DNA from: Lachnospiraceae bacterium
GTDB lineage: Bacteria > Bacillota > Clostridia > Lachnospirales > Lachnospiraceae
Direction: 5' to 3'
DNA length: 64,000 nt
Assembly (NCBI GenBank): GCA_051879215.1
Contig: JBJELP010000267.1
Span: 5,028-69,027 of the forward strand
In this document: positions 1 through 64,000 of the stretch, piece after piece
Numbering within the stretch: position 1 is the first letter of the stretch
Layout of the letters: each line of letters opens with the position of its first letter
Position numbers and translations under genes: made by a program
Notes under the pieces: model-generated
Database searches by the model: none
Seen by the model: only the letters and a program-made list of their open reading frames with translations
Told to the model about the DNA's origin: nothing

Positions 1-1222
1 TGGAATATCCAAGATTTTCATGGGTTTCATTTCTTCCGTAATACGTATAGCTGTTATTGTGATATGCCAGCGTGGTATATCCAAGACGCTGCATATCATT
101 ACCAATGGTCAGATACATATTATGATCAGATGTTTTCCGGATACTCTTAACACCATCGGTGGGAATCAGACCGGTTAATACGGAGTATTCGCCGGTGGAT
201 GTACTTCCGCCCCATGCAGGCTGATAGTAGTCCGAGAAATAAAAGCCGTTGTGAATCAGACGGTACAGAGTGGGGGTAAGTTCCGGACTGACTGCGTACT
301 GGCTGAAGCCTTCCGCACAGATCAGAATCAGATTTTTGCCTTTAAAAAGGCCGGTATATTCATTCTGTTTGGTACCCTGCTCGGTACTCAGCCACTGGTA
401 AAGACCCTGAAGATCGGACTTGTTTGTTTCCGATGCCAGTTTTTCAAAATCAATATCCATGGTATTGGGTTCCCATACCACAGGTGCTTCTGTTTCCTCT
501 GCAGAAGGACTTTCTGATGCCTCACCGGTATTGGGATCGGTATTCTCAAAAGAAGCTCCCGCATTTTTATTCTTTGCCTCCAGACGCATGGCGGGCATCA
601 GACCGAATGTACGAACGGCATTGTCAAACTGATAGTTTTCTTTATAGACCGGATCGCCCTTTGCCAGCAGATTGCCTCCCAGATAAAGAATCAGTGAGCA
701 GATCAGAACAAGAACAGGAAAATGCGGTCTCATCCGTTTATTGGTGATGATTGCTCTGCGGAAAATCCACACCAGTGCCACAGGAAGCAGATACAGGAGA
801 ATAATGTACCAGCCTTTTACAACTGTGATGACAACCGAACCGGCGAAATCACCTGCCACATCACCGGCTCCGGTCAATATGGATTCCAGTGTCATGTATA
901 CCTGAAATGCTTTTCCTACAAAAAACTCGGTACCGATCAGCAGTGCTTCTACGGCAAACACAATCACAGTATACCAGCTGCGGAACTTTCTGCCGGGCAG
1001 TACCAGATAAATAACCAGCTCCAGGCCGCCAAGGGCAATGGTAAACAGCAGGAACGTAAAGAAATTACCTGCCCCCGCTCCCCCTAAAAGTTTTAGAATC
1101 AATTCATCATAAAGCAATACCAGGGGAAACAGCAGACAGCTTGCCCACTGCAGGGTTTCGTTCCCTTTTTTCCCTCTGTTCCAGTTAATCTTATAATTTT
1201 TCCGATTACTCTTCATTTTCAT
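1..1222 (-). CDS. LTA-synthase / sulfatase-family membrane protein (phosphoglycerol-transferase-like); 3' end lies outside the window
   Basis: Own translation of the minus strand from ATG at 1222 (MKMKSNRKNYKINW...). Several hydrophobic N-terminal segments are followed by an extracytoplasmic domain with LILICAEGFS...YYQPAWGGSTSTGEYSVLTGL, typical of LtaS/sulfatase enzymes. The frame stays open to position 1, so it is absent from the ORF track. Confidence 0.65.
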   Translation of the reverse strand, partial: MKMKSNRKNYKINWNRGKKGNETLQWASCLLFPLVLLYDELILKLLGGAGAGNFFTFLLFTIALGGLELVIYLVLPGRKFRSWYTVIVFAVEALLIGTEFFVGKAFQVYMTLESILTGAGDVAGDFAGSVVITVVKGWYIILLYLLPVALVWIFRRAIITNKRMRPHFPVLVLICSLILYLGGNLLAKGDPVYKENYQFDNAVRTFGLMPAMRLEAKNKNAGASFENTDPNTGEASESPSAEETEAPVVWEPNTMDIDFEKLASETNKSDLQGLYQWLSTEQGTKQNEYTGLFKGKNLILICAEGFSQYAVSPELTPTLYRLIHNGFYFSDYYQPAWGGSTSTGEYSVLTGLIPTDGVKSIRKTSDHNMYLTIGNDMQRLGYTTLAYHNNSYTYYGRNETHENLGYS

Positions 1223-1465
1223 TTCTCCATATTTCTGACTTCTGTAACATGAAAACAACTGCACTGAAATCCGTACAGCTGTTGTCTATCTTATGAACAA
1301 TACCGAACCTTTCCGACTTGTCGGTGACAAAAGGATATATCCCATGATACAGGCTTTCCGGTCGGAAATCGCGTATAGTATAACATAACCTCATTCGGAT
1401 TGAAAGCTTTATCCATATGATTTTCCTGTAAACAAAATTAAGTTTTTATTAAGGAATATTTACTA

Positions 1466-2875
1466 TCATTCTTTTCTTTCAAGTTTTGCTATGCATTCCA
1501 CCCCGGTGGTATGGGGAAACATATCCACAGGCTGAACCTTTACAGTCTGATATCCGTGGGCATCCAGATACTGCAGGTCTCTGGCCAGTGTAGAAGAATT
1601 GCAGGACACATAGACGATCCGGTCCGGATTCATCTTTACCATTGTTTCCAGAACGATTTCCTCACAGCCTTTTCTGGGCGGGTCGGTAACGATTACATCT
1701 GCATGAATTCCGTCTTTCTGATATCGTTCCGGAAGTACCTCTTCTGCCTTACCCACATAAAATTCCGCATTGGAGATCTGATTGTTTGCCGCATTGATCC
1801 GGGCATTTTCAATGGCTGCGGGAACGATCTCCACCCCGTATACCTGTTTTGCCTGACGGGCAAGGAATAAGGAAATGGTACCGGTACCGCAATACAGATC
1901 CCACACGGTTTCCTGTCCGGTCAGTTCCGCAAATTCCAGAGCCTTTCCATACAGAACTTCTGTCTGCAGAGGATTGACCTGGAAGAAGGACTGGGCTGAT
2001 ATCCGATAGGATATCGATCCGATCCGGTCCGTAATGTAGTCCGGTCCATAGAGGGAAACCATGGTGCTTCCCAGAATCACATTGGTTCTGGATGAATTGA
2101 TATTGAGACAGATACTGGTCATTCCATCCACCTGACAAAGCATCCGGATCAGAGCATCCACTGCGGCAGCAGATCTTTGTTTTTTGCTGTTTACAACCAG
2201 ACACACCATGATTTCTCCGGTATGGTGACCGCTTCGGATCATGATGTGGCGCAGGTACCCCTGTCCGGTGGTTTCATTGTATGCCGGAATCCGATATGTT
2301 ATCATCCAGTTTCGAATGATTTCAATGATTTCTTCATTGACCGGCTGTCCGATGTGGCAGACCGGTGTTTCAATGATGGAATGGGTTCTGCCTGCGTAGA
2401 ATCCGATACAGATCTGTCCATCCTTTCCCTCTCTTACAGGATACTGTGCTTTATTCCGGTAATTCCAGGGACCCTGACCGGATTCCGACTTCATCCCGAT
2501 AGTGTCAAGAACCGGTACATCCGGCAGATGGCCCAGCCGGCTCATATGGGCTTTTACTTTATCGGTTTTGAATTTTAACTGGGCAGCATACTCCATGGCC
2601 TGAATCTGACATCCTCCGCAGGGAGCTGCTGCAGGACATCTGGGTTCTGTGCGCTGGGCGGATGCTTTGCGAAGTTCCAACATCCGTGCAAACCCATATC
2701 CTTTTTTTACTGCAGTCACTTTTGCCAGTACTTCATCTCCCGGCAATGTATCTTTAATAAACAGGGTAAAGCTGTCGGCTTTGCCGATTCCTTCGCCCTC
2801 TTCACTGATATCTGTAATGGAAACCAGCACCTGGTCATTTTTCTGAACAGGTGCTGTGATTGTTTTTTTACTCAT
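1466..2875 (-). CDS. rlmD: 23S rRNA (uracil-5-)-methyltransferase, RlmD/RumA family (TRAM + Fe-S + SAM-MTase)
   Basis: ORF 1466..3079 trimmed to the internal ATG at 2875 (MSKKTITAPVQ...), because the upstream extension would overlap the neighbouring gene. It has a TRAM-like N-terminus, a Cys cluster CPAAAPCGGCQIQ, a SAM motif DLYCGTGTISL and DPPRKG. Confidence 0.85.
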   Translation of the reverse strand: MSKKTITAPVQKNDQVLVSITDISEEGEGIGKADSFTLFIKDTLPGDEVLAKVTAVKKGYGFARMLELRKASAQRTEPRCPAAAPCGGCQIQAMEYAAQLKFKTDKVKAHMSRLGHLPDVPVLDTIGMKSESGQGPWNYRNKAQYPVREGKDGQICIGFYAGRTHSIIETPVCHIGQPVNEEIIEIIRNWMITYRIPAYNETTGQGYLRHIMIRSGHHTGEIMVCLVVNSKKQRSAAAVDALIRMLCQVDGMTSICLNINSSRTNVILGSTMVSLYGPDYITDRIGSISYRISAQSFFQVNPLQTEVLYGKALEFAELTGQETVWDLYCGTGTISLFLARQAKQVYGVEIVPAAIENARINAANNQISNAEFYVGKAEEVLPERYQKDGIHADVIVTDPPRKGCEEIVLETMVKMNPDRIVYVSCNSSTLARDLQYLDAHGYQTVKVQPVDMFPHTTGVECIAKLERKE

Positions 2876-2951
2876 ATAAACTGATTCTCCCTGTCTCTGT
2901 ATCCATCTCACTTCCCAGAACCGCTTCCGGTCATGGGCATATTTCCGAAAT

Positions 2952-3896
2952 TTACAGAGGCGTTGTACGTTTGAAATTACTCTCCAGAAGTCTGTTGTAT
3001 CCCAGCCATTCGCTGTCGCAGTTGTTGTTCTCCAGCATCTCACGCATGGTCTCCAGTTTTGCATCAGTATTGTCTGCAAAATTCAGAGCTGCTGCTTCAA
3101 TCATGGCCGGTTTCTTCGGGGATCCGTATTCCAGCTCGCCGTGATGGGCCAGAATACAATGGCGCAGTTCATTGGCTGTTTTAACCGGAAACGCAGGAAT
3201 TTTACGGATATGTTCGCCCACCATCTCTGCTCCGATCACAATATGGCCCAGAAGCTGGCCGTCCTCTGTATAATCATTCTCCGGAAATGCAGATAATTCT
3301 CTGGTTTTTCCGATATCATGAAGCATGGCTGCAGTCAGCAGCAGATCCCGGTTGAGAACCGGATATTGTCTGCAGTAGAAATCACACAGTCTGGTCACAC
3401 CCAGGGTATGTTCCAGAAGTCCTCCCACAAAGCTGTGATGTACGCTTTTGGCAGCAGAGTGCTGACTGAATGTTCGGGCCAGTTCCTTATCCTCCACAAA
3501 AAAGCTTCGCAGCAGGGTACGCATCTTCGGATTGCCGATGCTGTCCACGAATCCCAGAAGCTCTTTGTACATTTCATTGACAGAGAAACGGCTGCAGGGC
3601 AGATAGTCCTGCGGATTGTACTCTCTTTCATCCGCAATGCGCACTCTTCTGACATTCAGCTGAAGGCTGCCCTGAAAGCTGGTAACCTCTCCTTCAATCT
3701 GGATATAGTCCATGGCTTCAAAATGATTGATTCCATTGCTCAGATCCCATATTTTGGCATCAATTGTGCCTGTTTTGTCCTGAAGGATCAGTGAAAAATA
3801 GTTTTTTCCGGTTTTGGACCGGAGTGCCTGTTTCTGTTTGCAGAGATATATATCATTGGTACGATCTCCTTCACGCAGATTTCCGATAAATTTCAT
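2952..3896 (-). CDS. yhaM: OB-fold + HD-domain 3'-5' exoribonuclease, YhaM-like
   Basis: 314 aa. N-terminal OB fold (YFSLILQDKTGTIDAKIWD) and HD domain (HHSFVGGLLEHT...LHDIGK...HHG). Confidence 0.8.
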   Translation of the reverse strand: MKFIGNLREGDRTNDIYLCKQKQALRSKTGKNYFSLILQDKTGTIDAKIWDLSNGINHFEAMDYIQIEGEVTSFQGSLQLNVRRVRIADEREYNPQDYLPCSRFSVNEMYKELLGFVDSIGNPKMRTLLRSFFVEDKELARTFSQHSAAKSVHHSFVGGLLEHTLGVTRLCDFYCRQYPVLNRDLLLTAAMLHDIGKTRELSAFPENDYTEDGQLLGHIVIGAEMVGEHIRKIPAFPVKTANELRHCILAHHGELEYGSPKKPAMIEAAALNFADNTDAKLETMREMLENNNCDSEWLGYNRLLESNFKRTTPL

Positions 3897-3932
3897 AATA
3901 TGTCGCAGCCATTGGCTGCTTCCTCCCTTCTA

Positions 3933-5246
3933 TCAGCCCTGACGGACTGCCGGAGTTATCTTTAACTCCATTTTTATATATGCACCTTTACTGTATCGGT
4001 ATACACTGATTGAAATCGGACGGTCCGGCAGAAGCTTTGTCAGCTTCTTTTCATAATCTTCCATGGTCAGGATAGAATCTCCGTCCAACTGATAAAGAAT
4101 ATCACCTTCCTGCAGACCGCCGGTATAAGCCGGACTGTCTTTCCTCACATCCAGAATATAGATTCCTTCCGGCATGCCCGCAGAACTGCGGATTTCCTCT
4201 TCTATATCCTGTCCGCTGATTCCAAGTCCTGCCGTTGTTTTTCCTTCATAGATCCGGCTGATTGCAGGATACATATCTTCAATACTGTATGCGATGGAAT
4301 AGCTGCTGTTCAGACTTGTATCAGTCTGGGCGTGATCCGAATAGATCCCCAGAAGATTCCCATCCGTACCAATGAGGAAACTGCAGCCGGATGCACTCAC
4401 CGGAATGGAACACTGGATTCCCCGGATTGTGGTATCCGTAAGGGAAATCTGATCAACGATACAGGAAATAAATCCCACATTGACCGAGCCGATTCTTCCG
4501 CTGGGACTGCCTGCGGCCATAACCGGGTTTCCCGGTTTCAGACTGGCAGTACTTCCCATCAGAATCACCTGAATCTGCTCCGGATGAACCACTGATTTTT
4601 TTTCCATTGCAAGTACTGCCGCATTGTAAGCCGTATCATATCCCTGCAGTCGGGATTCCACCCATTCACCACCCGGAAGCCGGCAGCGGATAGAATCTGC
4701 ACCCAGGATGCCGCTGCATCCGGTCAGAATATAGTACTGATCATCTGTATTTCTGATAATGATTCCTGACTGTGTCATCTCGCTGTCATAACTGGTTGAA
4801 AACCAGTCCATATCTTTTCTTACCGCTTCCACCAGAACCAGTGACTTTTCCAGAGAATCTGCCACGGACTGCACCGTTTCAGACAGGGTCTGTTTCTTTT
4901 CCTGTGTTTTTTTATCAATCTGCCGGGAAATAAATTCCTCCAGTTCTTTCTGGCTCTGCGGCAGTTCCGAATGTACATCCTCTTCTATGGTTTCCGCTTC
5001 TGTCTCTTCGGGAAGTTTTACCGTTTTTTCATTCTGCGGCCTGAAAACCGATGAAAAAACAGCAAAAACAACAGCTGCCGTCAGTCCGAAGACCAGACCG
5101 CCTGCAGCCGGTTTACAAAGATAATTTATGATTTCAGATCGGATATTTTTCCTGGTTACGATCTTTTCCCGGATAAAATCCGGCTGTTCCAAACCTCCGT
5201 AATCCGCATCTGACCGGTTTTCCTTTGCATCGTTTTTCATGTCCAT
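3933..5246 (-). CDS. Membrane-anchored HtrA-like (S1C trypsin fold) + PDZ protein, with an apparently degenerate catalytic triad
   Basis: One TM segment (GGLVFGLTAAVVFAVFSSVF), a trypsin-like core and a C-terminal PDZ (GIYILDVRKDSPAYTGGLQEGDILYQLDG). ATG at 5246 sits 7 nt after GGTGAGG. See the finding on the triad. Confidence 0.6.
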   Translation of the reverse strand: MDMKNDAKENRSDADYGGLEQPDFIREKIVTRKNIRSEIINYLCKPAAGGLVFGLTAAVVFAVFSSVFRPQNEKTVKLPEETEAETIEEDVHSELPQSQKELEEFISRQIDKKTQEKKQTLSETVQSVADSLEKSLVLVEAVRKDMDWFSTSYDSEMTQSGIIIRNTDDQYYILTGCSGILGADSIRCRLPGGEWVESRLQGYDTAYNAAVLAMEKKSVVHPEQIQVILMGSTASLKPGNPVMAAGSPSGRIGSVNVGFISCIVDQISLTDTTIRGIQCSIPVSASGCSFLIGTDGNLLGIYSDHAQTDTSLNSSYSIAYSIEDMYPAISRIYEGKTTAGLGISGQDIEEEIRSSAGMPEGIYILDVRKDSPAYTGGLQEGDILYQLDGDSILTMEDYEKKLTKLLPDRPISISVYRYSKGAYIKMELKITPAVRQG

Positions 5247-5407
5247 CAACCTGCCTCACCACAAAATCCTTTCTGCCATTATAAATTATAACGCTTCCAA
5301 TGTGAAGCGATTTTCTCAGATATTTTCACTCAGTTGCAGGAATCCGGCGGCTGTGCTACAATGATAGCTGTGAAATTATCTGTTTTTTGAACTTATCGGA
5401 GATTAAT

Positions 5408-7816
5408 ATGAATAAAAAAGCGCTGAAAACATTAGAATATGACAAAATTCTGGAGCGTCTTGCCCGCTACGCATCCACTCCCCTCGGGGAAGAAACCTGC
5501 CGCAGCCTGGAACCCATGGATGATATTTCCATGATACGTCTGGCCGTACAGGAAACAACGGATGCCGCTGACCGCATCCGCAGACATGGTCCGGTTTCCT
5601 TCAGCGGGGTAAAAGATATCACCGCTTCCATCAAACGGCTGGAAATCGGCTCCAATCTGGGAATCAGTGAACTGCTGGCTGTCAGCAGCCTGCTTTCCGC
5701 AGCTTCCAGAGCCAGAAACTACGGCCGGGAGGAGGAAGAAACACCCGATGATTCCCTGACCTGCTATTTTGAAGCACTGGACCCCCTGACCCAGCTGCAT
5801 AAAGAAATTACCCGCTGCATTAAATCGGAAGAAGAAATTGATGATCATGCCAGTCCTGCACTGCATCAGATCCGCCGTTCCATGGGCGGAATCAATGCCC
5901 GTATTCATGCCCAGCTGAATTCCCTCCTGGCCGCACATAAAAACGAACTGCAGGATGCTGTTGTCACCATGCGCAACGGTCGTTACTGTCTTCCCGTAAA
6001 GGCTGAAAATAAAAACCAGATTTCCGGTATGGTACAGGATCAGTCCTCCACCGGATCCACTTATTTCATTGAACCCATGGCGGTGATCAAACTGAACAAT
6101 GAAATGCGGGAACTGGAAATCCGGGAGCAGAAGGAGATTGAAATCATTCTGGCATCCCTCAGCAGTCAGACCGCTCCCTATACAGACATCCTGATGGAAA
6201 ATCTGAAAGCACTGTCCCATCTGGATTTCGTATTTGCAAAAGCACTGTATTCTGCCAGCTACAAGGGATCCTGTCCTGTTTTCAATACAAAAGGGATCAT
6301 CCATATCCGGGACGGACGCCACCCTCTTCTGGATCCGGCAAAGGTTGTGCCCACCACCATTCGCCTGGGAAAGGATTTTACCCTGCTGATCATCACAGGA
6401 CCCAATACCGGCGGTAAAACCGTATCACTGAAGACCACGGGACTTCTGCAGATGATGGGACAGTCCGGTCTGCATATCCCTGCCTTTGAGGGTTCCGAAC
6501 TGGCTGTTTTTGAGGAAATTTATGCGGACATCGGTGATGAGCAGAGTATTGAGCAAAGCCTCAGTACCTTCTCCGCCCATATGACCAACATTGTACCCAT
6601 TCTTGAGAAGGCAGATATACGCTCTCTGGTACTTTTTGATGAACTGGGAGCAGGCACTGATCCGGTGGAAGGTGCCGCACTGGCTATGTCCATTCTGAAT
6701 TTTCTTCATAACATGCAGGTACGTACCATGGCAACCACCCACTACAGTGAACTGAAGGTTTATGCCCTTTCCACCGATGGAGTGGAAAATGCATCCTGTG
6801 AATTTGATGTGGATACCCTGTCCCCCACCTACCGTCTGCTGATCGGTATTCCCGGCAAAAGCAATGCCTTTGCCATCTCCAGAAAACTGGGGCTGGAAGA
6901 ACACATCATCGAAACGGCAGGCTCTTACATCGGCAAGCAGGATAAAGCCTTCGAAGATGTCATTGCCGATCTGGAACATTCCCGTCAGGAAATGGAAAAA
7001 GACAAGGCTGAAATCGAACGGCTGAAACGGGATGCTGCCATTCTGAAACGCCGTGTGGAGGAACAGAAAAAACAGCTGGAAGAACGTCGTGAAAAGCTGA
7101 TCAATCAGGCCAATGAAGAAGCCCAGCAGATTCTCCGTTCTGCAAAGACAACAGCCGACCAGACCATCCGCCGGATCAACAAACTGGGGCAGCAGGGCGG
7201 TGATAATATGCAGGAGCTGGAAAAAGAGCGGGCAAAGCTGCGTAATCAGCTGGATAAAAATGAAAAGAAAAAACAGAAACGGCTTTATGCATCAGCCAAA
7301 ACCGCCCGTGCAGAAGATATTAAGATCGGAGACTCCATCCGGGTGATTTCCCTCAATATGAAAGGTACAGTAACCTCTCTCCCCAATGCCAAAGGGGATC
7401 TGCAGGTTCAGATGGGTATCATGAATTCCCAGGTTAATATCCGTGACGTGGAACTTCTGAATGAAAATACCATGTCCGGTCCCGACGGTCAGGCCATCCT
7501 GTCCAGCCGGAAAACAGGAAAAGGTACCCATGCCAGCCAGATCAAGATGAACAAATCCATGAATGTCAGCACTGAAATCAATCTGATCGGTATGAACGCT
7601 GATGAGGCTATTTCCACTCTGGACAAATATCTGGATGATGCCTATCTGGCCCATCTTCCCCAGGTCCGCGTCGTTCATGGGCGCGGTACCGGAACGTTAA
7701 AAAATGCGGTTCACAATCATCTGAAACGGCTTCGCTACGTCAAGAGTTACCGTCTCGGAACTTTCGGAGAAGGCAATACCGGTGTAACCATTGTTACCTT
7801 TGATACGGCTCAGTAA
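5408..7816 (+). CDS. mutS2: Endonuclease MutS2 (MutS domain V ATPase + C-terminal Smr)
   Basis: Walker A GPNTGGKT, DELGAGTDP, a long coiled coil and a C-terminal Smr domain (VHGRGTGTLK). ATG at 5408 sits 7 nt after GGAG; the TTG at 5387 in the ORF track is less likely. Confidence 0.92.
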   Translation: MNKKALKTLEYDKILERLARYASTPLGEETCRSLEPMDDISMIRLAVQETTDAADRIRRHGPVSFSGVKDITASIKRLEIGSNLGISELLAVSSLLSAASRARNYGREEEETPDDSLTCYFEALDPLTQLHKEITRCIKSEEEIDDHASPALHQIRRSMGGINARIHAQLNSLLAAHKNELQDAVVTMRNGRYCLPVKAENKNQISGMVQDQSSTGSTYFIEPMAVIKLNNEMRELEIREQKEIEIILASLSSQTAPYTDILMENLKALSHLDFVFAKALYSASYKGSCPVFNTKGIIHIRDGRHPLLDPAKVVPTTIRLGKDFTLLIITGPNTGGKTVSLKTTGLLQMMGQSGLHIPAFEGSELAVFEEIYADIGDEQSIEQSLSTFSAHMTNIVPILEKADIRSLVLFDELGAGTDPVEGAALAMSILNFLHNMQVRTMATTHYSELKVYALSTDGVENASCEFDVDTLSPTYRLLIGIPGKSNAFAISRKLGLEEHIIETAGSYIGKQDKAFEDVIADLEHSRQEMEKDKAEIERLKRDAAILKRRVEEQKKQLEERREKLINQANEEAQQILRSAKTTADQTIRRINKLGQQGGDNMQELEKERAKLRNQLDKNEKKKQKRLYASAKTARAEDIKIGDSIRVISLNMKGTVTSLPNAKGDLQVQMGIMNSQVNIRDVELLNENTMSGPDGQAILSSRKTGKGTHASQIKMNKSMNVSTEINLIGMNADEAISTLDKYLDDAYLAHLPQVRVVHGRGTGTLKNAVHNHLKRLRYVKSYRLGTFGEGNTGVTIVTFDTAQ

Positions 7817-7893
7817 CAGCCGCTGTATTGCAGTTGCTTTTGCTGTACCGTAATCATGAATGACCTGAAAATGATATCAGGAAGGAGAAAACT

Positions 7894-8607
7894 ATGCCGA
7901 AACAGAAAATCCTCATTGTCGATGATGATGAAATGATCAGTGAACTGATTGCTCTCTATCTGGCGAAGGAAATGTTTGAAACACGTATTGTGGGAGACGG
8001 TCTGGAAGCACTGACTGTATTCGAAGAATTTCAGCCCAATCTGATTCTTCTGGATCTGATGCTTCCCGGTATTGACGGATATGAGGTCTGCAGAGAAATC
8101 CGTAAGACCTCCAATACACCAATCATCATGCTTTCTGCCAAAGGAGAGGTATTTGACAAGGTGCTTGGTCTGGAGCTGGGGGCTGATGACTATATCATCA
8201 AACCCTTTGATTCCAAAGAACTGGTTGCCAGAGTAAAAGCTCTGCTGCGCCGGGCATCTGCCTTTTCTGCCCAGCCTTCCATCCCGATCCCGGAACAGCC
8301 GACAGCCCAGTATGTATCTTATCCGGATCTGATTGTGAATCTGACAAACTATTCAGTCACATTGAAAAACAAGCGTCTGGACATGCCGCCGAAGGAACTG
8401 GAACTGCTTTATTTTCTTGCCAAATCTCCCAATCAGGTTTTTACCAGAGACCAGCTTCTGGACCATATCTGGGGATATGAATATCAGGGAGATACCCGTA
8501 CCGTTGACGTGCATGTAAAAAGAATCCGTGAGAAAATCGGTGAAAACCCTTTCTGGAAACTGGCCACCGTTCATCGGATCGGATATAAATTTGAAGTAAT
8601 GTCATGA
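7894..8607 (+). CDS. OmpR-family response regulator (WalR/YycF-like)
   Basis: Receiver domain (ILIVDDD...LLDLMLPGIDG...KPF) plus a winged-helix output domain (RTVDVHVKRIREK). RBS GGAAGGAG. Confidence 0.9.
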   Translation: MPKQKILIVDDDEMISELIALYLAKEMFETRIVGDGLEALTVFEEFQPNLILLDLMLPGIDGYEVCREIRKTSNTPIIMLSAKGEVFDKVLGLELGADDYIIKPFDSKELVARVKALLRRASAFSAQPSIPIPEQPTAQYVSYPDLIVNLTNYSVTLKNKRLDMPPKELELLYFLAKSPNQVFTRDQLLDHIWGYEYQGDTRTVDVHVKRIREKIGENPFWKLATVHRIGYKFEVMS

Positions 8608-10022
8608 AGAAAAAACTGAATATGAAAATACTGGTCGGTTTTCTGATCTTTGGTCTGGCCGCCTTTATTCTGATTTCCACCTATGCTTCCGGCCTGGTTC
8701 TGACAGTTCTGTGCCGGATCCATGCTGAAAAACTCTATGAACAGGCTGAAAACCTGGCTGCTGAATGCGTCAGTTCCTATAACGGCAATATGTACCCTCT
8801 GTCAGACAGACAGGAAGAGTACAATGGGATTGCCAAAGGCATAAACGGTATGATCTGGATTGCCGACAGCGACGGAAATATCATCTATGACAGTTCTGAT
8901 CGATATACCGGAAAGATGATTTCTGATTTTTCTCCTGCCTCTTTCGGCAGCGGCAGTAAAAAAATCCCCCGGTATGCAGAAATCGGTCGTTTTTACAATA
9001 TGTTGGAAGCCCGGCAGTTATCTGTTATGGCTTCCATTCATGTTAAATACAGAACCAGAGGATACGTTATCATACATCTTCCCATGTCCATTGTGGAAAC
9101 GGATCAGTATCAGATCCTGAATCTGATGTATCTCAGCGGCGGTATTGTCTTCCTGCTGTCCTTTTTCCTGCTGTTTCTGTTCCAGAGGTATGTTTACCGC
9201 CCTCTGAAGGAAATCATTCATGCGGCAGATGAATATGCTGACGGCAATCTGAAGTATCGCTGCCCGGTTGTCAGCAATGATGAGATCGGATATCTGTCTG
9301 CAACACTGAACTATATGGCCTCAGAACTGAACAACGCGGAAGAATACCAGCGGAAATTCATTTCCAATGTTTCCCATGATTTTCGTTCCCCGTTAACTTC
9401 CATCCGGGGCTATCTGATTGCCATACTGGATGGAACCATACCGCCTGAACTGTACGAAAAATACCTGAATATTGTCATCCGTGAAACCGACCGGCTGAAC
9501 AAACTGACTGAAGGATTGCTGACCCTCAATCAGCTGGATGGTGAAAACCGTTCTTCACTGAATCTGGTGTCTTTTGATATCAATCAGGCGATTAAGGATA
9601 CCTGTACTTCCTTTGAAGGACGATGCAGAAATAAAAATATCACATTTAATCTAACATTTTCAGCAAAAACCATGGGAGTCCGTGCAGACTTCGGCAAAAT
9701 CCAGCAGGTATTATACAACCTGATCGACAATGCCATCAAATTTTCCGGTAATGATACGACCATTGATCTGGAAACCTACGATCGTCATGGAAAGGTGTTT
9801 GTTTCCGTCAAGGACCACGGCTGCGGGATTCCCATCGAAAACCAGAAAAAAATCTTTGAACGGTTTTACAAAGCAGACAATTCCAGAGGAAAGGACCGGC
9901 AGGGAACCGGTCTCGGTCTGGCAATTACCCGGGAGATCATCCTTGCCCATCAGCAGACCATTGACGTAATCAGCACCCCCGGTGTCGGAACCGAATTTAT
10001 TTTCACACTGGCGAAAGCATAA
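8604..10022 (+). CDS. Sensor histidine kinase (two TM, HAMP, HisKA, HATPase_c)
   Basis: H-box SNVSHDFRSPLTSI, N-box LIDNAIKF, G-boxes DHGCGIP and GTGLGLAI. ATGA start/stop overlap with the regulator gene. Confidence 0.9.
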   Translation: MKKKLNMKILVGFLIFGLAAFILISTYASGLVLTVLCRIHAEKLYEQAENLAAECVSSYNGNMYPLSDRQEEYNGIAKGINGMIWIADSDGNIIYDSSDRYTGKMISDFSPASFGSGSKKIPRYAEIGRFYNMLEARQLSVMASIHVKYRTRGYVIIHLPMSIVETDQYQILNLMYLSGGIVFLLSFFLLFLFQRYVYRPLKEIIHAADEYADGNLKYRCPVVSNDEIGYLSATLNYMASELNNAEEYQRKFISNVSHDFRSPLTSIRGYLIAILDGTIPPELYEKYLNIVIRETDRLNKLTEGLLTLNQLDGENRSSLNLVSFDINQAIKDTCTSFEGRCRNKNITFNLTFSAKTMGVRADFGKIQQVLYNLIDNAIKFSGNDTTIDLETYDRHGKVFVSVKDHGCGIPIENQKKIFERFYKADNSRGKDRQGTGLGLAITREIILAHQQTIDVISTPGVGTEFIFTLAKA

Positions 10023-10032
10023 TGGTTCTGTT

Positions 10033-10530
10033 TTATTTACTCCAGTGCAGTCTGTGAAGATTGCCGTCATGCTGCATACCTGCAAAATTCTGCTGGCGCA
10101 GCGCTTCGTATAAAACAATCGATGCAGAATTGGAAAGATTCAGGGAACGGATATCCGGATTCATGGGAATCCGGATGGCTGTTTCCTCATAATGAACCAG
10201 AATTTCTTCCGGAATGCCGGCACTTTCTTTTCCAAACATTATATAATCATCCGGACCATAACTGACCTCGGTATAAAGCTTTCTTGCCTTGGTGGTTGCC
10301 ATAAAAATATGGGCTCCCGGATTCTTCTCCAGAAACTCCTCAAAATTTTTATATATGGTCACATCCAGATTCGGCCAGTAATCCAGTCCTGCCCGTTTCA
10401 GTGTTTTATCATTGATCTGAAACCCAAGGGGCTCAATCAGATGCAGTCTTGTCCCGGTGGCAACACAGGTTCTTCCGATGGTTCCTGTATTTCCCGGAAT
10501 TTCAGGCTCATGAAGTACAATATTCAACAT
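10033..10530 (-). CDS. trmL: tRNA (cytidine/uridine-34 2'-O)-methyltransferase, SpoU/TrmL family
   Basis: 165 aa. MLNIVLHEPEIPGNTGTIGRTC...LHLIEPLGF...SLNLSNSASIVLYEA is the typical TrmL layout. Confidence 0.85.
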   Translation of the reverse strand: MLNIVLHEPEIPGNTGTIGRTCVATGTRLHLIEPLGFQINDKTLKRAGLDYWPNLDVTIYKNFEEFLEKNPGAHIFMATTKARKLYTEVSYGPDDYIMFGKESAGIPEEILVHYEETAIRIPMNPDIRSLNLSNSASIVLYEALRQQNFAGMQHDGNLHRLHWSK

Positions 10531-10774
10531 AATTCTCTATTCCTTTCCAGTATAACTCACGCTAATTGACAAACTGTTTCATACAAGCATGAACAGCATG
10601 ACCTTTTGACCCTGGTAACTCATACTAATGTATTTATATAAATATTTCCTGTGCAAAAAGAAAGAACTGCAGATTTGCCCGGACCTGTCAAAACTCCGAA
10701 AAAGCTGCAGCTCTTTTTATCTTTTACATAAAGTATTTCATCCCATCCGGCAGTTTCCGGGCAGAACGCTGCGT

Positions 10775-11941
10775 TTACTCCACCACCGGAAGCGTCTTCA
10801 CAAATGCTTCTATTCGTTCCAGTGCGCGCTTCAGGCTGTCCAGAGAGTATGCATAGGAAATACGGATATAACCTTCTCCGCTGTCACCGAATGCTGTACC
10901 GGGTACGACGGCAACCTCCTGTTCCTGCAGCAGTTTCAAAGCAAACTCCTCAGAAGTCATACCATACTTTTTAATACTGGGAAATACATAGAATGCACCC
11001 CTTGCTTCAAAACAGTCCATGCCAATACGGCGCAGCTCATGGAGCAGAAAACGGCGGCGCTGGTTATAGGCCTCTGTCATCATGGCAACATCATCATCCC
11101 CATTACGAAGAGCCTCCACAGCCGCATACTGACTGGTTGTGGGTGCACACATGATGGCAAACTGATGAATCTTGGTCATCTGGCTGATGATTTCCTCCGG
11201 TCCTGCTGCATAACCCAGACGCCATCCTGTCATGGCAAATGCCTTGGAAAAGCCATTAATCACAATGGTTCTTTCTGCCATACCCGGCATTTCTGCAATG
11301 CTGACATGTTTGTCGCCATAGGTCAGTTCCGCATAGATTTCATCGGAAATTACAAAAAGGTCCTTTTCAATACAGACTTTTGCAATTTCTTCCAGATTCT
11401 TACGGGACAGCACGGCACCTGTGGGATTATTGGGAAACGGAAGAATCAGAACTTTTGTCTTTTCCGTACATGCTTCTTCCACTTCAGCAGCTGTCAGCTG
11501 GAATTCATTCTCAACCTTTAACGGAATCGGCACAGGTACTGCATGGGTCAGCTGGGCACAGGGCAGATATGATACGTAGCAGGGCTCCGGAATCAGAACT
11601 TCATCTCCGGGATCGATCATGGCACGCAGGCCAACGTCAATGGCTTCACTGCCGCCGATGGTAACCAGAACTTCTGACTCATTATAATTGAGATTAAATT
11701 TCCGTTTCAGATAATTACAGATTTCAATCTTCAGTTCTTTTAAACCGGCATTTGAGGTATAATATGTACGACCGTGTTCCAGGGAATAAATACCTTCTTC
11801 ACGAATATGCCAGGGTGTATCAAAATCCGGTTCGCCCACACCAAGGGAAATGGCATCAGGCATATCATTTACCACATCAAAAAACTTACGGATTCCGGAA
11901 GGCTGCATTTCACGGGTAATTTTGGATATCGGGTCTCTCAT
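10775..11941 (-). CDS. Class I/II pyridoxal-phosphate-dependent aminotransferase (aspartate/aromatic type)
   Basis: 388 aa. NPTG motif and PLP-lysine region (INGFSKAFAMTGWRLGY). Confidence 0.85.
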   Translation of the reverse strand: MRDPISKITREMQPSGIRKFFDVVNDMPDAISLGVGEPDFDTPWHIREEGIYSLEHGRTYYTSNAGLKELKIEICNYLKRKFNLNYNESEVLVTIGGSEAIDVGLRAMIDPGDEVLIPEPCYVSYLPCAQLTHAVPVPIPLKVENEFQLTAAEVEEACTEKTKVLILPFPNNPTGAVLSRKNLEEIAKVCIEKDLFVISDEIYAELTYGDKHVSIAEMPGMAERTIVINGFSKAFAMTGWRLGYAAGPEEIISQMTKIHQFAIMCAPTTSQYAAVEALRNGDDDVAMMTEAYNQRRRFLLHELRRIGMDCFEARGAFYVFPSIKKYGMTSEEFALKLLQEQEVAVVPGTAFGDSGEGYIRISYAYSLDSLKRALERIEAFVKTLPVVE

Positions 11942-12423
11942 GGCGTAATCTTCATCCTTTCATCTTCTCTGGTTTCATTGGCCAGAATAATACCGTGATC
12001 TTTATATTTTTTCAGAATAAAGTATGTTGCGGTACTGATTACCTGATCCAGTACGGAAAGTTTTTCCGTAACAAATTTAGAAACACCGCGCATGGTCTTG
12101 CCTTCCAGAATAACAGTAAAATCATATGCACCGGACATCAGATATACTGCATTTACTTCGGGATACTTCATAATTCGTTCTGCAAAATTATCAAAGCCCT
12201 GTCCTCTGGAAGGTGTTACACGTACTTCGATCAATGCTGTGACTTTTTCCTCTGAAGTATTATCCCAATTGATCAATGTGTGATAACCACAAATAATATG
12301 TTCCTTTTCCATATCTGCGATGGTATTGGCAATAACCGATTCATCTTCTCCCAGTAAAATCGCCAGTTCATGAAGATTGATGCGGCTGTTCTTTTCCAGC
12401 ACCGCAAGAATTTTGTCTCTCAT
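11938..12423 (-). CDS. Lrp/AsnC-family transcriptional regulator
   Basis: 161 aa. N-terminal HTH (ILAVLEKNSRINLHELAILLG) plus an AsnC-type ligand domain. 4-nt overlap with the downstream aminotransferase gene suggests an operon. Confidence 0.85.
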   Translation of the reverse strand: MRDKILAVLEKNSRINLHELAILLGEDESVIANTIADMEKEHIICGYHTLINWDNTSEEKVTALIEVRVTPSRGQGFDNFAERIMKYPEVNAVYLMSGAYDFTVILEGKTMRGVSKFVTEKLSVLDQVISTATYFILKKYKDHGIILANETREDERMKITP

Positions 12424-12510
12424 TGTTTATCCTCCTTCATTCGGGCACTCCATGCCCTGTATAGTTTCAGCTGCTATCTCCCGGAGAAATCCAGCGGGAT
12501 TGGGGCAGCA

Positions 12511-13176
12511 TTATTTCAAAACTTTCAATAATTCATCCTGCTCCGGCCGGTTCAGACAGCTTTGGACTTCATCATGACAGATCAGTTTGTCCTGATCTGC
12601 TGTCATATAGCCGATTACCTGACAGGGTATTCCGGTGCTTTTCAGTGCCTGCACCACCTCATATCCATGGTCTGCTATCATCATGGTACATCCGCAGGAC
12701 ATCAGCTGCCACGGATTCAGGTCAAATACTTCGCAGCATTCAATGGTAATCTGACGCACCGGAACCGCTTCATAATCAATACGGAATCCCTTTCCGCTCT
12801 CTGCTGCCAGCTGACACAGTGCTGTCAGCAGACCGCCCTCTTCCACAGGATATACAGCCTTTACTCCATGTTTCCGGATCAGATCCGGATCCGGATAACA
12901 GTGTGCCTGTTTTTCCAGAGTTTTTCCTGTCCGTATGAAGTGAAGAGGAAGAGTCTTTGCCAGTTCCTTTTCATAATTCTCAGTAAGATAAACGGTACCT
13001 GCCATACCAATATAGCCAAATAACACTATTTCCTGCCCGGATGTGATCTCTGCTGCATCCGGATCATAGTATTTCAGCAGCTTTTCTCTGTAAAGCGCCG
13101 TTTCATAACAATCCGCAAAAGCGGAGAGGGCTTCTGCCTTCTCCGCTTTCATTCTGTACATTCTGTCCATACTCAT
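12511..13176 (-). CDS. AIR-synthase-related (PurM C-terminal-like) domain protein
   Basis: 221 aa. The segment EEGGLLTALCQLAAESGKGFRIDYEAVPV...FDLNPWQLMSCGCTMM resembles PurM/HypE-type C-terminal domains. Function unknown. Confidence 0.5.
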   Translation of the reverse strand: MSMDRMYRMKAEKAEALSAFADCYETALYREKLLKYYDPDAAEITSGQEIVLFGYIGMAGTVYLTENYEKELAKTLPLHFIRTGKTLEKQAHCYPDPDLIRKHGVKAVYPVEEGGLLTALCQLAAESGKGFRIDYEAVPVRQITIECCEVFDLNPWQLMSCGCTMMIADHGYEVVQALKSTGIPCQVIGYMTADQDKLICHDEVQSCLNRPEQDELLKVLK

Positions 13177-13197
13177 TTATATCCGTGTTACAATGCC

Positions 13198-14745
13198 TTA
13201 TTCCACCGGAGTATTATTTTCCTCAGGAGTTTTTGTGGTTTCCGGTGCTTTCGTTGTTTCCGGTGCCTGGGTCGTCTCCGGTGCTTTCGTTGTTTCAGCA
13301 GACGAACCATCGGACGAAGTGGTTTCACCGTTGGAAGAATCAGAAGGTGTTGTAGAAGGTGTTGTTTCAACAGGTTTCTTTGTACCGCGTATACCCTTTG
13401 CAGGTGAGCCGGAATAAGTGTCCACATACAGCTCTTTACGTTCTGTTTCCTTACCATCCACGTAAACGACTTTTGTCAGAGAAGCCTTTACTGCCGGATA
13501 TGCCTCCTGTGTAATCTTGGTGTAGCCTTCCGGCAGAGTGGGGTCATTGGTATAGGTTACGCCGCTGGGAACAGATGAACTCAGTGTTTTTGAAACATAT
13601 TTAACGGTCCGGTTGGACGGTCTTGTATCATTGCCATAAATAACGAACGAACACTTGCCGCCGCCTGCTGAAGATGCAATATAAATCGGATCGTCATATG
13701 GATTCTTCAGTTTCAGATCTTTCTGAGGATTCTTATAATCGCTGCCGGCATAGATGGTAGAATCCATGGCGTAGTCAACATAATGAACAATCAGTGTATG
13801 ATGATAACGCTCTACAATATCCAGTTCTGCAAATAATGCAGCATTATATAAAGTAGATGCGGTCTGACAGATGCCCGCACCAACCGTTTCTTCCACATTG
13901 GTTCCAAAATATCCCTGACCGGTACCATAACCGCCGGCCTGTGATCGTTCTCCCATCAGTGTGGATACAGAAATGGTTTCACCGGGCCAGATAATCGTAC
14001 CGTTCAGACGCTGTGTGCTGAGCACCAGACTCTTGGTTCGTCCCACATTGCTGCTGGAATAGGATGTTGTTTTCTGACCGAGAACATCCTTGATATTTTT
14101 CAGTTCAGAAGCAGTATGTTTCGGCTCTGCAACGGTGACGGTTGTCTGAATCGTTGCCGTGTCTTCTTTCCAGTCAGACATAATCTGCTCATTGATCGCA
14201 GCAACCGTGGAATCCACATCAACAGTTAATCCCTGTTCCTCGTCTGTAATTACAAAAGAACTTCCCTTTTTGGTAATGGTGGGTTCCTTTGCCTCCTGGT
14301 CATACGACTTCAGGGTTTCTTCCACAAACTCATTCAGTTTCTGAGAATTCACATTCAGTTTCAGATCAAAAACTTTATTTTCCCGCTTCAGATCAGAAAG
14401 AATTTTAAAACGGGAAATCACATTGCCTGTTTTGGCAAGATCCATGGCCTCATCCACAAGTTCAGGATTGGACCACTCGATGCCGACCTCGCTCAGATCC
14501 AGTACATCTTCGTGATCTCCTGTGACCATGGTAATGGTTTTTTTCTCAAGATTTTCAATATATTCATTGACTGCTTCTTCTGCTTCATCAGAAGTCAGCC
14601 CGGACAAGTTAATATTACCGGCGTAAACGCCATCCACAATTACACCAGGTTCCGGTTCTGTAATTTTTCCGGCAGCATAAACACCGGCTCCCAGAATCAT
14701 TACCAGAGACAGCACCAATACACTGATCGCTGCACCTTTTTTCAT
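13198..14745 (-). CDS. VanW-family protein with N-terminal TM/signal anchor, G5-like domain and Thr/Pro-rich tail
   Basis: 515 aa. VanW core (GAGICQTASTLYNAALFAELDIVERYHH), then a G5-like region (TKVVYVDGKETERKELY), then the repeat tail. Confidence 0.8.
   Translation of the reverse strand: MKKGAAISVLVLSLVMILGAGVYAAGKITEPEPGVIVDGVYAGNINLSGLTSDEAEEAVNEYIENLEKKTITMVTGDHEDVLDLSEVGIEWSNPELVDEAMDLAKTGNVISRFKILSDLKRENKVFDLKLNVNSQKLNEFVEETLKSYDQEAKEPTITKKGSSFVITDEEQGLTVDVDSTVAAINEQIMSDWKEDTATIQTTVTVAEPKHTASELKNIKDVLGQKTTSYSSSNVGRTKSLVLSTQRLNGTIIWPGETISVSTLMGERSQAGGYGTGQGYFGTNVEETVGAGICQTASTLYNAALFAELDIVERYHHTLIVHYVDYAMDSTIYAGSDYKNPQKDLKLKNPYDDPIYIASSAGGGKCSFVIYGNDTRPSNRTVKYVSKTLSSSVPSGVTYTNDPTLPEGYTKITQEAYPAVKASLTKVVYVDGKETERKELYVDTYSGSPAKGIRGTKKPVETTPSTTPSDSSNGETTSSDGSSAETTKAPETTQAPETTKAPETTKTPEENNTPVE
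13225..13296 (-). repeat. Four tandem 18-bp units encoding (E-T-T-K/Q-A/T-P)x4 in the VanW C-terminal tail
   Basis: The protein tail reads ETTKAPETTQAPETTKAPETTKTP. The nucleotide periodicity is visible as repeated ggtttccggtgctttcgt-type units. Confidence 0.8.
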
Positions 14746-14899
14746 GATATTTCCTCCCTGTTTTCTGTCTGAACATACAGACAGACTTTATGCGCTACAA
14801 ACAATAATTTTAACATATTTACTGTCTTTTTCAATAATAAATATATCTATAATTTTATGTTTTTTCTGCTTTCCGATGACAAAATGTAACAACACCTTC

Positions 14900-14998
14900 T
14901 CACATCATGCATCCGAGAATACCTGTGATCAGCATGGCTGCTGCAAGAAGCCCTGCAATGACACCTGCTGCAATTCGTTTCATTTTTTTATTGTACAT
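14900..14998 (-). CDS. Possible 32-aa hydrophobic micropeptide (MYNKKMKRIAAGVIAGLLAAAMLITGILGCMM)
   Basis: Own translation; the ORF is below the track's size cutoff. GAGAGGTGAGG lies upstream of the ATG, and the peptide has a basic N-terminus plus one TM-like helix. It sits between nth and vanW on the same strand. Confidence 0.3.
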   Translation of the reverse strand: MYNKKMKRIAAGVIAGLLAAAMLITGILGCMM

Positions 14999-15021
14999 AA
15001 ACCTCACCTCTCTATTGGAAT

Positions 15022-15654
15022 TCACGATTTTTCTGCTGCGGAAGGACAGACTTCTTTCAGAAAGCACTCCCCACAGGCGGGCTTTCTGGCCTTACAGATC
15101 GTCCGACCCAAAGTAATCAGATGGATGTTGATCAGAATCCAGTGGTCTTTGGGAATCACCCGCATGAGATCAAATTCAACCTTAACCGGATCCTCTTCTT
15201 CTGTCAGCCCCAGTTTGCGTGCAATCCGTTTGACATGGGTATCCACCACAATACTGGGATCACCATAAATATTGCCGCGGATTACATTGGCTGTTTTCCG
15301 CCCCACTCCTGCCAGTGAGGTCAGTTCCTCCAGTGTCCTGGGAACCTCACCGCCAAAACGGTTCACCAAAGCATCTGCACAGGAAATAATATTCTTTGCC
15401 TTATTATGGTAAAATCCAATGGAATGAATATCCTTTTCCAGTTCCTTCAGATCGGCGGCGGCAAACTTTTCCAGAGTATCGTACTTTTTAAACAGATTTT
15501 CCGTAACGATGTTCACCCGTGCATCAGTACATTGTGCACTCAGTATGACAGCGATCAGCAGCTGCCATGCATTTTCATGATTCAGATAACAACGGTATTC
15601 CGTACCATATTCCTGATCCAGCAGCTCTAAAATCTTTGTTACATCACTTTTCAC
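15022..15654 (-). CDS. nth: Endonuclease III (DNA glycosylase / AP lyase)
   Basis: HhH-GPD region (LTSLAGVGRKTANV) and a C-terminal 4Fe-4S loop CKARKPACGECFLKEVC. Confidence 0.9.
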   Translation of the reverse strand: MKSDVTKILELLDQEYGTEYRCYLNHENAWQLLIAVILSAQCTDARVNIVTENLFKKYDTLEKFAAADLKELEKDIHSIGFYHNKAKNIISCADALVNRFGGEVPRTLEELTSLAGVGRKTANVIRGNIYGDPSIVVDTHVKRIARKLGLTEEEDPVKVEFDLMRVIPKDHWILINIHLITLGRTICKARKPACGECFLKEVCPSAAEKS

Positions 15655-17473
15655 ACGCTTCCTCCTGCTCCGTAAAAGGAACCCAGATCACTTCTGCATT
15701 ATGATTCAGTGCATCCCGTCTGTCATAATCAAATATCGCAAGCCAGAGTTCCTTCTGCATTGTATCACCATTCTGTGTCTCTTTTTTATCTTTTTTATTA
15801 CAAAAATATATTTTTTCTATATTATTTCTGAATATCAGAGGCTGACATCTGCCACGCAGCTGCCGGTAGGAGCTTTTTGAGGCATCTTCACCAAACCAGC
15901 GGCCCTCTTTGATCTCCTGTGCAAAAAAGTCTGCAATCTGTTTCTTCCAGAGGGATTGATCCGGAACAAACGCCGGCACCCGATTCAGTTTTTCCCGCAG
16001 ACAGAAATCAAAGGTCAGCAGCTCATCTATAAACCCGCTCTCCTCTTTGGGAAAATGTTCCTGAAGAAAAATCCGCAAAGCCATATATTTCCCGATTCGA
16101 TTCTGATTTGCCGACCGGTATCCATTCTGACGCAGAAAATCTCCGAACTCCCGGAAAAAACGAAACGGGCTGTTGAAATATTTCATGATCCAGGAAAGCG
16201 TTACAGTAAACTGACCGCTGTTATAGTAATCTTCCACTGTTTCTTCCACATTTTTCAATACAATTACATCTTCATAGGACAGCCATCTGGTGGAAAGAAC
16301 TTCATAAACAGGACGCTTCCGATACACCAGTCCATGGATGTCGGCTTCTTTTTCCATTCTGGTTCCGTGAAGTACTTTCAGAAATCCCAGCTGCAGCTGA
16401 TCCGGCTTCATGGCATAAACATCATCAAAGGACTTCGAAAAGCTTTCCAGTCCTTCATGGGGAAGGCCTGCAATCAGATCCAGATGCTGATGGATATTGT
16501 GCAGCTTCCGAACCTTCTCCGTATTAGCTGCAACCTTTTCGATATCCATGTTTCTGCCGATGGCACGAAGGGTATCGGGATTGGTGGTCTGCACACCGGT
16601 TTCCAGCTGAATCAGCCCGGGCCGCATTTTGGAAAACAGCTCAATGTCCTCTTCTTTCAGCAGATCTGCCGATATTTCAAAATGGAAATTCGTAACTCCA
16701 TTATCGTGTTCATGAATATAGTTCCAGATTGCATGGGCATGTTCATGCCTGCAATTAAAGGTGCGGTCTACAAATTTGACCTGGGCCACCTTCCCTTTCA
16801 GGAAAAAATCCAGTTCCTGAAATACCAGAGAAAGACTTCGGAAGCGAAGATTTTTTTCCACGGAAGACAGACAGTAACTGCAGGAAAAGGGACAGCCTCT
16901 GCTGCTCTCATAATAAATAATCCGATTTTCATAATCTGACAGGTTCCTGTATGGGAATACCAGTCGATCCATGGAAAGGATCGGACGGGTTCCGGTTCGC
17001 ACAGGGTTTCCCATACCGTCTCTGATGCATAATCCGGCTATATCCTGCAGCGTTCTTCCTGCAGAATCGGTTCCTGTTTCAATTCTGTCCTCATACCAGC
17101 CGGACAGCTCTGCCATGGTTTCTTCTCCTTCGCCCACCATAATTCCGGTAATCTGCGGCATCTGCAGCAGCCGATCCTCCGGATTCCAGGAAACCTCCGG
17201 TCCCCCCAGCCACAATGGAACGTCCGGCATGATCTGATGCAGTTCCTCTGTCAGTTCTTCCACAAAACGAAGATTCCAGATATAACAGGAAAAGCCGATT
17301 ACATCCGGCTTTCTTACATAAATATCACGAAGAATTTCTTCTTTCTGATGATTGATCGTATACTCAGCCAATTCCACCGGATGCCCTGCTGCTTCTGCAA
17401 AGGCACGAAGACTGTATATGGCCAGATTGGAATGAATATATTTCGCATTAATCGCTGCCAGCAGAAAACGCAT
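15644..17473 (-). CDS. B12-binding-domain radical SAM protein (DUF4080-type C-terminus)
   Basis: ORF trimmed to ATG 17473 (MRFLLAAINAKYIHSNLAIY), which is preceded by AGGAGG; the longer ORF would run through the tRNA gene. Radical-SAM motif SSRGCPFSCSYC. Confidence 0.8.
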   Translation of the reverse strand: MRFLLAAINAKYIHSNLAIYSLRAFAEAAGHPVELAEYTINHQKEEILRDIYVRKPDVIGFSCYIWNLRFVEELTEELHQIMPDVPLWLGGPEVSWNPEDRLLQMPQITGIMVGEGEETMAELSGWYEDRIETGTDSAGRTLQDIAGLCIRDGMGNPVRTGTRPILSMDRLVFPYRNLSDYENRIIYYESSRGCPFSCSYCLSSVEKNLRFRSLSLVFQELDFFLKGKVAQVKFVDRTFNCRHEHAHAIWNYIHEHDNGVTNFHFEISADLLKEEDIELFSKMRPGLIQLETGVQTTNPDTLRAIGRNMDIEKVAANTEKVRKLHNIHQHLDLIAGLPHEGLESFSKSFDDVYAMKPDQLQLGFLKVLHGTRMEKEADIHGLVYRKRPVYEVLSTRWLSYEDVIVLKNVEETVEDYYNSGQFTVTLSWIMKYFNSPFRFFREFGDFLRQNGYRSANQNRIGKYMALRIFLQEHFPKEESGFIDELLTFDFCLREKLNRVPAFVPDQSLWKKQIADFFAQEIKEGRWFGEDASKSSYRQLRGRCQPLIFRNNIEKIYFCNKKDKKETQNGDTMQKELWLAIFDYDRRDALNHNAEVIWVPFTEQEEACEK

Positions 17474-17592
17474 TGCAAGACCTCCTTCTGTATACATGAT
17501 CACGGCAATTTTCTGTATCGGGAACTTTGAGAGTACAAAGCAATACATGGATACAAGAAAAGGGACACATCCGATGATGTATCCCTGTATAG

Positions 17593-17663
17593 AGCGGGTG
17601 ATGGGAATCGAACCCACGTATCCAGCTTGGAAGGCTGGTGTTCTACCATTGAACTACACCCGC
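17593..17663 (-). tRNA. tRNA-Gly (anticodon UCC), no encoded CCA
   Basis: The reverse complement GCGGGTGTAGTTCAATGGTAGAACACCAGCCTTCCAAGCTGGATACGTGGGTTCGATTCCCATCACCCGCT folds as a cloverleaf: 7-bp acceptor stem, D stem GTTC/GAAC, anticodon loop CTTCCAA, T loop TTCGATT. Confidence 0.9.
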
Positions 17664-17791
17664 ATGCATATCAAAAACAAGTGTATTGTATATGATATGC
17701 TATTAAATGTCAAGCACTTTTTTTACTGATTGTTCCTTTTTTTTCTGACTGGTACCCGTTTCTCCTTCAGGCCCATGCGTCGATTTGAACT

Positions 17792-20038
17792 CTACCGGTT
17801 TTCCGTGCTGAGAATAACCGCACCATATGCATGAACTGTAATGTGAATCATACCATTTTCCACAATATACGGTTTCTTTCCCACATTGTATCGCTCCTCT
17901 GAGGTACTCATGAGGCGGAACATTGTCGTGCCGTTTTCAATCCCCAGTTCCCAGACGGGGATATCCATATCCGTATCATGGTCCTGATTGTTGATGGCAA
18001 CTGCCACTCTGTTTTCATCCAGGAAACGTCCATACATCAGCGTGCCGTAACCGTATCCCATGAATTTCAGAGATCCGGTACGGAGTGCCTTGTGGCGATG
18101 ATGGATTCCGGTCATATATTTATGAAATTCAATCAGTTCCAGATCCTGGTTATCCCATGGATAGGGTCTTCGGCTGTCCGGATCGGTCCATCCGCAGAGT
18201 CCTGTCTCATCACCATAGTAGATCGTCGGTGCCCCGGGCCAGGTCATCTGAATGACAATGCCCTCACGGAAAATTCCTTTATTGATTCCTTCCTCTGCAG
18301 CCCTTGACCCCATGTAGGAGATACGTCCTGCCTTACAGCTGGTTCTGGTCATAAAACGGGAATGATCATGATTGGAAAGCTCATTCATGGCACTCAACAG
18401 GGCTCCCCGATGCATTCTGCACATGTTGTAACGCATGCTGTCATAGAAAACCCGTCCATTGTTATGCAGATCTGCTTCATAGCGATCACTGTGTTTCTCC
18501 AGGCCAGTCAGAAACCATGTGACAGGATCCATAAATGCATCATAGTTCATGATCGTATCCCACTCATCTCCCTGCAGCCAGGAATATGCATCCCCATAAT
18601 GTTCTGCAAGAATCAGAGCATCCGGATTGGAATCCTTTACATTCTCGCGGAAACGTTTCCAGAAATTGTGATTAAATTCCGGTGTGTTTCCCAGATCTGC
18701 AGCCACATCCAGCCGCCATCCATCCACGTTGTACGGCGGAGACACCCACTTGCGTCCGATGCCCATGACATAATCACAAAGCTCAGGGGATTCTTCATAA
18801 TTCAGCTTGGGAAGGGTATCATTACCCCACCAGCCATTATAATTTTTGTTATAGGGCCAGTTATCTTCCGTAAAATGGAAAAAACTGTGGTAAGGGCTTT
18901 TCTTGCTGACAAAAGCGCCATCTTCATACCCTTTCCGCCCTTTATAAATACACTCCCTGTCCATCCATTTATTAAAGGAACCGCAGTGATTGAACACCCC
19001 ATCCAGAATAATGCGCATACCACGTTTATGTGCCTCTTCGCAGAGCTTTGCAAACAGCTCATTGCTGGCTTCCAGATTTTTAAAACTGGTAACACGATTG
19101 ATATATCTGGTGGCTTTCTGATTATTCTTTGCCCCCTCCGGAAGAAGTTTTCCTTCATCTTCTATAATTACACCGTAATGGGGATCAATGTAGTCATAAT
19201 CCTGAATATCATATTTATGATTAGAGGGAGATACAAACAGCGGATTAAAATAAATCACATCCACACCCAGTTTCCTGAGATAATCCAGCTTATCCAGAAC
19301 TCCCTGCAGATCGCCGCCGTAAAAACGTCCCACATCCAGACTCATCAGATCCTGCGACCAATCCTGCACCTGCGCCGAAGGAATGCTGTTTACATAGAGA
19401 TATTCCCGATCCAGCACATCATTGGACGGATCTCCGTTGCAGAACCGATCTGTAAAAATCTGATAAGTGACAGCACCTTTTGCCCATTCCGGTACATGTA
19501 CACCGGGACGTACCACAAAACTGTATTTTGACTCCGGTTTTTCCACAACGCCCAACTGGTTGTAATACCGGATTGTTTTCCCTTTTTTTATTGAAAAATA
19601 ATACCAGAACAGTTTCTCCCCCACAGGAACCTCAGTTTCATAAAAATCAAATCCGGTGTCAAACACGAGAACCTCTTCTTCTGAAACTGCATTCTCTGAA
19701 AGTTCTTCCTCTGAAACTGCATCCTCCGGAAGTTTCTCTTCCAAAGACTTCTCTTCTTTTTCCTCTGCTGCAGCTTCACAGACACCGTCTTCTTTCCGGC
19801 AGACCTTATGCATTGCAATCACGGATTCCAGAAATGCTTCCGGGGCTGCATCCCCTTTTTCTGTGTTAATCTTAACATTTTTCTGAATATGGAGTCGTAC
19901 CTGATCCACATCATCTTTCCATGTGCGGAAACGGATTGTCAGGCTGTCTCCTGCATCTGGTTCTTCCGGACAACGGAACATACCGCTTTCATCGGAGAAC
20001 AACGCTCGTTCATTCATCATCATATTCTGGTCTGACAT
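17792..20038 (-). CDS. GH13 alpha-amylase-family glycosidase (neopullulanase/cyclomaltodextrinase-like) with an extended N-terminal domain
   Basis: GH13 conserved regions DGVFNHCG, GWRLDVA, AEHYGD and NELSNHDHSRF. The N-terminal region contains an acidic repeat insert. Confidence 0.85.
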   Translation of the reverse strand: MSDQNMMMNERALFSDESGMFRCPEEPDAGDSLTIRFRTWKDDVDQVRLHIQKNVKINTEKGDAAPEAFLESVIAMHKVCRKEDGVCEAAAEEKEEKSLEEKLPEDAVSEEELSENAVSEEEVLVFDTGFDFYETEVPVGEKLFWYYFSIKKGKTIRYYNQLGVVEKPESKYSFVVRPGVHVPEWAKGAVTYQIFTDRFCNGDPSNDVLDREYLYVNSIPSAQVQDWSQDLMSLDVGRFYGGDLQGVLDKLDYLRKLGVDVIYFNPLFVSPSNHKYDIQDYDYIDPHYGVIIEDEGKLLPEGAKNNQKATRYINRVTSFKNLEASNELFAKLCEEAHKRGMRIILDGVFNHCGSFNKWMDRECIYKGRKGYEDGAFVSKKSPYHSFFHFTEDNWPYNKNYNGWWGNDTLPKLNYEESPELCDYVMGIGRKWVSPPYNVDGWRLDVAADLGNTPEFNHNFWKRFRENVKDSNPDALILAEHYGDAYSWLQGDEWDTIMNYDAFMDPVTWFLTGLEKHSDRYEADLHNNGRVFYDSMRYNMCRMHRGALLSAMNELSNHDHSRFMTRTSCKAGRISYMGSRAAEEGINKGIFREGIVIQMTWPGAPTIYYGDETGLCGWTDPDSRRPYPWDNQDLELIEFHKYMTGIHHRHKALRTGSLKFMGYGYGTLMYGRFLDENRVAVAINNQDHDTDMDIPVWELGIENGTTMFRLMSTSEERYNVGKKPYIVENGMIHITVHAYGAVILSTENR

Positions 20039-20196
20039 AACTTTTCTCCTCTATAGTGCGTAAAGATAACTCGCTCATATTTTATAATACTTAAAGCAAA
20101 TACACAAGTAGATTTCGACAACGATTCTGCTGAGCATACCGTCATCCTGCATTTAGCTCGTCAGGCCTGCCTGTATTTGCTGATTGGAACTGAATA

Positions 20197-20227
20197 TGAA
20201 AAAGACCGGTACGGGGAGGTACCGGCC
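20197..20227 (-). terminator. Rho-independent terminator (minus strand), second in series downstream of ftsH
   Basis: Stem CCGGTAC/GTACCGG (20206-20212 / 20219-20225) with a CUCCCC loop on the minus strand, followed by a T5 run. Confidence 0.6.
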
Positions 20228-20391
20228 TTTCTCGGAGAAGGTATTTCATTTTATTGGGGTGTAGCAAAAAATATAAAATGTATTGGGGATTTACATGAAT
20301 TATTATAGCCGTAAATCGACAATAAGTGTTAACAAATTATTTTTCATTTTGATTCTTTTTCTATGCATCGTGAATAAATGTTAAAAAAATA

Positions 20392-20432
20392 TCAAAAAAA
20401 CAGCAGGAAAATTGTCCTATTTTTCTGCTGTT
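20392..20432 (-). terminator. Rho-independent terminator of ftsH
   Basis: A 13-bp stem with one mismatch (AACAGCAGGAAAA / TTTTTCTGCTGTT) about 30 nt after the ftsH stop, followed on the minus strand by a T7 run. Confidence 0.7.
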
Positions 20433-20460
20433 TTCCATTATTTTCCTGTTTTACCGAATT

Positions 20461-22275
20461 TTACTGCATGCGGTTTTCAAACAATGCTTCGAATTCCTCA
20501 CGGCTGATTTTTTCCTTTTCCATCAGAAGTGCCGTACTGCTTTCCAGTACATCGCGATGTTCTTCAATAATGGCTTTGGCTTTGGCATAACACTCATCCA
20601 TGATCCGCTTTACTTCATCGTCAATTCTGGCAGCTACGGATTCACTGTAGGATCTGGTGTGTGCCAGATCACGTCCGATGAATACCTCATCATCATCACT
20701 TGCGTAATTGATCAGACCAAGGGACTCTGACATACCGTATTTGGTTACCATGCTTCGAGCCGTCTGGGTGGCCTGTTTGATATCCTGCGATGCACCGGTG
20801 GTTACATCTCCGAAGATAATTTCTTCTGCAATACGACCGCCCATGCTTACCATAATGTCCTGAAGCATTTCCCCTCTGGTGCGGAACATTTCATCCTCAC
20901 CGGGCAGAGGCATGGTATAACCTGCCGCTCCCATGCCGGTAGGAATGATGGATACCGTATGAACCGGTCCCACATCCGGCAGCACATGAAACAGAATCGC
21001 ATGACCGGATTCATGATATGCCGTAATCCGTTTTTCCTTTTCGGATACAAGACGGCTCTTCTTTTCTGCACCGATACCGACTTTGATGAATGCATGATTC
21101 ACATCGTCTCTGCTGATAAAAGGACGGTTCTCTCTGGCAGCACGGATTGCTGCTTCATTCAGCAGGTTTTCCAGGTCTGCTCCGGCAAAACCGGAAGTGG
21201 TAAGTGCCACCTGATGAAGGTCCACATCATCCGCCAGCGGTTTGGTTCTGGAATGAACTTTCAGAATCTCCTCACGGCCTCTGACATCCGGTCTGCCGAC
21301 ACCAACTTTCCGATCAAAACGACCGGGACGAAGAATCGCCGGATCCAGAATATCCACACGGTTGGTGGCGGCCAGAACAATAATTCCTTCATTCACACCG
21401 AATCCATCCATTTCAACCAGCAGCTGGTTCAGAGTCTGTTCTCTTTCATCATGACCGCCGCCCATACCGGCACCGCGCCGACGGGCTACAGCATCAATTT
21501 CATCAATGAAGATGATACAGGGGGCATTGCTTTTTGCCTCCTGAAACAGATCTCTTACACGGGATGCACCGACACCCACAAACATCTCCACGAAATCAGA
21601 ACCGGAAATGCTGAAGAACGGAACACCGGCTTCTCCTGCAACAGCTTTTGCCAGCAGAGTCTTACCGGTTCCGGGCGGGCCCACCAGAATCACACCCTTC
21701 GGAATCCGGGCTCCCAGATTGATATACTTTGCCGGATCCTTCAGAAAATCAACCAGTTCTTCCAGATCTTCTTTCTCTTCACTTAATCCGGCCACATCCT
21801 TAAATGTCACCGGATGTTTGCCGTCATCTCTGCGGGCACGGCTTTTACCGAAATTCATCATCCGGTTTCCGCCTCCGCTGCTCTGCATGGCCTGATTGTT
21901 CAGCATCAGAAAGATCATACCAATCAGAACAATGCCGCACAGAATCGGGAGAACGATGGTCAGCAGCCTGTTTTCCCGCTGCAGGGAACCGACTTCCACC
22001 GTAATACCGGCATCCTGAAGACGTTCCATCTCTGCATTAACGTCCACAACATTCAGTGAAATGGTCTTGCCCTCCTTTGTATGAAGGGTAAGCCGTCCGG
22101 TGGGAGTTTCCGCATTGGGTACAATTACCACACTGGAAACAGACTGAGATTCCACCAGTTTTTCATAGTCATTATAGGTACATGAATCTCCGTAAAACAT
22201 GCCGGAACCTGCATAGAAAAATACAAGCATCAGCAGAAACATCAACGGAAGAAAGAAATTTACTCTTTTTTTCAA
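20461..22275 (-). CDS. ftsH: ATP-dependent zinc metalloprotease FtsH
   Basis: Walker A GPPGTGKT, Walker [12 protein letters not shown], and zinc motif HESGHA. Confidence 0.95.
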
Positions 22276-22290
22276 TTAAGAAATAACCTC

Positions 22291-22815
22291 CTAGTCAAAT
22301 TCAACCACACCGATATAAGGGAGGGTTCTGTATTTCTGATCGTAATCCAGACCATATCCCACAACAAATTCATCCGGAATCTGAAAAGCCGTATAATCAA
22401 CATTTACCGCTTTGACACGTCTGGAAGGCTTGTCAAGCAGCGTACAGATGCGGATACTTGCCGGATTTCTGTGTCTGAGAAGATCACACAGATGACTCAG
22501 GGTACGGCCCGAATCCACAATATCCTCCACAATCAGTACATCTTTGCCGTCCAGCGGTTCATCCAGATCTTTGTTGATTTTGATCACGCCGGATGACTCT
22601 GTGCCGCTGCCGTAACTGGACACAGACATAAAATCGCAGGAAACCGGTACGGTCATCCTCTTGGATAATTCACACATAAACCATGCTCCGCCTTTGAGGA
22701 TACAGATCATATGCACACTTTTTCCTTCATAATCTCTGCTGATTTTTGCGCCAAGCTCACTGATCTTCTGATCAACTTCTTCTTCCGATAATAAAACACG
22801 AACTTTCTCGCTCAT
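22291..22815 (-). CDS. hpt: Hypoxanthine(-guanine) phosphoribosyltransferase
   Basis: 174 aa. PRPP-binding motif VLIVEDIVDSGRT. Conserved position between tilS and ftsH. Confidence 0.9.
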   Translation of the reverse strand: MSEKVRVLLSEEEVDQKISELGAKISRDYEGKSVHMICILKGGAWFMCELSKRMTVPVSCDFMSVSSYGSGTESSGVIKINKDLDEPLDGKDVLIVEDIVDSGRTLSHLCDLLRHRNPASIRICTLLDKPSRRVKAVNVDYTAFQIPDEFVVGYGLDYDQKYRTLPYIGVVEFD

Positions 22816-22833
22816 ATCTACTCTCCTCTTACG

Positions 22834-24444
22834 TTATTTTATATCTGTTTTACGTTTCATCTCCAATACACGACAGGTATCCCCGCTGATTTTGTAACCG
22901 GCTGAGATTCTGCCGTCCGAAAGCCACAGAACATGGCTTCCCTCTGCCAGAAGCAGCATGGAGTCTCTTTCCGATGCCGGAATCTTCCGATCGATCATAT
23001 AGGACTTCACCGTCTTTTTCCCTCCGCCATCCAACAGGAAATAATCTCCCTGACGACGGGTCCGAAGGAAAAGTCCATCTTTTATTTTATCATAATCAAA
23101 CCATTTCGTATAGTTATTTTGCGGTATTTTTTCCCCATTATATGAAAAGATGCGAAAACTGTAGTTTTCTTCCATATCCGGCATCTCCGACTGAATCTTT
23201 ACAGGCTCTTCCGGATGGATACCATCTTCCCTGATGGGAATGCGGTATTCATTCATACAGCTTTCTTCCTTCGAACCAACCATTCTCATATATCGTTCTT
23301 CTGCCAGATCATGGGATATGTATGACGAGCCTGCAATACCGAATGTAACATACAGATTTCTGGATTTATCGGGATGTACCGGACGGAAAAGAAGCCAGTC
23401 ATACTGCTTTTCCACCACAATCCCTCCGGGCAGCTGAATCCAGCGGGAAGTAGCACCCTCTGCCAGTCTGTCAATCATCTGAAGATGAGCGTAACGAATA
23501 TCTTTAAACCGGTCGGAACCGATCACCCCCCGGCAGATCTGGATCAGAATCTCCCTTCGAAGAATCGGTTTTTCTGTCATAATAGAAGCAATATTAATTT
23601 TCACAGATGTATTTCCAGACAGAATCTTTCCATTCTTCCGGATCCATTTCATTGCCAGTTCTTCCATCAGTTCCTGGGCTTCCCGGATAAAAGTACCTGC
23701 CTGAACCACGTGGACAACAGCCTGGCCATTGATTTCTTTTTCGATGGCAGGAATAAGCAGATTACGGATTCGATTTCTCATATATGCATTCTGCAGATTG
23801 GTTTCATCGGTACGCCATTCGATTCCCCTGTCTCTCAGCCATTTTTCAATTTCTTTTCTCCTGACATCCAGAAACGGACGGATTACCCGCAGATTGTATG
23901 TCTTCCCCTGATGGGACACACAAAGGGTACGATCCGGATTCATCCCTCCGATTCCCCGAAGACTGCTTCCGCGAAAGAGGTTGTGAAGAATGGTTTCACA
24001 ATTATCATCCTTATGATGTGCCACCGCCACTGCCGCTGCCTGAATCTGACGGGCTGTCCGTGCAAAACAATAATACCGCAGACGGCGGGCTGCTTCTTCC
24101 TCGGAAAGTTTTTCCTTCTCTGCAAAAGAAGGAACATCTATTTTATGAACATACAGCGGAATTTTATTTTTCTGACACAGCTTTTTCACAAATTCCACAT
24201 CACCGTCGGCAGCTTCCCCACGGATGCCATGATTCACTGTAACTGCTGTAACGCTGATACCAAGAATCGGTTCCAGACGCTTCAGCACCAGCAGCAGACA
24301 GATGGAATCTGCCCCTCCTGAAACAGCTGCCAGAACCCGGTTTCCTTTCTGAAGCATCTGATGTCTTTTCATATAATTACAAACCTGATTCTCCAGGCTG
24401 TAATCAGACCAGGCAGATGCCTGTGTTTTTTTCCATTCAATCAT
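22834..24444 (-). CDS. tilS: tRNA(Ile)-lysidine synthetase
   Basis: PP-loop SGGADS near the N-terminus, and a C-terminal TilS domain. Start set at ATG 24444 (MIEWKK...); the longer ORF has no RBS. The exact start is uncertain. Confidence 0.85.
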   Translation of the reverse strand: MIEWKKTQASAWSDYSLENQVCNYMKRHQMLQKGNRVLAAVSGGADSICLLLVLKRLEPILGISVTAVTVNHGIRGEAADGDVEFVKKLCQKNKIPLYVHKIDVPSFAEKEKLSEEEAARRLRYYCFARTARQIQAAAVAVAHHKDDNCETILHNLFRGSSLRGIGGMNPDRTLCVSHQGKTYNLRVIRPFLDVRRKEIEKWLRDRGIEWRTDETNLQNAYMRNRIRNLLIPAIEKEINGQAVVHVVQAGTFIREAQELMEELAMKWIRKNGKILSGNTSVKINIASIMTEKPILRREILIQICRGVIGSDRFKDIRYAHLQMIDRLAEGATSRWIQLPGGIVVEKQYDWLLFRPVHPDKSRNLYVTFGIAGSSYISHDLAEERYMRMVGSKEESCMNEYRIPIREDGIHPEEPVKIQSEMPDMEENYSFRIFSYNGEKIPQNNYTKWFDYDKIKDGLFLRTRRQGDYFLLDGGGKKTVKSYMIDRKIPASERDSMLLLAEGSHVLWLSDGRISAGYKISGDTCRVLEMKRKTDIK

Positions 24445-24596
24445 AATACAGTTCCTTTTTTCTGAAAATCCTTTTTCATATACAGCTATCCGGCAAAACA
24501 CCATTTCAGCTGAGCAATGTACCAAATCAAATCCCAAATATCATACCATATTTTTTCAGTATATAGAAAGAATTTTTCCAGAGAAAATACATGGAG

Positions 24597-26369
24597 TCAG
24601 ATTTTCCAGATTCCGGCTGTCAGTATCGTCATATCATCCCGGATCCGATCATCCAGAAGCATCAGCTGATCCATGAGCCAGTCTGCCATTTCCTGCGCAT
24701 TCTGCATTTTACAGGAAGCAATCAGATCCTTCAGAATTTCATCCGAAGCCAGCCCTGCTTTTTCTGCAACACCATCTGTCATGAAAATCAGCATATCTCC
24801 TTTTTCCAGTTTTTCTTCAACCATGTACTCCGCATCTTCCGGCTTCCACAAAAACATTCCCAGCGGTACTGTCTGTCCTTTGATTGCAGATACCGATGTC
24901 CCCCGTTTCAGATATCCGGCAACAGCACCCATCTTCAGAAACTGCGCCACGCCGCTGTAAAGATCAATGAGACACAAATCCAATGTGGTGGGAGACTGAC
25001 TGAGTCTTCCCGACAGCAGCACCTGATTGGTCATGGTCACTGCCGCCTGCAGAGAAAATCCATTTTCCAGAAGTTTTTCCAGAAGTTCAATGGTCATCCG
25101 GCTTTCCATTTCTGCCTGTTTTCCTGTACCCATTCCATCTGCCAGGCATAAAAGAATCTGTCCTTCACCGACATGTCCGGCAGAAAAACTGTCACCTGAA
25201 CAGAGATTTTCTTTTTTATATTTTCTTGTCACACCGTAAAGGACCTGAAATTCCGGCTTTTCTGTAAAATGCATGACCGCTTCCTGTTCTCCCAGCACCG
25301 CCCGGCAGTCATAGGCCGGCTGAAACCTCTTTTTTCTTTCCGTCCGCATCATGGCCGCAACCTTCTGCGCAGAAAAATGCTGCCCTTTTCTGCATTGCAG
25401 AACCGCATCAATTTCCTGTTGTCCTCCGGGGCCTTCCGTAACCATAAGCCGTTTGATTCGAATCCCATTCTTTCTGAGTGATTCTGTTATTTTCCTGCGA
25501 TACCCTTCCGTCAGATCACGGCTTTCCATGATATTCCGCTGCTGATTTTCAATAATGGCACCAATCTGTTCAAACTGCAGTCCGATCACACTTCTGCACT
25601 CCATAAATCGATGTTTCCATTCCTCCGCACTCATATCATCCGGAAAACGGTAATGCATCATCATTCCCTGATCATCAAAGCAATCTGCCAGGGAATGAAG
25701 CTGGTCTGCCATACGTTTCCAGCTTCTTTCCACCCGCATTTTATAAAAGTCCCCCTCTGTATCCCCCAGAAACAGATGAATTCCATATATTTCCTGATTT
25801 CCGATCTTTCCGGGAGCCAGAGTGGCGGCACTTTCTCCTGCAGAATCTTTTTTTCCTGCTATTCCTCTTTTTTCAGAGCACCTTCTGTCCCATTCACGGG
25901 AACGCTTCCTAATTTGTTCCGGTGAAATAATCAGAAAAATAACCAGTACCATCATCTGCTGCTGAAAGTCCAGTCCGGACAACCCTTGTTTCAGGCAGAT
26001 CCATACTGCTGCATATCCTGCCAGCCAGGTGACCGCTGCATATCCTTTTCCCAGTTTCCGAAAACAGCCGCTGAAAAATGCACCTGCCATGCAGGCTGCA
26101 ATGGCGGGAATACCGTTTCCGTATGTCAGGACCATCCGGTTATCCGACAAAACTGCACTGTGGCTTAACAGATACCACTGCAGCAGACCACCTGCAGACC
26201 CTGCTGTCAGCCCCCAGACCGGACCTGCATAATATCCTGCCATTAATGCAAAAATGCAGACAAGTGTCTGTACCCAGTCAACCCACGCGGTTCGATCTCC
26301 AAGCAATACCATCAAAACAACTGTTGCCGCCGCTGCCAGAAACGTCTTTATCCACTCTTTCTTACTCAC
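24597..26369 (-). CDS. spoIIE: SpoIIE-type PP2C protein phosphatase with a polytopic N-terminal membrane domain (short form, 590 aa)
   Basis: GTG start at 26369, 8 nt after AAGGAG. Multiple TM helices, and a C-terminal PP2C/SpoIIE domain (CSGDSF...LADGMGTG...FMTDGV...RDDMTIL). Canonical position upstream of tilS-hpt-ftsH. Confidence 0.75.
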   Translation of the reverse strand: MSKKEWIKTFLAAAATVVLMVLLGDRTAWVDWVQTLVCIFALMAGYYAGPVWGLTAGSAGGLLQWYLLSHSAVLSDNRMVLTYGNGIPAIAACMAGAFFSGCFRKLGKGYAAVTWLAGYAAVWICLKQGLSGLDFQQQMMVLVIFLIISPEQIRKRSREWDRRCSEKRGIAGKKDSAGESAATLAPGKIGNQEIYGIHLFLGDTEGDFYKMRVERSWKRMADQLHSLADCFDDQGMMMHYRFPDDMSAEEWKHRFMECRSVIGLQFEQIGAIIENQQRNIMESRDLTEGYRRKITESLRKNGIRIKRLMVTEGPGGQQEIDAVLQCRKGQHFSAQKVAAMMRTERKKRFQPAYDCRAVLGEQEAVMHFTEKPEFQVLYGVTRKYKKENLCSGDSFSAGHVGEGQILLCLADGMGTGKQAEMESRMTIELLEKLLENGFSLQAAVTMTNQVLLSGRLSQSPTTLDLCLIDLYSGVAQFLKMGAVAGYLKRGTSVSAIKGQTVPLGMFLWKPEDAEYMVEEKLEKGDMLIFMTDGVAEKAGLASDEILKDLIASCKMQNAQEMADWLMDQLMLLDDRIRDDMTILTAGIWKI

Positions 26370-26452
26370 TGCATAGTCTCCTTTTCTGAAATATCTTTAA
26401 AATAAAACGGAAAACCGTTTCTCTGATTTCAAAAAAAGGCAATCCTGCAGTT

Positions 26453-27004
26453 TCAGCTTTCCATCTGCTTTCCCAGAAAGCCGGCAGCTGCAGCCGCAAG
26501 CTTCTGTTCGGTCTCACCCATTTTCTTTCTGTTATCCCTGCTCATCATGCTGACTGCCCCAATGGCATCCCCTTCACAGAGTATCGGATACAGAACGATG
26601 CCGGTATATTCTCCCCGATCTCCGCTGATAATGGAAACTCCTTTTTCACTTTCCCTGGAACCGGGCAGAATAACCGTCCTGCTGGAAATCAGATTTTCCA
26701 TCTGTTTGCTGATCTGCTTTCCCTGTATTTCTTTTTTAATTCCACCGGAAACTGCAAGAATCTGCTCCCGGTCCATGATGCATACCATATGTCCGGTGGT
26801 CTGTGCCAGGGTATCCGCATACTGTCTTGCAAAATCCCCCAGATCCTCCATGGGGGAATATTTTTTCAGAACAATTCTGCCTTCTGTATCGGTATAAATT
26901 TCCAGTGGTGTTCCTTCCCGAAGCCGCAGTGTTCTGCGAATTTCCTTCGGAATAACAATTCTGCCGAGATCATCGATCCGGCGAACAATTCCCGTAGCTT
27001 TCAT
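26453..27004 (-). CDS. spoVT: Stage V sporulation protein T (AbrB-type SpoVT N-domain + GAF-like C-domain)
   Basis: MKATGIVRRIDDLGRIVIPKEIRRTLRLREG is the swapped-hairpin AbrB/SpoVT motif. The 183-aa length fits SpoVT. RBS GGAGGAG. Confidence 0.85.
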   Translation of the reverse strand: MKATGIVRRIDDLGRIVIPKEIRRTLRLREGTPLEIYTDTEGRIVLKKYSPMEDLGDFARQYADTLAQTTGHMVCIMDREQILAVSGGIKKEIQGKQISKQMENLISSRTVILPGSRESEKGVSIISGDRGEYTGIVLYPILCEGDAIGAVSMMSRDNRKKMGETEQKLAAAAAGFLGKQMES

Positions 27005-27038
27005 AACAAAAACTCCTCCATCTACAGTACCTTATGAC

Positions 27039-27086
27039 TTTACTTTCCGTTTCTGGAAATAGTATCTGTAAATGGAGGTGTTTTAT
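27039..27086 (+). repeat. 48-bp direct repeat, copy A (in the spoVT upstream region)
   Basis: tttactttccgtttcTggaaaTagtatctgtaaatggaggTgttttat matches copy B at 45 of 48 positions in the same orientation. Confidence 0.9.
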
Positions 27087-27186
27087 TCTATGCTTAACTA
27101 TTTCAAAATATTTTTAAATACTTATTGCACATCAGCAGGAACCGTGTTATTATCTGTTTAAAGAAATTTTTAAACAGGTGTATTTG

Positions 27187-27456
27187 ATGAAAGAAACGAA
27201 TATATTCAAAGTGCTGGCAGACAGTCAGCGGCGGGAGATTCTCACGATGCTGAAGGATGAGCGATTAAATGCCGGAGAAATTGCTGAGAAATTACAGATT
27301 ACACCGGCAGCGCTTTCCTATCATTTAAAACTGTTGAAAAATGCGGATCTGATTTCTGAATACAGAGAAAAAAACTTTATCTATTACGAAATCAATACCA
27401 CAGTTTTTGACGAGCTGATCTTATGGGTAAACCAGTTTGGAGGTAGAAAAGGATGA
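27187..27456 (+). CDS. ArsR/SmtB-family HTH regulator, SdpR-like autorepressor
   Basis: KVLADSQRREILTMLKDERLNAGEIAEKLQITPAALSYHLKLLKNADLI is a classic ArsR wHTH. 4-nt overlap with the downstream sdpI-like gene. Confidence 0.8.
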   Translation: MKETNIFKVLADSQRREILTMLKDERLNAGEIAEKLQITPAALSYHLKLLKNADLISEYREKNFIYYEINTTVFDELILWVNQFGGRKG

Positions 27457-28157
27457 AGAAGATCATGTGGTTTGCAGCGATTATACCATCTGTTATTACG
27501 TGTATTGTATTACAGTTCATGCCGGAGACGATACCTATGCACTATGATCTGGCAGGAAATATTGACCGATGGGGCAGCAAGGCGGAAGAATTTGTTTTCC
27601 CGGCAATTATTTTATTGGTTACCTTCTTCTGGCATCTGATGATCCGTGTATTTGAGAAAAAGGCAATGAAAGCAGAAACAGAAAAAGAACAGATGGAAGC
27701 CGGATCCAATGCAAAGCTATTGTGTATTGTCGGTCTTTCTCAGGCAATTATGTTTGGTATCATGCATTGCTTTTCTTTATACTCCTCTTACATGGAGGCG
27801 AATTCCGGAAGCACCAGAGCTGTAGTCGATATCGCAAAGGTGTCCTGTATTCTCTGCGGTGCAATGCTTATCGTAATTGGAAATTATCTGACAAAGTCAA
27901 GGATCAATTCATCGGTCGGACTTCGTACCGTCTGGAGCATGTATAACGATACCACCTGGAGAAAAAGCAACCGTATTTGCGCCATCAGCCTGATGGCAGC
28001 CGGATTACTGACCATCGTGACAACTGTATTTGCAAGCGGAATGATCAGCACGGTTCTTCTGCTCGTATATATACTGCTGGCGACAATTGTTTCCTGTGTG
28101 TATTCCAAAAAAGTATATGATCAGGAAATAAAGAAGGAAAATAAAAAAGAAGTCTGA
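27453..28157 (+). CDS. SdpI-family membrane protein (DUF1648 N-terminal region + SdpI immunity-type domain)
   Basis: MPETIPMHYDLAGNIDRWGSK (DUF1648-like) and GLRTVWSMYNDTTWRKSNR (SdpI-like), with about six TM helices. Confidence 0.7.
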   Translation: MKKIMWFAAIIPSVITCIVLQFMPETIPMHYDLAGNIDRWGSKAEEFVFPAIILLVTFFWHLMIRVFEKKAMKAETEKEQMEAGSNAKLLCIVGLSQAIMFGIMHCFSLYSSYMEANSGSTRAVVDIAKVSCILCGAMLIVIGNYLTKSRINSSVGLRTVWSMYNDTTWRKSNRICAISLMAAGLLTIVTTVFASGMISTVLLLVYILLATIVSCVYSKKVYDQEIKKENKKEV

Positions 28158-28195
28158 ATTGGTTATGGAATTGAATAAAAATGAGGGTTTATGTA

Positions 28196-28909
28196 ATGAA
28201 AAAGAAAATCGTATATATTGCAGCACCGCTTCTGGCTCTGTTCCTGGTGTCCGTATGGTACATCAATGATTACTACCACAGCGACGAATCCGTACAGCAA
28301 TATTTCAGTCAGAATGGTGAGGTTTCCATCTCCGAAATAAAAGACGGTCTGTTTCTGGATGGACCGGGAACAGAAAACGCACTGATCTTTTACCCCGGTG
28401 CAAAGGTGGAATATACAGCATATCTTCCTCTGTTATACCGGACAGCAGAGCAGGGAACCGATGTCTTTCTGGTGAAAATGCCCTGCAATCTGGCTATTCT
28501 GGACAAAAACCGTGCAGACAAGATTCTGGAAGCCTATAACTACAAACACTGGTATCTGGGCGGTCACTCCCTTGGCGGCGCCATGGCAGCAGACTACTGT
28601 GTTTCCAATACCCACAGACTGGACGGCCTGGTACTGCTGGCTGCTTATCCCACAAAAAACCTCCGAACCGAAGGATTTTCTGTACTTTCGGTTTACGGCA
28701 GTGAAGATCATGTACTGAATATGGAAAAATATGAACAGGGAAAACCGTTTTTACCAGAGGACTTCACCGAAATGTGTATCCCCGGCGGAAACCATGCCCA
28801 ATTCGGAAACTACGGTCTGCAGAAAGGAGACGGAACTGCATCTATTTCAGCAGAAGAACAGCAGGCACAGACCGCTCTGGCCATCAGCAATATGGTGACG
28901 GCCAAGTAG
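28196..28909 (+). CDS. Alpha/beta-fold hydrolase with an N-terminal signal/TM anchor
   Basis: Nucleophile elbow GHSLGG, then late Asp/His regions (GSEDHV, GGNHAQFG). ATG at 28196 sits 8 nt after GAGGG. Confidence 0.75.
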   Translation: MKKKIVYIAAPLLALFLVSVWYINDYYHSDESVQQYFSQNGEVSISEIKDGLFLDGPGTENALIFYPGAKVEYTAYLPLLYRTAEQGTDVFLVKMPCNLAILDKNRADKILEAYNYKHWYLGGHSLGGAMAADYCVSNTHRLDGLVLLAAYPTKNLRTEGFSVLSVYGSEDHVLNMEKYEQGKPFLPEDFTEMCIPGGNHAQFGNYGLQKGDGTASISAEEQQAQTALAISNMVTAK

Positions 28910-29074
28910 GGCTGTAATATTGAGAAAGTATGCAAAACACACGCCCTTTTTCCGGGTTCACATGAATCAAGACGGTATTCCTATGTATATATTGCCAGAT
29001 TTGATTATGCGCAAGTTTAATTACATTCTATTTTTTGATTATACGCATTCTCCCACGAAGCAATCGCTCTGGAG

Positions 29075-29122
29075 TTTACTTTCCGTTTCCGGAAAGAGTA
29101 TCTGTAAATGGAGGGGTTTTAT
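29075..29122 (+). repeat. 48-bp direct repeat, copy B
   Basis: tttactttccgtttcCggaaaGagtatctgtaaatggaggGgttttat. Contains a perfect 7-bp hairpin CTTTCCG-tttc-CGGAAAG. Confidence 0.9.
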
Positions 29123-29373
29123 ACCGACCTTTTCTTGTTCTTCTGATTCTGTTATCAATACATGTGATTCAAAACAGAAAATCACTTTTCACTTCGCTTT
29201 CAATTGTACAACTATGCACAAAATCATCTAATTCATAATTGATTTTATGATAATTTTTATAGGATTTATCCGAATCCCCAGACGGTGATACGAAAAAAGT
29301 ATTCAAAGGATAGACCCCTTTTCCAGGCTCCGGGAGTCATTACGTAGAAAATAGAGAATCTGAACAGCCCGTA

Positions 29374-29402
29374 TTGACACTGCCGGAAAACGGACGTATA
29401 AT
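29374..29402 (+). promoter_or_regulatory. Perfect sigma-A consensus promoter: TTGACA, 17-nt spacer, TATAAT
   Basis: TTGACA at 29374-29379, a 17-nt spacer, and TATAAT at 29397-29402. It is followed within about 30 nt by the dyad TCGTTAA-tatt-TTAACGA. Confidence 0.6.
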
Positions 29403-29492
29403 TTTAATCGTTGAATTCGTTAATATTTTAACGATAATATTTATCAGCGGTTTTGCCGCACCCGGAGATAAGAAAGGAAAAAGGAGTAAGTT

Positions 29493-29765
29493 ATGAAAAA
29501 GAACACCGCTACACTTTATGATTCTGTTACAAATGATCGTGCAATCAGCAATACCATCGAAGATTTTCTGATTAACGAAGCTGTCAGCGGACCCACTGTT
29601 ACCATCAGCATGGTTATTGAATTACTGAAGATTATCAGAAACAGACTGTCCCTTGGTCAGGAAATCACCATGGAAAAGACCGGTTCTGTTCTGACTGCTG
29701 AGAATTTTGAAGAATATCTGAGAAATAATTTTTCTGAATATATCCACGATGAAGTTCTGAAATAA
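29493..29765 (+). CDS. Hypothetical 90-aa acidic cytoplasmic protein (no family recognised)
   Basis: AAGGAG lies 6 nt upstream of the ATG. It has a dedicated consensus promoter and a strong terminator. No TM or signal sequence. Confidence 0.6.
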   Translation: MKKNTATLYDSVTNDRAISNTIEDFLINEAVSGPTVTISMVIELLKIIRNRLSLGQEITMEKTGSVLTAENFEEYLRNNFSEYIHDEVLK

Positions 29766-29799
29766 TTCCTCCATCTCAAAAATAAATCACTCCCTCATC

Positions 29800-29847
29800 A
29801 AAAAAGATGTCCGGACGGCATTTCTGCCGCTCCGGACATCTTTTTTG
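29800..29847. terminator. Strong bidirectional rho-independent terminator
   Basis: GATGTCCGGA(CGGCAtttcTGCCG)cTCCGGACATC, flanked by an A5 run upstream and a T6 run downstream. Lies between the convergent 90-aa gene and malQ. Confidence 0.8.
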
Positions 29848-29912
29848 GTTTAACCCATGTGAGTGATGCCGTAGTTAAAAGGTTTTTGAAGTCCTGAAAT
29901 CTTTAATCCCTG

Positions 29913-31415
29913 TTAATTCCAGTTCTTCCGTCCATACCGCAGCGTTACCTTATGAATGGTCTGCTGCAGTTCTTCCGTCAATTCTTCCTCTTTCAGTCTC
30001 CATTTCCAGTTTTCTCCGACTGTAGACGGTTTATTCATCCGGCAGCTGTTATCATATCCCAGATAATCCTGCATCGGAATTACACACAGATTGGAGCGAC
30101 TGCGCATAATCAGGCTGATGAATGCCCAGTTCAGTTCTTCATCCGGTGTATAGTGATCGCAGAGATAATCACGTGCCAGTTCACGCTCTTCCTCCTGAAT
30201 ACAGGTAAACCATCCGTTAATGGTTTCATTATCATGAGTACCCGTATATGCCACACTATTTTCCGTATAATTATGAGGCAGATAGTCATTGGCGCATCCG
30301 GAATCACGGGAATCAAAAGCAAATTCCAGAACCTTCATGCCCGGAAATCCGCTTTCCTGAACCAGTCTGCGTACCGAATCCGTCATATAACCCAGATCCT
30401 CCGCAATGACCTCCTTCCATCCAAGCGCACGTTCCACGTGACGGAACAGATCAAGTCCGGGTCCTTTTTCCCAATGGCCGTTCAGAGCGGTAGTTTCTCC
30501 ATACGGAATGGAATAATATTCATCAAATCCACGGAAATGATCAATTCTCACCACATCATACAAGCGGAAACAATGTGCCAGCCTGGAAATCCACCACTGG
30601 TAGCCGGTCTGCCTGTGATATTCCCAGTTGTAAAGGGGATTTCCCCAAAGCTGTCCTACTGCGGAAAAACCATCCGGCGGACATCCCGCCACTGCCGTGG
30701 GAACATTATCCTGATCTAACTGGAACAGCAGCGGATTTGCCCATGCATCTGCACTGTCCATGGACACATAAATCGGAATATCTCCGATCAGCTGAATACC
30801 TTTGGAATTTGCATAGTTTTTCAGCTTTGTCCATTGTTCATAGAATTTAAACTGCAGATATTGCTGAAATTCAATATCAAAGTACAGCTCACGGCGATAA
30901 TAATCCATGGAATATCCCCAGCGCAGACGGATATCTTCCGCCCATTCGCTCCAGGGAGCACCGTCAAATCGATCCTTCACCGCCATAAACAGCGCATAAT
31001 CAGCCAGCCACCAGCGATTTTCATTCAAAAATTTCTGATAATCCGGATTTTCACTGATATTGCTGCGTTCGTAAGCTTTTCTAAGCAGCGGATACCGGCT
31101 CTGATACAGTTTCTCATAGTCAATGCTTCCCGCATCTTCGCCAAAATCAGCTGCGTCACACTCTTCCTGTGTCAGCACGCCTTCCTCCACCAAGGCCTCC
31201 AGACTGATAAAATACGGATTTCCTGCAAAAGTTGAAAATGACTGATAGGGTGAATCCCCATAGCTGGTCGGACCAAGCGGAAGGATCTGCCAGTAAGTCT
31301 GACCGGCTTCTTTCAGCCAGTCAACAAAATCATATGCGTTTCTGGAAAAGCAGCCAATCCCGTAGCGGGACGGCAGACTGGTGATTGAAAGCAAAATACC
31401 TGCTGATCGCTTCAT
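29913..31415 (-). CDS. malQ: 4-alpha-glucanotransferase (amylomaltase, GH77)
   Basis: MKRSAGILLSITSLPSRYGIGCF, WQILPLGPT, RIDHFRGF and TGTHDN motifs. ATG at 31415 follows GAGGAG. Confidence 0.9.
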   Translation of the reverse strand: MKRSAGILLSITSLPSRYGIGCFSRNAYDFVDWLKEAGQTYWQILPLGPTSYGDSPYQSFSTFAGNPYFISLEALVEEGVLTQEECDAADFGEDAGSIDYEKLYQSRYPLLRKAYERSNISENPDYQKFLNENRWWLADYALFMAVKDRFDGAPWSEWAEDIRLRWGYSMDYYRRELYFDIEFQQYLQFKFYEQWTKLKNYANSKGIQLIGDIPIYVSMDSADAWANPLLFQLDQDNVPTAVAGCPPDGFSAVGQLWGNPLYNWEYHRQTGYQWWISRLAHCFRLYDVVRIDHFRGFDEYYSIPYGETTALNGHWEKGPGLDLFRHVERALGWKEVIAEDLGYMTDSVRRLVQESGFPGMKVLEFAFDSRDSGCANDYLPHNYTENSVAYTGTHDNETINGWFTCIQEEERELARDYLCDHYTPDEELNWAFISLIMRSRSNLCVIPMQDYLGYDNSCRMNKPSTVGENWKWRLKEEELTEELQQTIHKVTLRYGRKNWN

Positions 31416-31416
31416 A

Positions 31417-32286
31417 TTACAACTCCTCTCCTGCATCTTTCGTTTCCACCATCACACCATAGTGATCGGAAACCTTTTCATAATATTTTCCATTGCAGAC
31501 CACCTGCGACCGGAGCACCTGCACCGGCCGGCTGCTGAAAATATAATCCAGCCGCATGCCTTTGACGCCTTCACATTCCAGCTCTGATGACCGTTCCTTC
31601 CAACCATCAATCACTTCTTCAACAGTAATCCCGGTATCTTTTTCTTCTGCATTTGCAAATGTATCTCTCCAATCACTCTGAATCACCAGATCATAACCCT
31701 GACCGCGTACAGTAGATGAGCTGTTAAAATCCCCCATTAGCCACACCGGCTGTCCATTCTGTTTCTTATTAAAAAGATATGTCTCCAATCGGTTCCATTG
31801 ACTGGCAAATGGTTCTTCATCATCATCCCACCAGCCCATATGAACTGTATAATACCAACTATTTCCTGTCTGAATTCCCAGTACTTTCCGGGTCTTCCAG
31901 TTGTGATAGTCCTGTAACCGGCTGGTAAAAAACTGCTCTGCTTTTTCAATGGGGCGGCGGCTGAACACCGCCATGCCCTCATCATAGCAATCATATCCAA
32001 GCTTTGCCGGAACCCAGGTCCAGTAATAGAAAAGTCCTTCTTTGAACAAACGCTCTGCAAGCCAGGCTGCATAATTATCCTCTCGCACCGGAACATCAGA
32101 ACCGGGGCAGGGCAGGAAACCTGCAAGCTGTTCTTCGTCCTTTATCGATGCGGCAGCCGTCTGATTGACCTCCTGCATTGCAAAAAGATCCGGCTGCTCC
32201 TTCAGAATCATGCGAGCAAAACATTCTCGTTTGATCTCAAAATCCGGTTCCACCAGACTATGTGTATTCATTGTTAAAAGCTTCAT
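31417..32286 (-). CDS. Endonuclease/exonuclease/phosphatase (EEP)-family protein, MapP-like candidate sugar-phosphate phosphatase
   Basis: MKLLTMNTHS...FAMQEV...GDFN...SDHYGV are the EEP catalytic motifs. ATG at 32286 follows AAGGAGG. It sits between a maltose-type PTS gene and malQ. Confidence 0.7.
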   Translation of the reverse strand: MKLLTMNTHSLVEPDFEIKRECFARMILKEQPDLFAMQEVNQTAAASIKDEEQLAGFLPCPGSDVPVREDNYAAWLAERLFKEGLFYYWTWVPAKLGYDCYDEGMAVFSRRPIEKAEQFFTSRLQDYHNWKTRKVLGIQTGNSWYYTVHMGWWDDDEEPFASQWNRLETYLFNKKQNGQPVWLMGDFNSSSTVRGQGYDLVIQSDWRDTFANAEEKDTGITVEEVIDGWKERSSELECEGVKGMRLDYIFSSRPVQVLRSQVVCNGKYYEKVSDHYGVMVETKDAGEEL

Positions 32287-32402
32287 GATCCTTCCCCTCC
32301 TTTCTGCATCCGGATCCGCTGCCAAATCTCCGCAAGCCTCGATTTGAAAATATTGTAGTCAAAAGCTTCTGACCACATGATACAGACGGATTTCTCCGCG
32401 TT

Positions 32403-34589
32403 TTACAGGATATCGTTGATATCGGATTTTAATACATCAGCCTTCGGACCGTATACCGCCTGAATGCCGTTATCCTTCTTAATAAGTCCCAGTGCACCTT
32501 CTGCCTTCCAGTTCTGCAGATCTGCAACCTTATCCAGATCTTTTACGGTTACACGCAGACGGGTCATGCAGGCATCCACCAGAGTAATATTTTCACGACC
32601 GCCCAGAAGTGCGATGATACGCTCTGCCTGGCTGTTTCCTCCGACCGCTTTTCCTGTTTCCGCACCTGCTGCGCCGCCTTCCTCTGCATTGTCATCCGTA
32701 TAATTGCCAAGGCGTCCGGGAGTTGCGAATTTAAACTTTCCGATCATAAAGTATGCAACAAAATATCCAATTGCGAAGAATGCAGCCACACAGATTGCAA
32801 AATTAACCAGATCGCCTGCCAGTCCTGCTTTTAAAGACATGGGAATTCGGGTCATAAACTCCAGATTTCCGAAAGAATGCAGACGAAGATTGATAATACC
32901 TGCCATTGCAAATGCACAGCCCTGCAGAACCGCATAAACAATATATAACGGCAGCGCACAGAACATGAACATAAATTCCAGAGGCTCTGTTACACCGGTC
33001 AGAAATACTGCTAATACAGTGGATATAAACATGGAACGATAATTTTTCTTCTTATCAGGATCCACTCTGCGGTACATTGCAAGAGCAACACCCAGCAGCA
33101 AACCGGTTGCACCGATCATCTGACCTACCTTAAAGCGGGCAGGAGTTACTGTGGACATCAGGTTTGTATAAGCTGTCATATCACCTGCATCTTTAAAATT
33201 GATCAGGTCTGTAACCCATGCAAGCCACAGCGGATCCTGTCCGAATACCTGAGATCCTGCATTCACACCGGTCATAATCGTATAAGTACCTCCGAAAGAG
33301 GTGTAGTTCATGGGAATCGTCAGCATATGATGCAGACCGAAGGGGAGCAGCAGACGCTCCAGAGTACCGTAAATAAAAGGTGCCAGTACTGGAGAAGTGG
33401 AAGAAGAATTTGCAATCCACACACCGAATGCATTGATGCCGGTCTGAACAACAGGCCAAACCACTGCCAGAACGAAGGAAATGATCACAGACCATGCAAT
33501 TACCACCATAGGAACAAAACGTTTTCCATTGAAGAATGCCAGTGCATCCGGAAGCTTACGGTAATTATAATACTTGTTGTAAATAATACCGCCGGCAAAA
33601 CCTGCAATGATACCAACGAAAACACCCATGTTCAATGCCGGTGCGCCTAAGACAGAAGTGAAATAACCATTAACCAGAATCTCCTGTCCGAACAGGGTAT
33701 GGGTCACTGCATTGGGATCATTCAGCATGGCACTGTCAACACCGAAAATTGCACCGGTGATACAGTTAATCAGAACAAACGCAATGACTGCGGCAAATGC
33801 GCCGCCTGCCCGCTCTTTTGCCCAGGAACCACCAATCGCTACAGCAAACAGGATATGCAGATTGTTAATGATGGCCCAACCGATATTTTCCATAACCCTG
33901 CCGATGGATGCGATCATATTGATGTCAACACCTGCCATCTGCACCAGTTTACCAATACTGATCATCAGACCTGCCGCCGGCATAACAGCAATTACCACCA
34001 TCAGAACCTTGCCCAGCTTCTGCAGGAAATCGAAGTTGATCGGAAATTTCTTCTTTTCTCTGGTTTCCGCCGGCTTTTCTTCGGTTACAGCTGCAGCCTC
34101 TGTTTCAGGCTGTTCTTCCTCCATTCGAATCAGAACATCACCTGCTTTTACAGTACCGGTCTGACCTTTCAGCTTCATATCATCAGCTCCTCCGCATACC
34201 AGTACAGGAGTGATCGGATTAATTCCTTTTTCTTTCAAAAACTTCAGATCTACTTCAGCAATCAAATCCCCTTTTTTTACCTGATCGCCAACTTTTGCAT
34301 GTACCTTGAAACATTCCCCTTTTAAAGACACGGTTTCCAGACCCACGTGTACCAACATCTCCACTCCGTCATCGGAGCAGAAACCAAATGCATGGCAGGT
34401 CTCGGCCACTGAAATGACTTCTCCATTCACCGGGCTGACAATTTTTCCATCTTCCGGAATCACTGCCATACCATCACCAAGAATTTTCTGAGAAAAAACC
34501 GGATCCGGAACCTGTTCCAGTGCAACCGCTTGCCCAGTCAAAGGAGAAACGATTTCCATGTTTTTGCAACACTTACTGCTTTCACTCAT
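32403..34589 (-). CDS. PTS glucose/maltose-family permease with domain order EIIA-EIIC-EIIB
   Basis: N-terminal EIIA-Glc (CHAFGF...MLVHVGLETV), an acidic linker, a polytopic EIIC, and a C-terminal EIIB (DACMTRLRVTVKD). ATG at 34589 sits 7 nt after GGAGG. Confidence 0.85.
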   Translation of the reverse strand: MSESSKCCKNMEIVSPLTGQAVALEQVPDPVFSQKILGDGMAVIPEDGKIVSPVNGEVISVAETCHAFGFCSDDGVEMLVHVGLETVSLKGECFKVHAKVGDQVKKGDLIAEVDLKFLKEKGINPITPVLVCGGADDMKLKGQTGTVKAGDVLIRMEEEQPETEAAAVTEEKPAETREKKKFPINFDFLQKLGKVLMVVIAVMPAAGLMISIGKLVQMAGVDINMIASIGRVMENIGWAIINNLHILFAVAIGGSWAKERAGGAFAAVIAFVLINCITGAIFGVDSAMLNDPNAVTHTLFGQEILVNGYFTSVLGAPALNMGVFVGIIAGFAGGIIYNKYYNYRKLPDALAFFNGKRFVPMVVIAWSVIISFVLAVVWPVVQTGINAFGVWIANSSSTSPVLAPFIYGTLERLLLPFGLHHMLTIPMNYTSFGGTYTIMTGVNAGSQVFGQDPLWLAWVTDLINFKDAGDMTAYTNLMSTVTPARFKVGQMIGATGLLLGVALAMYRRVDPDKKKNYRSMFISTVLAVFLTGVTEPLEFMFMFCALPLYIVYAVLQGCAFAMAGIINLRLHSFGNLEFMTRIPMSLKAGLAGDLVNFAICVAAFFAIGYFVAYFMIGKFKFATPGRLGNYTDDNAEEGGAAGAETGKAVGGNSQAERIIALLGGRENITLVDACMTRLRVTVKDLDKVADLQNWKAEGALGLIKKDNGIQAVYGPKADVLKSDINDIL

Positions 34590-34620
34590 AGTTAAACCTC
34601 CATTTGTTGTGCTTGTCTTA

Positions 34621-34634
34621 CGCAACCGTTTGCA
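34621..34634. promoter_or_regulatory. Candidate LacI-family/cre-type operator (minus-strand reading TGCAAACGGTTGCG)
   Basis: A near-palindrome around a central CG, lying 4 nt downstream of the putative -10 of the PTS promoter. Confidence 0.45.
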
Positions 34635-34637
34635 TTA

Positions 34638-34666
34638 AATATATGATAGTTGCATTGTTTTTGCAA
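34638..34666 (-). promoter_or_regulatory. Candidate sigma-A promoter of the PTS/MapP-like/malQ operon (TTGCAA, 17-nt spacer, TATATT)
   Basis: -35 at 34661-34666 and -10 at 34638-34643, read on the minus strand. Confidence 0.5.
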
Positions 34667-34838
34667 GACTTATTTTAACAATTATTACCACTTCTACTTT
34701 TATAACAAAAACACTCCTCTGTTTTTGTGTATTTTTCCCATTCATTGGATTCCAAGCGTGCTTTATGTTACTGTTTGGGACTGAAATTCCGCTCTGCTGA
34801 ATAGTAAACAAAGTTTGCATAATTTTTGCGCAATAATA

Positions 34839-34867
34839 TTGACTTTATTGCACAACTTTATTACAAT
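34839..34867 (+). promoter_or_regulatory. Candidate sigma-A promoter of the LacI-family regulator (TTGACT, 17-nt spacer, TACAAT)
   Basis: -35 at 34839-34844 and -10 at 34862-34867, about 33 nt upstream of the ATG at 34900. RBS GGAGG. Confidence 0.5.
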
Positions 34868-34899
34868 AGAATTCAATACTTTATGCGGAGGTTATTTCT

Positions 34900-35937
34900 A
34901 TGGCTGTTACAATCAAAGATGTTGCGGCACTTGCAGGTGTCTCCCCATCAACCGTATCACGAACCTGCAAGAACAACCCATCCATCAGTAAAGAAACAAA
35001 AGAAAAAGTCCGGCAGGCAATGGCCGAACTTGGATATGAACCGAATTTTCAGGCAAGCAACCTTGCCTCTCAGAATTCGCGTACAATCGGAATCATTCTT
35101 CCCATCTCTGAAAAAGAGGCCTACGAGAATTCCTTCTATCTGGAGGCAATTCGCGGGATCAGCCAATTCTGCAACCAGCGCCAGTATATTAACACCGTAA
35201 TCACCGGACAGGATGAGGAAGAAATGCTTCAGGCTATCCGAACCATGACCCGCAGCGGACAGGTGGATGGTTTTATTGTCCTGTATTCCAAAAAGCAGGA
35301 TCCCATCCTGGACTATTTATACAGTGAAGGTCTGCTTTACGTCCTGATCGGCAAAGCGTATCAGTTTGCAAATCAGACGATCTACATTGACAATGACAAC
35401 CTGCTGGCAGGACAGGAAGCCACTGAATACCTGTATCAGCTGGGACACAGGAAAATTGCCTATCTGGGAAGTGACCGCACGTTTGTTTTTTCTTCTGACC
35501 GGCAATCCGGTTACCAGACCGCACTTCTGCGCCATGGTATCGTACCCAGACCGGAATACATCGTGGAAATTTCTTCCCTTTTAAAAGATGCCCATGAACG
35601 AATCCGCGAACTTCTTCAATGCGAAGAACGACCCACTGCCATTCTGGTCAGCGACGACATCCTGGCAGTATCCCTCCATCAGGTATGTTGGGAGATGGGA
35701 TTTTCCATTCCCCGGGATCTTTCCATCCTGTCCTTCAATAATTCCCTGTTTGCCCGCCTTACTTCACCACAGCTGACTTCTATCGATGTGAATTCCTTTC
35801 AGCTGGGTATCGAAGCGGCTTCTCAGATGATCAACCACATCGAGAACCCGAATCTGCTGGCGACCAAGATCATCGTCCCCCATTATCTGATTGAACGAAA
35901 CAGCTGTCAGGCTATTGAGGCGGATGAAAACAATTAA
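34900..35937 (+). CDS. LacI-family transcriptional regulator (MalR-like by context)
   Basis: HTH MAVTIKDVAALAGVSPSTVSRTCKN plus a periplasmic-binding-fold sugar domain. Divergent from the PTS operon. Confidence 0.9.
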   Translation: MAVTIKDVAALAGVSPSTVSRTCKNNPSISKETKEKVRQAMAELGYEPNFQASNLASQNSRTIGIILPISEKEAYENSFYLEAIRGISQFCNQRQYINTVITGQDEEEMLQAIRTMTRSGQVDGFIVLYSKKQDPILDYLYSEGLLYVLIGKAYQFANQTIYIDNDNLLAGQEATEYLYQLGHRKIAYLGSDRTFVFSSDRQSGYQTALLRHGIVPRPEYIVEISSLLKDAHERIRELLQCEERPTAILVSDDILAVSLHQVCWEMGFSIPRDLSILSFNNSLFARLTSPQLTSIDVNSFQLGIEAASQMINHIENPNLLATKIIVPHYLIERNSCQAIEADENN

Positions 35938-35940
35938 AAA

Positions 35941-35997
35941 AGAACCGCAGCTCCATTGAAGAATAAAATCCTGTCAATGGAACAGCGGTTCTCTTTT
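35941..35997. terminator. Bidirectional terminator between the LacI-family gene and cstA
   Basis: Long imperfect hairpin GAACCGCAGCTCCATTG...CAATGGAACAGCGGTTC, flanked by an A-run upstream and a T-run downstream. Confidence 0.7.
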
Positions 35998-36020
35998 TTA
36001 TTCTGTTCAATTTTCAGCTA

Positions 36021-37682
36021 TTATGCTGTTTTCTTTTCCAGAAACAATTTCTGAAGCCCCTGTAATGCCACAATCACACCCAGAACCATCAGTGCCACAG
36101 CAAATGCCAGCTGAAGCAGATTGCCTGCGGTGGGTGCAGCAATCAGTGCAATGATTTTCTGCGTCAGGGCAGTCATGGTTACCGCCAGCATGATGATCAT
36201 TGGAATCCACAGCATCCAGCCCTTACGATTTGTCTTCTTAAAGTATACCGCACAGGCAATCAGTGCCAGTGCAGACAGCAGCTGGTTTGCAGAACCAAAA
36301 AGAGGCCAGATATTGGCATAACCTGCTTTTGCAAGGATATACGCCAGAACCAGGGTGATAATGGTTGCAAAATATTTGCTGGTAACTACTTTTCTCCAGG
36401 GTTCCATGTTTTCATCTTCAATGGATGCATCCAGAAACAGTTCCTGGAAGGAAAGACGTCCGATACGTGCAACGGAGTCCAGGCTGGTCAGGGCAAATGC
36501 GGATACTGCCAGATTGATCAAAGTAAAAATAACATTGTGGGGCAGACCCAGTGTGGACAGGAAGTTGGCCACTGCACCTGCAAAAATCTGAGGCGGTGTG
36601 GTGTAGCCTGCCTCCGCTGCTGCACCGACAGCAAAGCTTCCCACTGCAATCAGCGAAATAACACCCAGCATAGATTCCAGCAGCATGGCGCCGAAGGATA
36701 CCGGAAGCATGGCCTTTTCATTGTTGATCTGCTTGGATGCCGTACCGGAAGAAACCAGTGAATGGAAACCGGATACTGCACCACAGGCGATGGTAACAAA
36801 CAGAATCGGGAACATGGAGCCGACACCTTCCACATTGAAACTGGTGAATGCAGGCAGATTAATGGACGGATTGGTGAAGAGAACACCAACCACCGCCATC
36901 ACGATCATGATCACCAGCAGATAACTGTTCAGATAATCACGGGGCTGCAGCAGTGCCCACACAGGAACAATGGATGCAATGGCAATGTATAAAAATACGA
37001 TAATCTGCCAGGTGCTCTTTTCAATGAAAATCGGGAAATTCAGACCAAGAGCCACGCCTGCCACCAGAAGTACAATTGCCAGAATGGTATTCATGGTTTT
37101 TCCCAGTTTTGCAAACCGAAGAACACAGCCCAGTGCAACGGCTTCCAGAATAAACAGAACGGAAGTCATGGCAACGGATCCGTTTGCTGCAATCTTTTCA
37201 CCTTCTGCAGTAAATCCCATAAAGGTACCATCTACCACGTCTGCAAATGCAGCAACTACCAGAATACAGAACAGCCAGCAGAACAGCAGAAACAGCTTCT
37301 TGCCCAGCTTACCAATATATTCTTCAATAATATAACCGATGGTACGGCCTTTATTCTTTACAGAAGCATACATGGCAGAAAAATCCTGTACCGCTCCAAA
37401 GAATACGCCGCCGATCAGCAGCCACAGAAGAACCGGAACCCATCCGAATACAGCAGCCTGTATGGGGCCGTTGATGGGACCTGCACCTGCAATTGATGCA
37501 AACTGATGACCGAACACCACCTGTGTATCGGCCGGTTCATAATCTACGCCGTCGCGAAGTTCGTACGCAGGTGTCTTCGCATCGGGATCAATTCCCCAGG
37601 TCTTGGCCAGCCAGCGGCCATAGACCAGATAACCTGCACCAAGAACTACAATCGCGATTAACATCATAATCAAACCATTCAT
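36021..37682 (-). CDS. cstA: Carbon starvation protein A (CstA-family peptide/pyruvate transporter)
   Basis: Polytopic membrane protein with the typical N-terminus GYLVYGRWLAKTWGIDP and FGHQFASIAGAGPINGP. ATG at 37682 follows GAAGGAGAG. Confidence 0.9.
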   Translation of the reverse strand: MNGLIMMLIAIVVLGAGYLVYGRWLAKTWGIDPDAKTPAYELRDGVDYEPADTQVVFGHQFASIAGAGPINGPIQAAVFGWVPVLLWLLIGGVFFGAVQDFSAMYASVKNKGRTIGYIIEEYIGKLGKKLFLLFCWLFCILVVAAFADVVDGTFMGFTAEGEKIAANGSVAMTSVLFILEAVALGCVLRFAKLGKTMNTILAIVLLVAGVALGLNFPIFIEKSTWQIIVFLYIAIASIVPVWALLQPRDYLNSYLLVIMIVMAVVGVLFTNPSINLPAFTSFNVEGVGSMFPILFVTIACGAVSGFHSLVSSGTASKQINNEKAMLPVSFGAMLLESMLGVISLIAVGSFAVGAAAEAGYTTPPQIFAGAVANFLSTLGLPHNVIFTLINLAVSAFALTSLDSVARIGRLSFQELFLDASIEDENMEPWRKVVTSKYFATIITLVLAYILAKAGYANIWPLFGSANQLLSALALIACAVYFKKTNRKGWMLWIPMIIMLAVTMTALTQKIIALIAAPTAGNLLQLAFAVALMVLGVIVALQGLQKLFLEKKTA

Positions 37683-37794
37683 TGTAATACGCTCTCCTTC
37701 TCTCGGTTCATTATGTAGTGAATTCGGCATAGATTTTAGTCCTTTAACGTGACAGAATCAAGAAAATAGTCGAAATAGGACCGATTTTTACAAT

Positions 37795-38646
37795 TTATTC
37801 TTTCTCCGCCAGATAAGAAATTACACTGTGAGCAGCAATATTTCCCTCTCCCACAGCTTTCGTATACTGATAGGGACGTCCTGTACAGTCACCGCATGCA
37901 AAACATCCCTTTAAGTTGGTGGCCATGGAACGGTCCACTGCAATATGGGCATGATCCAGCTGGATTCCCGGAATCAGACTGGATGGAGCAATGGCATTTC
38001 GCAGACAGAATACACCATCCACTTCAACGGTTTCTCCTGAACGCAGAACCAGAGAGCGAACCTGCATATCTCCCTGGATCATTTTCGGTCTGTCCTTTGA
38101 AATAGCTATATTGTCCCTCTGAACAGCACTGTCAAAGGTAGGATAATAATAAACCTGAGCTGCCAGATCAGACAGATATTCCACTTCATGCTCATATTTG
38201 GGTGAATTACAGATCACTGCAATTTTCTTTCCCCGGTACAGCATGCCGTCACAGGTTGCACAGTAGCTGACGCCTCTGCCCAGATATTCTGTCTCTCCCT
38301 CCAGAACTTTTGCAGACATGACACCCATGGCCAGAATAATAGTTTTGGCTTCATACAGCTCATTGTCCGCAAGAACCATATAATAACCGCCGGCTTCCAT
38401 CACATTGTTTACAGTTTTTTCCGTAATTTCAATACCGGCAGACGCAATATGCTCTTCAAATTTTTCAAACAAACCCTGTCCGCTGATTTCCGGAAAGCCA
38501 GGGTAATTGACAATCTTTTCCGCTTTTCTGATTTTATCGCTCAGCGATCTGGATCCAAACCAGACAAAATTTTTGTTGTAGGTTTTCAGATTGATCGCAG
38601 CGGAAAGTCCCGCCGGACCGGTTCCGATAATAATGCAATCGTACAT
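37795..38646 (-). CDS. Thioredoxin-reductase-like FAD/NAD(P)-dependent oxidoreductase
   Basis: GTGPAG dinucleotide motif, redox-active CATCDG, and a C-terminal GDC...A FAD motif. 283 aa. Confidence 0.75.
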   Translation of the reverse strand: MYDCIIIGTGPAGLSAAINLKTYNKNFVWFGSRSLSDKIRKAEKIVNYPGFPEISGQGLFEKFEEHIASAGIEITEKTVNNVMEAGGYYMVLADNELYEAKTIILAMGVMSAKVLEGETEYLGRGVSYCATCDGMLYRGKKIAVICNSPKYEHEVEYLSDLAAQVYYYPTFDSAVQRDNIAISKDRPKMIQGDMQVRSLVLRSGETVEVDGVFCLRNAIAPSSLIPGIQLDHAHIAVDRSMATNLKGCFACGDCTGRPYQYTKAVGEGNIAAHSVISYLAEKE

Positions 38647-38737
38647 ATTTTTCTCTGCCTCCTGTTTTTCCGTTCATTTATGAAACTTTTCCCGGCTCAT
38701 TCACCGATGGGAGTTTCTCCCGTTCCTTTCCGAGAGA

Positions 38738-40009
38738 TCATTCCAGCATCATTTTGATGATTTCCTTATCCGTCTGATGCATTCCCACTTTTCCTATATA
38801 TCCCACACAGCTTATGGTTTCTCCTGCGTCTTCTTTCAGAATACCGGTATACGCTTCATACTCTTTATTCTGCATGGCCAGATAGTGAGCCATCATGGAA
38901 GCATCCAGACTGGAAGCAATCTTGGCTGCACAGGATATTTTTGCACCATCACAGATAATACCCGGAATATTGGCCAGTGTATTGTCAATGGTTGCCTTGA
39001 TCTGTTCCTTTGTGCCGCCAACCAGATAGGTGATCGCTGCGGCACTGGCACAGGAGGCGGATACTGCACCACAGAATGCAGACAGTTTTCCGATAAATTC
39101 CTTCTGATAGATGGTCAGCAGACTGGAAAAAATCAGGGCACGATACAGACGCTCTGTGGGAATATTATTTTCTCTGGCATACACAATGACCGGAACCGAT
39201 GAAGCAATACCCTGATTGCCGCTGCCGGAATTGATGATAACCGGCATGTCACAGCCTCCCATACGGGCTTCCGATGCGGCTGCTGCGTATGCTTTCATAC
39301 GGGTTACCACACCATCTGCATAGGATTCGCGAATCATTCTTCCGATTCCCAGACCATAATTTCCCGAAATTCCTTCGTATGCAATATCCATATTGCAGCG
39401 AATCTGCCGCTGATAGATCTTGCGGACTTCATCAATGTCCACTTCATCTGCAAAACATCTGATATTGTCCAGTGTCAGGTGGGAACGGTCGGTTGCATGT
39501 CCGGTTTCTGCCTGTTCGTCATTTTTTTCGAATACCGCAGTCCCATTTTTCCGGATGGCAACGATATTGGTGTGGGTATGACGCACTTCCACTTCAACCA
39601 TATCATTTCCCGCATATAAACGGATGATGAAATGAAGGGGAATTTCCGAGTCCAGGAATTCAACTTTACAGCACTTCTGTTCCACCAGTTCTTTTGTAAT
39701 TCTGCGACCCTCATCGCTGACGGATTCCAGTACTTCCATGCCGGCACCGGGATTCCCCTCCGCAGCACCCAGTATGCAGGCTGTTTCAATACCGGTCATG
39801 CCGCCGGAATTCGGGATGGTGACACATCTTACATTTTTAATCATATTTCCGGAACATAACGCATCGATTCGCTCCGGCATTTTTCCCAGTACTTCTCTTC
39901 CCCTTGCAGATGCATAGGCAAGAGCAATGGGTTCCGTACAGCCCATGGCCGGAACCAGTTCCTCCCGGATGATTTTTATAAATTCGTTTTTAATCTCTTT
40001 GCTTAACAT
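38738..40009 (-). CDS. UPF0597 / serine-dehydratase-alpha-like protein (L-cysteine desulfidase family)
   Basis: The N-terminus VPAMGCTEPIALAYASA and the glycine-rich INSGSGNQG are typical of this family. Confidence 0.7.
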   Translation of the reverse strand: MLSKEIKNEFIKIIREELVPAMGCTEPIALAYASARGREVLGKMPERIDALCSGNMIKNVRCVTIPNSGGMTGIETACILGAAEGNPGAGMEVLESVSDEGRRITKELVEQKCCKVEFLDSEIPLHFIIRLYAGNDMVEVEVRHTHTNIVAIRKNGTAVFEKNDEQAETGHATDRSHLTLDNIRCFADEVDIDEVRKIYQRQIRCNMDIAYEGISGNYGLGIGRMIRESYADGVVTRMKAYAAAASEARMGGCDMPVIINSGSGNQGIASSVPVIVYARENNIPTERLYRALIFSSLLTIYQKEFIGKLSAFCGAVSASCASAAAITYLVGGTKEQIKATIDNTLANIPGIICDGAKISCAAKIASSLDASMMAHYLAMQNKEYEAYTGILKEDAGETISCVGYIGKVGMHQTDKEIIKMMLE

Positions 40010-40109
40010 ATTATTTTTACCTGTTCTTCTTTGGATTTCAGGATACTCCTTCTTTTATTCGAATGATTATATTGTACCACATCTGTTCGATAAGGATAAA
40101 TGTTCTTTT

Positions 40110-41480
40110 TTATTTTTGCAATTCTTTTCCGTGAACGGAACACTGTTGTCTGCGAAAAAGTCTGCGAAAAGCCAGATGGTTCAAAAATGTGCAAATCCCC
40201 CAGCAAATCGGATAGGACAGGTAGATGGATTCAACCGTTCCTTTCCAGGCTGCATAGGTAAAAATCCATGTAAGACGGAAAACAACCGAGCACAGAATCG
40301 AAATAAACAGCGGTGTTTTCGCATCACCTAAGCCACGCTCGCAGCCGCTTATCACATTCATGGTTCCGCACAGACCAAAAAACAGGCACATATAGAACAT
40401 TCTGACCTGTGCGTTTTCAACTATGGCTGAATCTGTGGTAAATAGCCATACCAGTTTTGATGAAAAAGCAAACAGCAGAATGCCTGCAAGCTCCGCCGCT
40501 GCAAAAACAGTTATCAACGTGGTTCGATAGACTGTCCGGACGCGATCCATTTTTCCGGCACCGTAATTCTGGGAAATAAAGACGGTACTTGCACTGGCAA
40601 AGCCTGTAAATGTGATGACCATGAGTCCCTCAATTGAAGTTGCAACCGTGTTTCCGGCAATCACGGTATTGTCAAACCGATTGATGACCGAAGCAATAAT
40701 GACACCGGAAAGATTCAGAATAATGCTCTCCAGCGAAGCGGGGATGCCAACAGCAAATACCTGTTTCATACCACGAAAAACGGTCAGCTTTCGAAGATTC
40801 AGCTTCAGTTCATTTTCCTGTTTTCCCAGATAAAATGTCATGGCAGCTGCCAGCAGAAACTGCGATATTACCGTTGCAGCCGCAACGCCCGCCACATTCC
40901 AATCCAGGACAATGACAAAAAACAGGTTCAGGGCAATATTGATACAGGATGCGGCAGCCTGAAAGAAGAAAGGAGTATACGAGTTTCCCTTTGCCTGAAG
41001 AGCCGATGAAAGGAAACCGGTCAGCATGGTCAAAGGAACACCAAGAAAATAGATTCGGAAATACAGCAGCGCATCCGGTAAAATATCATCCGGACAATTC
41101 AGCAGATGCAGAATCCGTTTTGAGCATACGATTGCTGCAAAGCTGAGTGCCGCACCGAGAACCAGTGCTGTGACCGGAAGGCTGTGCAGCAGTTCGCTGA
41201 CCTTTTCGCGTTGATTCTCACCGAAATATTTTCCAAAAACAACTGTCACGCCGACAGCAAGTGCAGTGAATCCGCCCACAAGAAAGTTCAGAACGGCTGC
41301 GGAAACACCTATGGCAGAGATTGCATTCTCATGCCCGAATCGTCCGATCACAATTGTATCTGCACAGGAAAACAGCATGGTCAGCAGTGACGAAACGGAT
41401 ATCGGTAAAGCAAACATCAGCATTCCCTTCAGTATGCTGCTTTCCAGGGGGTTCACTTCAGATTTAAACCTCATTGACAA
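40110..41480 (-). CDS. MATE-family efflux transporter
   Basis: 456 aa with about 12 TM helices and a MatE-type N-terminus (ILKGMLMFALPISVSSLLTMLFSCADTIVIGRFG). Confidence 0.85.
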   Translation of the reverse strand: MSMRFKSEVNPLESSILKGMLMFALPISVSSLLTMLFSCADTIVIGRFGHENAISAIGVSAAVLNFLVGGFTALAVGVTVVFGKYFGENQREKVSELLHSLPVTALVLGAALSFAAIVCSKRILHLLNCPDDILPDALLYFRIYFLGVPLTMLTGFLSSALQAKGNSYTPFFFQAAASCINIALNLFFVIVLDWNVAGVAAATVISQFLLAAAMTFYLGKQENELKLNLRKLTVFRGMKQVFAVGIPASLESIILNLSGVIIASVINRFDNTVIAGNTVATSIEGLMVITFTGFASASTVFISQNYGAGKMDRVRTVYRTTLITVFAAAELAGILLFAFSSKLVWLFTTDSAIVENAQVRMFYMCLFFGLCGTMNVISGCERGLGDAKTPLFISILCSVVFRLTWIFTYAAWKGTVESIYLSYPICWGICTFLNHLAFRRLFRRQQCSVHGKELQK

Positions 41481-41607
41481 GTCTCCCTTCTTATCATAGA
41501 CTATGAGCCAAGGGACAAAAGGGCATGTATTTCATAAATCCTTTTGACCTCAGATCATAGGTTCCATCATAAAGTATAACGTTAGGAAACAGTCAAGAGG
41601 CAATTGT

Positions 41608-42333
41608 ATGAATACTGGAGAATTTGCAAAATATTGCGGTACAGAAAAGCGCACCTTATTTTACTATGACCAGATGGGGCTTCTGAAGCCCATGGCAATT
41701 CACGAAAACGGCTACCGGGAATATGCCCCAGGCCAGATTGAAACCATGGATATGATCAAGATCCTGCAGGCAGCAGGATTTACCCTGAAGCAGATCCGGG
41801 AGATCATCACAGGAGGAGCAGAAATTCGCCGCACCTCATTCTTTAAGGCAGTAGATTCTATTGACGACAAGATTCATGAACTGGAAAAAATGAAAGCATA
41901 TATTGAGAGGAAGGAAAAACTCTGGAAGGAGTACTGTGATTTTCGGGATAGCGGCATTCCGTATCGGTATCAATACTGTCGCCTGACCTACTTTGAAAAA
42001 GCCATATCTTCCGACGACCATTTCTTTGGCTTTATCCAGGATGGCGATTATGACTTGTTCTCCGTTGATACAATGCATCAGCTTTCGGTGATGAAAGAGG
42101 ATGAAAAGGGGGTTTGTAAAGAAGGGAAAGCAATCTGCTTTTTTCTGGAAATGCCTTCCGAATCAGGTGATCCTGTTGCAGTTACTCAGGATAAATTACA
42201 GGAATTCGGATTTCGCGGAGAAAATCGTTACTATATGCGTTCCATCCCGCATCTGCTCATAGAGCAGAGCGGGACAGCTATTATCAAGGTTACTGTTTTT
42301 GGTGAATTTCCGTCAGATCAGATCCATCCATAA
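41608..42333 (+). CDS. MerR-family transcriptional regulator with a C-terminal effector-binding domain
   Basis: HTH MNTGEFAKYCGTEKRTLFYYDQMGLLKP. Divergent from the MATE pump, a BmrR-like arrangement. Confidence 0.8.
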   Translation: MNTGEFAKYCGTEKRTLFYYDQMGLLKPMAIHENGYREYAPGQIETMDMIKILQAAGFTLKQIREIITGGAEIRRTSFFKAVDSIDDKIHELEKMKAYIERKEKLWKEYCDFRDSGIPYRYQYCRLTYFEKAISSDDHFFGFIQDGDYDLFSVDTMHQLSVMKEDEKGVCKEGKAICFFLEMPSESGDPVAVTQDKLQEFGFRGENRYYMRSIPHLLIEQSGTAIIKVTVFGEFPSDQIHP

Positions 42334-43094
42334 TGCTTACATGCATTATAGATTCCGTCATCATCTGCAGCCGTCGTTATATAAGATGCCTTCGCCTTCA
42401 GTTCATCCACAGCATTGCCCATAGCAATGCTTGTCCACTGATCCGTAAACATACTGAGGTCATTTCTTCCATCTCCGAATACAACCACATCTTTGATGCT
42501 GCCGCCCATCATTTCCACCATGCGGATGATTCCTTCTGCCTTATCGGTTGGCTCCACAAAAAAGTATTCTTCATCGTACCGGCACCAGGGCAATTCCTTC
42601 AATGTTTCCAGACTGTATTCCACCGGCTCTTTGCAGGCAACATAAACCTTATAGATTGCATTATATTTTCTGGGATTCAGACCTTCTTCCACAATGGTTT
42701 CCATAAAAGCGTCATTCTTTGTCAATTCTAAAAAACGATCATCAGGAGAAAAGCGTTTTCTCTCATTTTCCGGGGATATCGACCAGGGAATTCCTTTCTC
42801 CGTGCATTCATCAATCAGAGCAATGCATTTATCAAAATCCAGAGGGCGGATTTCCAGCAGTTTATCATCTGCGGTCAGACCATGCCCTCCATCAGATACC
42901 ATATTGTGAAAACCAAGGTCCTTCATGACCTGTTCCGCCATGGCATGTCCTCTTCCTGTTGCTATGGAAAGAAAATGCCCTTTTTCTTCCAGCATCTGTA
43001 ATGTCTGCATTGTAGACTCAGGCACATACTGAACTCCCATTTTGCCGGCAAGAAGTGTTCCATCAATATCAAAAAAGAAATATTTTCTGCTCAT
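42318..43094 (-). CDS. Cof-type HAD-IIB phosphatase
   Basis: Motif I FFFDIDGTLL and motif IV FGDGRNDLSMF. Confidence 0.85.
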   Translation of the reverse strand: MSRKYFFFDIDGTLLAGKMGVQYVPESTMQTLQMLEEKGHFLSIATGRGHAMAEQVMKDLGFHNMVSDGGHGLTADDKLLEIRPLDFDKCIALIDECTEKGIPWSISPENERKRFSPDDRFLELTKNDAFMETIVEEGLNPRKYNAIYKVYVACKEPVEYSLETLKELPWCRYDEEYFFVEPTDKAEGIIRMVEMMGGSIKDVVVFGDGRNDLSMFTDQWTSIAMGNAVDELKAKASYITTAADDDGIYNACKHYGWI

Positions 43095-43140
43095 TATCAC
43101 ATGTCCTTATCGTTTTGTATACACCGATTTCTTCATCATT

Positions 43141-43860
43141 CTATTCACACCGACTCTTTTGTCTCAGCTTCTCCATCTGCTCGTCAATGATACGGAAATG
43201 TTTATCCATGGCTTTTATTCCGGCGTCCATATTTTTACTGAGCAGACTTTCATAAATATCCCAGTGGGCTTTCCGCAGCTGTTCTGCTTTGATCCGGCTT
43301 ACCAGAATCCGGCCGCGCATATTTTCAATAAACCGGTCAAGCAGCTTGTCCAGCATAGAATAATATAAAATCAGAAGGCGGTTATGAGATGCTTTCACCA
43401 GCGTATGATGAAAATTGTTATCCAGAACGGCACTTTCCTTTGTGCTCATGGGCTGATCCATCTGTACCAGAATCTGATGAATCGACTCGATCTCTTCTTC
43501 TGTCGCATTGTTCATGGCCAGCTTCAATGCCATCTGCTCATAACCGGTGCGGATTTCCAGTATTTCCGTATAATCAATCTCCATCAATGCCATTACCATA
43601 TTGACCGATTTCAGCATATACTCTTCCGGATCGCATCGTACATAATTCCCGCTGCCCTGCAGACACTCAATCAGACCCGTCATCTCCAGCATATGCATCA
43701 CTTCCCGCACGGAATTGCGGCTGACCCCCAGCTTTTCTGCAATATCACGCTCCGTATCAATCTTATCATTCAATTTCAATTCCCCGGACAGGATCTTTTC
43801 TGAAAAATAATTAAAGATATATTCATACGTCTTCTGTCCATTTAATTTCATATTATCCAT
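43141..43860 (-). CDS. GntR-family (FadR/FCD subfamily) transcriptional regulator
   Basis: wHTH (ERDIAEKLGVSRNSVREVMHMLEMTGLI) plus an all-helical FCD domain. Start chosen at ATG 43860 (AGAAGG 6 nt upstream); the start is uncertain. Confidence 0.8.
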   Translation of the reverse strand: MDNMKLNGQKTYEYIFNYFSEKILSGELKLNDKIDTERDIAEKLGVSRNSVREVMHMLEMTGLIECLQGSGNYVRCDPEEYMLKSVNMVMALMEIDYTEILEIRTGYEQMALKLAMNNATEEEIESIHQILVQMDQPMSTKESAVLDNNFHHTLVKASHNRLLILYYSMLDKLLDRFIENMRGRILVSRIKAEQLRKAHWDIYESLLSKNMDAGIKAMDKHFRIIDEQMEKLRQKSRCE

Positions 43861-44137
43861 GGCGGACCTTCTTTCTCTGCCGGTAAATCCCTTCTCCGTT
43901 TTCATAGAGATCTGGCGCCGGATTCAGTTTGCAAAGCAAATTTTCCTATGTTCCCCAATATGATTTTTTGTTGGTTAGTATACCCTTATTTGTTTCCATA
44001 AGCAAGAAGTTTTCTGCCAAAAAGCCATATCTCTTTTTAATGACACTACTATTATGCACTTGTTCTGTTTCCGCAGTTTGGATATAATAAAACAAACAAA
44101 GTATGATCAGAAAACAAATTGAAAGGCGGTATCCCGT

Positions 44138-44719
44138 ATGTCTATCCGGAACATCCTTGAAAACCTGATAAATGATTACCCCATCTGCGAATACTGCTTC
44201 GGTACAACCGATCAGATTCCCTTTTCCGAGAAAGTCCGCTATATCTGCGAAAATGAATGCTCCCGCTGCAATCACTGCTGGGCCTGTCCGCCTTATGTGG
44301 GAAGTGTCCACGACAATATGAAAAAATGCCTGCAGTATCAACATTTTTTCCTTTTTTCCACAGTAAATCCGGTGACCGATGCGTGGAATACGGAAGAATG
44401 TCTCATGGCCAAAAAAGATCATGAAGCCGTTACCCGGAACATCCGAAAACAATTATGTGAAGAAACCGGACTTCCCATGGCCGCACCGGAGGATGCAAAT
44501 CCAGAAGAAAAAACTTCTCCTTTTCTGGTTCTCTCCACAGGCTGTGCCATCTGCGATGTCTGTGCCTGCCCCGATGAGCCCTGCCGCCATCCGGAAGAAC
44601 GGCTGAATTCCATGGAAAGCCATGGGATAGTCATCTTCTCTCTGGCAGAAGCCATGGAAATGTGTTACAACTACGGAAACGATTCCGCCACCTATTTCAG
44701 CATGGTGCTGTACAATTGA
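44138..44719 (+). CDS. DUF2284-type predicted metal-binding (Cys-rich) protein
   Basis: CEYC...CENECSRCNHCWACPP...CAICDVCACPDEPCRHP cysteine clusters. Confidence 0.7.
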   Translation: MSIRNILENLINDYPICEYCFGTTDQIPFSEKVRYICENECSRCNHCWACPPYVGSVHDNMKKCLQYQHFFLFSTVNPVTDAWNTEECLMAKKDHEAVTRNIRKQLCEETGLPMAAPEDANPEEKTSPFLVLSTGCAICDVCACPDEPCRHPEERLNSMESHGIVIFSLAEAMEMCYNYGNDSATYFSMVLYN

Positions 44720-44820
44720 CCTTTTCATCCAGCTCCCGTTTCAGTCCTTCTATCTCCTTCCGGGACACGCTCTCGCTCAGGTCCAAACGTAGCGGTTCTA
44801 AGCTCTCGTTCTTCCTTTCA

Positions 44821-44892
44821 GGAAGTCCGATCGCTAAGAGCCGACGTTTGCAATGGTCCCTTAAAGGAGATTTTCGGACTTCCACTGGGATG
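44821..44892 (+). repeat. Left ~72-bp terminal inverted repeat (IR-L) of the TIR cassette
   Basis: ggaagtccgatcgctaagagccgacgtttgcaatggtcccttaaaggagattttcggacttccactgggatg matches the reverse complement of 47300-47372 at about 63 of 73 aligned positions (hand alignment, one 1-nt gap). Confidence 0.85.
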
Positions 44893-44922
44893 ATATAAAT
44901 ACAAAAACAGAAGGATAATACT

Positions 44923-47139
44923 ATGTGGAACAAATATACATCTATCAAAGATCAAGAAGTCGAATTAATAAAAGAAAAGCTAATCAAGGATGGAAAAATA
45001 GCATCAGAATACTTTACTATTGATAACAATTTGTGTAAAAACTCAGGAGCAACACATTATCCCATTGTACTGATTATCGATAGTATAGAAACAAAGTCAT
45101 TTGATAATGCTATTGAAGTGATTTCCGAGATTATTAAGTGTAAAGATATTCTTTCTGATTCAATAGATATTGCTGTTGTTGAATATAGTAGTACTGTAAC
45201 AATTAATAGAGTTTTTTCGTATATAGAAGAAAATTTTATTTTTTCTCCATCCGACTATCAGCAAGATGCATTACCGAATTTGGGACCAGCTTTGTTTTTA
45301 TCATGGTATATTTCGGAATTGCGCATTCTTCAATATACAGAAGCGGGCATAGATTATAAACAACCCGTATTTATTTTGATAAGTTCATTTATTAACAAGT
45401 GTGATACTCAAATCGAAGGAAAATCATTATTTTCTAATGAAGACTCATGGATGATATCTCTATATAACCAGAAACAGGCAGCCCATAAATTGGGATTGAT
45501 AAAAGTTCCAATTTATGAAGAGAATACAGAGTATTATATCATGCTGAACGGTACAAGATATGATAAAAAAAGTATTCGTGAGACACTGCAAAGATTATTT
45601 GCCATACTAATAAAACCAATTGCTGCTTCAGATGTTCCAGAGAGAGAGGGGGATTTGAGCGTCAAACATTCTTTTCTGGAATATAATGATGGTTCTGAAA
45701 AAAGAGTTGAAACAAGTAAAAATGACCACACTATTCGGTTGCCCCAAAAAGGCTCAAGGTCTAAAATTTATGAAAAACTTGAAAGACAAAAACTACGAGA
45801 GGCACTTTTACGAGGAGATGGGACAGCTTCAATTACGCAAGATAATCCTATTGAATCTCCAAAATATATCGATGCAGCTGAGGAACGCCAAAGACTACGA
45901 AAAGCGCTTCTGCATGAAGGTCAGTATGAAGATTCAACAAATATTTTAAGGAATAGATATATCATATTAGATGATGATGGTTCATCTTCAAAAAATAGTA
46001 ACAATGTATCGTGTATACAAGTACCAAACGCTAAATTAGCTGGAGGGGCTGATCATGTTCGGTGTAAAAAATGTGGGAACATTTATTGGAAAGATTATAA
46101 TTTTTGTCCAGAATGTGGAACGAAACAATTTTGTCAAAATGAGTCTGGTTTCATACTATCAAGAGTAAATTTTTCAGCAACCGCTCCTAAAAAACTCTCG
46201 TGCAAAGTGTTCAATATCATTCATCTTATTGTATATGAAGATGAGTATCGTTCAGTTGTAAATAATATTATTCAGGATAAAGAAATACCACAGAGAGAAA
46301 TACCAGGTGGTACGACAAGGATTGCAGATGAATCAATTGTGAAAATCGTATTGAAGTCGGCAGACTTCGAAATCTATTATGAAGAAGAACGTACTTGGAA
46401 AGGACGATATATTGATTTTTCAATACCTGTAAAATTACCGGCAAAATTTGATAAGAAACAGGTTGCTTTCCAGACACTTATTTATGTTAATGATATCATA
46501 GCAACTCGCTTATCGTTTGTTGTGAAATGTGAAGCATTTAGAAGTCAGAAAATATCCATTTCTCGAGAGGATATTTTCTCTGCGTTCATTTCATATGCCA
46601 GTCAAGACCGAAGTAAGGCTGCTATGGTAATCCAGGGAATTCGTAAAGCACGACCTGATATGGATATTTTCTTTGATGTAGAAAGTCTTCGAAGCGGAGA
46701 AAACTGGGAGAATACTATTCATGAAGAAATAGGTCAAAGAGATATATTATATTTGTTTTGGTCAAATTATGCAAAGCAGTCGAAATGGGTAAATACAGAA
46801 TGGCGATATGCATACAGTATCAACGGGGAAGACGGTATAGAACCGATACCTCTTGAACCGGCATGGGAATGTCCGCCACCTGAAGAGTTAAAGAATAAGC
46901 ATTTTAATGATAATTTGCTCTACCTGATTAATCAGAATACTTCTAAAGATAAAAAAATTCGACCAGAAGGTATCATTAAGTCACAAAAAGAGGTTAACAT
47001 AGATAAGGAGTATTTGATTGCAAAGATAGCGGAATTAAAAGAACTACTTGAAATCGGTCTTTATTCTGAAAACGAGTATGAAAATGATCGTAAAGCTCTT
47101 TTAGAGGCCTATAGAAAAAATCAGAAATTTTTAAAATAG
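44923..47139 (+). CDS. 738-aa multidomain protein: TerY-like vWA (degenerate MIDAS), duplicated helical motif, zinc ribbon, beta-rich domain, TIR, SHOCT
   Basis: vWA-like aa ~45-215 (YPIVLIIDSIET...IAVVEYSSTV...LPNLGPAL...KQPVFILISS). CxxC-x13-CxxC at aa 381-398. TIR at aa ~549-645 (FISYASQD...DIFFD...ILYLFWSNYAKQSKWVNTEWRYA). SHOCT-like tail at aa ~696-733 (IAKIAELKELLEIGLYSENEYENDRKALL). RBS GAAGGA 7 nt upstream of the ATG. Confidence 0.8.
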   Translation: MWNKYTSIKDQEVELIKEKLIKDGKIASEYFTIDNNLCKNSGATHYPIVLIIDSIETKSFDNAIEVISEIIKCKDILSDSIDIAVVEYSSTVTINRVFSYIEENFIFSPSDYQQDALPNLGPALFLSWYISELRILQYTEAGIDYKQPVFILISSFINKCDTQIEGKSLFSNEDSWMISLYNQKQAAHKLGLIKVPIYEENTEYYIMLNGTRYDKKSIRETLQRLFAILIKPIAASDVPEREGDLSVKHSFLEYNDGSEKRVETSKNDHTIRLPQKGSRSKIYEKLERQKLREALLRGDGTASITQDNPIESPKYIDAAEERQRLRKALLHEGQYEDSTNILRNRYIILDDDGSSSKNSNNVSCIQVPNAKLAGGADHVRCKKCGNIYWKDYNFCPECGTKQFCQNESGFILSRVNFSATAPKKLSCKVFNIIHLIVYEDEYRSVVNNIIQDKEIPQREIPGGTTRIADESIVKIVLKSADFEIYYEEERTWKGRYIDFSIPVKLPAKFDKKQVAFQTLIYVNDIIATRLSFVVKCEAFRSQKISISREDIFSAFISYASQDRSKAAMVIQGIRKARPDMDIFFDVESLRSGENWENTIHEEIGQRDILYLFWSNYAKQSKWVNTEWRYAYSINGEDGIEPIPLEPAWECPPPEELKNKHFNDNLLYLINQNTSKDKKIRPEGIIKSQKEVNIDKEYLIAKIAELKELLEIGLYSENEYENDRKALLEAYRKNQKFLK

Positions 47140-47203
47140 ACGAGAGACTGCAAACATTATTTTTGCCAGCCTAAAAAAACTTATGTTTAAATAACATAAA
47201 GAT

Positions 47204-47272
47204 ATGCTCCCTCTTAAGTAAACAAGTTTTTTATTTCACTTGTCTTGCCTGAAAGGGAGCATCTCAATTTTC
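47204..47272 (+). terminator. Candidate terminator / nested hairpin downstream of the TIR gene
   Basis: 9-bp stem ATGCTCCCT/AGGGAGCAT (47204-47212 / 47254-47262) enclosing an inner 6-bp hairpin ACAAGT/ACTTGT, followed by CTCAATTTTC. Confidence 0.4.
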
Positions 47273-47299
47273 ACAGCCCGGATGCCTTTTTCTTTTTAC

Positions 47300-47372
47300 C
47301 ATTCCAGTGAAAGCCCAATAAATCTCCTTCAAGGGACCATTTCAAACGCCGGTTCTTAGCGATCGGACTTTC
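47300..47372 (-). repeat. Right ~73-bp terminal inverted repeat (IR-R) of the TIR cassette
   Basis: Its reverse complement gaaagtccgatcgctaagaaccggcgtttgaaatggtcccttgaaggagatttattgggctttcactggaatg aligns with IR-L. Confidence 0.85.
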
Positions 47373-47380
47373 ACATATGA

Positions 47381-49195
47381 TCAATCATAATATCCGCATA
47401 CATCACATCGTAAGCATCTTCCGGATTCCTGCATGGCTTCTTCATATGTCATGGGACATTCCACATGTTCAAAATCATGCTTACGCTGGTATGCAGGTCT
47501 TTCCCCGATATTGACCCGTCCGGTGGGAATACGGTTGTTGGGTTTCGGCATGGGTGCTTTCACACCGCAGTCCAGAACACTGCTGCAGCCCAGATATTCA
47601 TCAATATTCCATGCTGCCACCTTTCCTGCCGCAATGGCACGGATTGCTGTGGCAGGGCCGGTTGCACAGTCGCCGCCGACAAATACACCGGGCATTCCTT
47701 CCACTGCAGTATCAAGTCCTGCCTGCAGAACATTTCTATTGGCGGGAATACCGAAGTTTTCAAAGGGTTTGCTGACGATATCCTGACCAACTGCGATCAG
47801 TACAATATCACAGGCAATGCGCTCCGGATCCTTTGATGCATTCATGGGAGCCGGACGGCCTCCCCGGTCATAGGGACCGATCATCTGGGGCTGAACCCAC
47901 AGAGCGGCACACTTGCCTTCCGCATCCTTTTCTATGCTTACGGGAGCCTGCAGAAGCATCAGCTCAATACCCTCCATGATGGCGGATTCAATTTCCGTTT
48001 CCAGAGCTGTCATGTCTTCATGACGTCTTCTGTATACAATCCGCACATCCGCTGCTCCGCAGCGCAGGGCACTTCTCGCCGCATCCATGGCAACATTGCC
48101 TCCGCCGATGACACATACGGTTTTTCCGGTGTAGTCCGGACGATTTCCATGGCCGATCTGGTCCAGCATTTCAACTGCGGAGAATACATTTTCCGCATCT
48201 GCACCTTCCATACGAAGCTTCTTGCCCACCTGTGCACCAATTGCCACATACATGGCATCATGACTGTTTCGTACTTCTTCGATGGAAATATCCACACCTA
48301 CATTGACATTGTATTTTACTTCAATATTGCCGGTGGAAAGGATGGCATTCATATCCTCATCCAGCCGGTCCTTGGGGAAACGATAGTTGGGAATGCCGTA
48401 CATCAGCATGCCGCCCAGATGTTCCTTTGCTTCGTATACTGTAACCTTATGGCCCATCAGAGACAGGAAATAAGCTGCTGTCATACCACTGGGACCGCCG
48501 CCGATAACAGCAACCTTCTTGCCGGTTGACGGGTTGGGAACAGGAACTGCCACCTTATCTGCTGCAATCTGATCCACCGCATATTTTTTGATGCCGCGGA
48601 TATTCACAGAACTGTCAATCAGGTTACGGCGGCATCTTTCCTCACAGGGATGTTCACAGATCATGGCACATGCCGTAGGCAGCGGGTTATCACGGCGGAT
48701 CAGGTTGATTGCATCCGCATAATTACCATCATGCACATGGGCAATATATCCGGGAATATCCACATGGGCCGGGCAAAGGGTCACGCAGGGAATATGTACC
48801 TGATTCTTTTCAGCCGGTTTTCCTGCAATGTATGCAAGATACTGATCGCCGAAAAGACTTAAACTCTCCAGCACCTCTTCACCGGTCTGATATCCGATGG
48901 CACAATCTGCACAGTTGGCAAGCAGATCTGCTGTGGCACGGAACTGAACAAGTGTTTCCGCTGATGCCTTTCCATCAATAATATTCCGCAGCATCATTTC
49001 CAGTTTCGGCATACCCTCGCGACAGGGTGTGCATTTGCCGCAGGACTGACAACGGGATGCGGTAATCAACGCCAGCACCACCTTTAACGGGTCGGTACCC
49101 GGGGGGAAGATACTTGATTTCCCTGCAAGCTTCCGCATCAGACCCTGACTTTTCACGTCATTGCTTTTGCTTTCAGCAAGATACAATTTACTCAT
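47381..49195 (-). CDS. GltD-family (glutamate-synthase small-subunit-like) NAD(P)H oxidoreductase fused to a NuoF-type Fe-S domain
   Basis: N-terminal CQSCGKCTPCREG; a GltD-type Fe-S region (CPAHVDIPGY...CEHPCEERC); GGGPSGMTAAY and a second GGGNVAMD dinucleotide fold. ATG at 49195 follows GAAGGAGAG. Confidence 0.8.
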   Translation of the reverse strand: MSKLYLAESKSNDVKSQGLMRKLAGKSSIFPPGTDPLKVVLALITASRCQSCGKCTPCREGMPKLEMMLRNIIDGKASAETLVQFRATADLLANCADCAIGYQTGEEVLESLSLFGDQYLAYIAGKPAEKNQVHIPCVTLCPAHVDIPGYIAHVHDGNYADAINLIRRDNPLPTACAMICEHPCEERCRRNLIDSSVNIRGIKKYAVDQIAADKVAVPVPNPSTGKKVAVIGGGPSGMTAAYFLSLMGHKVTVYEAKEHLGGMLMYGIPNYRFPKDRLDEDMNAILSTGNIEVKYNVNVGVDISIEEVRNSHDAMYVAIGAQVGKKLRMEGADAENVFSAVEMLDQIGHGNRPDYTGKTVCVIGGGNVAMDAARSALRCGAADVRIVYRRRHEDMTALETEIESAIMEGIELMLLQAPVSIEKDAEGKCAALWVQPQMIGPYDRGGRPAPMNASKDPERIACDIVLIAVGQDIVSKPFENFGIPANRNVLQAGLDTAVEGMPGVFVGGDCATGPATAIRAIAAGKVAAWNIDEYLGCSSVLDCGVKAPMPKPNNRIPTGRVNIGERPAYQRKHDFEHVECPMTYEEAMQESGRCLRCDVCGYYD

Positions 49196-49385
49196 TTTAA
49201 AGCTCTCCTTCACATATATCCTGGGGATACCCTCATTCATAACCATGAAACGCAAAGCATGATTCATTCATGAGGGGAATTAATTGATATACATACAGAC
49301 ATACATCTGCAGCATGATCCTGTCAGACAGAAACATCATCCATTGTACTGGATTCCATACAAGAAAGCAACTATAGATAAATATT

Positions 49386-50849
49386 TCACGATTGCGGCCG
49401 CCTTATTTCAAACATCTGTTTCCACAGCGGAGGATAACATACCAGCAGCATGGGGAACAGTTCCAGACGTCCAGCCAGCATATCAAACATGATCACATAT
49501 TTGGATAATACCGAAAAATGACTGAAATTGCAGGTGGGACCCACCAGATTCAGACCGGGACCAATGTTGTTCAATGTGGCAATGACAGCCGTAAAGTTTG
49601 TCACCAGATCCTTTCCGTCAAAGGAAATAATCAGCAGGGACACTGCAAAAACAAGCATAAAAGTGGAAAAATATACATTGGTGGCACGTACCACTTCATG
49701 TTCAATGGGTTTTCCATCCATCTGCACCTTCCTGACACTTTTGGGATGCAGATAAGAGTGCATTTCCTTTTTAAATGCTTTAAACAGAATAACCAGTCTT
49801 GCCACCTTAATACCGCCGCCGGTACTGCCTGCACAGGCCCCCATAAACATCAGCATAACCAGAATGGTTTTGGATACCACCGGCCACAGGTCAAAATCAA
49901 CGGAAGAAAAACCGGTGGATGAAACCAGCGATGCCACCTGAAAAGACGCATCCCGCAGGTTATGGAAAAATCCCAGTTCCGGATTATAAATATTGAACGT
50001 AATCAGACCGATGGCCGCTGCAACCACCACCAGAAAAAGTCGTACTTCTTCCATTTCCAGTGCCTTTTTCCATTTTTTATACAATATAAAATAATACGCA
50101 TTAAAATTAATCGCAAAAAGCAGCATAAAAATAGTGACAATCCACTGGATATAAGGCGAATAGCTCATGATGCTGTCATTCTTAATACCGAATCCACCGG
50201 TACCTGCTGTACCGAAGGCCGTTGTCAATGCATCAAACACCGGCATCCTGCCCATCAACAGCAGAATAATCTGAAGCACTGTCATGCCCACATAGATCAG
50301 ATACAGAATTCGTGCCGTATGCTTTACTTTGGGCACCAGTTTTCCAACGGAAGGTCCCGGACTTTCTGCACGCATCAGATTCATATGGGATCCTCCTGTC
50401 ATGGGAAGAATCGCCAGCAGGAAGACCAGTACACCCATACCGCCGATCCAGTGGGTAAAACTTCTCCAGAAAAGCATGCAGCGGGACAGACTTTCCACCT
50501 CCGGCAGAATACTGGCACCGGTGGTGGTAAAACCGGAAATTGTTTCAAATAAAGCATCGGTAAAGGATGGTATCTCTCCGCTGAACACAAAGGGAAGACA
50601 ACCGAAAATACTCATCAGAACCCAGCTGAAAGCCGTTGCCACACACCCTTCTTTCAAATAGAATACAGTTCTCTTCGGCTTTTTCCATGTCATGGCAAAA
50701 CCGGCTGCCGCCGTCAGTAAAATAGCTACCGCAAACCAGATTCCCACCTGCTCCCTGTAAATCAGAGCGACAGCCAGCGGCAGGAGCATAAGTACTGCTT
50801 CGATCTTCAATACCCAGCCCAATATAAATATAATCATTCCACGATTCAT
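49386..50849 (-). CDS. trkH: TrkH/KtrB-family potassium uptake membrane subunit
   Basis: Polytopic protein with repeated selectivity-filter-like motifs (TTTGAS, TAGTGGFG, SSTGFS, AGSTGGGIK). Confidence 0.9.
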   Translation of the reverse strand: MNRGMIIFILGWVLKIEAVLMLLPLAVALIYREQVGIWFAVAILLTAAAGFAMTWKKPKRTVFYLKEGCVATAFSWVLMSIFGCLPFVFSGEIPSFTDALFETISGFTTTGASILPEVESLSRCMLFWRSFTHWIGGMGVLVFLLAILPMTGGSHMNLMRAESPGPSVGKLVPKVKHTARILYLIYVGMTVLQIILLLMGRMPVFDALTTAFGTAGTGGFGIKNDSIMSYSPYIQWIVTIFMLLFAINFNAYYFILYKKWKKALEMEEVRLFLVVVAAAIGLITFNIYNPELGFFHNLRDASFQVASLVSSTGFSSVDFDLWPVVSKTILVMLMFMGACAGSTGGGIKVARLVILFKAFKKEMHSYLHPKSVRKVQMDGKPIEHEVVRATNVYFSTFMLVFAVSLLIISFDGKDLVTNFTAVIATLNNIGPGLNLVGPTCNFSHFSVLSKYVIMFDMLAGRLELFPMLLVCYPPLWKQMFEIRRPQS

Positions 50850-50863
50850 GATTATCTCCTGTT

Positions 50864-52264
50864 TTATTTCAGAATCTCACGGATATCATCAAATCCGGTA
50901 TGAGTGGTTACAATAATTACGGAATCATTGGGCTTAATACAGTCATTGCCGCCGGGAATAATAATATGTCCGTCACGGTTAATACATCCGATCAGTACAT
51001 TATCCTTCAATTTCAGATCCTTTAAAGGCTTATTGGTCAGGTCAGACTCGCCTTTTATATGAAATTCAATGGCTTCCGTACGATAATCAAACAGATGGTA
51101 CAATGTCTCCACGTTGCTGCTGTCTTTGGACGCCGTCAATGCTCTGACATACGCAATAATGGCCTCTGCGACAATATATTTGGGATAAATCACACTGCCC
51201 AGCTCCAGACGGTTGATCACCCCATGGAAATTAATGCGGTTGATCTTGGTGATGACCTTGGCCTTTGAAACCTCCTTTGCGTGGAGGGTCAGAAGAATGT
51301 TTTCCTCATCAATGCCGGTCAGCGGAATAAAAGCATCCACCTGCTCCATTCCCGCTTCCTTCAGAACCGCTGTCTCTGTTCCGTCGGCATTCAGAACAAT
51401 GGCATTGGGAAGCAGGATACTCAGTTCCTCACTTCTTGCCTTATCCTTTTCAATAATCTTCACATGAACTCCCACTTCCATCAGCTGTTTGGCCAGATAA
51501 TATGCAGAACGACCGCCGCCGATCAGAATCGCATGGCGGATCCGGTTGGTCTGAATGCCGATGTCTTCCAGAAATACTGTTGCTTCCTTTGTGGATGCCA
51601 GAAATGTGATAATATCTCCTTCCTGAAGAACGAAATTACCTGTGGGAATACAGACATCATTTCCACGTTCCACAGCACAGATCAGAATATTGCGGATATC
51701 ACGGCCAAGCCCGGCCAGACTTTTATTGCAGAGTACATTGCCTTCGGGAATTTTAACCCGGACCATTTCCGCCAGACCATGGGCAAAGGTATTCACACCC
51801 AGTGCGGCGGGAAGGGATAACACACGGGCAATTTCATTGGCAGCTTCCTTATCCGGATTGATGATCATGGCAAGCCCCAGACGTTCCTGCAGATAGCCGA
51901 TTTCCTGACTGTATTCCGGATTGCGGACACGGGCAATAGCGGTACAATTCCCTTCTCTTCTGGCCACGGTACAGGTCAGCAGATTCAATTCATCAGAATC
52001 GGTAACTGCAATAATCAGATCCGCATCCTCGATTCCTGCCTCCGACAGCGTACTGAAGCTGGCTCCGTTGCCAACCACCCCCATTACATCGTATATGTCG
52101 GTCAATGAATGTAATCGTTCTGCAGAACGATCCACCAGAACAATATCATGTCCTTCCTTACTCAGCTGTTCCACAAGGGTTCCGCCCACCTTACCGCAGC
52201 CAACAATAACAATTTTCAGACCAGATTTTACTCTGGCAGTTTTCTTTATCAATTTTTCAAACAT
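50864..52264 (-). CDS. trkA: Trk system potassium uptake protein TrkA (two RCK/NAD-binding modules)
   Basis: Two Rossmann motifs (IVIVGCGKVGG and ILIGGGRSAYY), each followed by a TrkA_C domain. Confidence 0.9.
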   Translation of the reverse strand: MFEKLIKKTARVKSGLKIVIVGCGKVGGTLVEQLSKEGHDIVLVDRSAERLHSLTDIYDVMGVVGNGASFSTLSEAGIEDADLIIAVTDSDELNLLTCTVARREGNCTAIARVRNPEYSQEIGYLQERLGLAMIINPDKEAANEIARVLSLPAALGVNTFAHGLAEMVRVKIPEGNVLCNKSLAGLGRDIRNILICAVERGNDVCIPTGNFVLQEGDIITFLASTKEATVFLEDIGIQTNRIRHAILIGGGRSAYYLAKQLMEVGVHVKIIEKDKARSEELSILLPNAIVLNADGTETAVLKEAGMEQVDAFIPLTGIDEENILLTLHAKEVSKAKVITKINRINFHGVINRLELGSVIYPKYIVAEAIIAYVRALTASKDSSNVETLYHLFDYRTEAIEFHIKGESDLTNKPLKDLKLKDNVLIGCINRDGHIIIPGGNDCIKPNDSVIIVTTHTGFDDIREILK

Positions 52265-52295
52265 AAGAGTCCCTTTTCTTTTATTGCCATATCAA

Positions 52296-53069
52296 TCAGA
52301 TTGACTGATACAGAAGTTTCCTGCACAGTTCCACGCCTTCCGGTCCCTTGCTGTTCAACAGTTCCACCGTACCTTTCACATGAGAAGTATTCAGCAGATT
52401 ATGAGATTCCAGCTGACGCATAACCTGACGCCCTACACCATCTGCACTGTCATATAAGATAGTATCGGGTCCAACCACTTCCCGTATCGCCCTTTTCACA
52501 AAAGGAAAATGCGTACATCCCAGTACGATCCCGTCAATTTTCTTATCCATATAGGGATCAAACTCTGTGTGAAGATATGCCAGCAGTTTCGGAGAATAGA
52601 TTTCCTGCCGTTCCACAAAAGGAACAATTCCCGGACAGGGCAGAGAAATAATTTCAGCCTGATCCACATATCGATCCCGCAGATCCAGATATTTCTGCGA
52701 TTTCAATGTAAAGGATGTGGCCATCACAATAATCCGTGAATTTTTCTTATGCAGTACCGCAGGTTTCAGTGCCGGTTCCAGACCGATCATCGGAATATCC
52801 GGGTACATCTGCCGCAGATCCTTAATCGCTGCTGCTGTGGCTGTATTGCATGCCACCACCACCGCTTTACAATCTTTTTTGAGAAGCACAGAGGCGCTGT
52901 TCATGGTCAGCTCATGAATCTCCTCTTCACTTCGGTCTCCATACGGCGCATTGGCAGAATCCCCATAAAAAACAAAATTTTCATATGGCAGATATCTGAC
53001 CAGTGCACGCAGGATACTGATTCCTCCCACGCCGGAGTCCAGAACTCCAACCGGTTTATCTGTAATCAT
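52296..53069 (-). CDS. murI: Glutamate racemase
   Basis: GVLDSGVGG, catalytic VVACNTAT and VLGCTHFP. ATG at 53069 sits 7 nt after GAAGGTGA; the track's TTG at 53114 is less likely. Confidence 0.9.
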   Translation of the reverse strand: MITDKPVGVLDSGVGGISILRALVRYLPYENFVFYGDSANAPYGDRSEEEIHELTMNSASVLLKKDCKAVVVACNTATAAAIKDLRQMYPDIPMIGLEPALKPAVLHKKNSRIIVMATSFTLKSQKYLDLRDRYVDQAEIISLPCPGIVPFVERQEIYSPKLLAYLHTEFDPYMDKKIDGIVLGCTHFPFVKRAIREVVGPDTILYDSADGVGRQVMRQLESHNLLNTSHVKGTVELLNSKGPEGVELCRKLLYQSI

Positions 53070-53248
53070 GTAGTCGTCACCTTCATTACCAGAATCGGTA
53101 TATTGATTTTTCAATATACCCTAATACTTCATCATAAAGCAAATGGCGATTTTTGTAAAGTCTGCACTTCTTTTCCTTCTTTGACCCTCAAAGCAAAATG
53201 TGTTACTATGTATTCAGCGGGACAGATTGGTTATTCCCACCATCAGAA

Positions 53249-53318
53249 GAGGCGGGTATCTCTCCCGCTGAAATCATAGGAAAGAGGCGGGTATCTCTCC
53301 CGCTGAAATCATAGGAAA
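53249..53318 (+). repeat. Perfect tandem duplication (2 x 35 bp) immediately upstream of the mazG RBS
   Basis: gaggcgggtatctctcccgctgaaatcataggaaa occurs twice back-to-back. Each unit carries the hairpin GCGGG-tatctct-CCCGC. Confidence 0.95.
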
Positions 53319-53331
53319 GAAGGAGTTTGCC

Positions 53332-53772
53332 ATGACCAGTAAAAAAGATATCCCATTAAATAAAGAAACGAAGTACACCTTCCAGGATTTCGCAGATATT
53401 ATCCGGATTCTCCGATCCCCGGAAGGCTGTCCCTGGGACAGAGAACAGACTTTTGAAACCATGAAACAATATCTCATGAGTGAATCAGAAGAAGTGTGTC
53501 TGGCTGTGGACAGAAACGATTCTGAAAATCTCTGTGAGGAACTGGGAGATGTCCTGATGGAAATTCTTCTTTTCAGCCAGATTGCCGCAGATCAGAACCT
53601 CTTTACCATCGAAGATGTCATTAATGGTATCAGCAGGAAAATGATCCGCAGACACCCCCACGTTTTCGGTGATACCGTCATCCGGACCTCCGCAGAGACA
53701 GAAGCCCTCTGGAAAGAAATAAAAGAAAAGGAAAAAGCTGAAAAAAAGCCCGTGGATTCAACAAATCCTTGA
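53332..53772 (+). CDS. MazG-family nucleoside-triphosphate pyrophosphohydrolase (single domain)
   Basis: CPWDREQTFETMKQYLMSESEEV...EELGDVLMEILL...RHPHVF. RBS GAAGGAG. Confidence 0.8.
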   Translation: MTSKKDIPLNKETKYTFQDFADIIRILRSPEGCPWDREQTFETMKQYLMSESEEVCLAVDRNDSENLCEELGDVLMEILLFSQIAADQNLFTIEDVINGISRKMIRRHPHVFGDTVIRTSAETEALWKEIKEKEKAEKKPVDSTNP

Positions 53773-53879
53773 CAAACATTTCTTTCCAGTATATAAAATA
53801 ATAGCAAGTAATGAACAGGCCGAAAAACCTGTAACTTCATGACCCGCAAAACCATATTATATAAGGGAGTTAGAATAAC

Positions 53880-54155
53880 ATGAAAAAAGCAGAACTGATC
53901 ACAGCTATGGCAGCAAAAACAGGCATGAAAAAATCTGATACACAGAAAGTTTTAGAAGCATTTATCGATGTAGTCAGCGATGAACTGGTTGCCGGCGAAA
54001 AGGTTCAGATCACCGGATTCGGTACATTTGAAGTTTCCGAAAGAGCAGAAAGAACAGGCAGAAACCCCCAGAGTGGTGAAACCATGACAATTGCTGCTTC
54101 CAAGTCTCCCAAGTTTAAGGCAGGCAAGGTATTAAAGGATAAAGTAAACGCATAA
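53880..54155 (+). CDS. hup: HU-family DNA-binding protein
   Basis: MKKAELI...FGTFEVSERAERTGRNPQSGETMTIAASKSPKFKAGK, 91 aa. Confidence 0.95.
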   Translation: MKKAELITAMAAKTGMKKSDTQKVLEAFIDVVSDELVAGEKVQITGFGTFEVSERAERTGRNPQSGETMTIAASKSPKFKAGKVLKDKVNA

Positions 54156-54173
54156 TCGGATGCAGATAAGGGC

Positions 54174-54419
54174 ATGCCTATGAGACTTGACAAATATCTG
54201 AAGGTTTCACGTCTGATAAAAAGACGAACTGTAGCAAATGAAGCCTGTGATGCGGGACGTGTTATGGTCAATGGCAAACCCGTAAAGGCTTCCTACAACG
54301 TAAAGGCCGGTGATGAACTGGAAATTCTTTTCGGAACCCGTTCTGTGAAAGTACGGGTACTGAATGTTCAGGAAACTGTCCGAAAAGAAGATGCAGCCGC
54401 ACTTTACGAATACATCTGA
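54174..54419 (+). CDS. S4-domain RNA-binding protein (YabO-like)
   Basis: MRLDKYLKVSRLIKRRTVANEACDAGRVMVNGK. Position in the mazG-yabO-yabP-yabQ-divIC synteny. Confidence 0.8.
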   Translation: MPMRLDKYLKVSRLIKRRTVANEACDAGRVMVNGKPVKASYNVKAGDELEILFGTRSVKVRVLNVQETVRKEDAAALYEYI

Positions 54420-54529
54420 TCAGCATATCTCCTGTACACCGCGCATACAATAGGATCAGGATGATACAGCGGAAGTTCCCTCTGATTTTCCGCAGCATCA
54501 CAGATCAAGCAGTGTACAGGAGTATTTTT

Positions 54530-54820
54530 ATGCCCGAACCCATCGAAAGTCCCCATAAAGGACACTGTGTCACCATCAATAACCGTTCCCGGACCCGGAT
54601 CACAGGAGTTCTGGATGTCATTTCCTTTGATACGGAAGAAATTGTTCTGGAAACAGAAGAAGGCCGCATGCAGATAATGGGATCCGCTCTCCAGGTCAAA
54701 CAACTGGCAATTGAAAGCGGAACCGTGGAAATTGAAGGACGGCCCGATACCATCCAATATACCGAAATCAGAAAATCCGGCACCAATAACGGTTCCGTTC
54801 TGTCCAGGTTTTTCCGTTAA
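54530..54820 (+). CDS. yabP: Sporulation protein YabP
   Basis: HCVTINNRSRTRITGVLDVISFDTEEIVLETEEGRMQIMG. ATG at 54530 sits 7 nt after CAGGAG, so the ORF is trimmed. Confidence 0.8.
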   Translation: MPEPIESPHKGHCVTINNRSRTRITGVLDVISFDTEEIVLETEEGRMQIMGSALQVKQLAIESGTVEIEGRPDTIQYTEIRKSGTNNGSVLSRFFR

Positions 54821-55101
54821 TGGCTGATTTTATCCGTTCACAGGCTGCTTCTTTTCTGGCATTTTTCATATGCGGTATCGGAGCTGCCGTTTTTTTTGAT
54901 TTCCTGCGTATTCTCCGGAAACTGCGGAAACATCATATTTGGGCCGTTACACTGGAAGATATCCTGTTCTGGTCCATGATCGGAATCACCCTTTTTCGTC
55001 TTCTGTACCTTTTTCAGTCAGGAAATCTGCGTTTTTTTCTTATCCCTGCATTTGGCCTGGGTTTTTTTCTGTGGAATCGTACTCTCAGCCGTTTTTTCTG
55101 A
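54820..55101 (+). CDS. yabQ: Spore cortex biosynthesis protein YabQ
   Basis: 93 aa with three TM segments. Start overlaps the yabP stop (TAATG). Synteny supports the call. Confidence 0.75.
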   Translation: MADFIRSQAASFLAFFICGIGAAVFFDFLRILRKLRKHHIWAVTLEDILFWSMIGITLFRLLYLFQSGNLRFFLIPAFGLGFFLWNRTLSRFF

Positions 55102-55220
55102 AATTTTCATCACTTTACTCTTGAAAAATAAGAAGCGATAGACTACACTTAAAAGGATTCTATCCTTATCTGAATCTGTTCCATACAGTATATTTGATTG
55201 ATTCTATACAGGAGACAACT

Positions 55221-55562
55221 ATGAGTACTGAAAAAAATTCCGCCAGAAGAAAGTATGTACGCCGGTCTTCTGCCAGAGAGCAGAAGCGACATCTTCGCAT
55301 GACCTTCCTCGGTATTGGTCTGCTGCTTATTTTCGCTGCAGTACTTCTTGTTTACAAGACCGGTCAGCTGCAGATACAGAAGCAGCAATATGTCACACAG
55401 ACCGAACAGCTGAAAGCTGAAATTGAAAAAGAAGAAAGTCGGAAAGAAGAACTTCTTCGCAAAAAAACAGAGGTCTCATCGGACGCCTACATCGAAAGTG
55501 AAGCCCGCAAGCGGCTTAACTATGTCCATAAAGACGAGATTCTGATTAAACGAAAGCAATAA
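55221..55562 (+). CDS. divIC: Septum formation initiator (DivIC/FtsB family)
   Basis: Basic N-terminus, one TM segment, a coiled coil, and the conserved tail IESEARKRLNYVHKDEILI. ATG at 55221 follows AGGAG. Confidence 0.7.
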   Translation: MSTEKNSARRKYVRRSSAREQKRHLRMTFLGIGLLLIFAAVLLVYKTGQLQIQKQQYVTQTEQLKAEIEKEESRKEELLRKKTEVSSDAYIESEARKRLNYVHKDEILIKRKQ

Positions 55563-55574
55563 GGAGGAACCGGA

Positions 55575-55883
55575 ATGAGCAAAACACCTGATATTTTTGC
55601 AGATGTGGATCTGGACAGCATTATTACTCTGAATGATGAAAACGGAAAGGAATGCCGGTTTGAGTTTCTGGACCTGATCGATTACAAGGGACGCGAATTC
55701 ATTGTCCTGCTTTCCGAAGAAGAAGCTGCAAAAGAAGAAAGCGATGTGGATATTCTGGAAGTCGTACCGGATGAGAAGGATCCCGAGCTGGAAAGCTATC
55801 TTCCCATCGAGGATGACGATATCATCGAAGCAGTATTTCAGATTTTCGCTGAAAATAATAAAGATTCTCTGGATTTTTGCTGA
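55575..55883 (+). CDS. DUF1292-family acidic protein
   Basis: ITLNDENGKECRFEFLDLIDYKGREFIVLL...DDDIIEAVFQIF is the typical DUF1292 pattern. Confidence 0.75.
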   Translation: MSKTPDIFADVDLDSIITLNDENGKECRFEFLDLIDYKGREFIVLLSEEEAAKEESDVDILEVVPDEKDPELESYLPIEDDDIIEAVFQIFAENNKDSLDFC

Positions 55884-55949
55884 GCATAATAACGATTCTC
55901 CGGATTTCTGCTGCCGGCAGATGATCCATACCATGAACAGCAGATTTCA

Positions 55950-56003
55950 GGTCCGGACAACGGAATTCGATTCATTGAAAACCGTTATCCGGACCCTTTT
56001 TTT
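55950..56003 (+). terminator. Rho-independent terminator after the DUF1292 gene
   Basis: 14-bp stem GGTCCGGACAACGG / CCGTTATCCGGACC with one G-U pair, followed by a T7 run. Confidence 0.7.
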
Positions 56004-56010
56004 ATCCCTT

Positions 56011-57198
56011 TTATTCCGTCAGCACTGTTTTCAGGAAATGATAGATCTCCTCTTTTTCCGGAGGACATCCTTTTAAATATCGTTCAAAATGGGACGTACA
56101 GCTTCCGATTCCCAGTTTTCCGCACCTGCCCTTATACCCCTGTCCGATGCATATCTTCTCCGTAAACTGATCGGTCAAAATCCCTTCCTCCTGCAGCTCA
56201 TACAGTACAGGAAGCAGGTTTCCGTAGCATGCACTGCAGGCCTCCACGTCTTCCGCCAGTTCCTGCAGACGAAGGGCTTTCCCTGCAGTGGAAAGATCGA
56301 TGGGATGAAGCGGTTCATTGCATACATGAATCATGGCTGAGGACAGATCCGAAGAGCCGCATCCACATGCTTCCGCAATTCCGATATAGGAAACCTCTTC
56401 CACCGGAATATGAAGAAGACTGCAGCAATAACTGTCACAAAGAACCGGATCCGCTGCTGCAATCAGCCGATCCTGCTGCACCGGATTTCCACCGTCTTCA
56501 AAACTCAGATCACCGCAGATACTGTCAACCAGAATAAAATCCTGATGAATCCCGGCGGACAGCCTTCCAATGGGATCATGGAGACCCATGCGGTGAAAAG
56601 CCCGTTTCTGGAAATCCGGAAGCAGTCCCTTCATATTTTTCAGAGCACAGGTCATTCTGGTCTGACAATGTCCCTTCAGCACAGGCACATTAATCAGAAA
56701 ATCCACATCCAGTGCTGCTTCACTCACCGCCAGTTCCAGACCTGTACAGTTCACAGTTCTGTATTTTTCCTTCTTGATATCAATCAGCGGAAGCTGTAAC
56801 CGTTCAGCCAGTTCGTAATATCCGCAGACCTGAAAAGCATCCTCTGTCCGGTCTCCCACCCAGGAGCTTTCCATGATACACAGATTCCGATATCCCTTTT
56901 CCAGCAGATAGGAAATCAGCCCTTCCACCACTTCCGGATGGGTGGTTCCTCCATCTTCTGCCGGAATCGGTGCAACCAGATTGGGTTTGATGCCGATACG
57001 AATGCCTGCCTTTTCCGTAAGAAATCCATGGGACTCTCCTACGGCATCTGTGGTTTCAAAATCATTGGTCTTTTTATGCAAAAATGCAGGCATACATTTC
57101 CGCATAATCATACCATCCAGATCGGTTTCCTCCAGAAGCCGGATCACCGTATCCGCATAATCCGTTCCATATATAATATAAAGTTCATTTTGCTCCAT
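56011..57198 (-). CDS. DUF362-domain protein with a C-terminal Cys-rich extension
   Basis: IGIKPNLVAP...GGTTHPEVV...NVPVLKGH are DUF362-type motifs. Function unknown. Confidence 0.65.
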   Translation of the reverse strand: MEQNELYIIYGTDYADTVIRLLEETDLDGMIMRKCMPAFLHKKTNDFETTDAVGESHGFLTEKAGIRIGIKPNLVAPIPAEDGGTTHPEVVEGLISYLLEKGYRNLCIMESSWVGDRTEDAFQVCGYYELAERLQLPLIDIKKEKYRTVNCTGLELAVSEAALDVDFLINVPVLKGHCQTRMTCALKNMKGLLPDFQKRAFHRMGLHDPIGRLSAGIHQDFILVDSICGDLSFEDGGNPVQQDRLIAAADPVLCDSYCCSLLHIPVEEVSYIGIAEACGCGSSDLSSAMIHVCNEPLHPIDLSTAGKALRLQELAEDVEACSACYGNLLPVLYELQEEGILTDQFTEKICIGQGYKGRCGKLGIGSCTSHFERYLKGCPPEKEEIYHFLKTVLTE

Positions 57199-57550
57199 AA
57201 TCATCCGATTTCCTTTCTCTAATCATCCCATTTCCTTCCAGCTGATTTCCTTTCCGTCATCTTTTTTCTTTCTTCCAGCAATCCGATTTCTTTTCAGGTA
57301 TCTGTTTTTCCTTCATCGGAAATAAGATTCAACGTTGACAGATTTTTATCTTAATACATTTTATCGGAAATAGCAATTGCATCGGCAGGAAATGCATCAT
57401 TCCCCTGCAGCAGAAAAAAACTTTTGCCCCGGTACCCTGTTTATGATAATGTATGATATGACACCAATCCATGAGATGTCTATGAGCCCCGGTGTCAGAT
57501 AGAGTCTGTCCGACAGACATAAAAAGAATAACAGAAATGAGGCGGAACAA

Positions 57551-58342
57551 ATGAATTGTAAAACAGAAAAAAAGAAAATCCTGAGTTTCGATCTGGATAT
57601 GACCCTTGTGGATGATAAGGATAATAAAATTCCCCGTAGTGCCATCGATGCCATCAATCAGGTTCGAAATGACTATTATATTGTAATTGCCACAGGACGG
57701 AATCTGGAACTGGCAGCCAATCAGTATGTATTGGAAGAACTGAAACCTGATGCATGGGTGCATAATAACGGTGCCCAGGTACATATTGAAGGAAAACAGG
57801 TGTATTACCATGAATTCAATAAAGATCTTCTGAAACGTCTTCTGGACTTTTCCATCAGCCGCGGTCTCTGCGTCTGTGCCATGATCAATAATGTGGAATA
57901 CTGTACGATTCCCGAAGATCTGAAATCCATCCAGTATATTTTAAGCGGTGATGCCAGACCGGAATATGATGATGTCATGAAGCTTCTGGAACTGCCCGTG
58001 CAGACTCTGGGTTTTGTGGGAAAGGATGAAAAAGCACAGATTCTCCGGGATGCATTTCCCGAACTGAAAATCCCTTCTGTCATCCCCGGTATCTGGTGCG
58101 ACATTATGGAAAAAAACATTTCCAAAGTGGTCGGTATGGAAAAAGTGCTTTCCCACTATCAGCTCACCATGAAAGATGTCATTGCCTTCGGCGACAGCAT
58201 GAATGATTATGAAATATTAAAAGCCGCCGGCTATGCAGTTGCAATGGGCAACGCCGCCGACGGTCTGAAAGAAATTGCGGATTATATTACGGATGATGTG
58301 GACAAAGACGGAATTGCCAATGCCCTCCGGATGTTATGCTGA
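57551..58342 (+). CDS. Cof-type HAD-IIB phosphatase
   Basis: Motif I LSFDLDMTLV and motif IV FGDSMNDYEIL. Confidence 0.85.
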   Translation: MNCKTEKKKILSFDLDMTLVDDKDNKIPRSAIDAINQVRNDYYIVIATGRNLELAANQYVLEELKPDAWVHNNGAQVHIEGKQVYYHEFNKDLLKRLLDFSISRGLCVCAMINNVEYCTIPEDLKSIQYILSGDARPEYDDVMKLLELPVQTLGFVGKDEKAQILRDAFPELKIPSVIPGIWCDIMEKNISKVVGMEKVLSHYQLTMKDVIAFGDSMNDYEILKAAGYAVAMGNAADGLKEIADYITDDVDKDGIANALRMLC

Positions 58343-58374
58343 AAAGCACTCCTTCGTATAACACCTGTTTATGG

Positions 58375-59301
58375 CTAATTGCCCCATATTTGAGCCAGAA
58401 CAATGGCCGCAAACATCAGTGCACAGCCTGCCAGTTCTCTGGCGGACAGTGCCTGATTCAGAAGCAGCCAGCCGGCCAATGCGGAAACCACGGATTCCAG
58501 ACACATGATCAGAGATGCAATTGTTGGATTCATATCCTTCTGTCCGACGATCTGCAGGGTATAGGCAACACCGCTGGATAATACACCTGCATAAAGGATC
58601 GGCATCCATGCTGCCAGAATAGCTGCAATGGTGGGATTTTCAAATATCAGCATCAGGATGCCGGATACCAGACCTGCCACAAAAAACTGAATGCAGGAAA
58701 TCACCACACCGTCTCCTTTGGGTGAAAAGTGATCAATTACCATAATATGTATGGAAAAAAGCAGTGCACAGATCAGAACCAGCGTATCACCGAATGCCAG
58801 TTTAAAAGAACTGTCCGTCATACAGAGAAGGTATAAACCGACCACTGAAAGGGCCACACTGAACCATACGACGATGGATACTCTCTTCTTAAAAAACAAT
58901 CCCAGTATCGGAACGATGACCACATACAGGGCTGTAATAAATCCGGCTTTGCCCACTGTTGTATGTGCAATACCAAACTGCTGAAAATTGCTGGCTGCAC
59001 ATAAGGCCAGACCGCAGCAGATTCCGCCGATCAGCTCATTCCGGCTGACCGGAAGCCATGAAATCGGTCTGTCTTTCTTCTGTAGAGCAAAATCTGCCGT
59101 TTCTTCTCCACCTTGCATTTTCCACTTTCTCAGCAGCACAATGCAGGGGATCAGCACCAGCCCTCCGATGATATTTCGGGTGAAATTAAAGGTAAATCCC
59201 CCTACGTAATCCATTCCCACACTCTGTGCAACAAAGGCGACACCCCAGATGGTTGCCGTCAGAAGCAGCAGCAGGGAATTTCTGATCTGTGTTTTCTTCA
59301 T
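58375..59301 (-). CDS. DMT-superfamily (EamA-type) transporter
   Basis: Ten TM helices in two EamA repeats. ATG at 59301 (MKKTQIRNSLLLL) sits 7 nt after GAGAGG; the longer ORF would overlap the neighbouring gene. Confidence 0.8.
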   Translation of the reverse strand: MKKTQIRNSLLLLLTATIWGVAFVAQSVGMDYVGGFTFNFTRNIIGGLVLIPCIVLLRKWKMQGGEETADFALQKKDRPISWLPVSRNELIGGICCGLALCAASNFQQFGIAHTTVGKAGFITALYVVIVPILGLFFKKRVSIVVWFSVALSVVGLYLLCMTDSSFKLAFGDTLVLICALLFSIHIMVIDHFSPKGDGVVISCIQFFVAGLVSGILMLIFENPTIAAILAAWMPILYAGVLSSGVAYTLQIVGQKDMNPTIASLIMCLESVVSALAGWLLLNQALSARELAGCALMFAAIVLAQIWGN

Positions 59302-59371
59302 ATGATTTCCTCTCATGTTTATTATGGTTGTATTCTTCCGAATCCATTCTGACATCCGGATGAATCCCTGC

Positions 59372-60142
59372 TCAGAACACATAGGATATGGTTTCATTCC
59401 GGTTCAGATAGTTCAGAATTCCTTTTGTCAGCGCCCGGGCAATTTTCTCCTGATACGTGTCCTGTATCAGAAGCTCTGCCTCACGGGGATTGCTTAAAAA
59501 ACCGCATTCTGCAATCACCATGGGCATGGATGTATGCAGAAGCAGATAATAATTATCATTGGCCTTGGGTTTCCGCCGATTTTCCACTTCATCCACTTCA
59601 TCAAAGGATGCCTGCAGCAGCTGTGCTGCCCGTTTCCCCTGTTCTGACGCATGATAGTAAAATACCTGCGGTCCGCAGACGGACGGATCATGATAGCTGT
59701 TCTGATGAATGCTGACCACCAGATCAGGGGAAGCCGCTTCCATGATTTCAATCCGCCGGTTCATATCCGCCATTTTCTTATTGGGTGCATCCGGCTGATA
59801 CAGAGGTTCATCTGATTCTCTTGTCAGAACCACACGTACCTTTTCTTTCTCCAGGGCAGTTTTCAGTTTCTTTACAATGGAAAGATTAATATCCTTTTCA
59901 TTGGCCTGATTGCATCCCACTTTCCCCGGATCTGCAGCTCCGTGTCCGGCATCCAGTACAACACAGGACTCCCGGTTTCCATCTCCATTTACACCGGCTG
60001 TTCCGATTCCCGCAGATGCTTCCAGGAGCAGCGGCTTCTCAATTATGTACATCTGAATTCCTGCCACCAGGCCCAGCATCAGCAGGCCCAGTATCCATTC
60101 CACAGCAGTTCGTCTCGCAGAGTGATTTCCATTTGCCTTCAT
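59372..60142 (-). CDS. N-acetylmuramoyl-L-alanine amidase (Amidase_3, CwlD-like)
   Basis: VVLDAGHGAADPG...SIHQNS...ECGFLSN motifs and an N-terminal TM anchor. ATG at 60142 sits 6 nt after GGAGG. Confidence 0.8.
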   Translation of the reverse strand: MKANGNHSARRTAVEWILGLLMLGLVAGIQMYIIEKPLLLEASAGIGTAGVNGDGNRESCVVLDAGHGAADPGKVGCNQANEKDINLSIVKKLKTALEKEKVRVVLTRESDEPLYQPDAPNKKMADMNRRIEIMEAASPDLVVSIHQNSYHDPSVCGPQVFYYHASEQGKRAAQLLQASFDEVDEVENRRKPKANDNYYLLLHTSMPMVIAECGFLSNPREAELLIQDTYQEKIARALTKGILNYLNRNETISYVF

Positions 60143-60220
60143 AACGGTCCTCCGGACTTCCATCCTTTCTGCCTGTCACTGCTATCATATGCCGTCCGGG
60201 TGTATTTCAGTCCGGTTCCT

Positions 60221-60970
60221 TTATTTCTGATCGTAAATCAGTACATTTTCTTTGTTCCGGTACTTGGTCCTCAGACCGGAATCCGTGATAACATCTGCAT
60301 CTGTAAATCCTGCAAAACGCACCGTCGATATCATATCAAATTTGCTGCTGTCTGTCACGATATACCGTTTTCTGGATTGCTTCAGAGCCAGCTCTTTCAC
60401 GGCAGCCTCCTGAATATCCGGTGTGGTAAATCCCTCTTCCACCGTAACTCCGTTTGTTCCGAAAAAGCCTTTGGTGAAATGGAAATTCCCCAGAAACTGA
60501 CAGGTCTGCCCGCCAATCAGTGCCTCGGTCTTGATTTTCAGCATACCGCCGGGCATATAAACCTGATACCCCATACTGCAGAGCTTTCTCGCATGGGAAA
60601 TCGCATTTGTAATAAAAACAGCATCCGTACATGTGAGAAAGTCCGGAATAAATCCTGTGGTTGTACCTGCATCCAGAAATACCACATCATCATCCGTGAT
60701 CAGGGAAGCTGCATATCTGGCAATTTCCATCTTGGTTTCCCGGTGCAGAACTTCCCGTTCTGCAACCATCAAATCGGATGTAATGGTGCCGGAAGCTGCC
60801 ACTGCGCCGCCATGGACCTTCAGAAGCAGCCTTTTTCGGTCAAGCTCATTCAGATCACGCCGAATGGTAGATTCAGAAGCACCCAGCAGTTCCATCAGTT
60901 CCTGAACGGAAACACTCCCTTTCTCCTCTACTTTCTGAACAATCAGATTGCGTCTTTCTTCTGTCAGCAT
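60221..60970 (-). CDS. DeoR-family transcriptional regulator (FruR-like by context)
   Basis: HTH VSVQELMELLGASESTIRRDLNEL plus a DeoR C-terminal sensor domain. Divergent from fruK-fruA. Confidence 0.85.
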   Translation of the reverse strand: MLTEERRNLIVQKVEEKGSVSVQELMELLGASESTIRRDLNELDRKRLLLKVHGGAVAASGTITSDLMVAEREVLHRETKMEIARYAASLITDDDVVFLDAGTTTGFIPDFLTCTDAVFITNAISHARKLCSMGYQVYMPGGMLKIKTEALIGGQTCQFLGNFHFTKGFFGTNGVTVEEGFTTPDIQEAAVKELALKQSRKRYIVTDSSKFDMISTVRFAGFTDADVITDSGLRTKYRNKENVLIYDQK

Positions 60971-61345
60971 ACAAAATACCCTCCATTATCATGTATTTTC
61001 CTATTGCCGATATCATATATCGTATTATTATACGGATAATTGCACCGATTTTCAAGAGACTTTCATTTCTGCCGCCGTCAGACGATCACGTCGTCTCATT
61101 TCAAAAACGCAGTTTTTCTGTCCCACCTGTCAAAATAAACAAAAAAATCAGTTCTATTCCACGTAATATTTGACTGTTTTTGAATGTTTTTATGATTGAC
61201 ATTGACCGTTTTAAATGATATTATTCAATTACATTCATAAACGGTCATGCAAAGCATTTTCACCAGGAGAATGACACGTTGAATCAGACATTCGTATTCT
61301 CTTCGAAAAACAGGGATTTGCAGACCGAAGAAAGGAGAAGTCGTT

Positions 61346-62248
61346 ATGATCTATACAGTTACATTTAATCCTTCTCTGGATTACATTGTTTCTGTGGATA
61401 ATTTTACCCCCGGCAAGGTCAACAGAACCTGTAAGGAGATCATGTTTCCCGGCGGTAAAGGCATCAACGTATCCATTGTCCTGAAGAATCTGGGCATGGA
61501 CAGTACCATTCTGGGATTCATTGCCGGATTTACCGGTGAAGAGATCCGCCGCCAGGTTCTGGAGATGGGCTGCAGGGAAGATCTGATCTCCATTCCCAAT
61601 GGTCTTTCCCGTATCAATGTAAAGCTTCGTTCCAATGAAGAAAGCGAAATCAACGGTATGGGACCTGCCATCGACGATGCTGCCATCAATACCCTCTACA
61701 GCAAACTGGATCAGCTGAAAAAAGGTGATGTTCTGGTTCTGGCAGGAAGTATCCCCTCCTGCATGCCTGAGACCATATATCTGGACATCATGAACCATCT
61801 GGCTGACAAAGAGGTGATGATCGCCGTCGATGCCACCAAAGATCTTCTTCTCAACGTAATGCCCTGTCACCCCTTCGTAATCAAGCCCAACAATCATGAA
61901 CTGGGTGAAATCTTCCACGTTGAAATCACAGAAAAGGACGATGTCATTACCTATGCAAAGAAACTGCAGGAACAGGGTGCCCGCAATGTTCTGGTTTCCA
62001 TGGCCGGTGATGGTGCCGTTCTGGTTGCTGAAGATGGTTCTGTTTACACCAGCGAAGCACCCAAAGGCAAAGTTGTCAACTCCGTTGGTGCCGGAGATTC
62101 CATGGTGGCCGGATTTGTATACGGCTATCTGACTTCCGGCAGCTATGAAACAGCATTTAAGACCGGTATTTCCTGCGGAAGTGCAAGTGCATTCTCCGAA
62201 AATCTTGCAACCCGCGAAGAAGTGGATGCCATCTTAAACACTTTGTAG
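61346..62248 (+). CDS. fruK: 1-phosphofructokinase (PfkB family)
   Basis: MIYTVTFNPSLDY, GGKGINV, and the C-terminal VNSVGAGDSMVAGF motif. RBS AAAGGAG. Confidence 0.9.
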   Translation: MIYTVTFNPSLDYIVSVDNFTPGKVNRTCKEIMFPGGKGINVSIVLKNLGMDSTILGFIAGFTGEEIRRQVLEMGCREDLISIPNGLSRINVKLRSNEESEINGMGPAIDDAAINTLYSKLDQLKKGDVLVLAGSIPSCMPETIYLDIMNHLADKEVMIAVDATKDLLLNVMPCHPFVIKPNNHELGEIFHVEITEKDDVITYAKKLQEQGARNVLVSMAGDGAVLVAEDGSVYTSEAPKGKVVNSVGAGDSMVAGFVYGYLTSGSYETAFKTGISCGSASAFSENLATREEVDAILNTL

Positions 62249-62284
62249 AATTATAATCCCCACAATCCATAAGGAGAAAACCAC

Positions 62285-64000
62285 ATGAGAATTACAGATT
62301 TACTGGCTGCAGAAAGCGTATGCCTCAATGGTTCTGCCAGCGATAAGGCAGATGTACTCAATCAGATGGTTGATTTAATGGCAAAAAGCGGAAAGGTATC
62401 TGATCGTGAAATTTACCTGAACGCTGTATTTGCAAGAGAAGAAGAAGGAACCACAGGTGTCGGCGACGGTATCGCCATTCCCCACGGACGCTGCAGCGGT
62501 GTATCCCAGCCCGGTCTGGCTGCCATGGTACTGCCTGCAGGTGTTGATTATCAGGCTCTGGATGATGAACCGGTGCATCTGATTTTCCTGATTGCCGCTC
62601 CCGAAGGCGCAGGAAGTGTGCACATTGATATTTTGAGCAAATTATCCACCATGCTGATGGATGAGCAGTTTGCAGAAAATCTGAAAGCTGCAAAAACCGT
62701 TGATGCCTTCCTGAAAGTGATTGATGACGCAGAAACAGCAAAGGATGCAGAAGAAAAAGCCAAAGCAGAAGCTGCAAAAAATACAGATCTGGCTGCAGAA
62801 CGATCTGCATCCAATCAGAAACTGATTCTGGCAGTTACTGCCTGCCCCACCGGTATCGCCCATACCTATATGGCACAGGAAAGCATTGAAAAAGCTGCAA
62901 AGAAAATGGGATGCATGGTGAAAGTTGAGACAAGAGGATCAGGCGGTGCAAAAAACGTACTGACAGATGAAGAAATTGAAGCAGCAGATGGCATTATCGT
63001 GGCAGCGGATACTAATGTTCCCATGGACCGTTTCGATGGAAAGAAACTGATCGAAGTACAGGTATCCGATGGTATCAGTAAATCCGAACAGCTGGTAAAA
63101 CGGATTATCGATGGTGATGCTCCCGTATATCATGCAGCAAACGGCAGACAGTCCAGCCAGACTCAGACATCCGGAGGCGGTGCGCATGCCATTTACAAGC
63201 ATCTGATGAATGGTGTATCCCATATGCTTCCTTTCGTTGTAGGCGGCGGTATCCTGATTGCACTGGCCTTCCTCATCGATGGCCTCCTGGTGGATCTGAG
63301 TGCTCTCCCTGCCAATGCCGATGAAGCAGCAAAACTGGGTCAGACTATTTCCCGAGCTGACTTTGGTACCATCACACCCATTGCTGCTCTGTTAAAAGCA
63401 AAAATCGGCGGTGTTGCCTTTGGTTTCATGCTTCCCGTGCTGGCCGGTTTCATTGCAATGAGTATCGCAGACCGCCCCGGTCTGGCAGTTGGTTTCGTTG
63501 GCGGTGCCATCGCAGCAAACGGTACATCCGGTTTCCTTGGCGCACTGGCAGCCGGTTTCATTGCAGGTTATCTGGTAAACTTACTGAAAAAAGTATGTGA
63601 CCGTGTAATCCCCAAAGCACTGGATGGTATCAAACCAGTACTTCTTTACCCTGTATTTGGCATTCTCTTTGTCGGTATCATCATGCAGTACATCATCGAA
63701 CCCATTATCGGTATGCTGAATACAGCACTGAATGCCGGTCTCGGCAGTTTAAGCGGTGCAAATGCTATTCTCCTTGGACTGATTCTCGGCGGTATGATGG
63801 CAGTTGATATGGGCGGTCCCTTCAACAAGGCAGCATACGTATTCGGTACTGCATCCATTGCAGCAGGCAACTACAATATCATGGCAGCTGTAATGATCGG
63901 CGGTATGGTTCCTCCCTGCGCGATTGCACTGGCAACCATCCTGTTTAAAAATAAATTTACAGAGTCCGAACGCAAGTCCGGCCCCACAAACTTCATCATG
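62285..64000 (+). CDS. fruA: PTS fructose-specific EIIABC component; 3' end lies outside the window
   Basis: Own translation from ATG 62285 (RBS AAGGAGA). EIIA-Fru (GVGDGIAIPHGR), EIIB (LAVTACPTGIAHTYMA), then EIIC helices. The frame stays open to position 64000. Confidence 0.9.
   Translation, partial: MRITDLLAAESVCLNGSASDKADVLNQMVDLMAKSGKVSDREIYLNAVFAREEEGTTGVGDGIAIPHGRCSGVSQPGLAAMVLPAGVDYQALDDEPVHLIFLIAAPEGAGSVHIDILSKLSTMLMDEQFAENLKAAKTVDAFLKVIDDAETAKDAEEKAKAEAAKNTDLAAERSASNQKLILAVTACPTGIAHTYMAQESIEKAAKKMGCMVKVETRGSGGAKNVLTDEEIEAADGIIVAADTNVPMDRFDGKKLIEVQVSDGISKSEQLVKRIIDGDAPVYHAANGRQSSQTQTSGGGAHAIYKHLMNGVSHMLPFVVGGGILIALAFLIDGLLVDLSALPANADEAAKLGQTISRADFGTITPIAALLKAKIGGVAFGFMLPVLAGFIAMSIADRPGLAVGFVGGAIAANGTSGFLGALAAGFIAGYLVNLLKKVCDRVIPKALDGIKPVLLYPVFGILFVGIIMQYIIEPIIGMLNTALNAGLGSLSGANAILLGLILGGMMAVDMGGPFNKAAYVFGTASIAAGNYNIMAAVMIGGMVPPCAIALATILFKNKFTESERKSGPTNFIM

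Follow-up and report, generated by a model that had tools for sequence, protein, structure and literature searches.

Do inverted repeats around a foreign gene mark the ends of the element that brought it in? The question is raised by a TIR-domain gene on contig JBJELP010000267.1 of a Lachnospiraceae genome (GCA_051879215.1), of which we analyzed a stretch of 64,000 nucleotides, referred to here as the window. A first-pass annotation of this DNA had placed the gene inside two imperfect inverted repeats, here termed IR-L and IR-R, and had read the arrangement as a non-autonomous, MITE-like element with cargo, as a cassette inserted into or mobilized through a structured repeat family, or as two structured elements that act in regulation. 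Domain searches bore out its gene calls, namely DUF2284 on the plus strand, a GltD-like Fer4_20/Pyr_redox_2 protein on the minus strand, and a TIR_2 protein between them (Table 1). Our results suggest that IR-L and IR-R probably belong to a small family of palindromic intergenic repeats restricted to this lineage, that each was resident independently of the other, and that the TIR gene arrived between them as foreign DNA. The two repeats face each other, and so resemble terminal inverted repeats, because the DUF2284 and GltD-like genes converge.

Table 1. Features of the TIR locus, in window coordinates
Feature	Position	Strand	Description or evidence
DUF2284 gene (host)	44138..44719	+	Pfam PF10050, E=3.8e-36
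PAL	44725..44893	+	~170-nt imperfect palindrome (long hairpin); starts 5 nt after DUF2284 stop codon
PAL parts	left arm 44725-44815; loop about 44816-44820; right arm 44821-44893		right arm = IR-L
IR-L	44821..44905	+	repeat unit = right arm of PAL, plus A-rich tail still similar to IR-R
Foreign AT-rich segment	44899..47247	+	~2.35 kb, GC 0.33
TIR gene	44923..47139	+	738-aa protein; Pfam TIR_2, E=6.8e-14
Hairpin downstream of TIR gene, likely terminator	47201..47265	+	inverted repeat, 21-nt arms
Remnant of GltD-like bidirectional terminator and A/T tract	47247..47299	-	common to TIR-less L023 and L029
IR-R	47300..47373	-	solo repeat unit, sense to GltD-like gene, begins 7 nt past its stop codon
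GltD-like NADPH-dependent oxidoreductase gene (host)	47381..49267	-	Pfam Pyr_redox_2, Fer4_20, NADH_4Fe-4S; syntenic in sister strains

The inverted repeats and the foreign segment

An inverted-repeat search returned arms at 44823-44873 and 47320-47370 (51 nt, 92% complementary, ungapped); no other pair in the region came close to it in length or quality. Global alignment of IR-L (44821-44893) with the reverse complement of 47300-47373 gave 63 matches, 9 mismatches, and 1 gap (86.3%), which is exactly the count of about 63 of 73 positions with one 1-nt gap that had been obtained by hand, and blastn reported a match of 84 nt (84.5%, 1 gap; 44823-44905 versus 47370-47287). Two sub-patterns of 20-21 nt were each confined to the IR-L and IR-R sites in the 64-kb window (expected 0.00 and 0.02), and none of 100 shuffles yielded two matches to either. 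A coding origin of the repeat unit was considered, as IR-R has one open frame (ESPIAKNRRLKWSLEGDLLGFHW...), yet it was rejected because the 1-nt indel separating IR-L from IR-R leaves them no common reading frame, an indel in the copy from a second genome (SUG317, see below) also shifts the frame, and substitutions among copies showed, by inspection, no bias to synonymous changes.

The segment between the repeats has a GC content of 0.333 (44899-47268) versus 0.48-0.52 in its flanks. Its left junction lies at 44899-44917 and its right junction at about 47247-47268, given that homology to strain L053 stops at 44898 and that homology to L023 restarts at 47269 by BLAST or at about 47247 by alignment. 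The foreign DNA thus begins 5-25 nt inboard of PAL, the long palindrome of which IR-L is the right arm, and stops 30-50 nt inboard of IR-R, so that the repeats do bracket the AT-rich segment, as first annotated, but do not delimit it exactly. The encoded protein carries a zinc ribbon at about residues 378-401 and the TIR_2 domain at 555-660; PADLOC assigned it to no known defence system, its sole match being a weak, ThsB-like one (E=4e-4), and homologues of the gene are located in multi-TIR arrays on putative conjugative elements. In line with the first-pass annotation, no transposase, integrase, or recombinase domain was detected within about 15 kb on either side of the locus.

Alleles of the spacer in related strains

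The spacer between the DUF2284 and GltD-like genes is a highly variable hot spot of gene turnover, with at least six alleles among the compared strains, one of which holds the solitary inserted TIR-domain gene. Allele A, found in L053, reads DUF2284-PAL(IR-L)-terminator-GltD and has neither the TIR gene nor IR-R; L053 is homologous to the window over 43121-44898 at 92%, and its PAL orthologue is 92-96% identical to that of the window. Allele B (L023/L025/L026/L029), on the other hand, holds an ABC-transporter module followed by terminator-IR-R-GltD, with neither the TIR gene nor PAL/IR-L. In these strains DUF2284 is 99-99.5% identical to the window, positions 47269-47378 are kept at 92-96%, and the orthologous IR-R is 96% identical to the window copy. 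L013 and its relatives have neither repeat at the spacer, L018/L020/L022 have a different 324-bp insert (an Rfam scan of the L018 insert gave nothing above threshold), and in L030 and its relatives the GltD-like gene is deleted. BLAST placed homology breakpoints at the DUF2284 stop (44720) in L013, L023, L029, and L030. No allele with both repeats but without the TIR gene occurred among the strains found; spacers without the TIR gene do exist in L053 and in L023/L025/L026/L029.

Because each repeat is found alone, at the same spot, in strains that lack the TIR gene, IR-L and IR-R are resident sequences and not the ends of a mobile element. It is nevertheless easy to see how the locus could be taken for a MITE-like or composite transposon, with IR-L and IR-R as the terminal inverted repeats of one TIR-carrying unit that a transposase encoded elsewhere would move in trans: a foreign, AT-rich gene missing from related strains lies between inverted repeats of 84 nt. 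This reading is contradicted by the solitary PAL of L053 and the solitary IR-R of allele B, by the occurrence of the left element alone at an unrelated locus of SUG317, and by foreign-DNA junctions that fall inside both repeats instead of at their outer ends. Inspection of these outer ends (...CTTCCTTTCA outside IR-L, TGACCTTT outside PAL, and ATATGATCA outside IR-R) showed no direct repeat and, hence, no target-site duplication. Furthermore, no second copy of the gene with the repeats was found, the only other contigs representing the same locus; BLAST showed that TIR homologues elsewhere lack the repeat; and the 15-kb flanks hold no transposase. The MITE-like element with TIR cargo of the first-pass annotation is thereby refuted, and we regard any version of it as extremely improbable. 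More generally, inverted repeats around a foreign gene are insufficient for a transposon call, since convergent host genes with the same 3' repeat look alike.

A related proposal holds that the units are hairpin-type site-specific recombination sites, similar to attC or pdif, that exchange TIR or ABC-transporter cassettes by means of a recombinase encoded elsewhere. Short structured or inverted sites enclose the individual genes of pdif modules and integron cassettes, and the gene content of one locus is variable. The TIR gene, which lies between inverted structured units at a locus of changing gene content, is similar in this respect; the units are conserved hairpins, the variable genes adjoin a unit in both alleles B and C, and the number of alleles is high. 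However, the breakpoints lie off the repeats, coinciding with the stop codon of DUF2284 or falling within the loop of the terminator, allele B has one unit only, allele A has PAL but no cassette, the SUG317 copies are not beside variable cargo, and each repeat exists on its own without cargo. The copies are also inverted, whereas those in integron arrays are direct, no integrase or Xer-type gene lies nearby, and neither an XerC/D-type dif sequence nor an IntI gene was found in the window. Such sites are therefore a very unlikely explanation. Of the cassette reading in the first-pass annotation, what stands is that the TIR DNA landed between two resident copies of a repeat family; for mobilization by the repeats there is no evidence, and the junctions lie off the repeat edges. 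The variable DNA adjoining a unit in alleles B and C may still reflect some link between the repeat and gene turnover.

Secondary structure of the repeat

The first-pass annotation had noted a weaker copy in opposite orientation upstream of IR-L. This copy is real but was understated, as it forms, with IR-L, the palindrome PAL, centered at 44818 and with an RNA minimum free energy of -65 kcal/mol (z = -5.4). The PAL consensus structure has 54 pairs, with 98% of cells paired and 5 pairs showing compensatory changes, a level matched by 5 of 500 shuffles, although with few sequences the covariation statistics are weak; the paired fraction falls to 31-51% once the partners are slid. Arm-to-arm gene conversion can also yield compensatory changes in a palindrome without selection. 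The self-folding claimed for each repeat copy was likewise found, in the form of a 10-bp closing stem of the unit present in all five full copies, in which one pair is truly compensatory (G-C/A-U) and two vary by G-U wobble only. Single-sequence fold z-scores of the units are modest (-1.7 to -2.5). The wobble pairs are all G-U on the strand sense to the upstream gene, where the opposite strand would have A-C. A scan of 44600-47500 against Rfam 15 returned sub-threshold chance matches only, none of them on the units, and thus assigned the repeats to no curated RNA family at gathering score.

Copies at other loci

A PAL paralogue is present in another Lachnospiraceae MAG, SUG317 (L040 7370-7543, 86% identical), in an unrelated fruA-like/GH18-like spacer, and a half unit was found at a third locus, between a stop codon and a terminator. 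The corresponding fruA 3' spacer of the present genome would lie just past the end of the window. The unit (about 73-85 nt) occurs as a ~170-nt doublet (PAL), solo (IR-R), and as truncated pieces. At all four loci it lies 3' of a stop codon and in the orientation of the upstream gene, at a distance of 5-11 nt at three of them and of about 120 nt, past a terminator, at the fourth, the SUG317 PAL. Orthologous copies are 96% identical, and the three paralogous loci are even at 86-88%. The unit and its doublet represent a low-copy palindromic repeat, previously undescribed, whose hairpin is conserved and whose host lineage within the Lachnospiraceae is uncultured; as it is known from four loci in the scanned parts of two genomes, the term family is based on few copies. 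Wider searches agree with this low number: about 450 kb of sequence searched with an nhmmer profile of the unit yielded no additional copy, two viral-contig scans with unit cores gave zero matches, seven of nine matches to a 19-nt core in a genome collection were chance core-only matches, all four matches in a metagenome scan were chance at about 20 bits, and distant BLAST of PAL against plasmid and phage collections gave no match. Together, the genome, metagenome, viral, plasmid, and phage scans yielded only two further copies. The first-pass annotation had allowed that the repeat might prove to be a common REP-like intergenic element unrelated to gene-content variation; this comes close to our result, the difference being that the family is low-copy and not common.

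Because the units lie 3' of stop codons and sense to the upstream gene, they are most likely in transcribed 3' regions. As judged from the sequence, conserved hairpins in sense-strand 3'-UTR positions would be compatible with the third suggestion of the first-pass annotation, that of paired structured elements with a function in regulation. A stronger form of this idea is that the unit or PAL is a functional structured RNA, either a cis-acting 3'-UTR stabilizer or processing signal or a small RNA, that would be selected at particular genes and be no mobile relic. The consistent placement at four of four loci, the restriction of wobble pairs to G-U on the sense strand, and the even divergence of the paralogues, which shows no recent burst, are in agreement with it. 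On the other hand, its strain-variable presence at the same locus and its truncated copies fit a dispensable repeat better, the PAL of SUG317 is preceded by a terminator, Rfam offers no match, and covariation is weakly determined with so few sequences; we therefore consider a selected RNA unlikely, albeit the least so among the alternatives to a resident repeat family.

Relationship to known repeat families

The repeat shares features with several families of small palindromic elements. As in REPINs, two inverted unit copies and a spacer form a long hairpin with arm-to-arm compensatory changes, as expected of a REP doublet, and solo units resembling remnants occur beside doublets, the copies being extragenic and some lying just past stop codons. 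It differs from them in the length of the unit (73-85 nt versus roughly 20-40 nt for REP), in the number of copies (a handful versus the tens to hundreds of REPINs), and in the strong divergence of the PAL arms, because of which the left arm is barely detected by the unit profile (E=0.62). No RAYT (IS200-like Y1 transposase) gene was found in the annotated part of the 64-kb window.

ERIC sequences are imperfectly palindromic, at least 100 nt long, transcribed, intergenic, and often located at gene 3' ends, where they alter mRNA stability, and their copy number can be low and their presence variable between strains (PMC10969869). PAL is also an intergenic palindrome of at least 100 nt that is low-copy and strain-variable; ERIC, however, is a family of Enterobacteriaceae and Vibrionaceae and has no sequence relation to the Lachnospiraceae repeat. 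The Correia elements (CREE) of Neisseria and other bacterial MITEs are small, non-coding, dispersed, and co-transcribed with neighboring genes, their hairpin RNA being processed by RNase III, and Correia elements proper are bounded by defined terminal inverted repeats, duplicate a TA target, contain promoters, and number more than 100 copies (PMC10969869). The Lachnospiraceae unit is likewise small, non-coding, bounded by inverted repeats, and intergenic, but it showed neither a target-site duplication nor a promoter, and its copies are very few.

With respect to the general features of MITEs, PAL and the unit are shorter than 500 bp, non-coding, and have complementary arms or 10-bp complementary ends, and they occur at multiple loci with strain-variable presence, at low copy number. 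Around single copies, namely PAL of the window, PAL of L040, and the solo units, no target-site duplication is visible; empty and filled spacers are too diverged for exact comparison. Because neither a target-site duplication nor, in the neighborhood of the locus, a cognate transposase was found, a MITE-type origin is proposed by analogy only; by the same analogy, the family may be a decayed MITE- or REPIN-like element that would function in RNA, as a hairpin of the 3' UTR.

Entry and expression of the TIR gene

The DUF2284 and GltD-like genes each have their own 3' copy of the repeat, and the foreign DNA, with a GC content of 33%, may have entered the space from PAL to the GltD-like terminator through illegitimate recombination of the microhomology type. 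The L053 host sequence and the region upstream of TIR homologues have in common a microhomology of 8 nt, AACAGAAG. Alternatively, the TIR DNA might have entered by allelic replacement via the flanking genes. On the right side, the intact terminator hairpin of L023 (GGCAGCC...GGCTGCC plus a T-run) is reduced to a remnant in the window, and alignment to it shows that the right arm of the 47201-47265 hairpin overlaps this remnant. A sub-threshold Rfam match of the same hairpin to MIR319 reflects hairpin shape only and was discarded.

No sigma-70-like promoter able to serve the TIR ATG was found in or after PAL, and no terminator lies between PAL and the TIR start codon. The lack of a convincing promoter of its own and of an intervening terminator makes it probable that the TIR gene is co-transcribed with DUF2284, in which case transcription would run from DUF2284 through the PAL hairpin. 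A more far-reaching reading of the same features is that the unit or PAL would be an undescribed strand-specific 3'-UTR element of Lachnospiraceae that also serves as a gene-capture site for promoterless foreign genes (the TIR gene here and the ABC module in sister strains), which would be fixed between hairpin and host terminator and co-transcribed. If so, the repeat family would be causally tied to defence-islet gain and not merely adjacent to it; we consider this quite improbable.

Long inverted repeats flanking a whole gene apparently without its own promoter could also suggest an inverton, in which the repeats flip the TIR gene and thereby switch its expression. However, the gene is oriented identically in the window and in L001 and L002, which are two independent metagenome contigs, the IR-L and IR-R arms are perfectly identical over no more than 17 nt and thus a poor substrate for homologous inversion, no invertase lies nearby, and each arm predates the TIR gene, so that inversion is hardly credible. 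As a separate observation, both Logan contigs end at 47340, inside IR-R. Because the IR-L and IR-R arms have no exact 31-mer in common, these ends are more likely due to a co-occurring allele sharing IR-R than to inversion.

Inverted repeats around the TIR gene

The inverted repeats that the first-pass annotation reported on either side of the TIR gene were recovered by computed searches. In the surrounding 4.2-kb region, an inverted-repeat search returned ungapped 51-nt arms that are 92% complementary (44823-44873 and 47320-47370), the runner-up being a 30-nt pair at 70%, and aligning 44821-44893 globally to reverse-complemented 47300-47373 gave 63 matched positions, 9 mismatched, and a single gap, the same count as the earlier hand alignment. 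By blastn, the similarity reaches 84 nt at 84.5% (44823-44905 versus 47370-47287). Two sub-patterns of 20-21 nt are confined to these two sites within the 64-kb window and were matched twice in 0 of 100 shuffles; a sensitive blastn-short search added no others. The enclosed segment is AT-rich, as had been noted (33% GC, versus 48-52% in the flanks), and the gene identities and strands assigned to DUF2284, TIR, and GltD-like also hold.

Features of the TIR locus and of other segments discussed (window positions)
Feature	Position	Strand	Remark
MatE, MerR-family, and HAD-hydrolase genes	40110-43100		second variable segment
DUF2284 gene		+	left flank
PAL, imperfect palindrome	44725-44893		~170 nt, centre 44818
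IR-L, left repeat unit	44821-44893		right arm of PAL
Left junction of foreign segment	44899-44917
TIR_2 protein gene	44923-47139	+	738 aa, between the repeats
Stretch within TIR ORF	45580-45616		~39 nt
Repeat of that stretch	47142-47180		right after TIR stop
Right junction of foreign segment	~47247-47269
IR-R, right repeat unit	47300-47373
GltD-like oxidoreductase gene		-	right flank
Window end, inside fruR-fruK-fruA operon	63923-64000		last 78 nt

The weak partial copy described earlier upstream of IR-L does exist, but it is only the inner part of PAL, which folds into a single long hairpin with a minimum free energy of -65 kcal/mol as RNA (z = -5.4). The left arm of PAL pairs blockwise with IR-L, shows a global identity to it no higher than that of shuffled sequence, and is so strongly diverged that a profile of the repeat unit hardly detects it (E = 0.62). 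A consensus hairpin of 54 pairs is common to three PAL copies, with standard pairing in 98% of cells, falling to 31-51% when the partners are slid by 1-3 columns. Five pairs are altered on both sides yet still paired (matched by 5 of 500 column shuffles), and the window PAL and its orthologue in the related-strain contig L053 differ by one compensatory change. In the unit alone, a 10-bp closing stem is kept in 5 of 5 full copies, with one truly compensatory pair (G-C/A-U, G-U intermediate) and two pairs varying by wobble only, every wobble being a G-U on the strand sense to the upstream gene. The covariation would support a conserved hairpin, suggestively rather than as proof because the sequences are so few; arm-to-arm gene conversion in a palindrome can also yield apparent covariation. 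The repeats matched no Rfam family.

Spacer alleles and the origin of the TIR gene

The window derives from an uncultured Lachnospiraceae MAG. Among related-strain contigs retrieved via DUF2284 protein variants, the spacer between the DUF2284 and GltD-like genes takes six forms. Allele A (L053) reads DUF2284, PAL, bidirectional terminator, GltD-like, without TIR gene or IR-R, and its homology to the window is unbroken over 43121-44898 (92%) and resumes at 47380. In allele B (L023, L025, L026, and L029), an amino-acid ABC-transporter module of three genes follows DUF2284, and a terminator hairpin and IR-R then precede GltD-like; the DUF2284 is 99-99.5% identical to that of the window and window 47269-47378 is kept at 92-96%, whereas the TIR gene and PAL are both absent. 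Allele C, with PAL, TIR gene, and IR-R, is that of the window and of two short Logan contigs 100% identical to it. Allele D (L013-L017, L019, L021, and L054-L058) is a 150-nt spacer with the terminator hairpin only, allele E (L018, L020, and L022) adds to this an unrelated ~324-bp insert, and in allele F (L030-L039) TrkH directly adjoins DUF2284 and the GltD-like gene is missing. Because IR-L and IR-R each occur singly, at unchanged position, in TIR-less strains (alleles A and B, respectively), they cannot be the ends of a TIR-gene transposon. The observation of the first-pass annotation is upheld, and its main interpretation, a MITE-like element with TIR cargo, is refuted. Readings of the repeats as a recombination-site cassette or an inverton were disfavoured by specific tests.

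Divergence from allele A begins at 44899, and an 8-nt string, AACAGAAG, is common to the L053 host sequence and the region 5' of the start codon in TIR-array homologues, which places the left junction; homology to allele B returns at the right junction, within the GltD-like terminator. The foreign segment is therefore ~2.35 kb and lies entirely inside both repeats, with no target-site duplication. Transposase, integrase, and recombinase domains are absent within ~15 kb, in line with the earlier remark that none lies in or near the repeats. Because neither PAL nor the 30 nt from PAL to the ATG contains a sigma-70-like promoter able to serve the TIR gene, and no terminator separates it from DUF2284, the two would be co-transcribed. 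The window TIR gene is solitary, whereas its homologues (L003-L012, proteins 53-63% identical) belong to tandem arrays, each with 3-5 distinct TIR-domain genes, among them TIR+TPR, TIR+protein kinase, TIR+STAND NTPase, and TIR+FtsK-like. These arrays adjoin T4SS coupling-protein/TraG genes and are, for this reason, probably carried on conjugative elements; the repeat is absent from all of the array loci. The stretch repeated after the TIR stop (~85% identical) may be a relic of a downstream paralogous gene from a donor multi-TIR array.

A probable low-copy intergenic repeat family

When one genome per species was scanned with the 19-nt unit core, real copies outside this locus were found only in SUG317, another Lachnospiraceae MAG. 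On its contig L040, the spacer separating a fruA-like PTS gene from a GH18-like gene contains a full-length PAL that matches window 44728-44887 at 86% identity, and no TIR gene is near it. On contig L046, only the 3' half of a unit is present, placed after the stop codon of a 164-aa gene and ahead of that gene's terminator. Searches of viral, metagenome, plasmid, and phage collections yielded no genuine copy, and a unit profile search across ~450 kb of retrieved sequence added none. Orthologous copies are 96% identical, and pairwise identity across the three paralogous loci is uniform, at 86-88%. At 4 of 4 independent loci, the unit follows the orientation of the upstream gene, 3' of its stop codon, at 5 nt (DUF2284 to PAL), 7 nt (GltD-like to IR-R), 11 nt (L046), and ~120 nt (L040, where a terminator precedes PAL); in alleles A and B and at L046, the host terminator comes after the unit. 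The window copies are mutually inverted because the DUF2284 and GltD-like genes converge.

Taken together, these data make it likely that the two repeats are resident copies from a low-copy family of intergenic palindromes, that the TIR gene arrived separately at a hypervariable spacer, by illegitimate recombination or allelic replacement, and that its bracketing results from convergent gene orientation. A small probability attaches to a role of the hairpin repeats in capturing foreign genes that lack promoters. In form and placement, the family resembles REPIN/REP singlets, ERIC, and other bacterial MITEs (PMC3116915; PMC10969869), and it may be the remnant of a mobile element that has decayed, a set of functional RNA hairpins in 3' UTRs, or the two at once.

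Other variable segments

The allele E insert (L018 3731-4060) sits inside the spacer terminator, carries terminal inverted repeats of 15 nt that match perfectly (GCACTTCAAGCCAGT/ACTGGCTTGAAGTGC), is flanked by an imperfectly duplicated ~19 nt from the left arm of that terminator, and has no Rfam match. Because a 91-nt partial copy recurs in SUG317 (L040 4027-4117, 86% identical), it constitutes a second dispersed repeat family. Another variable segment lies just 1-4 kb from the TIR locus: in the window, the MatE, MerR-family, and HAD-hydrolase genes separate SDH_alpha from GntR, whereas sister strains such as L013 lack them and have SDH_alpha and GntR side by side. Two independent Logan contigs, L001 (44101-47340) and L002 (44497-47340), stop exactly at 47340 within IR-R. 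Since the arms have no common exact 31-mer, the break is probably due not to the inverted repeat but to a second, co-occurring allele in those samples that also has IR-R. The window ends within the fru operon, its last 78 nt being 100% identical to SUG317 L040; because L040 has PAL beyond its fruA-like stop, a third copy of the repeat may lie in the window's own genome ~400-600 bp past the window end.

What the first reader, a model, noticed from the sequence alone, without database searches (positions are those of the whole stretch)
44923..47139. Stand-alone 738-aa vWA / zinc-ribbon / TIR / SHOCT protein: candidate undescribed single-gene NADase-type defence system
Seen in sequence: one long ORF with its own RBS, much more AT-rich than its neighbours. 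I counted 27% and 35% G+C in two 60-nt lines inside it, against 42% and 45% in flanking genes, and it has TTA/AAA/ATT-rich codon usage. Read by eye, the domain order is: (1) a TerY-like von Willebrand A fold (aa ~45-215); (2) two copies of an ERQ(K/R)LR(E/K)ALL helix; (3) a CxxC-x13-CxxC zinc ribbon (aa 381-398); (4) a ~150-aa beta-rich region (SRVNFSATAPKKLSCKVFNIIHLIVYED...) of the kind often found N-terminal to bacterial TIR domains; (5) a TIR domain (FISYASQD...DIFFD...LYLFWS...SKWVNTEWRYA); (6) a SHOCT-like amphipathic tail. The S-x-W-x3-E signature places a Glu at aa 626 (nt 46798-46800), where catalytic Glu residues of NAD-cleaving TIR domains sit. Established knowledge: bacterial TIR domains act as NADase or signal-generating effectors in Thoeris, TIR-SAVED/CBASS and several Avs-like systems. 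Here no ThsA-like, SAVED, STING, cyclase or NTPase partner is adjacent. I do not recognise this exact vWA-ZnR-TIR-SHOCT combination as a named system. Inference: it is a self-contained sensor-effector abortive-infection protein acquired horizontally.
Basis: partly seen in the sequence, partly recalled or inferred. Interest (0 to 1): 0.9.

Follow-up and report, generated by a model that had tools for sequence, protein, structure and literature searches.

The report
Solitary vWA–TIR gene between IS remnants
A foreign-looking gene in a gut Lachnospiraceae genome encodes a multi-domain TIR (NAD-cleaving type) protein that is probably an anti-phage sensor-effector, but its relatives normally sit in clusters of many TIR genes and this lone copy lies between two inverted fragments of an insertion sequence.

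Summary
ORF 44923-47139 encodes 738 aa. Its G+C is 33.5% against a 45.5% background (z = -7.5).

Domains:
- vWA fold with a degenerate metal site (aa 1-231)
- Two ERQxLRxALL helices
- Invariant four-Cys zinc ribbon (spacer x10, not x13)
- Ig-like beta-sandwich
- TIR domain above Pfam's cut-off, with E626 aligned to SARM1's catalytic E642
- Helical tail that is only SHOCT-like (sub-threshold)

- The gene is solitary here, and PADLOC does not classify it.
- The beta-sandwich+TIR core is a sizeable gut-Firmicutes family (at least 200 clusters).
- In six of eight contexts examined, that family lies in arrays of 4-7 TIR genes or in conflict islands, so the family is not generally stand-alone.
The gene occupies the transposase's position. 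Both terminal repeats are missing.

Most likely it is a horizontally delivered TIR NADase acting as a phage-triggered sensor-effector, like SpbK. A ThsB-like signal generator cut off from its array is the main rival. Function is untested. It is a new variant of a known kind, of moderate interest.

The parts
44722..44912 (+). Left arm: about 191 nt derived from the 5' leader of an IS1182-family insertion sequence, in the same sense as that IS's transposase. It lacks the terminal inverted repeat GGGGCTGTCGCAYTAA.
   Evidence: 87% identity over 191-193 nt to L012 and L013. In L013 the same sequence lies between IRL and the transposase ATG. No IS terminal repeat occurs anywhere in the window.
44823..44873 (.). 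Core of the inverted repeat, left copy (51 nt).
   Evidence: the repeat finder I1: 92% complementary to 47320-47370. The 17-mer occurs exactly twice in the window, with 0 expected by chance.
44910..44915 (+). Ribosome-binding site GAAGGA, 7 nt before the ATG.
   Evidence: Read directly from the sequence.
44923..47139 (+). 738-aa ORF encoding the vWA / zinc-ribbon / Ig-like / TIR protein (P0001, annotated 'MAG: TIR domain-containing protein [Lachnospiraceae bacterium]').
44923..45615 (+). aa 1-231: divergent vWA domain with a degenerate MIDAS site (DSI with a 5-residue gap in place of DxSxS, no Thr, LISSF in place of LISD).
45781..45912 (+). aa 287-330: two copies of the ERQ(K/R)LR(E/K)ALL helix within a low-confidence linker (aa 232-375).
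46033..46125 (+). aa 371-401: invariant KLAGG motif followed by a CxxC-x10-CPEC zinc ribbon.
   Evidence: Invariant columns in A2. Sub-threshold Pfam zinc-ribbon hits. Cys positions.
46156..46533 (+). aa 412-537: Ig/FnIII-like beta-sandwich. Together with the TIR it forms the minimal conserved module of the family.
   Evidence: pLDDT 90-98. Foldseek hits to beta-sandwich accessory domains of glycoside hydrolases. The 260-265-aa family members begin here.
46567..46938 (+). aa 549-672: TIR domain.
   Evidence: Pfam TIR_2 E=6.8e-14. Foldseek TIR hits at prob 1.00.
46798..46800 (+). Codon GAA for E626, the predicted catalytic glutamate.
46993..47127 (+). aa 691-735: two-helix C-terminal tail, SHOCT-like (unproven). 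It is present only in the vWA-bearing subfamily.
   Evidence: pLDDT 84-93. Sub-threshold SHOCT, SHOCT_2 and GvpG hits. Absent in P0008-P0019.
47201..47265 (+). Stable hairpin downstream of the stop codon; a possible terminator.
   Evidence: the repeat finder I4. RNA fold z = -3.5. The Rfam MIR319 hit here is below the gathering score and is taken as chance.
47287..47370 (-). Right arm: inverted partial copy (about 86 nt) of the same IS leader. It is preceded at 47262-47286 by a remnant of the leader's hairpin and T-run. The outer ~100 nt and the terminal repeat are missing.
   Evidence: 87% identity over 86 nt to L012 and L013. Alignment A1..

Best explanation
The gene encodes a cytoplasmic, catalytically competent TIR enzyme of a gut-Firmicutes family. 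The family's core is an Ig-like beta-sandwich fused to a TIR domain. N-terminal add-ons vary; here they are a MIDAS-less vWA domain, two conserved helices and a zinc ribbon.

The gene arrived by horizontal transfer from a lower-G+C donor. It lies between two inverted fragments of an IS1182-family leader, in the place and orientation of the transposase. This suggests that an IS-mediated event delivered it and may drive its expression.

Inferred mechanism, modelled on SpbK and other one-protein TIR systems:
1. The vWA and/or beta-sandwich bind a phage or other invader protein.
2. Binding brings the TIR domains together, perhaps helped by the C-terminal helical hairpin.
3. The assembled TIR active site, using E626, cleaves NAD+.
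4. The result is NAD+ depletion and abortive infection.

Shown: the sequence features, the folds, the conserved Glu, the foreign composition, the IS-derived flanks, and the family's contexts. Inferred: the trigger, oligomerisation, NADase activity, and defence.
For: - TIR above Pfam's cut-off and TIR fold confirmed.
- E626 is invariant in 66 sequences and aligns with SARM1 E642.
- All family-invariant residues are retained and the ORF is intact.
- No signal peptide or transmembrane segment: the highest 19-residue hydropathy is 1.19.
- The vWA fold is a protein-binding module.
- Family members lie next to type I R-M, PemK, WYL, NADAR-DarT, DUF4062 and STAND-TIR genes.
- Solitary intact copies exist in two unrelated settings: the window with L014, and L017.
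- Foreign composition: z = -7.5 and GC3 0.24, matching the 34-37% G+C of the closest homologues' loci.
- IS-leader flanks.
- Precedents for one-protein TIR defence: SpbK, whose N-terminal domain binds the phage portal protein and whose mutation E192Q abolishes defence (10.1101/2024.12.23.630042); and one-protein TIR systems in E. coli (PMC11350192).
Against: - There are no functional data.
- The closest homologues are never solitary. This fits a role as one sensor among many that feed shared partners.
- PADLOC and NCBIfam give only weak ThsB/ThcB-type hits.
- The vWA metal site is degenerate, so its ligand-binding mode is unclear.
- The TIR was poorly modelled until a deeper alignment was used.
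- No promoter or terminator stands out above the shuffled background.
- No empty site or second insertion site was found, so mobility is not demonstrated.
Confidence: 0.45

Rival explanations
1. ThsB-like signal generator cut off from its system. In its native arrays the protein senses infection and makes an NAD-derived signal for a separate effector. The solitary copy here either feeds an effector encoded elsewhere in the genome or is functionally orphaned.
For: - Six of eight contexts are multi-TIR arrays or conflict islands.
- Islands with many ThsB genes sharing effectors are documented (10.64898/2025.12.03.692087).
- The best PADLOC and NCBIfam hits are of ThsB/ThcB4 type, and Pfam ThsB_TIR scores 20.2 bits against a cut-off of 21.2.
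Against: - No recognised Thoeris effector was found in the arrays.
- blastp finds no conserved large partner across arrays.
- None is encoded in the window.
- Solitary intact copies persist in two settings.
Confidence: 0.3
2. A non-defence role. For example, the protein could be a scaffold or adaptor, or a substrate or toxin linked to the secretion-type ATPases (TraG/VirD4, FtsK/SpoIIIE) and WXG100 genes seen near relatives. It could also be a host-directed TIR protein of the TcpB/BtpA kind.
For: - TraG/TrwB and TIR-FtsK genes lie in L001.
- Flp pilin and a prepilin peptidase lie in L002.
- The stand-alone vWA relative P0020 lies next to PP2C, FtsK/SpoIIIE and WXG100 genes.
- BtpA/TcpB is among the structural TIR matches.
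Against: - There is no signal peptide, transmembrane segment or recognisable secretion signal.
- No secretion genes lie near the window copy.
- The catalytic Glu is strictly conserved.
- R-M, toxin-antitoxin and other defence-type genes sit beside the relatives.
Confidence: 0.12
3. Inert cargo. The gene is a hitch-hiking remnant left by IS-mediated rearrangement. It is not expressed or not functional in this host.
For: - Both IS arms are truncated and lack terminal repeats.
- No convincing promoter was found.
- The vWA MIDAS site is degenerate.
Against: - A 738-codon ORF remains intact in 33% G+C DNA, with every family-invariant residue retained.
- The MIDAS loss is shared with the array-resident orthologues P0002 and P0003, so it is not recent decay.
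- There is a good ribosome-binding site.
- An identical copy occurs in a second sample.
Confidence: 0.1

Closest known systems
SpbK (YddK) of Bacillus subtilis ICEBs1: a one-protein TIR abortive-infection system
   Same: It is a single cytoplasmic protein in Bacillota, carried by a mobile element. An N-terminal sensor region sits ahead of a C-terminal TIR with an essential catalytic Glu. The working model is that binding a phage protein causes oligomerisation and NAD+ depletion (10.1101/2024.12.23.630042).
   Different: SpbK has 267 aa and a small N-terminal domain. The protein here has 738 aa with vWA, zinc-ribbon, Ig-like and tail modules. No sequence relationship was shown. The trigger here is unknown and the activity is untested.
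Thoeris ThsB proteins, including islands with many ThsB genes
   Same: TIR proteins with variable sensor parts, often several in tandem (10.64898/2025.12.03.692087). These give the best, though weak, PADLOC, NCBIfam and Pfam ThsB-type hits.
   Different: No ThsA or other known Thoeris effector lies next to the window gene or was recognised in the homologues' arrays. The ThsB_TIR score is below Pfam's cut-off. That survey explicitly excluded standalone TIR proteins.
TIR NADase effectors of SPARTA (TIR-APAZ), CBASS (TIR-SAVED) and Pycsar
   Same: The SPARTA TIR is the closest solved TIR fold: 8qlp, prob 1.00, 19% identity. In these systems NADase activity depends on oligomerisation (established knowledge).
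   Different: No Argonaute, APAZ or SAVED domain is present, and no cyclase gene is adjacent.
DSR2-type single-protein NADase sensors (SIR2-based)
   Same: These follow the same concept: one large protein joins a sensor to an NAD+-depleting domain that a phage structural protein activates (PMC10973363 abstract).
   Different: The catalytic fold differs (SIR2, not TIR), and there is no homology.
Mobile insertion cassettes and other transposase-less IS derivatives that carry a passenger gene (from my own knowledge, e.g. MIC231 of Bacillus cereus)
   Same: A passenger gene lies between inverted IS-derived sequences, with no transposase.
   Different: The arms here come from the internal leader rather than the IS termini. 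The family's terminal repeat GGGGCTGTCGCAYTAA is absent, and no second copy or empty site was found.
TerY-type vWA proteins of the vWA / PP2C / kinase triads (Aravind lab, from my own knowledge; vWA-based conflict systems in PMC7159879)
   Same: The N-terminal domain belongs to a small vWA family. Its closest stand-alone member lies next to a PP2C phosphatase. PP2C and kinase genes also lie in the P0018 array. vWA components that have acquired TIR domains are described in PMC7159879.
   Different: No MoxR, PP2C or kinase gene is adjacent in the window. The MIDAS site is lost. The published vWA-TIR cases are from actinobacteria, cyanobacteria and deltaproteobacteria and occur in ternary systems.

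Membership tests
TIR domain (Pfam TIR_2, PF13676) | Profile match above the curated cut-off | tested here: met
   52.8 bits against a cut-off of 28, aa 555-660.
TIR domain (Pfam TIR_2, PF13676) | Flavodoxin-like TIR fold | tested here: met
   Model pLDDT 87. Foldseek prob 1.00 to SPARTA TIR, MyD88, TRR-2, BtpA and AbTir, with TM (target) 0.5-0.73.
Catalytic (NAD-cleaving) TIR | Conserved glutamate in the W-x-x-x-E position of helix alphaC | tested here: met
   E626 is invariant.
Catalytic (NAD-cleaving) TIR | NAD+ cleavage activity | not testable with these tools
   Needs biochemistry.
von Willebrand A domain | Profile match above the Pfam cut-off | tested here: inconclusive
   The query alone gives E=0.07, 13.7 bits against a cut-off of 23.8. 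11 of 15 relatives match (best E=7.6e-08). The family profile hits PTMP1 vWA at E=1e-06.
von Willebrand A domain | vWA (Rossmann-like alpha/beta) fold | tested here: met
   pLDDT about 90. All top 30 PDB matches are vWA domains.
von Willebrand A domain | MIDAS metal site (DxSxS ... T ... D) | tested here: not met
   The query has D53-S-I with a 5-residue deletion, no Thr, and LISSF instead of LISD. The relatives keep the motif.
SHOCT domain (PF09851 / PF20612) | Profile match above the curated cut-off | tested here: not met
   SHOCT_2 gives 13.9 bits against a cut-off of 24 (E=0.064). The best among five homologous tails is E=0.012, and GvpG scores better.
Zinc ribbon | Four conserved Cys in two CxxC knuckles | tested here: met
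   C381, C384, C395 and C398 are invariant. The Pfam models all score below their cut-offs.
Thoeris | ThsB-type TIR protein | tested here: inconclusive
   ThsB_TIR 20.2 bits against a cut-off of 21.2. PADLOC ThsB E=4e-4. ThcB4 21 bits against a cut-off of 220.
Thoeris | Adjacent effector gene (ThsA or another known Thoeris effector) | tested here: not met
   The neighbours are DUF2284 and a glutamate-synthase-like oxidoreductase.
CBASS / Pycsar TIR effector | SAVED or nucleotide-sensor domain and a cyclase gene | tested here: not met
   No SAVED domain (only E=0.02 over the TIR part). No cyclase gene nearby.
Avs / STAND TIR-NLR | STAND NTPase domain | tested here: not met
   No NTPase domain in Pfam, PADLOC or NCBIfam.
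SpbK family | Sequence homology to SpbK | not tested
   The SpbK sequence was not at hand. Only the architecture and working model were compared.
IS-derived mobile cassette (MIC-like) | Terminal inverted repeats of the parent IS at both ends | tested here: not met
   GGGGCTGTCGCAYTAA is absent from the window even with 2 mismatches allowed. The arms start inside the leader.
IS-derived mobile cassette (MIC-like) | More than one insertion site, or an empty site | tested here: inconclusive
   Only the same locus was found again (L014). The other look-ups were empty or uninformative.
Invertible segment (inverton) | Flanking inverted repeats, a nearby recombinase, and both orientations observed | tested here: not met
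   The inverted repeat is present. No recombinase gene lies among the neighbours. Both samples show the same orientation.

The most novel reading that the evidence does not exclude
The cassette is what remains of a transposase-less vehicle built from two copies of an IS1182-family left end. It lifted a single immune gene out of a multi-TIR array and now expresses it from the IS leader. The protein is a self-sufficient TIR NADase whose MIDAS-less vWA domain acts as a trap for a phage protein. If so, gut Lachnospiraceae would exchange individual 'TIR receptor' genes from large diversified arrays by IS capture.
Probability: 0.12. Interest if true: 0.65.

Novelty: new variant of a known kind. Interest (0 to 1): 0.42.

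Why it matters
If it is active on its own, it would add a new sensor architecture (MIDAS-less vWA, zinc ribbon and Ig-like domain) to the short list of one-protein TIR immune systems. It would come from gut Clostridia, which are poorly sampled in defence screens. The large TIR survey excluded standalone TIRs.

The beta-sandwich+TIR family and its multi-TIR arrays are not classified by PADLOC v2. They look like a diversified receptor repertoire worth systematic study.

The IS-leader flanks suggest a simple route by which single defence genes leave such arrays and land among housekeeping genes.

Tried and rejected
- Rfam search of 43500-48500: only a chance MIR319 match on the 3' hairpin.
- Hypothesis that the arms encode a small protein: the 83-aa ORF on the minus strand has no Pfam hit. 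The sequence is IS leader.
- Hypothesis that the ~190-nt element is an independent repeat next to which the IS inserted: rejected. In L013 the family's terminal repeat lies outside the element, exactly where L012 and L013 diverge. The window arms also include IS backbone features, namely the A-run and a remnant of the hairpin.
- Hypothesis that this IS naturally has long terminal inverted repeats: relatives have only 15-35-bp repeats. The right end of the L013 copy could not be read.
- Searches for the element: none in JGI metagenome contigs and none in plasmids.
- Search for the protein in phage genomes: none.
- Empty-site searches with exact flanking proteins: same arrangement or nothing.
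- Search for a conserved large partner across arrays, or in the window: none by blastp or tblastn.
- The small 77-78-aa ORF upstream of P0002 and P0005: absent from the window.
- Profile and sequence searches of the TIR against PDB sequences: no hit. Fold comparison was needed.
- Viral structure library: only generic Ig-like, TIR or deoxyribosyltransferase folds.
- Promoter and terminator scan: nothing above the shuffled background.
Full report
OBSERVATION

The ORF is real. It runs from 44923 to 47139 on the + strand, encodes 738 aa and starts with ATG. A GAAGGA ribosome-binding site lies 7 nt upstream. The start is conserved in the closest homologues.

Its composition is strongly atypical.
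- G+C is 0.335, against 0.455 +/- 0.016 for equally long windows elsewhere in the 64 kb (z = -7.5).
- GC3 is 0.24, against 0.49-0.54 in the neighbours.
- Leu codon usage is inverted: CTG 11% against 63%, TTA 29% against 6%.
- It is the only such stretch in the window.

The exact protein is on record as a 'TIR domain-containing protein' from a Lachnospiraceae MAG. An identical 3.2-kb stretch occurs in a second sample (L014).

DOMAINS

TIR. Pfam TIR_2 matches aa 555-660 at 52.8 bits (cut-off 28). With a 66-sequence alignment, AlphaFold gives a confident model (mean pLDDT 87). Foldseek matches it to the TIR domains of SPARTA TIR-APAZ, MyD88, Hydra TRR-2, BtpA/TcpB and AbTir at probability 1.00. 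E626 (GAA, 46798-46800) is invariant in the family.

vWA. The N-terminal 231 residues are a vWA domain, although Pfam does not see it in the query itself (E=0.07).
- An exhaustive search found only 17 related clusters among 1.84 billion representatives.
- 11 of 15 of these relatives match Pfam VWA.
- Their profile hits a solved vWA protein at E=1e-06.
- The model is confident, and every top PDB match is a vWA domain.
- The relatives carry the canonical DxSxS...T...D metal site. The window protein and its orthologues P0002 and P0003 have lost it.

Linker and zinc ribbon. Two ERQxLRxALL helices (aa 287 and 321) lie in a low-confidence linker. An invariant KLAGG motif and a four-Cys zinc ribbon follow.

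Beta-sandwich. The beta-rich region (aa 412-537) is a confident Ig/FnIII-like beta-sandwich.

Tail. The C-terminal tail is a confident two-helix hairpin. It reaches SHOCT models only below threshold.

Localisation. There is no signal peptide or transmembrane segment.

THE FAMILY AND ITS CONTEXTS

- The full architecture is rare: the query plus P0002 and P0003.
- The beta-sandwich+TIR core is common in gut Firmicutes. There are 200 clusters at 45-56% identity.
- Minimal members of about 260 aa consist of just these two domains. Others add a zinc ribbon, coiled coils, FHA, Sel1 or a second TIR.
- Every close homologue examined lies in a co-directional array of 4-7 TIR-domain genes. Array members include TIR-TPR, TIR-kinase, STAND-TIR, TIR-FtsK and LRR-TIR-Sel1 proteins. 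Also present are TraG/TrwB ATPases, PP2C and kinase genes, and Flp pilin with its peptidase. These arrays lie next to type I R-M or DUF4062 genes.
- Two further family members lie in conflict-type islands with RyR, NUDIX, HD, NADAR-DarT, WYL and PemK genes.
- One member (P0152, which has two TIR domains) is solitary among housekeeping genes.
- The array neighbours share only distant TIR similarity with the query.
- No conserved large partner was found.
- Neither NCBIfam nor PADLOC recognises the arrays as a named system.
- In the window the neighbours are MatE, MerR, HAD, GntR and DUF2284 genes, a glutamate-synthase-like oxidoreductase, and TrkH/TrkA. No other TIR ORF exists in the 64 kb.

THE FLANKS

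It extends to about 86 nt.

The same sequence occurs once each in two other Lachnospiraceae MAGs. There it lies upstream of an IS1182-family transposase (DUF772 + DDE_Tnp_1_6). The window's left flank matches about 191 nt of it at 87% identity, and the right flank matches 86 nt.

Relatives of that transposase define the family's terminal repeat as GGGGCTGTCGCAYTAA. In L013 this repeat lies exactly where L012 and L013 diverge. The shared ~190-nt element is therefore part of the IS leader, between IRL and the hairpin that precedes the transposase.

In the window:
- The left arm runs from just inside IRL to 11 nt before the TIR gene's start codon, in transposase sense. The TIR gene therefore sits where the transposase would be.
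- The right arm is an inverted partial copy of the same leader.
- Both arms lack the terminal repeat, and none occurs in the window. The cassette cannot now be a functional IS derivative.

I infer IS-mediated capture or delivery followed by decay. I could not show a second site or an empty site.

MECHANISM

The most likely reading (about 0.45) is a self-contained, phage-triggered TIR NADase. The vWA and/or Ig-like domains would bind an invader protein. Oligomerisation would then assemble the TIR active site, and NAD+ would be cleaved.

This model follows two precedents:
- SpbK of ICEBs1. Its N-terminal domain binds the phage portal protein, and the E192Q mutation abolishes defence.
- The one-protein TIR systems of E. 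coli.

The main rival (about 0.3) is a ThsB-like signal generator separated from its array. A secretion-linked or host-directed role, or inert cargo, is less likely. Points against those readings are the strict conservation of the catalytic Glu, the intact ORF, the cytoplasmic character and the defence-type neighbours of relatives.

COMPARISON AND NOVELTY

TIR sensor-effectors and multi-ThsB islands are known kinds. vWA components that acquired TIR domains have been described in other phyla, in ternary systems. I found no description of this particular combination (MIDAS-less vWA, zinc ribbon, Ig-like domain, TIR and helical tail), of the beta-sandwich+TIR family, or of the IS-leader-flanked solitary copy. 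The large TIR survey excluded standalone TIRs.

I rate it a new variant of a known kind, with moderate interest (0.42). The sequence-level claims are solid. The functional claims remain inference.

Noticed in passing
window 44722-44912; L013 1740-1935; L012 895-1085: The ~190-nt stretch of the IS1182-family leader is absent from related IS copies, which have only about 90 nt between IRL and the transposase ATG. It contains a hairpin (GGAAGTCCG...CGGACTTCC). In the window's right arm this hairpin carries a compensatory change (GAAAG...CTTTC). It could be a structured RNA, or a nested insertion in that IS lineage. It has no Rfam match.
   Followed up: partly
L001, L002-L005, L006-L009, L010-L011, L018: Gut-Firmicutes arrays hold 4-7 different TIR-domain genes in one orientation. 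They are mixed with STAND-TIR, TIR-FtsK, TIR-kinase and LRR-TIR-Sel1 genes, PP2C and kinase genes, TraG/TrwB genes, and in one case an Flp-type pilin with its prepilin peptidase. PADLOC v2 and NCBIfam do not recognise them as a named system.
   Followed up: partly
window 46033-46047 (aa 371-375) and 45781-45912: An internal motif (V/I)PxGKLAGG is invariant just before the zinc ribbon. A repeated RRKLREALL-type helix is conserved across family members that have unrelated N-termini. Their roles are unknown; they could be an adaptor, an oligomerisation surface or a processing site.
   Followed up: no
L006 283-519; L010 282-515: A conserved 77-78-aa ORF (…IPGR(L/M)YFQSEA…QLIQLAYCGM…) lies directly upstream of the P0005 and P0002 homologues. 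It has no counterpart in the window.
   Followed up: partly
L014 (Logan SRR30616851), equal to window 44101-47340: The independent contig is 100% identical to the window but ends inside the right arm. This is the usual sign of an assembly break at a repeat. It suggests that further copies of the IS leader, or orientation heterogeneity, exist in that sample.
   Followed up: no
L046 7770-13806: The closest stand-alone relative of the N-terminal vWA domain (P0020) is followed by a PP2C phosphatase, a 390-aa unknown protein and an FtsK/SpoIIIE ATPase. A WXG100-like gene lies upstream. This resembles a vWA/PP2C triad or a type VII-secretion-like setting.
   Followed up: no
L015 8950-9234; L018 315-602: A small RyR-domain protein, 64% identical between the two loci, recurs next to beta-sandwich+TIR genes in two otherwise different islands.
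   Followed up: no
L017 10001-11377 (GCA_053312735.1): P0152 has two TIR domains: an N-terminal TIR followed by the beta-sandwich+TIR module. It is solitary among glycoside hydrolase and housekeeping genes, with no drop in G+C.
   Followed up: partly
window 44697-44948 (-): An 83-aa ORF overlaps the left arm and the 3' end of the DUF2284 gene. It is a read-through of IS-leader sequence, has no Pfam match, and is probably not a gene.
   Followed up: yes
window 47201-47265: A stable hairpin lies downstream of the TIR gene (z = -3.5). It produced a sub-threshold Rfam MIR319 match, which is taken as chance.
   Followed up: yes
P0007 (507 aa): One homologue joins a RepA_N-type replication-initiator N-terminus directly to the zinc ribbon / beta-sandwich / TIR / tail module. 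It may be a chimeric or truncated gene on a mobile element.
   Followed up: no
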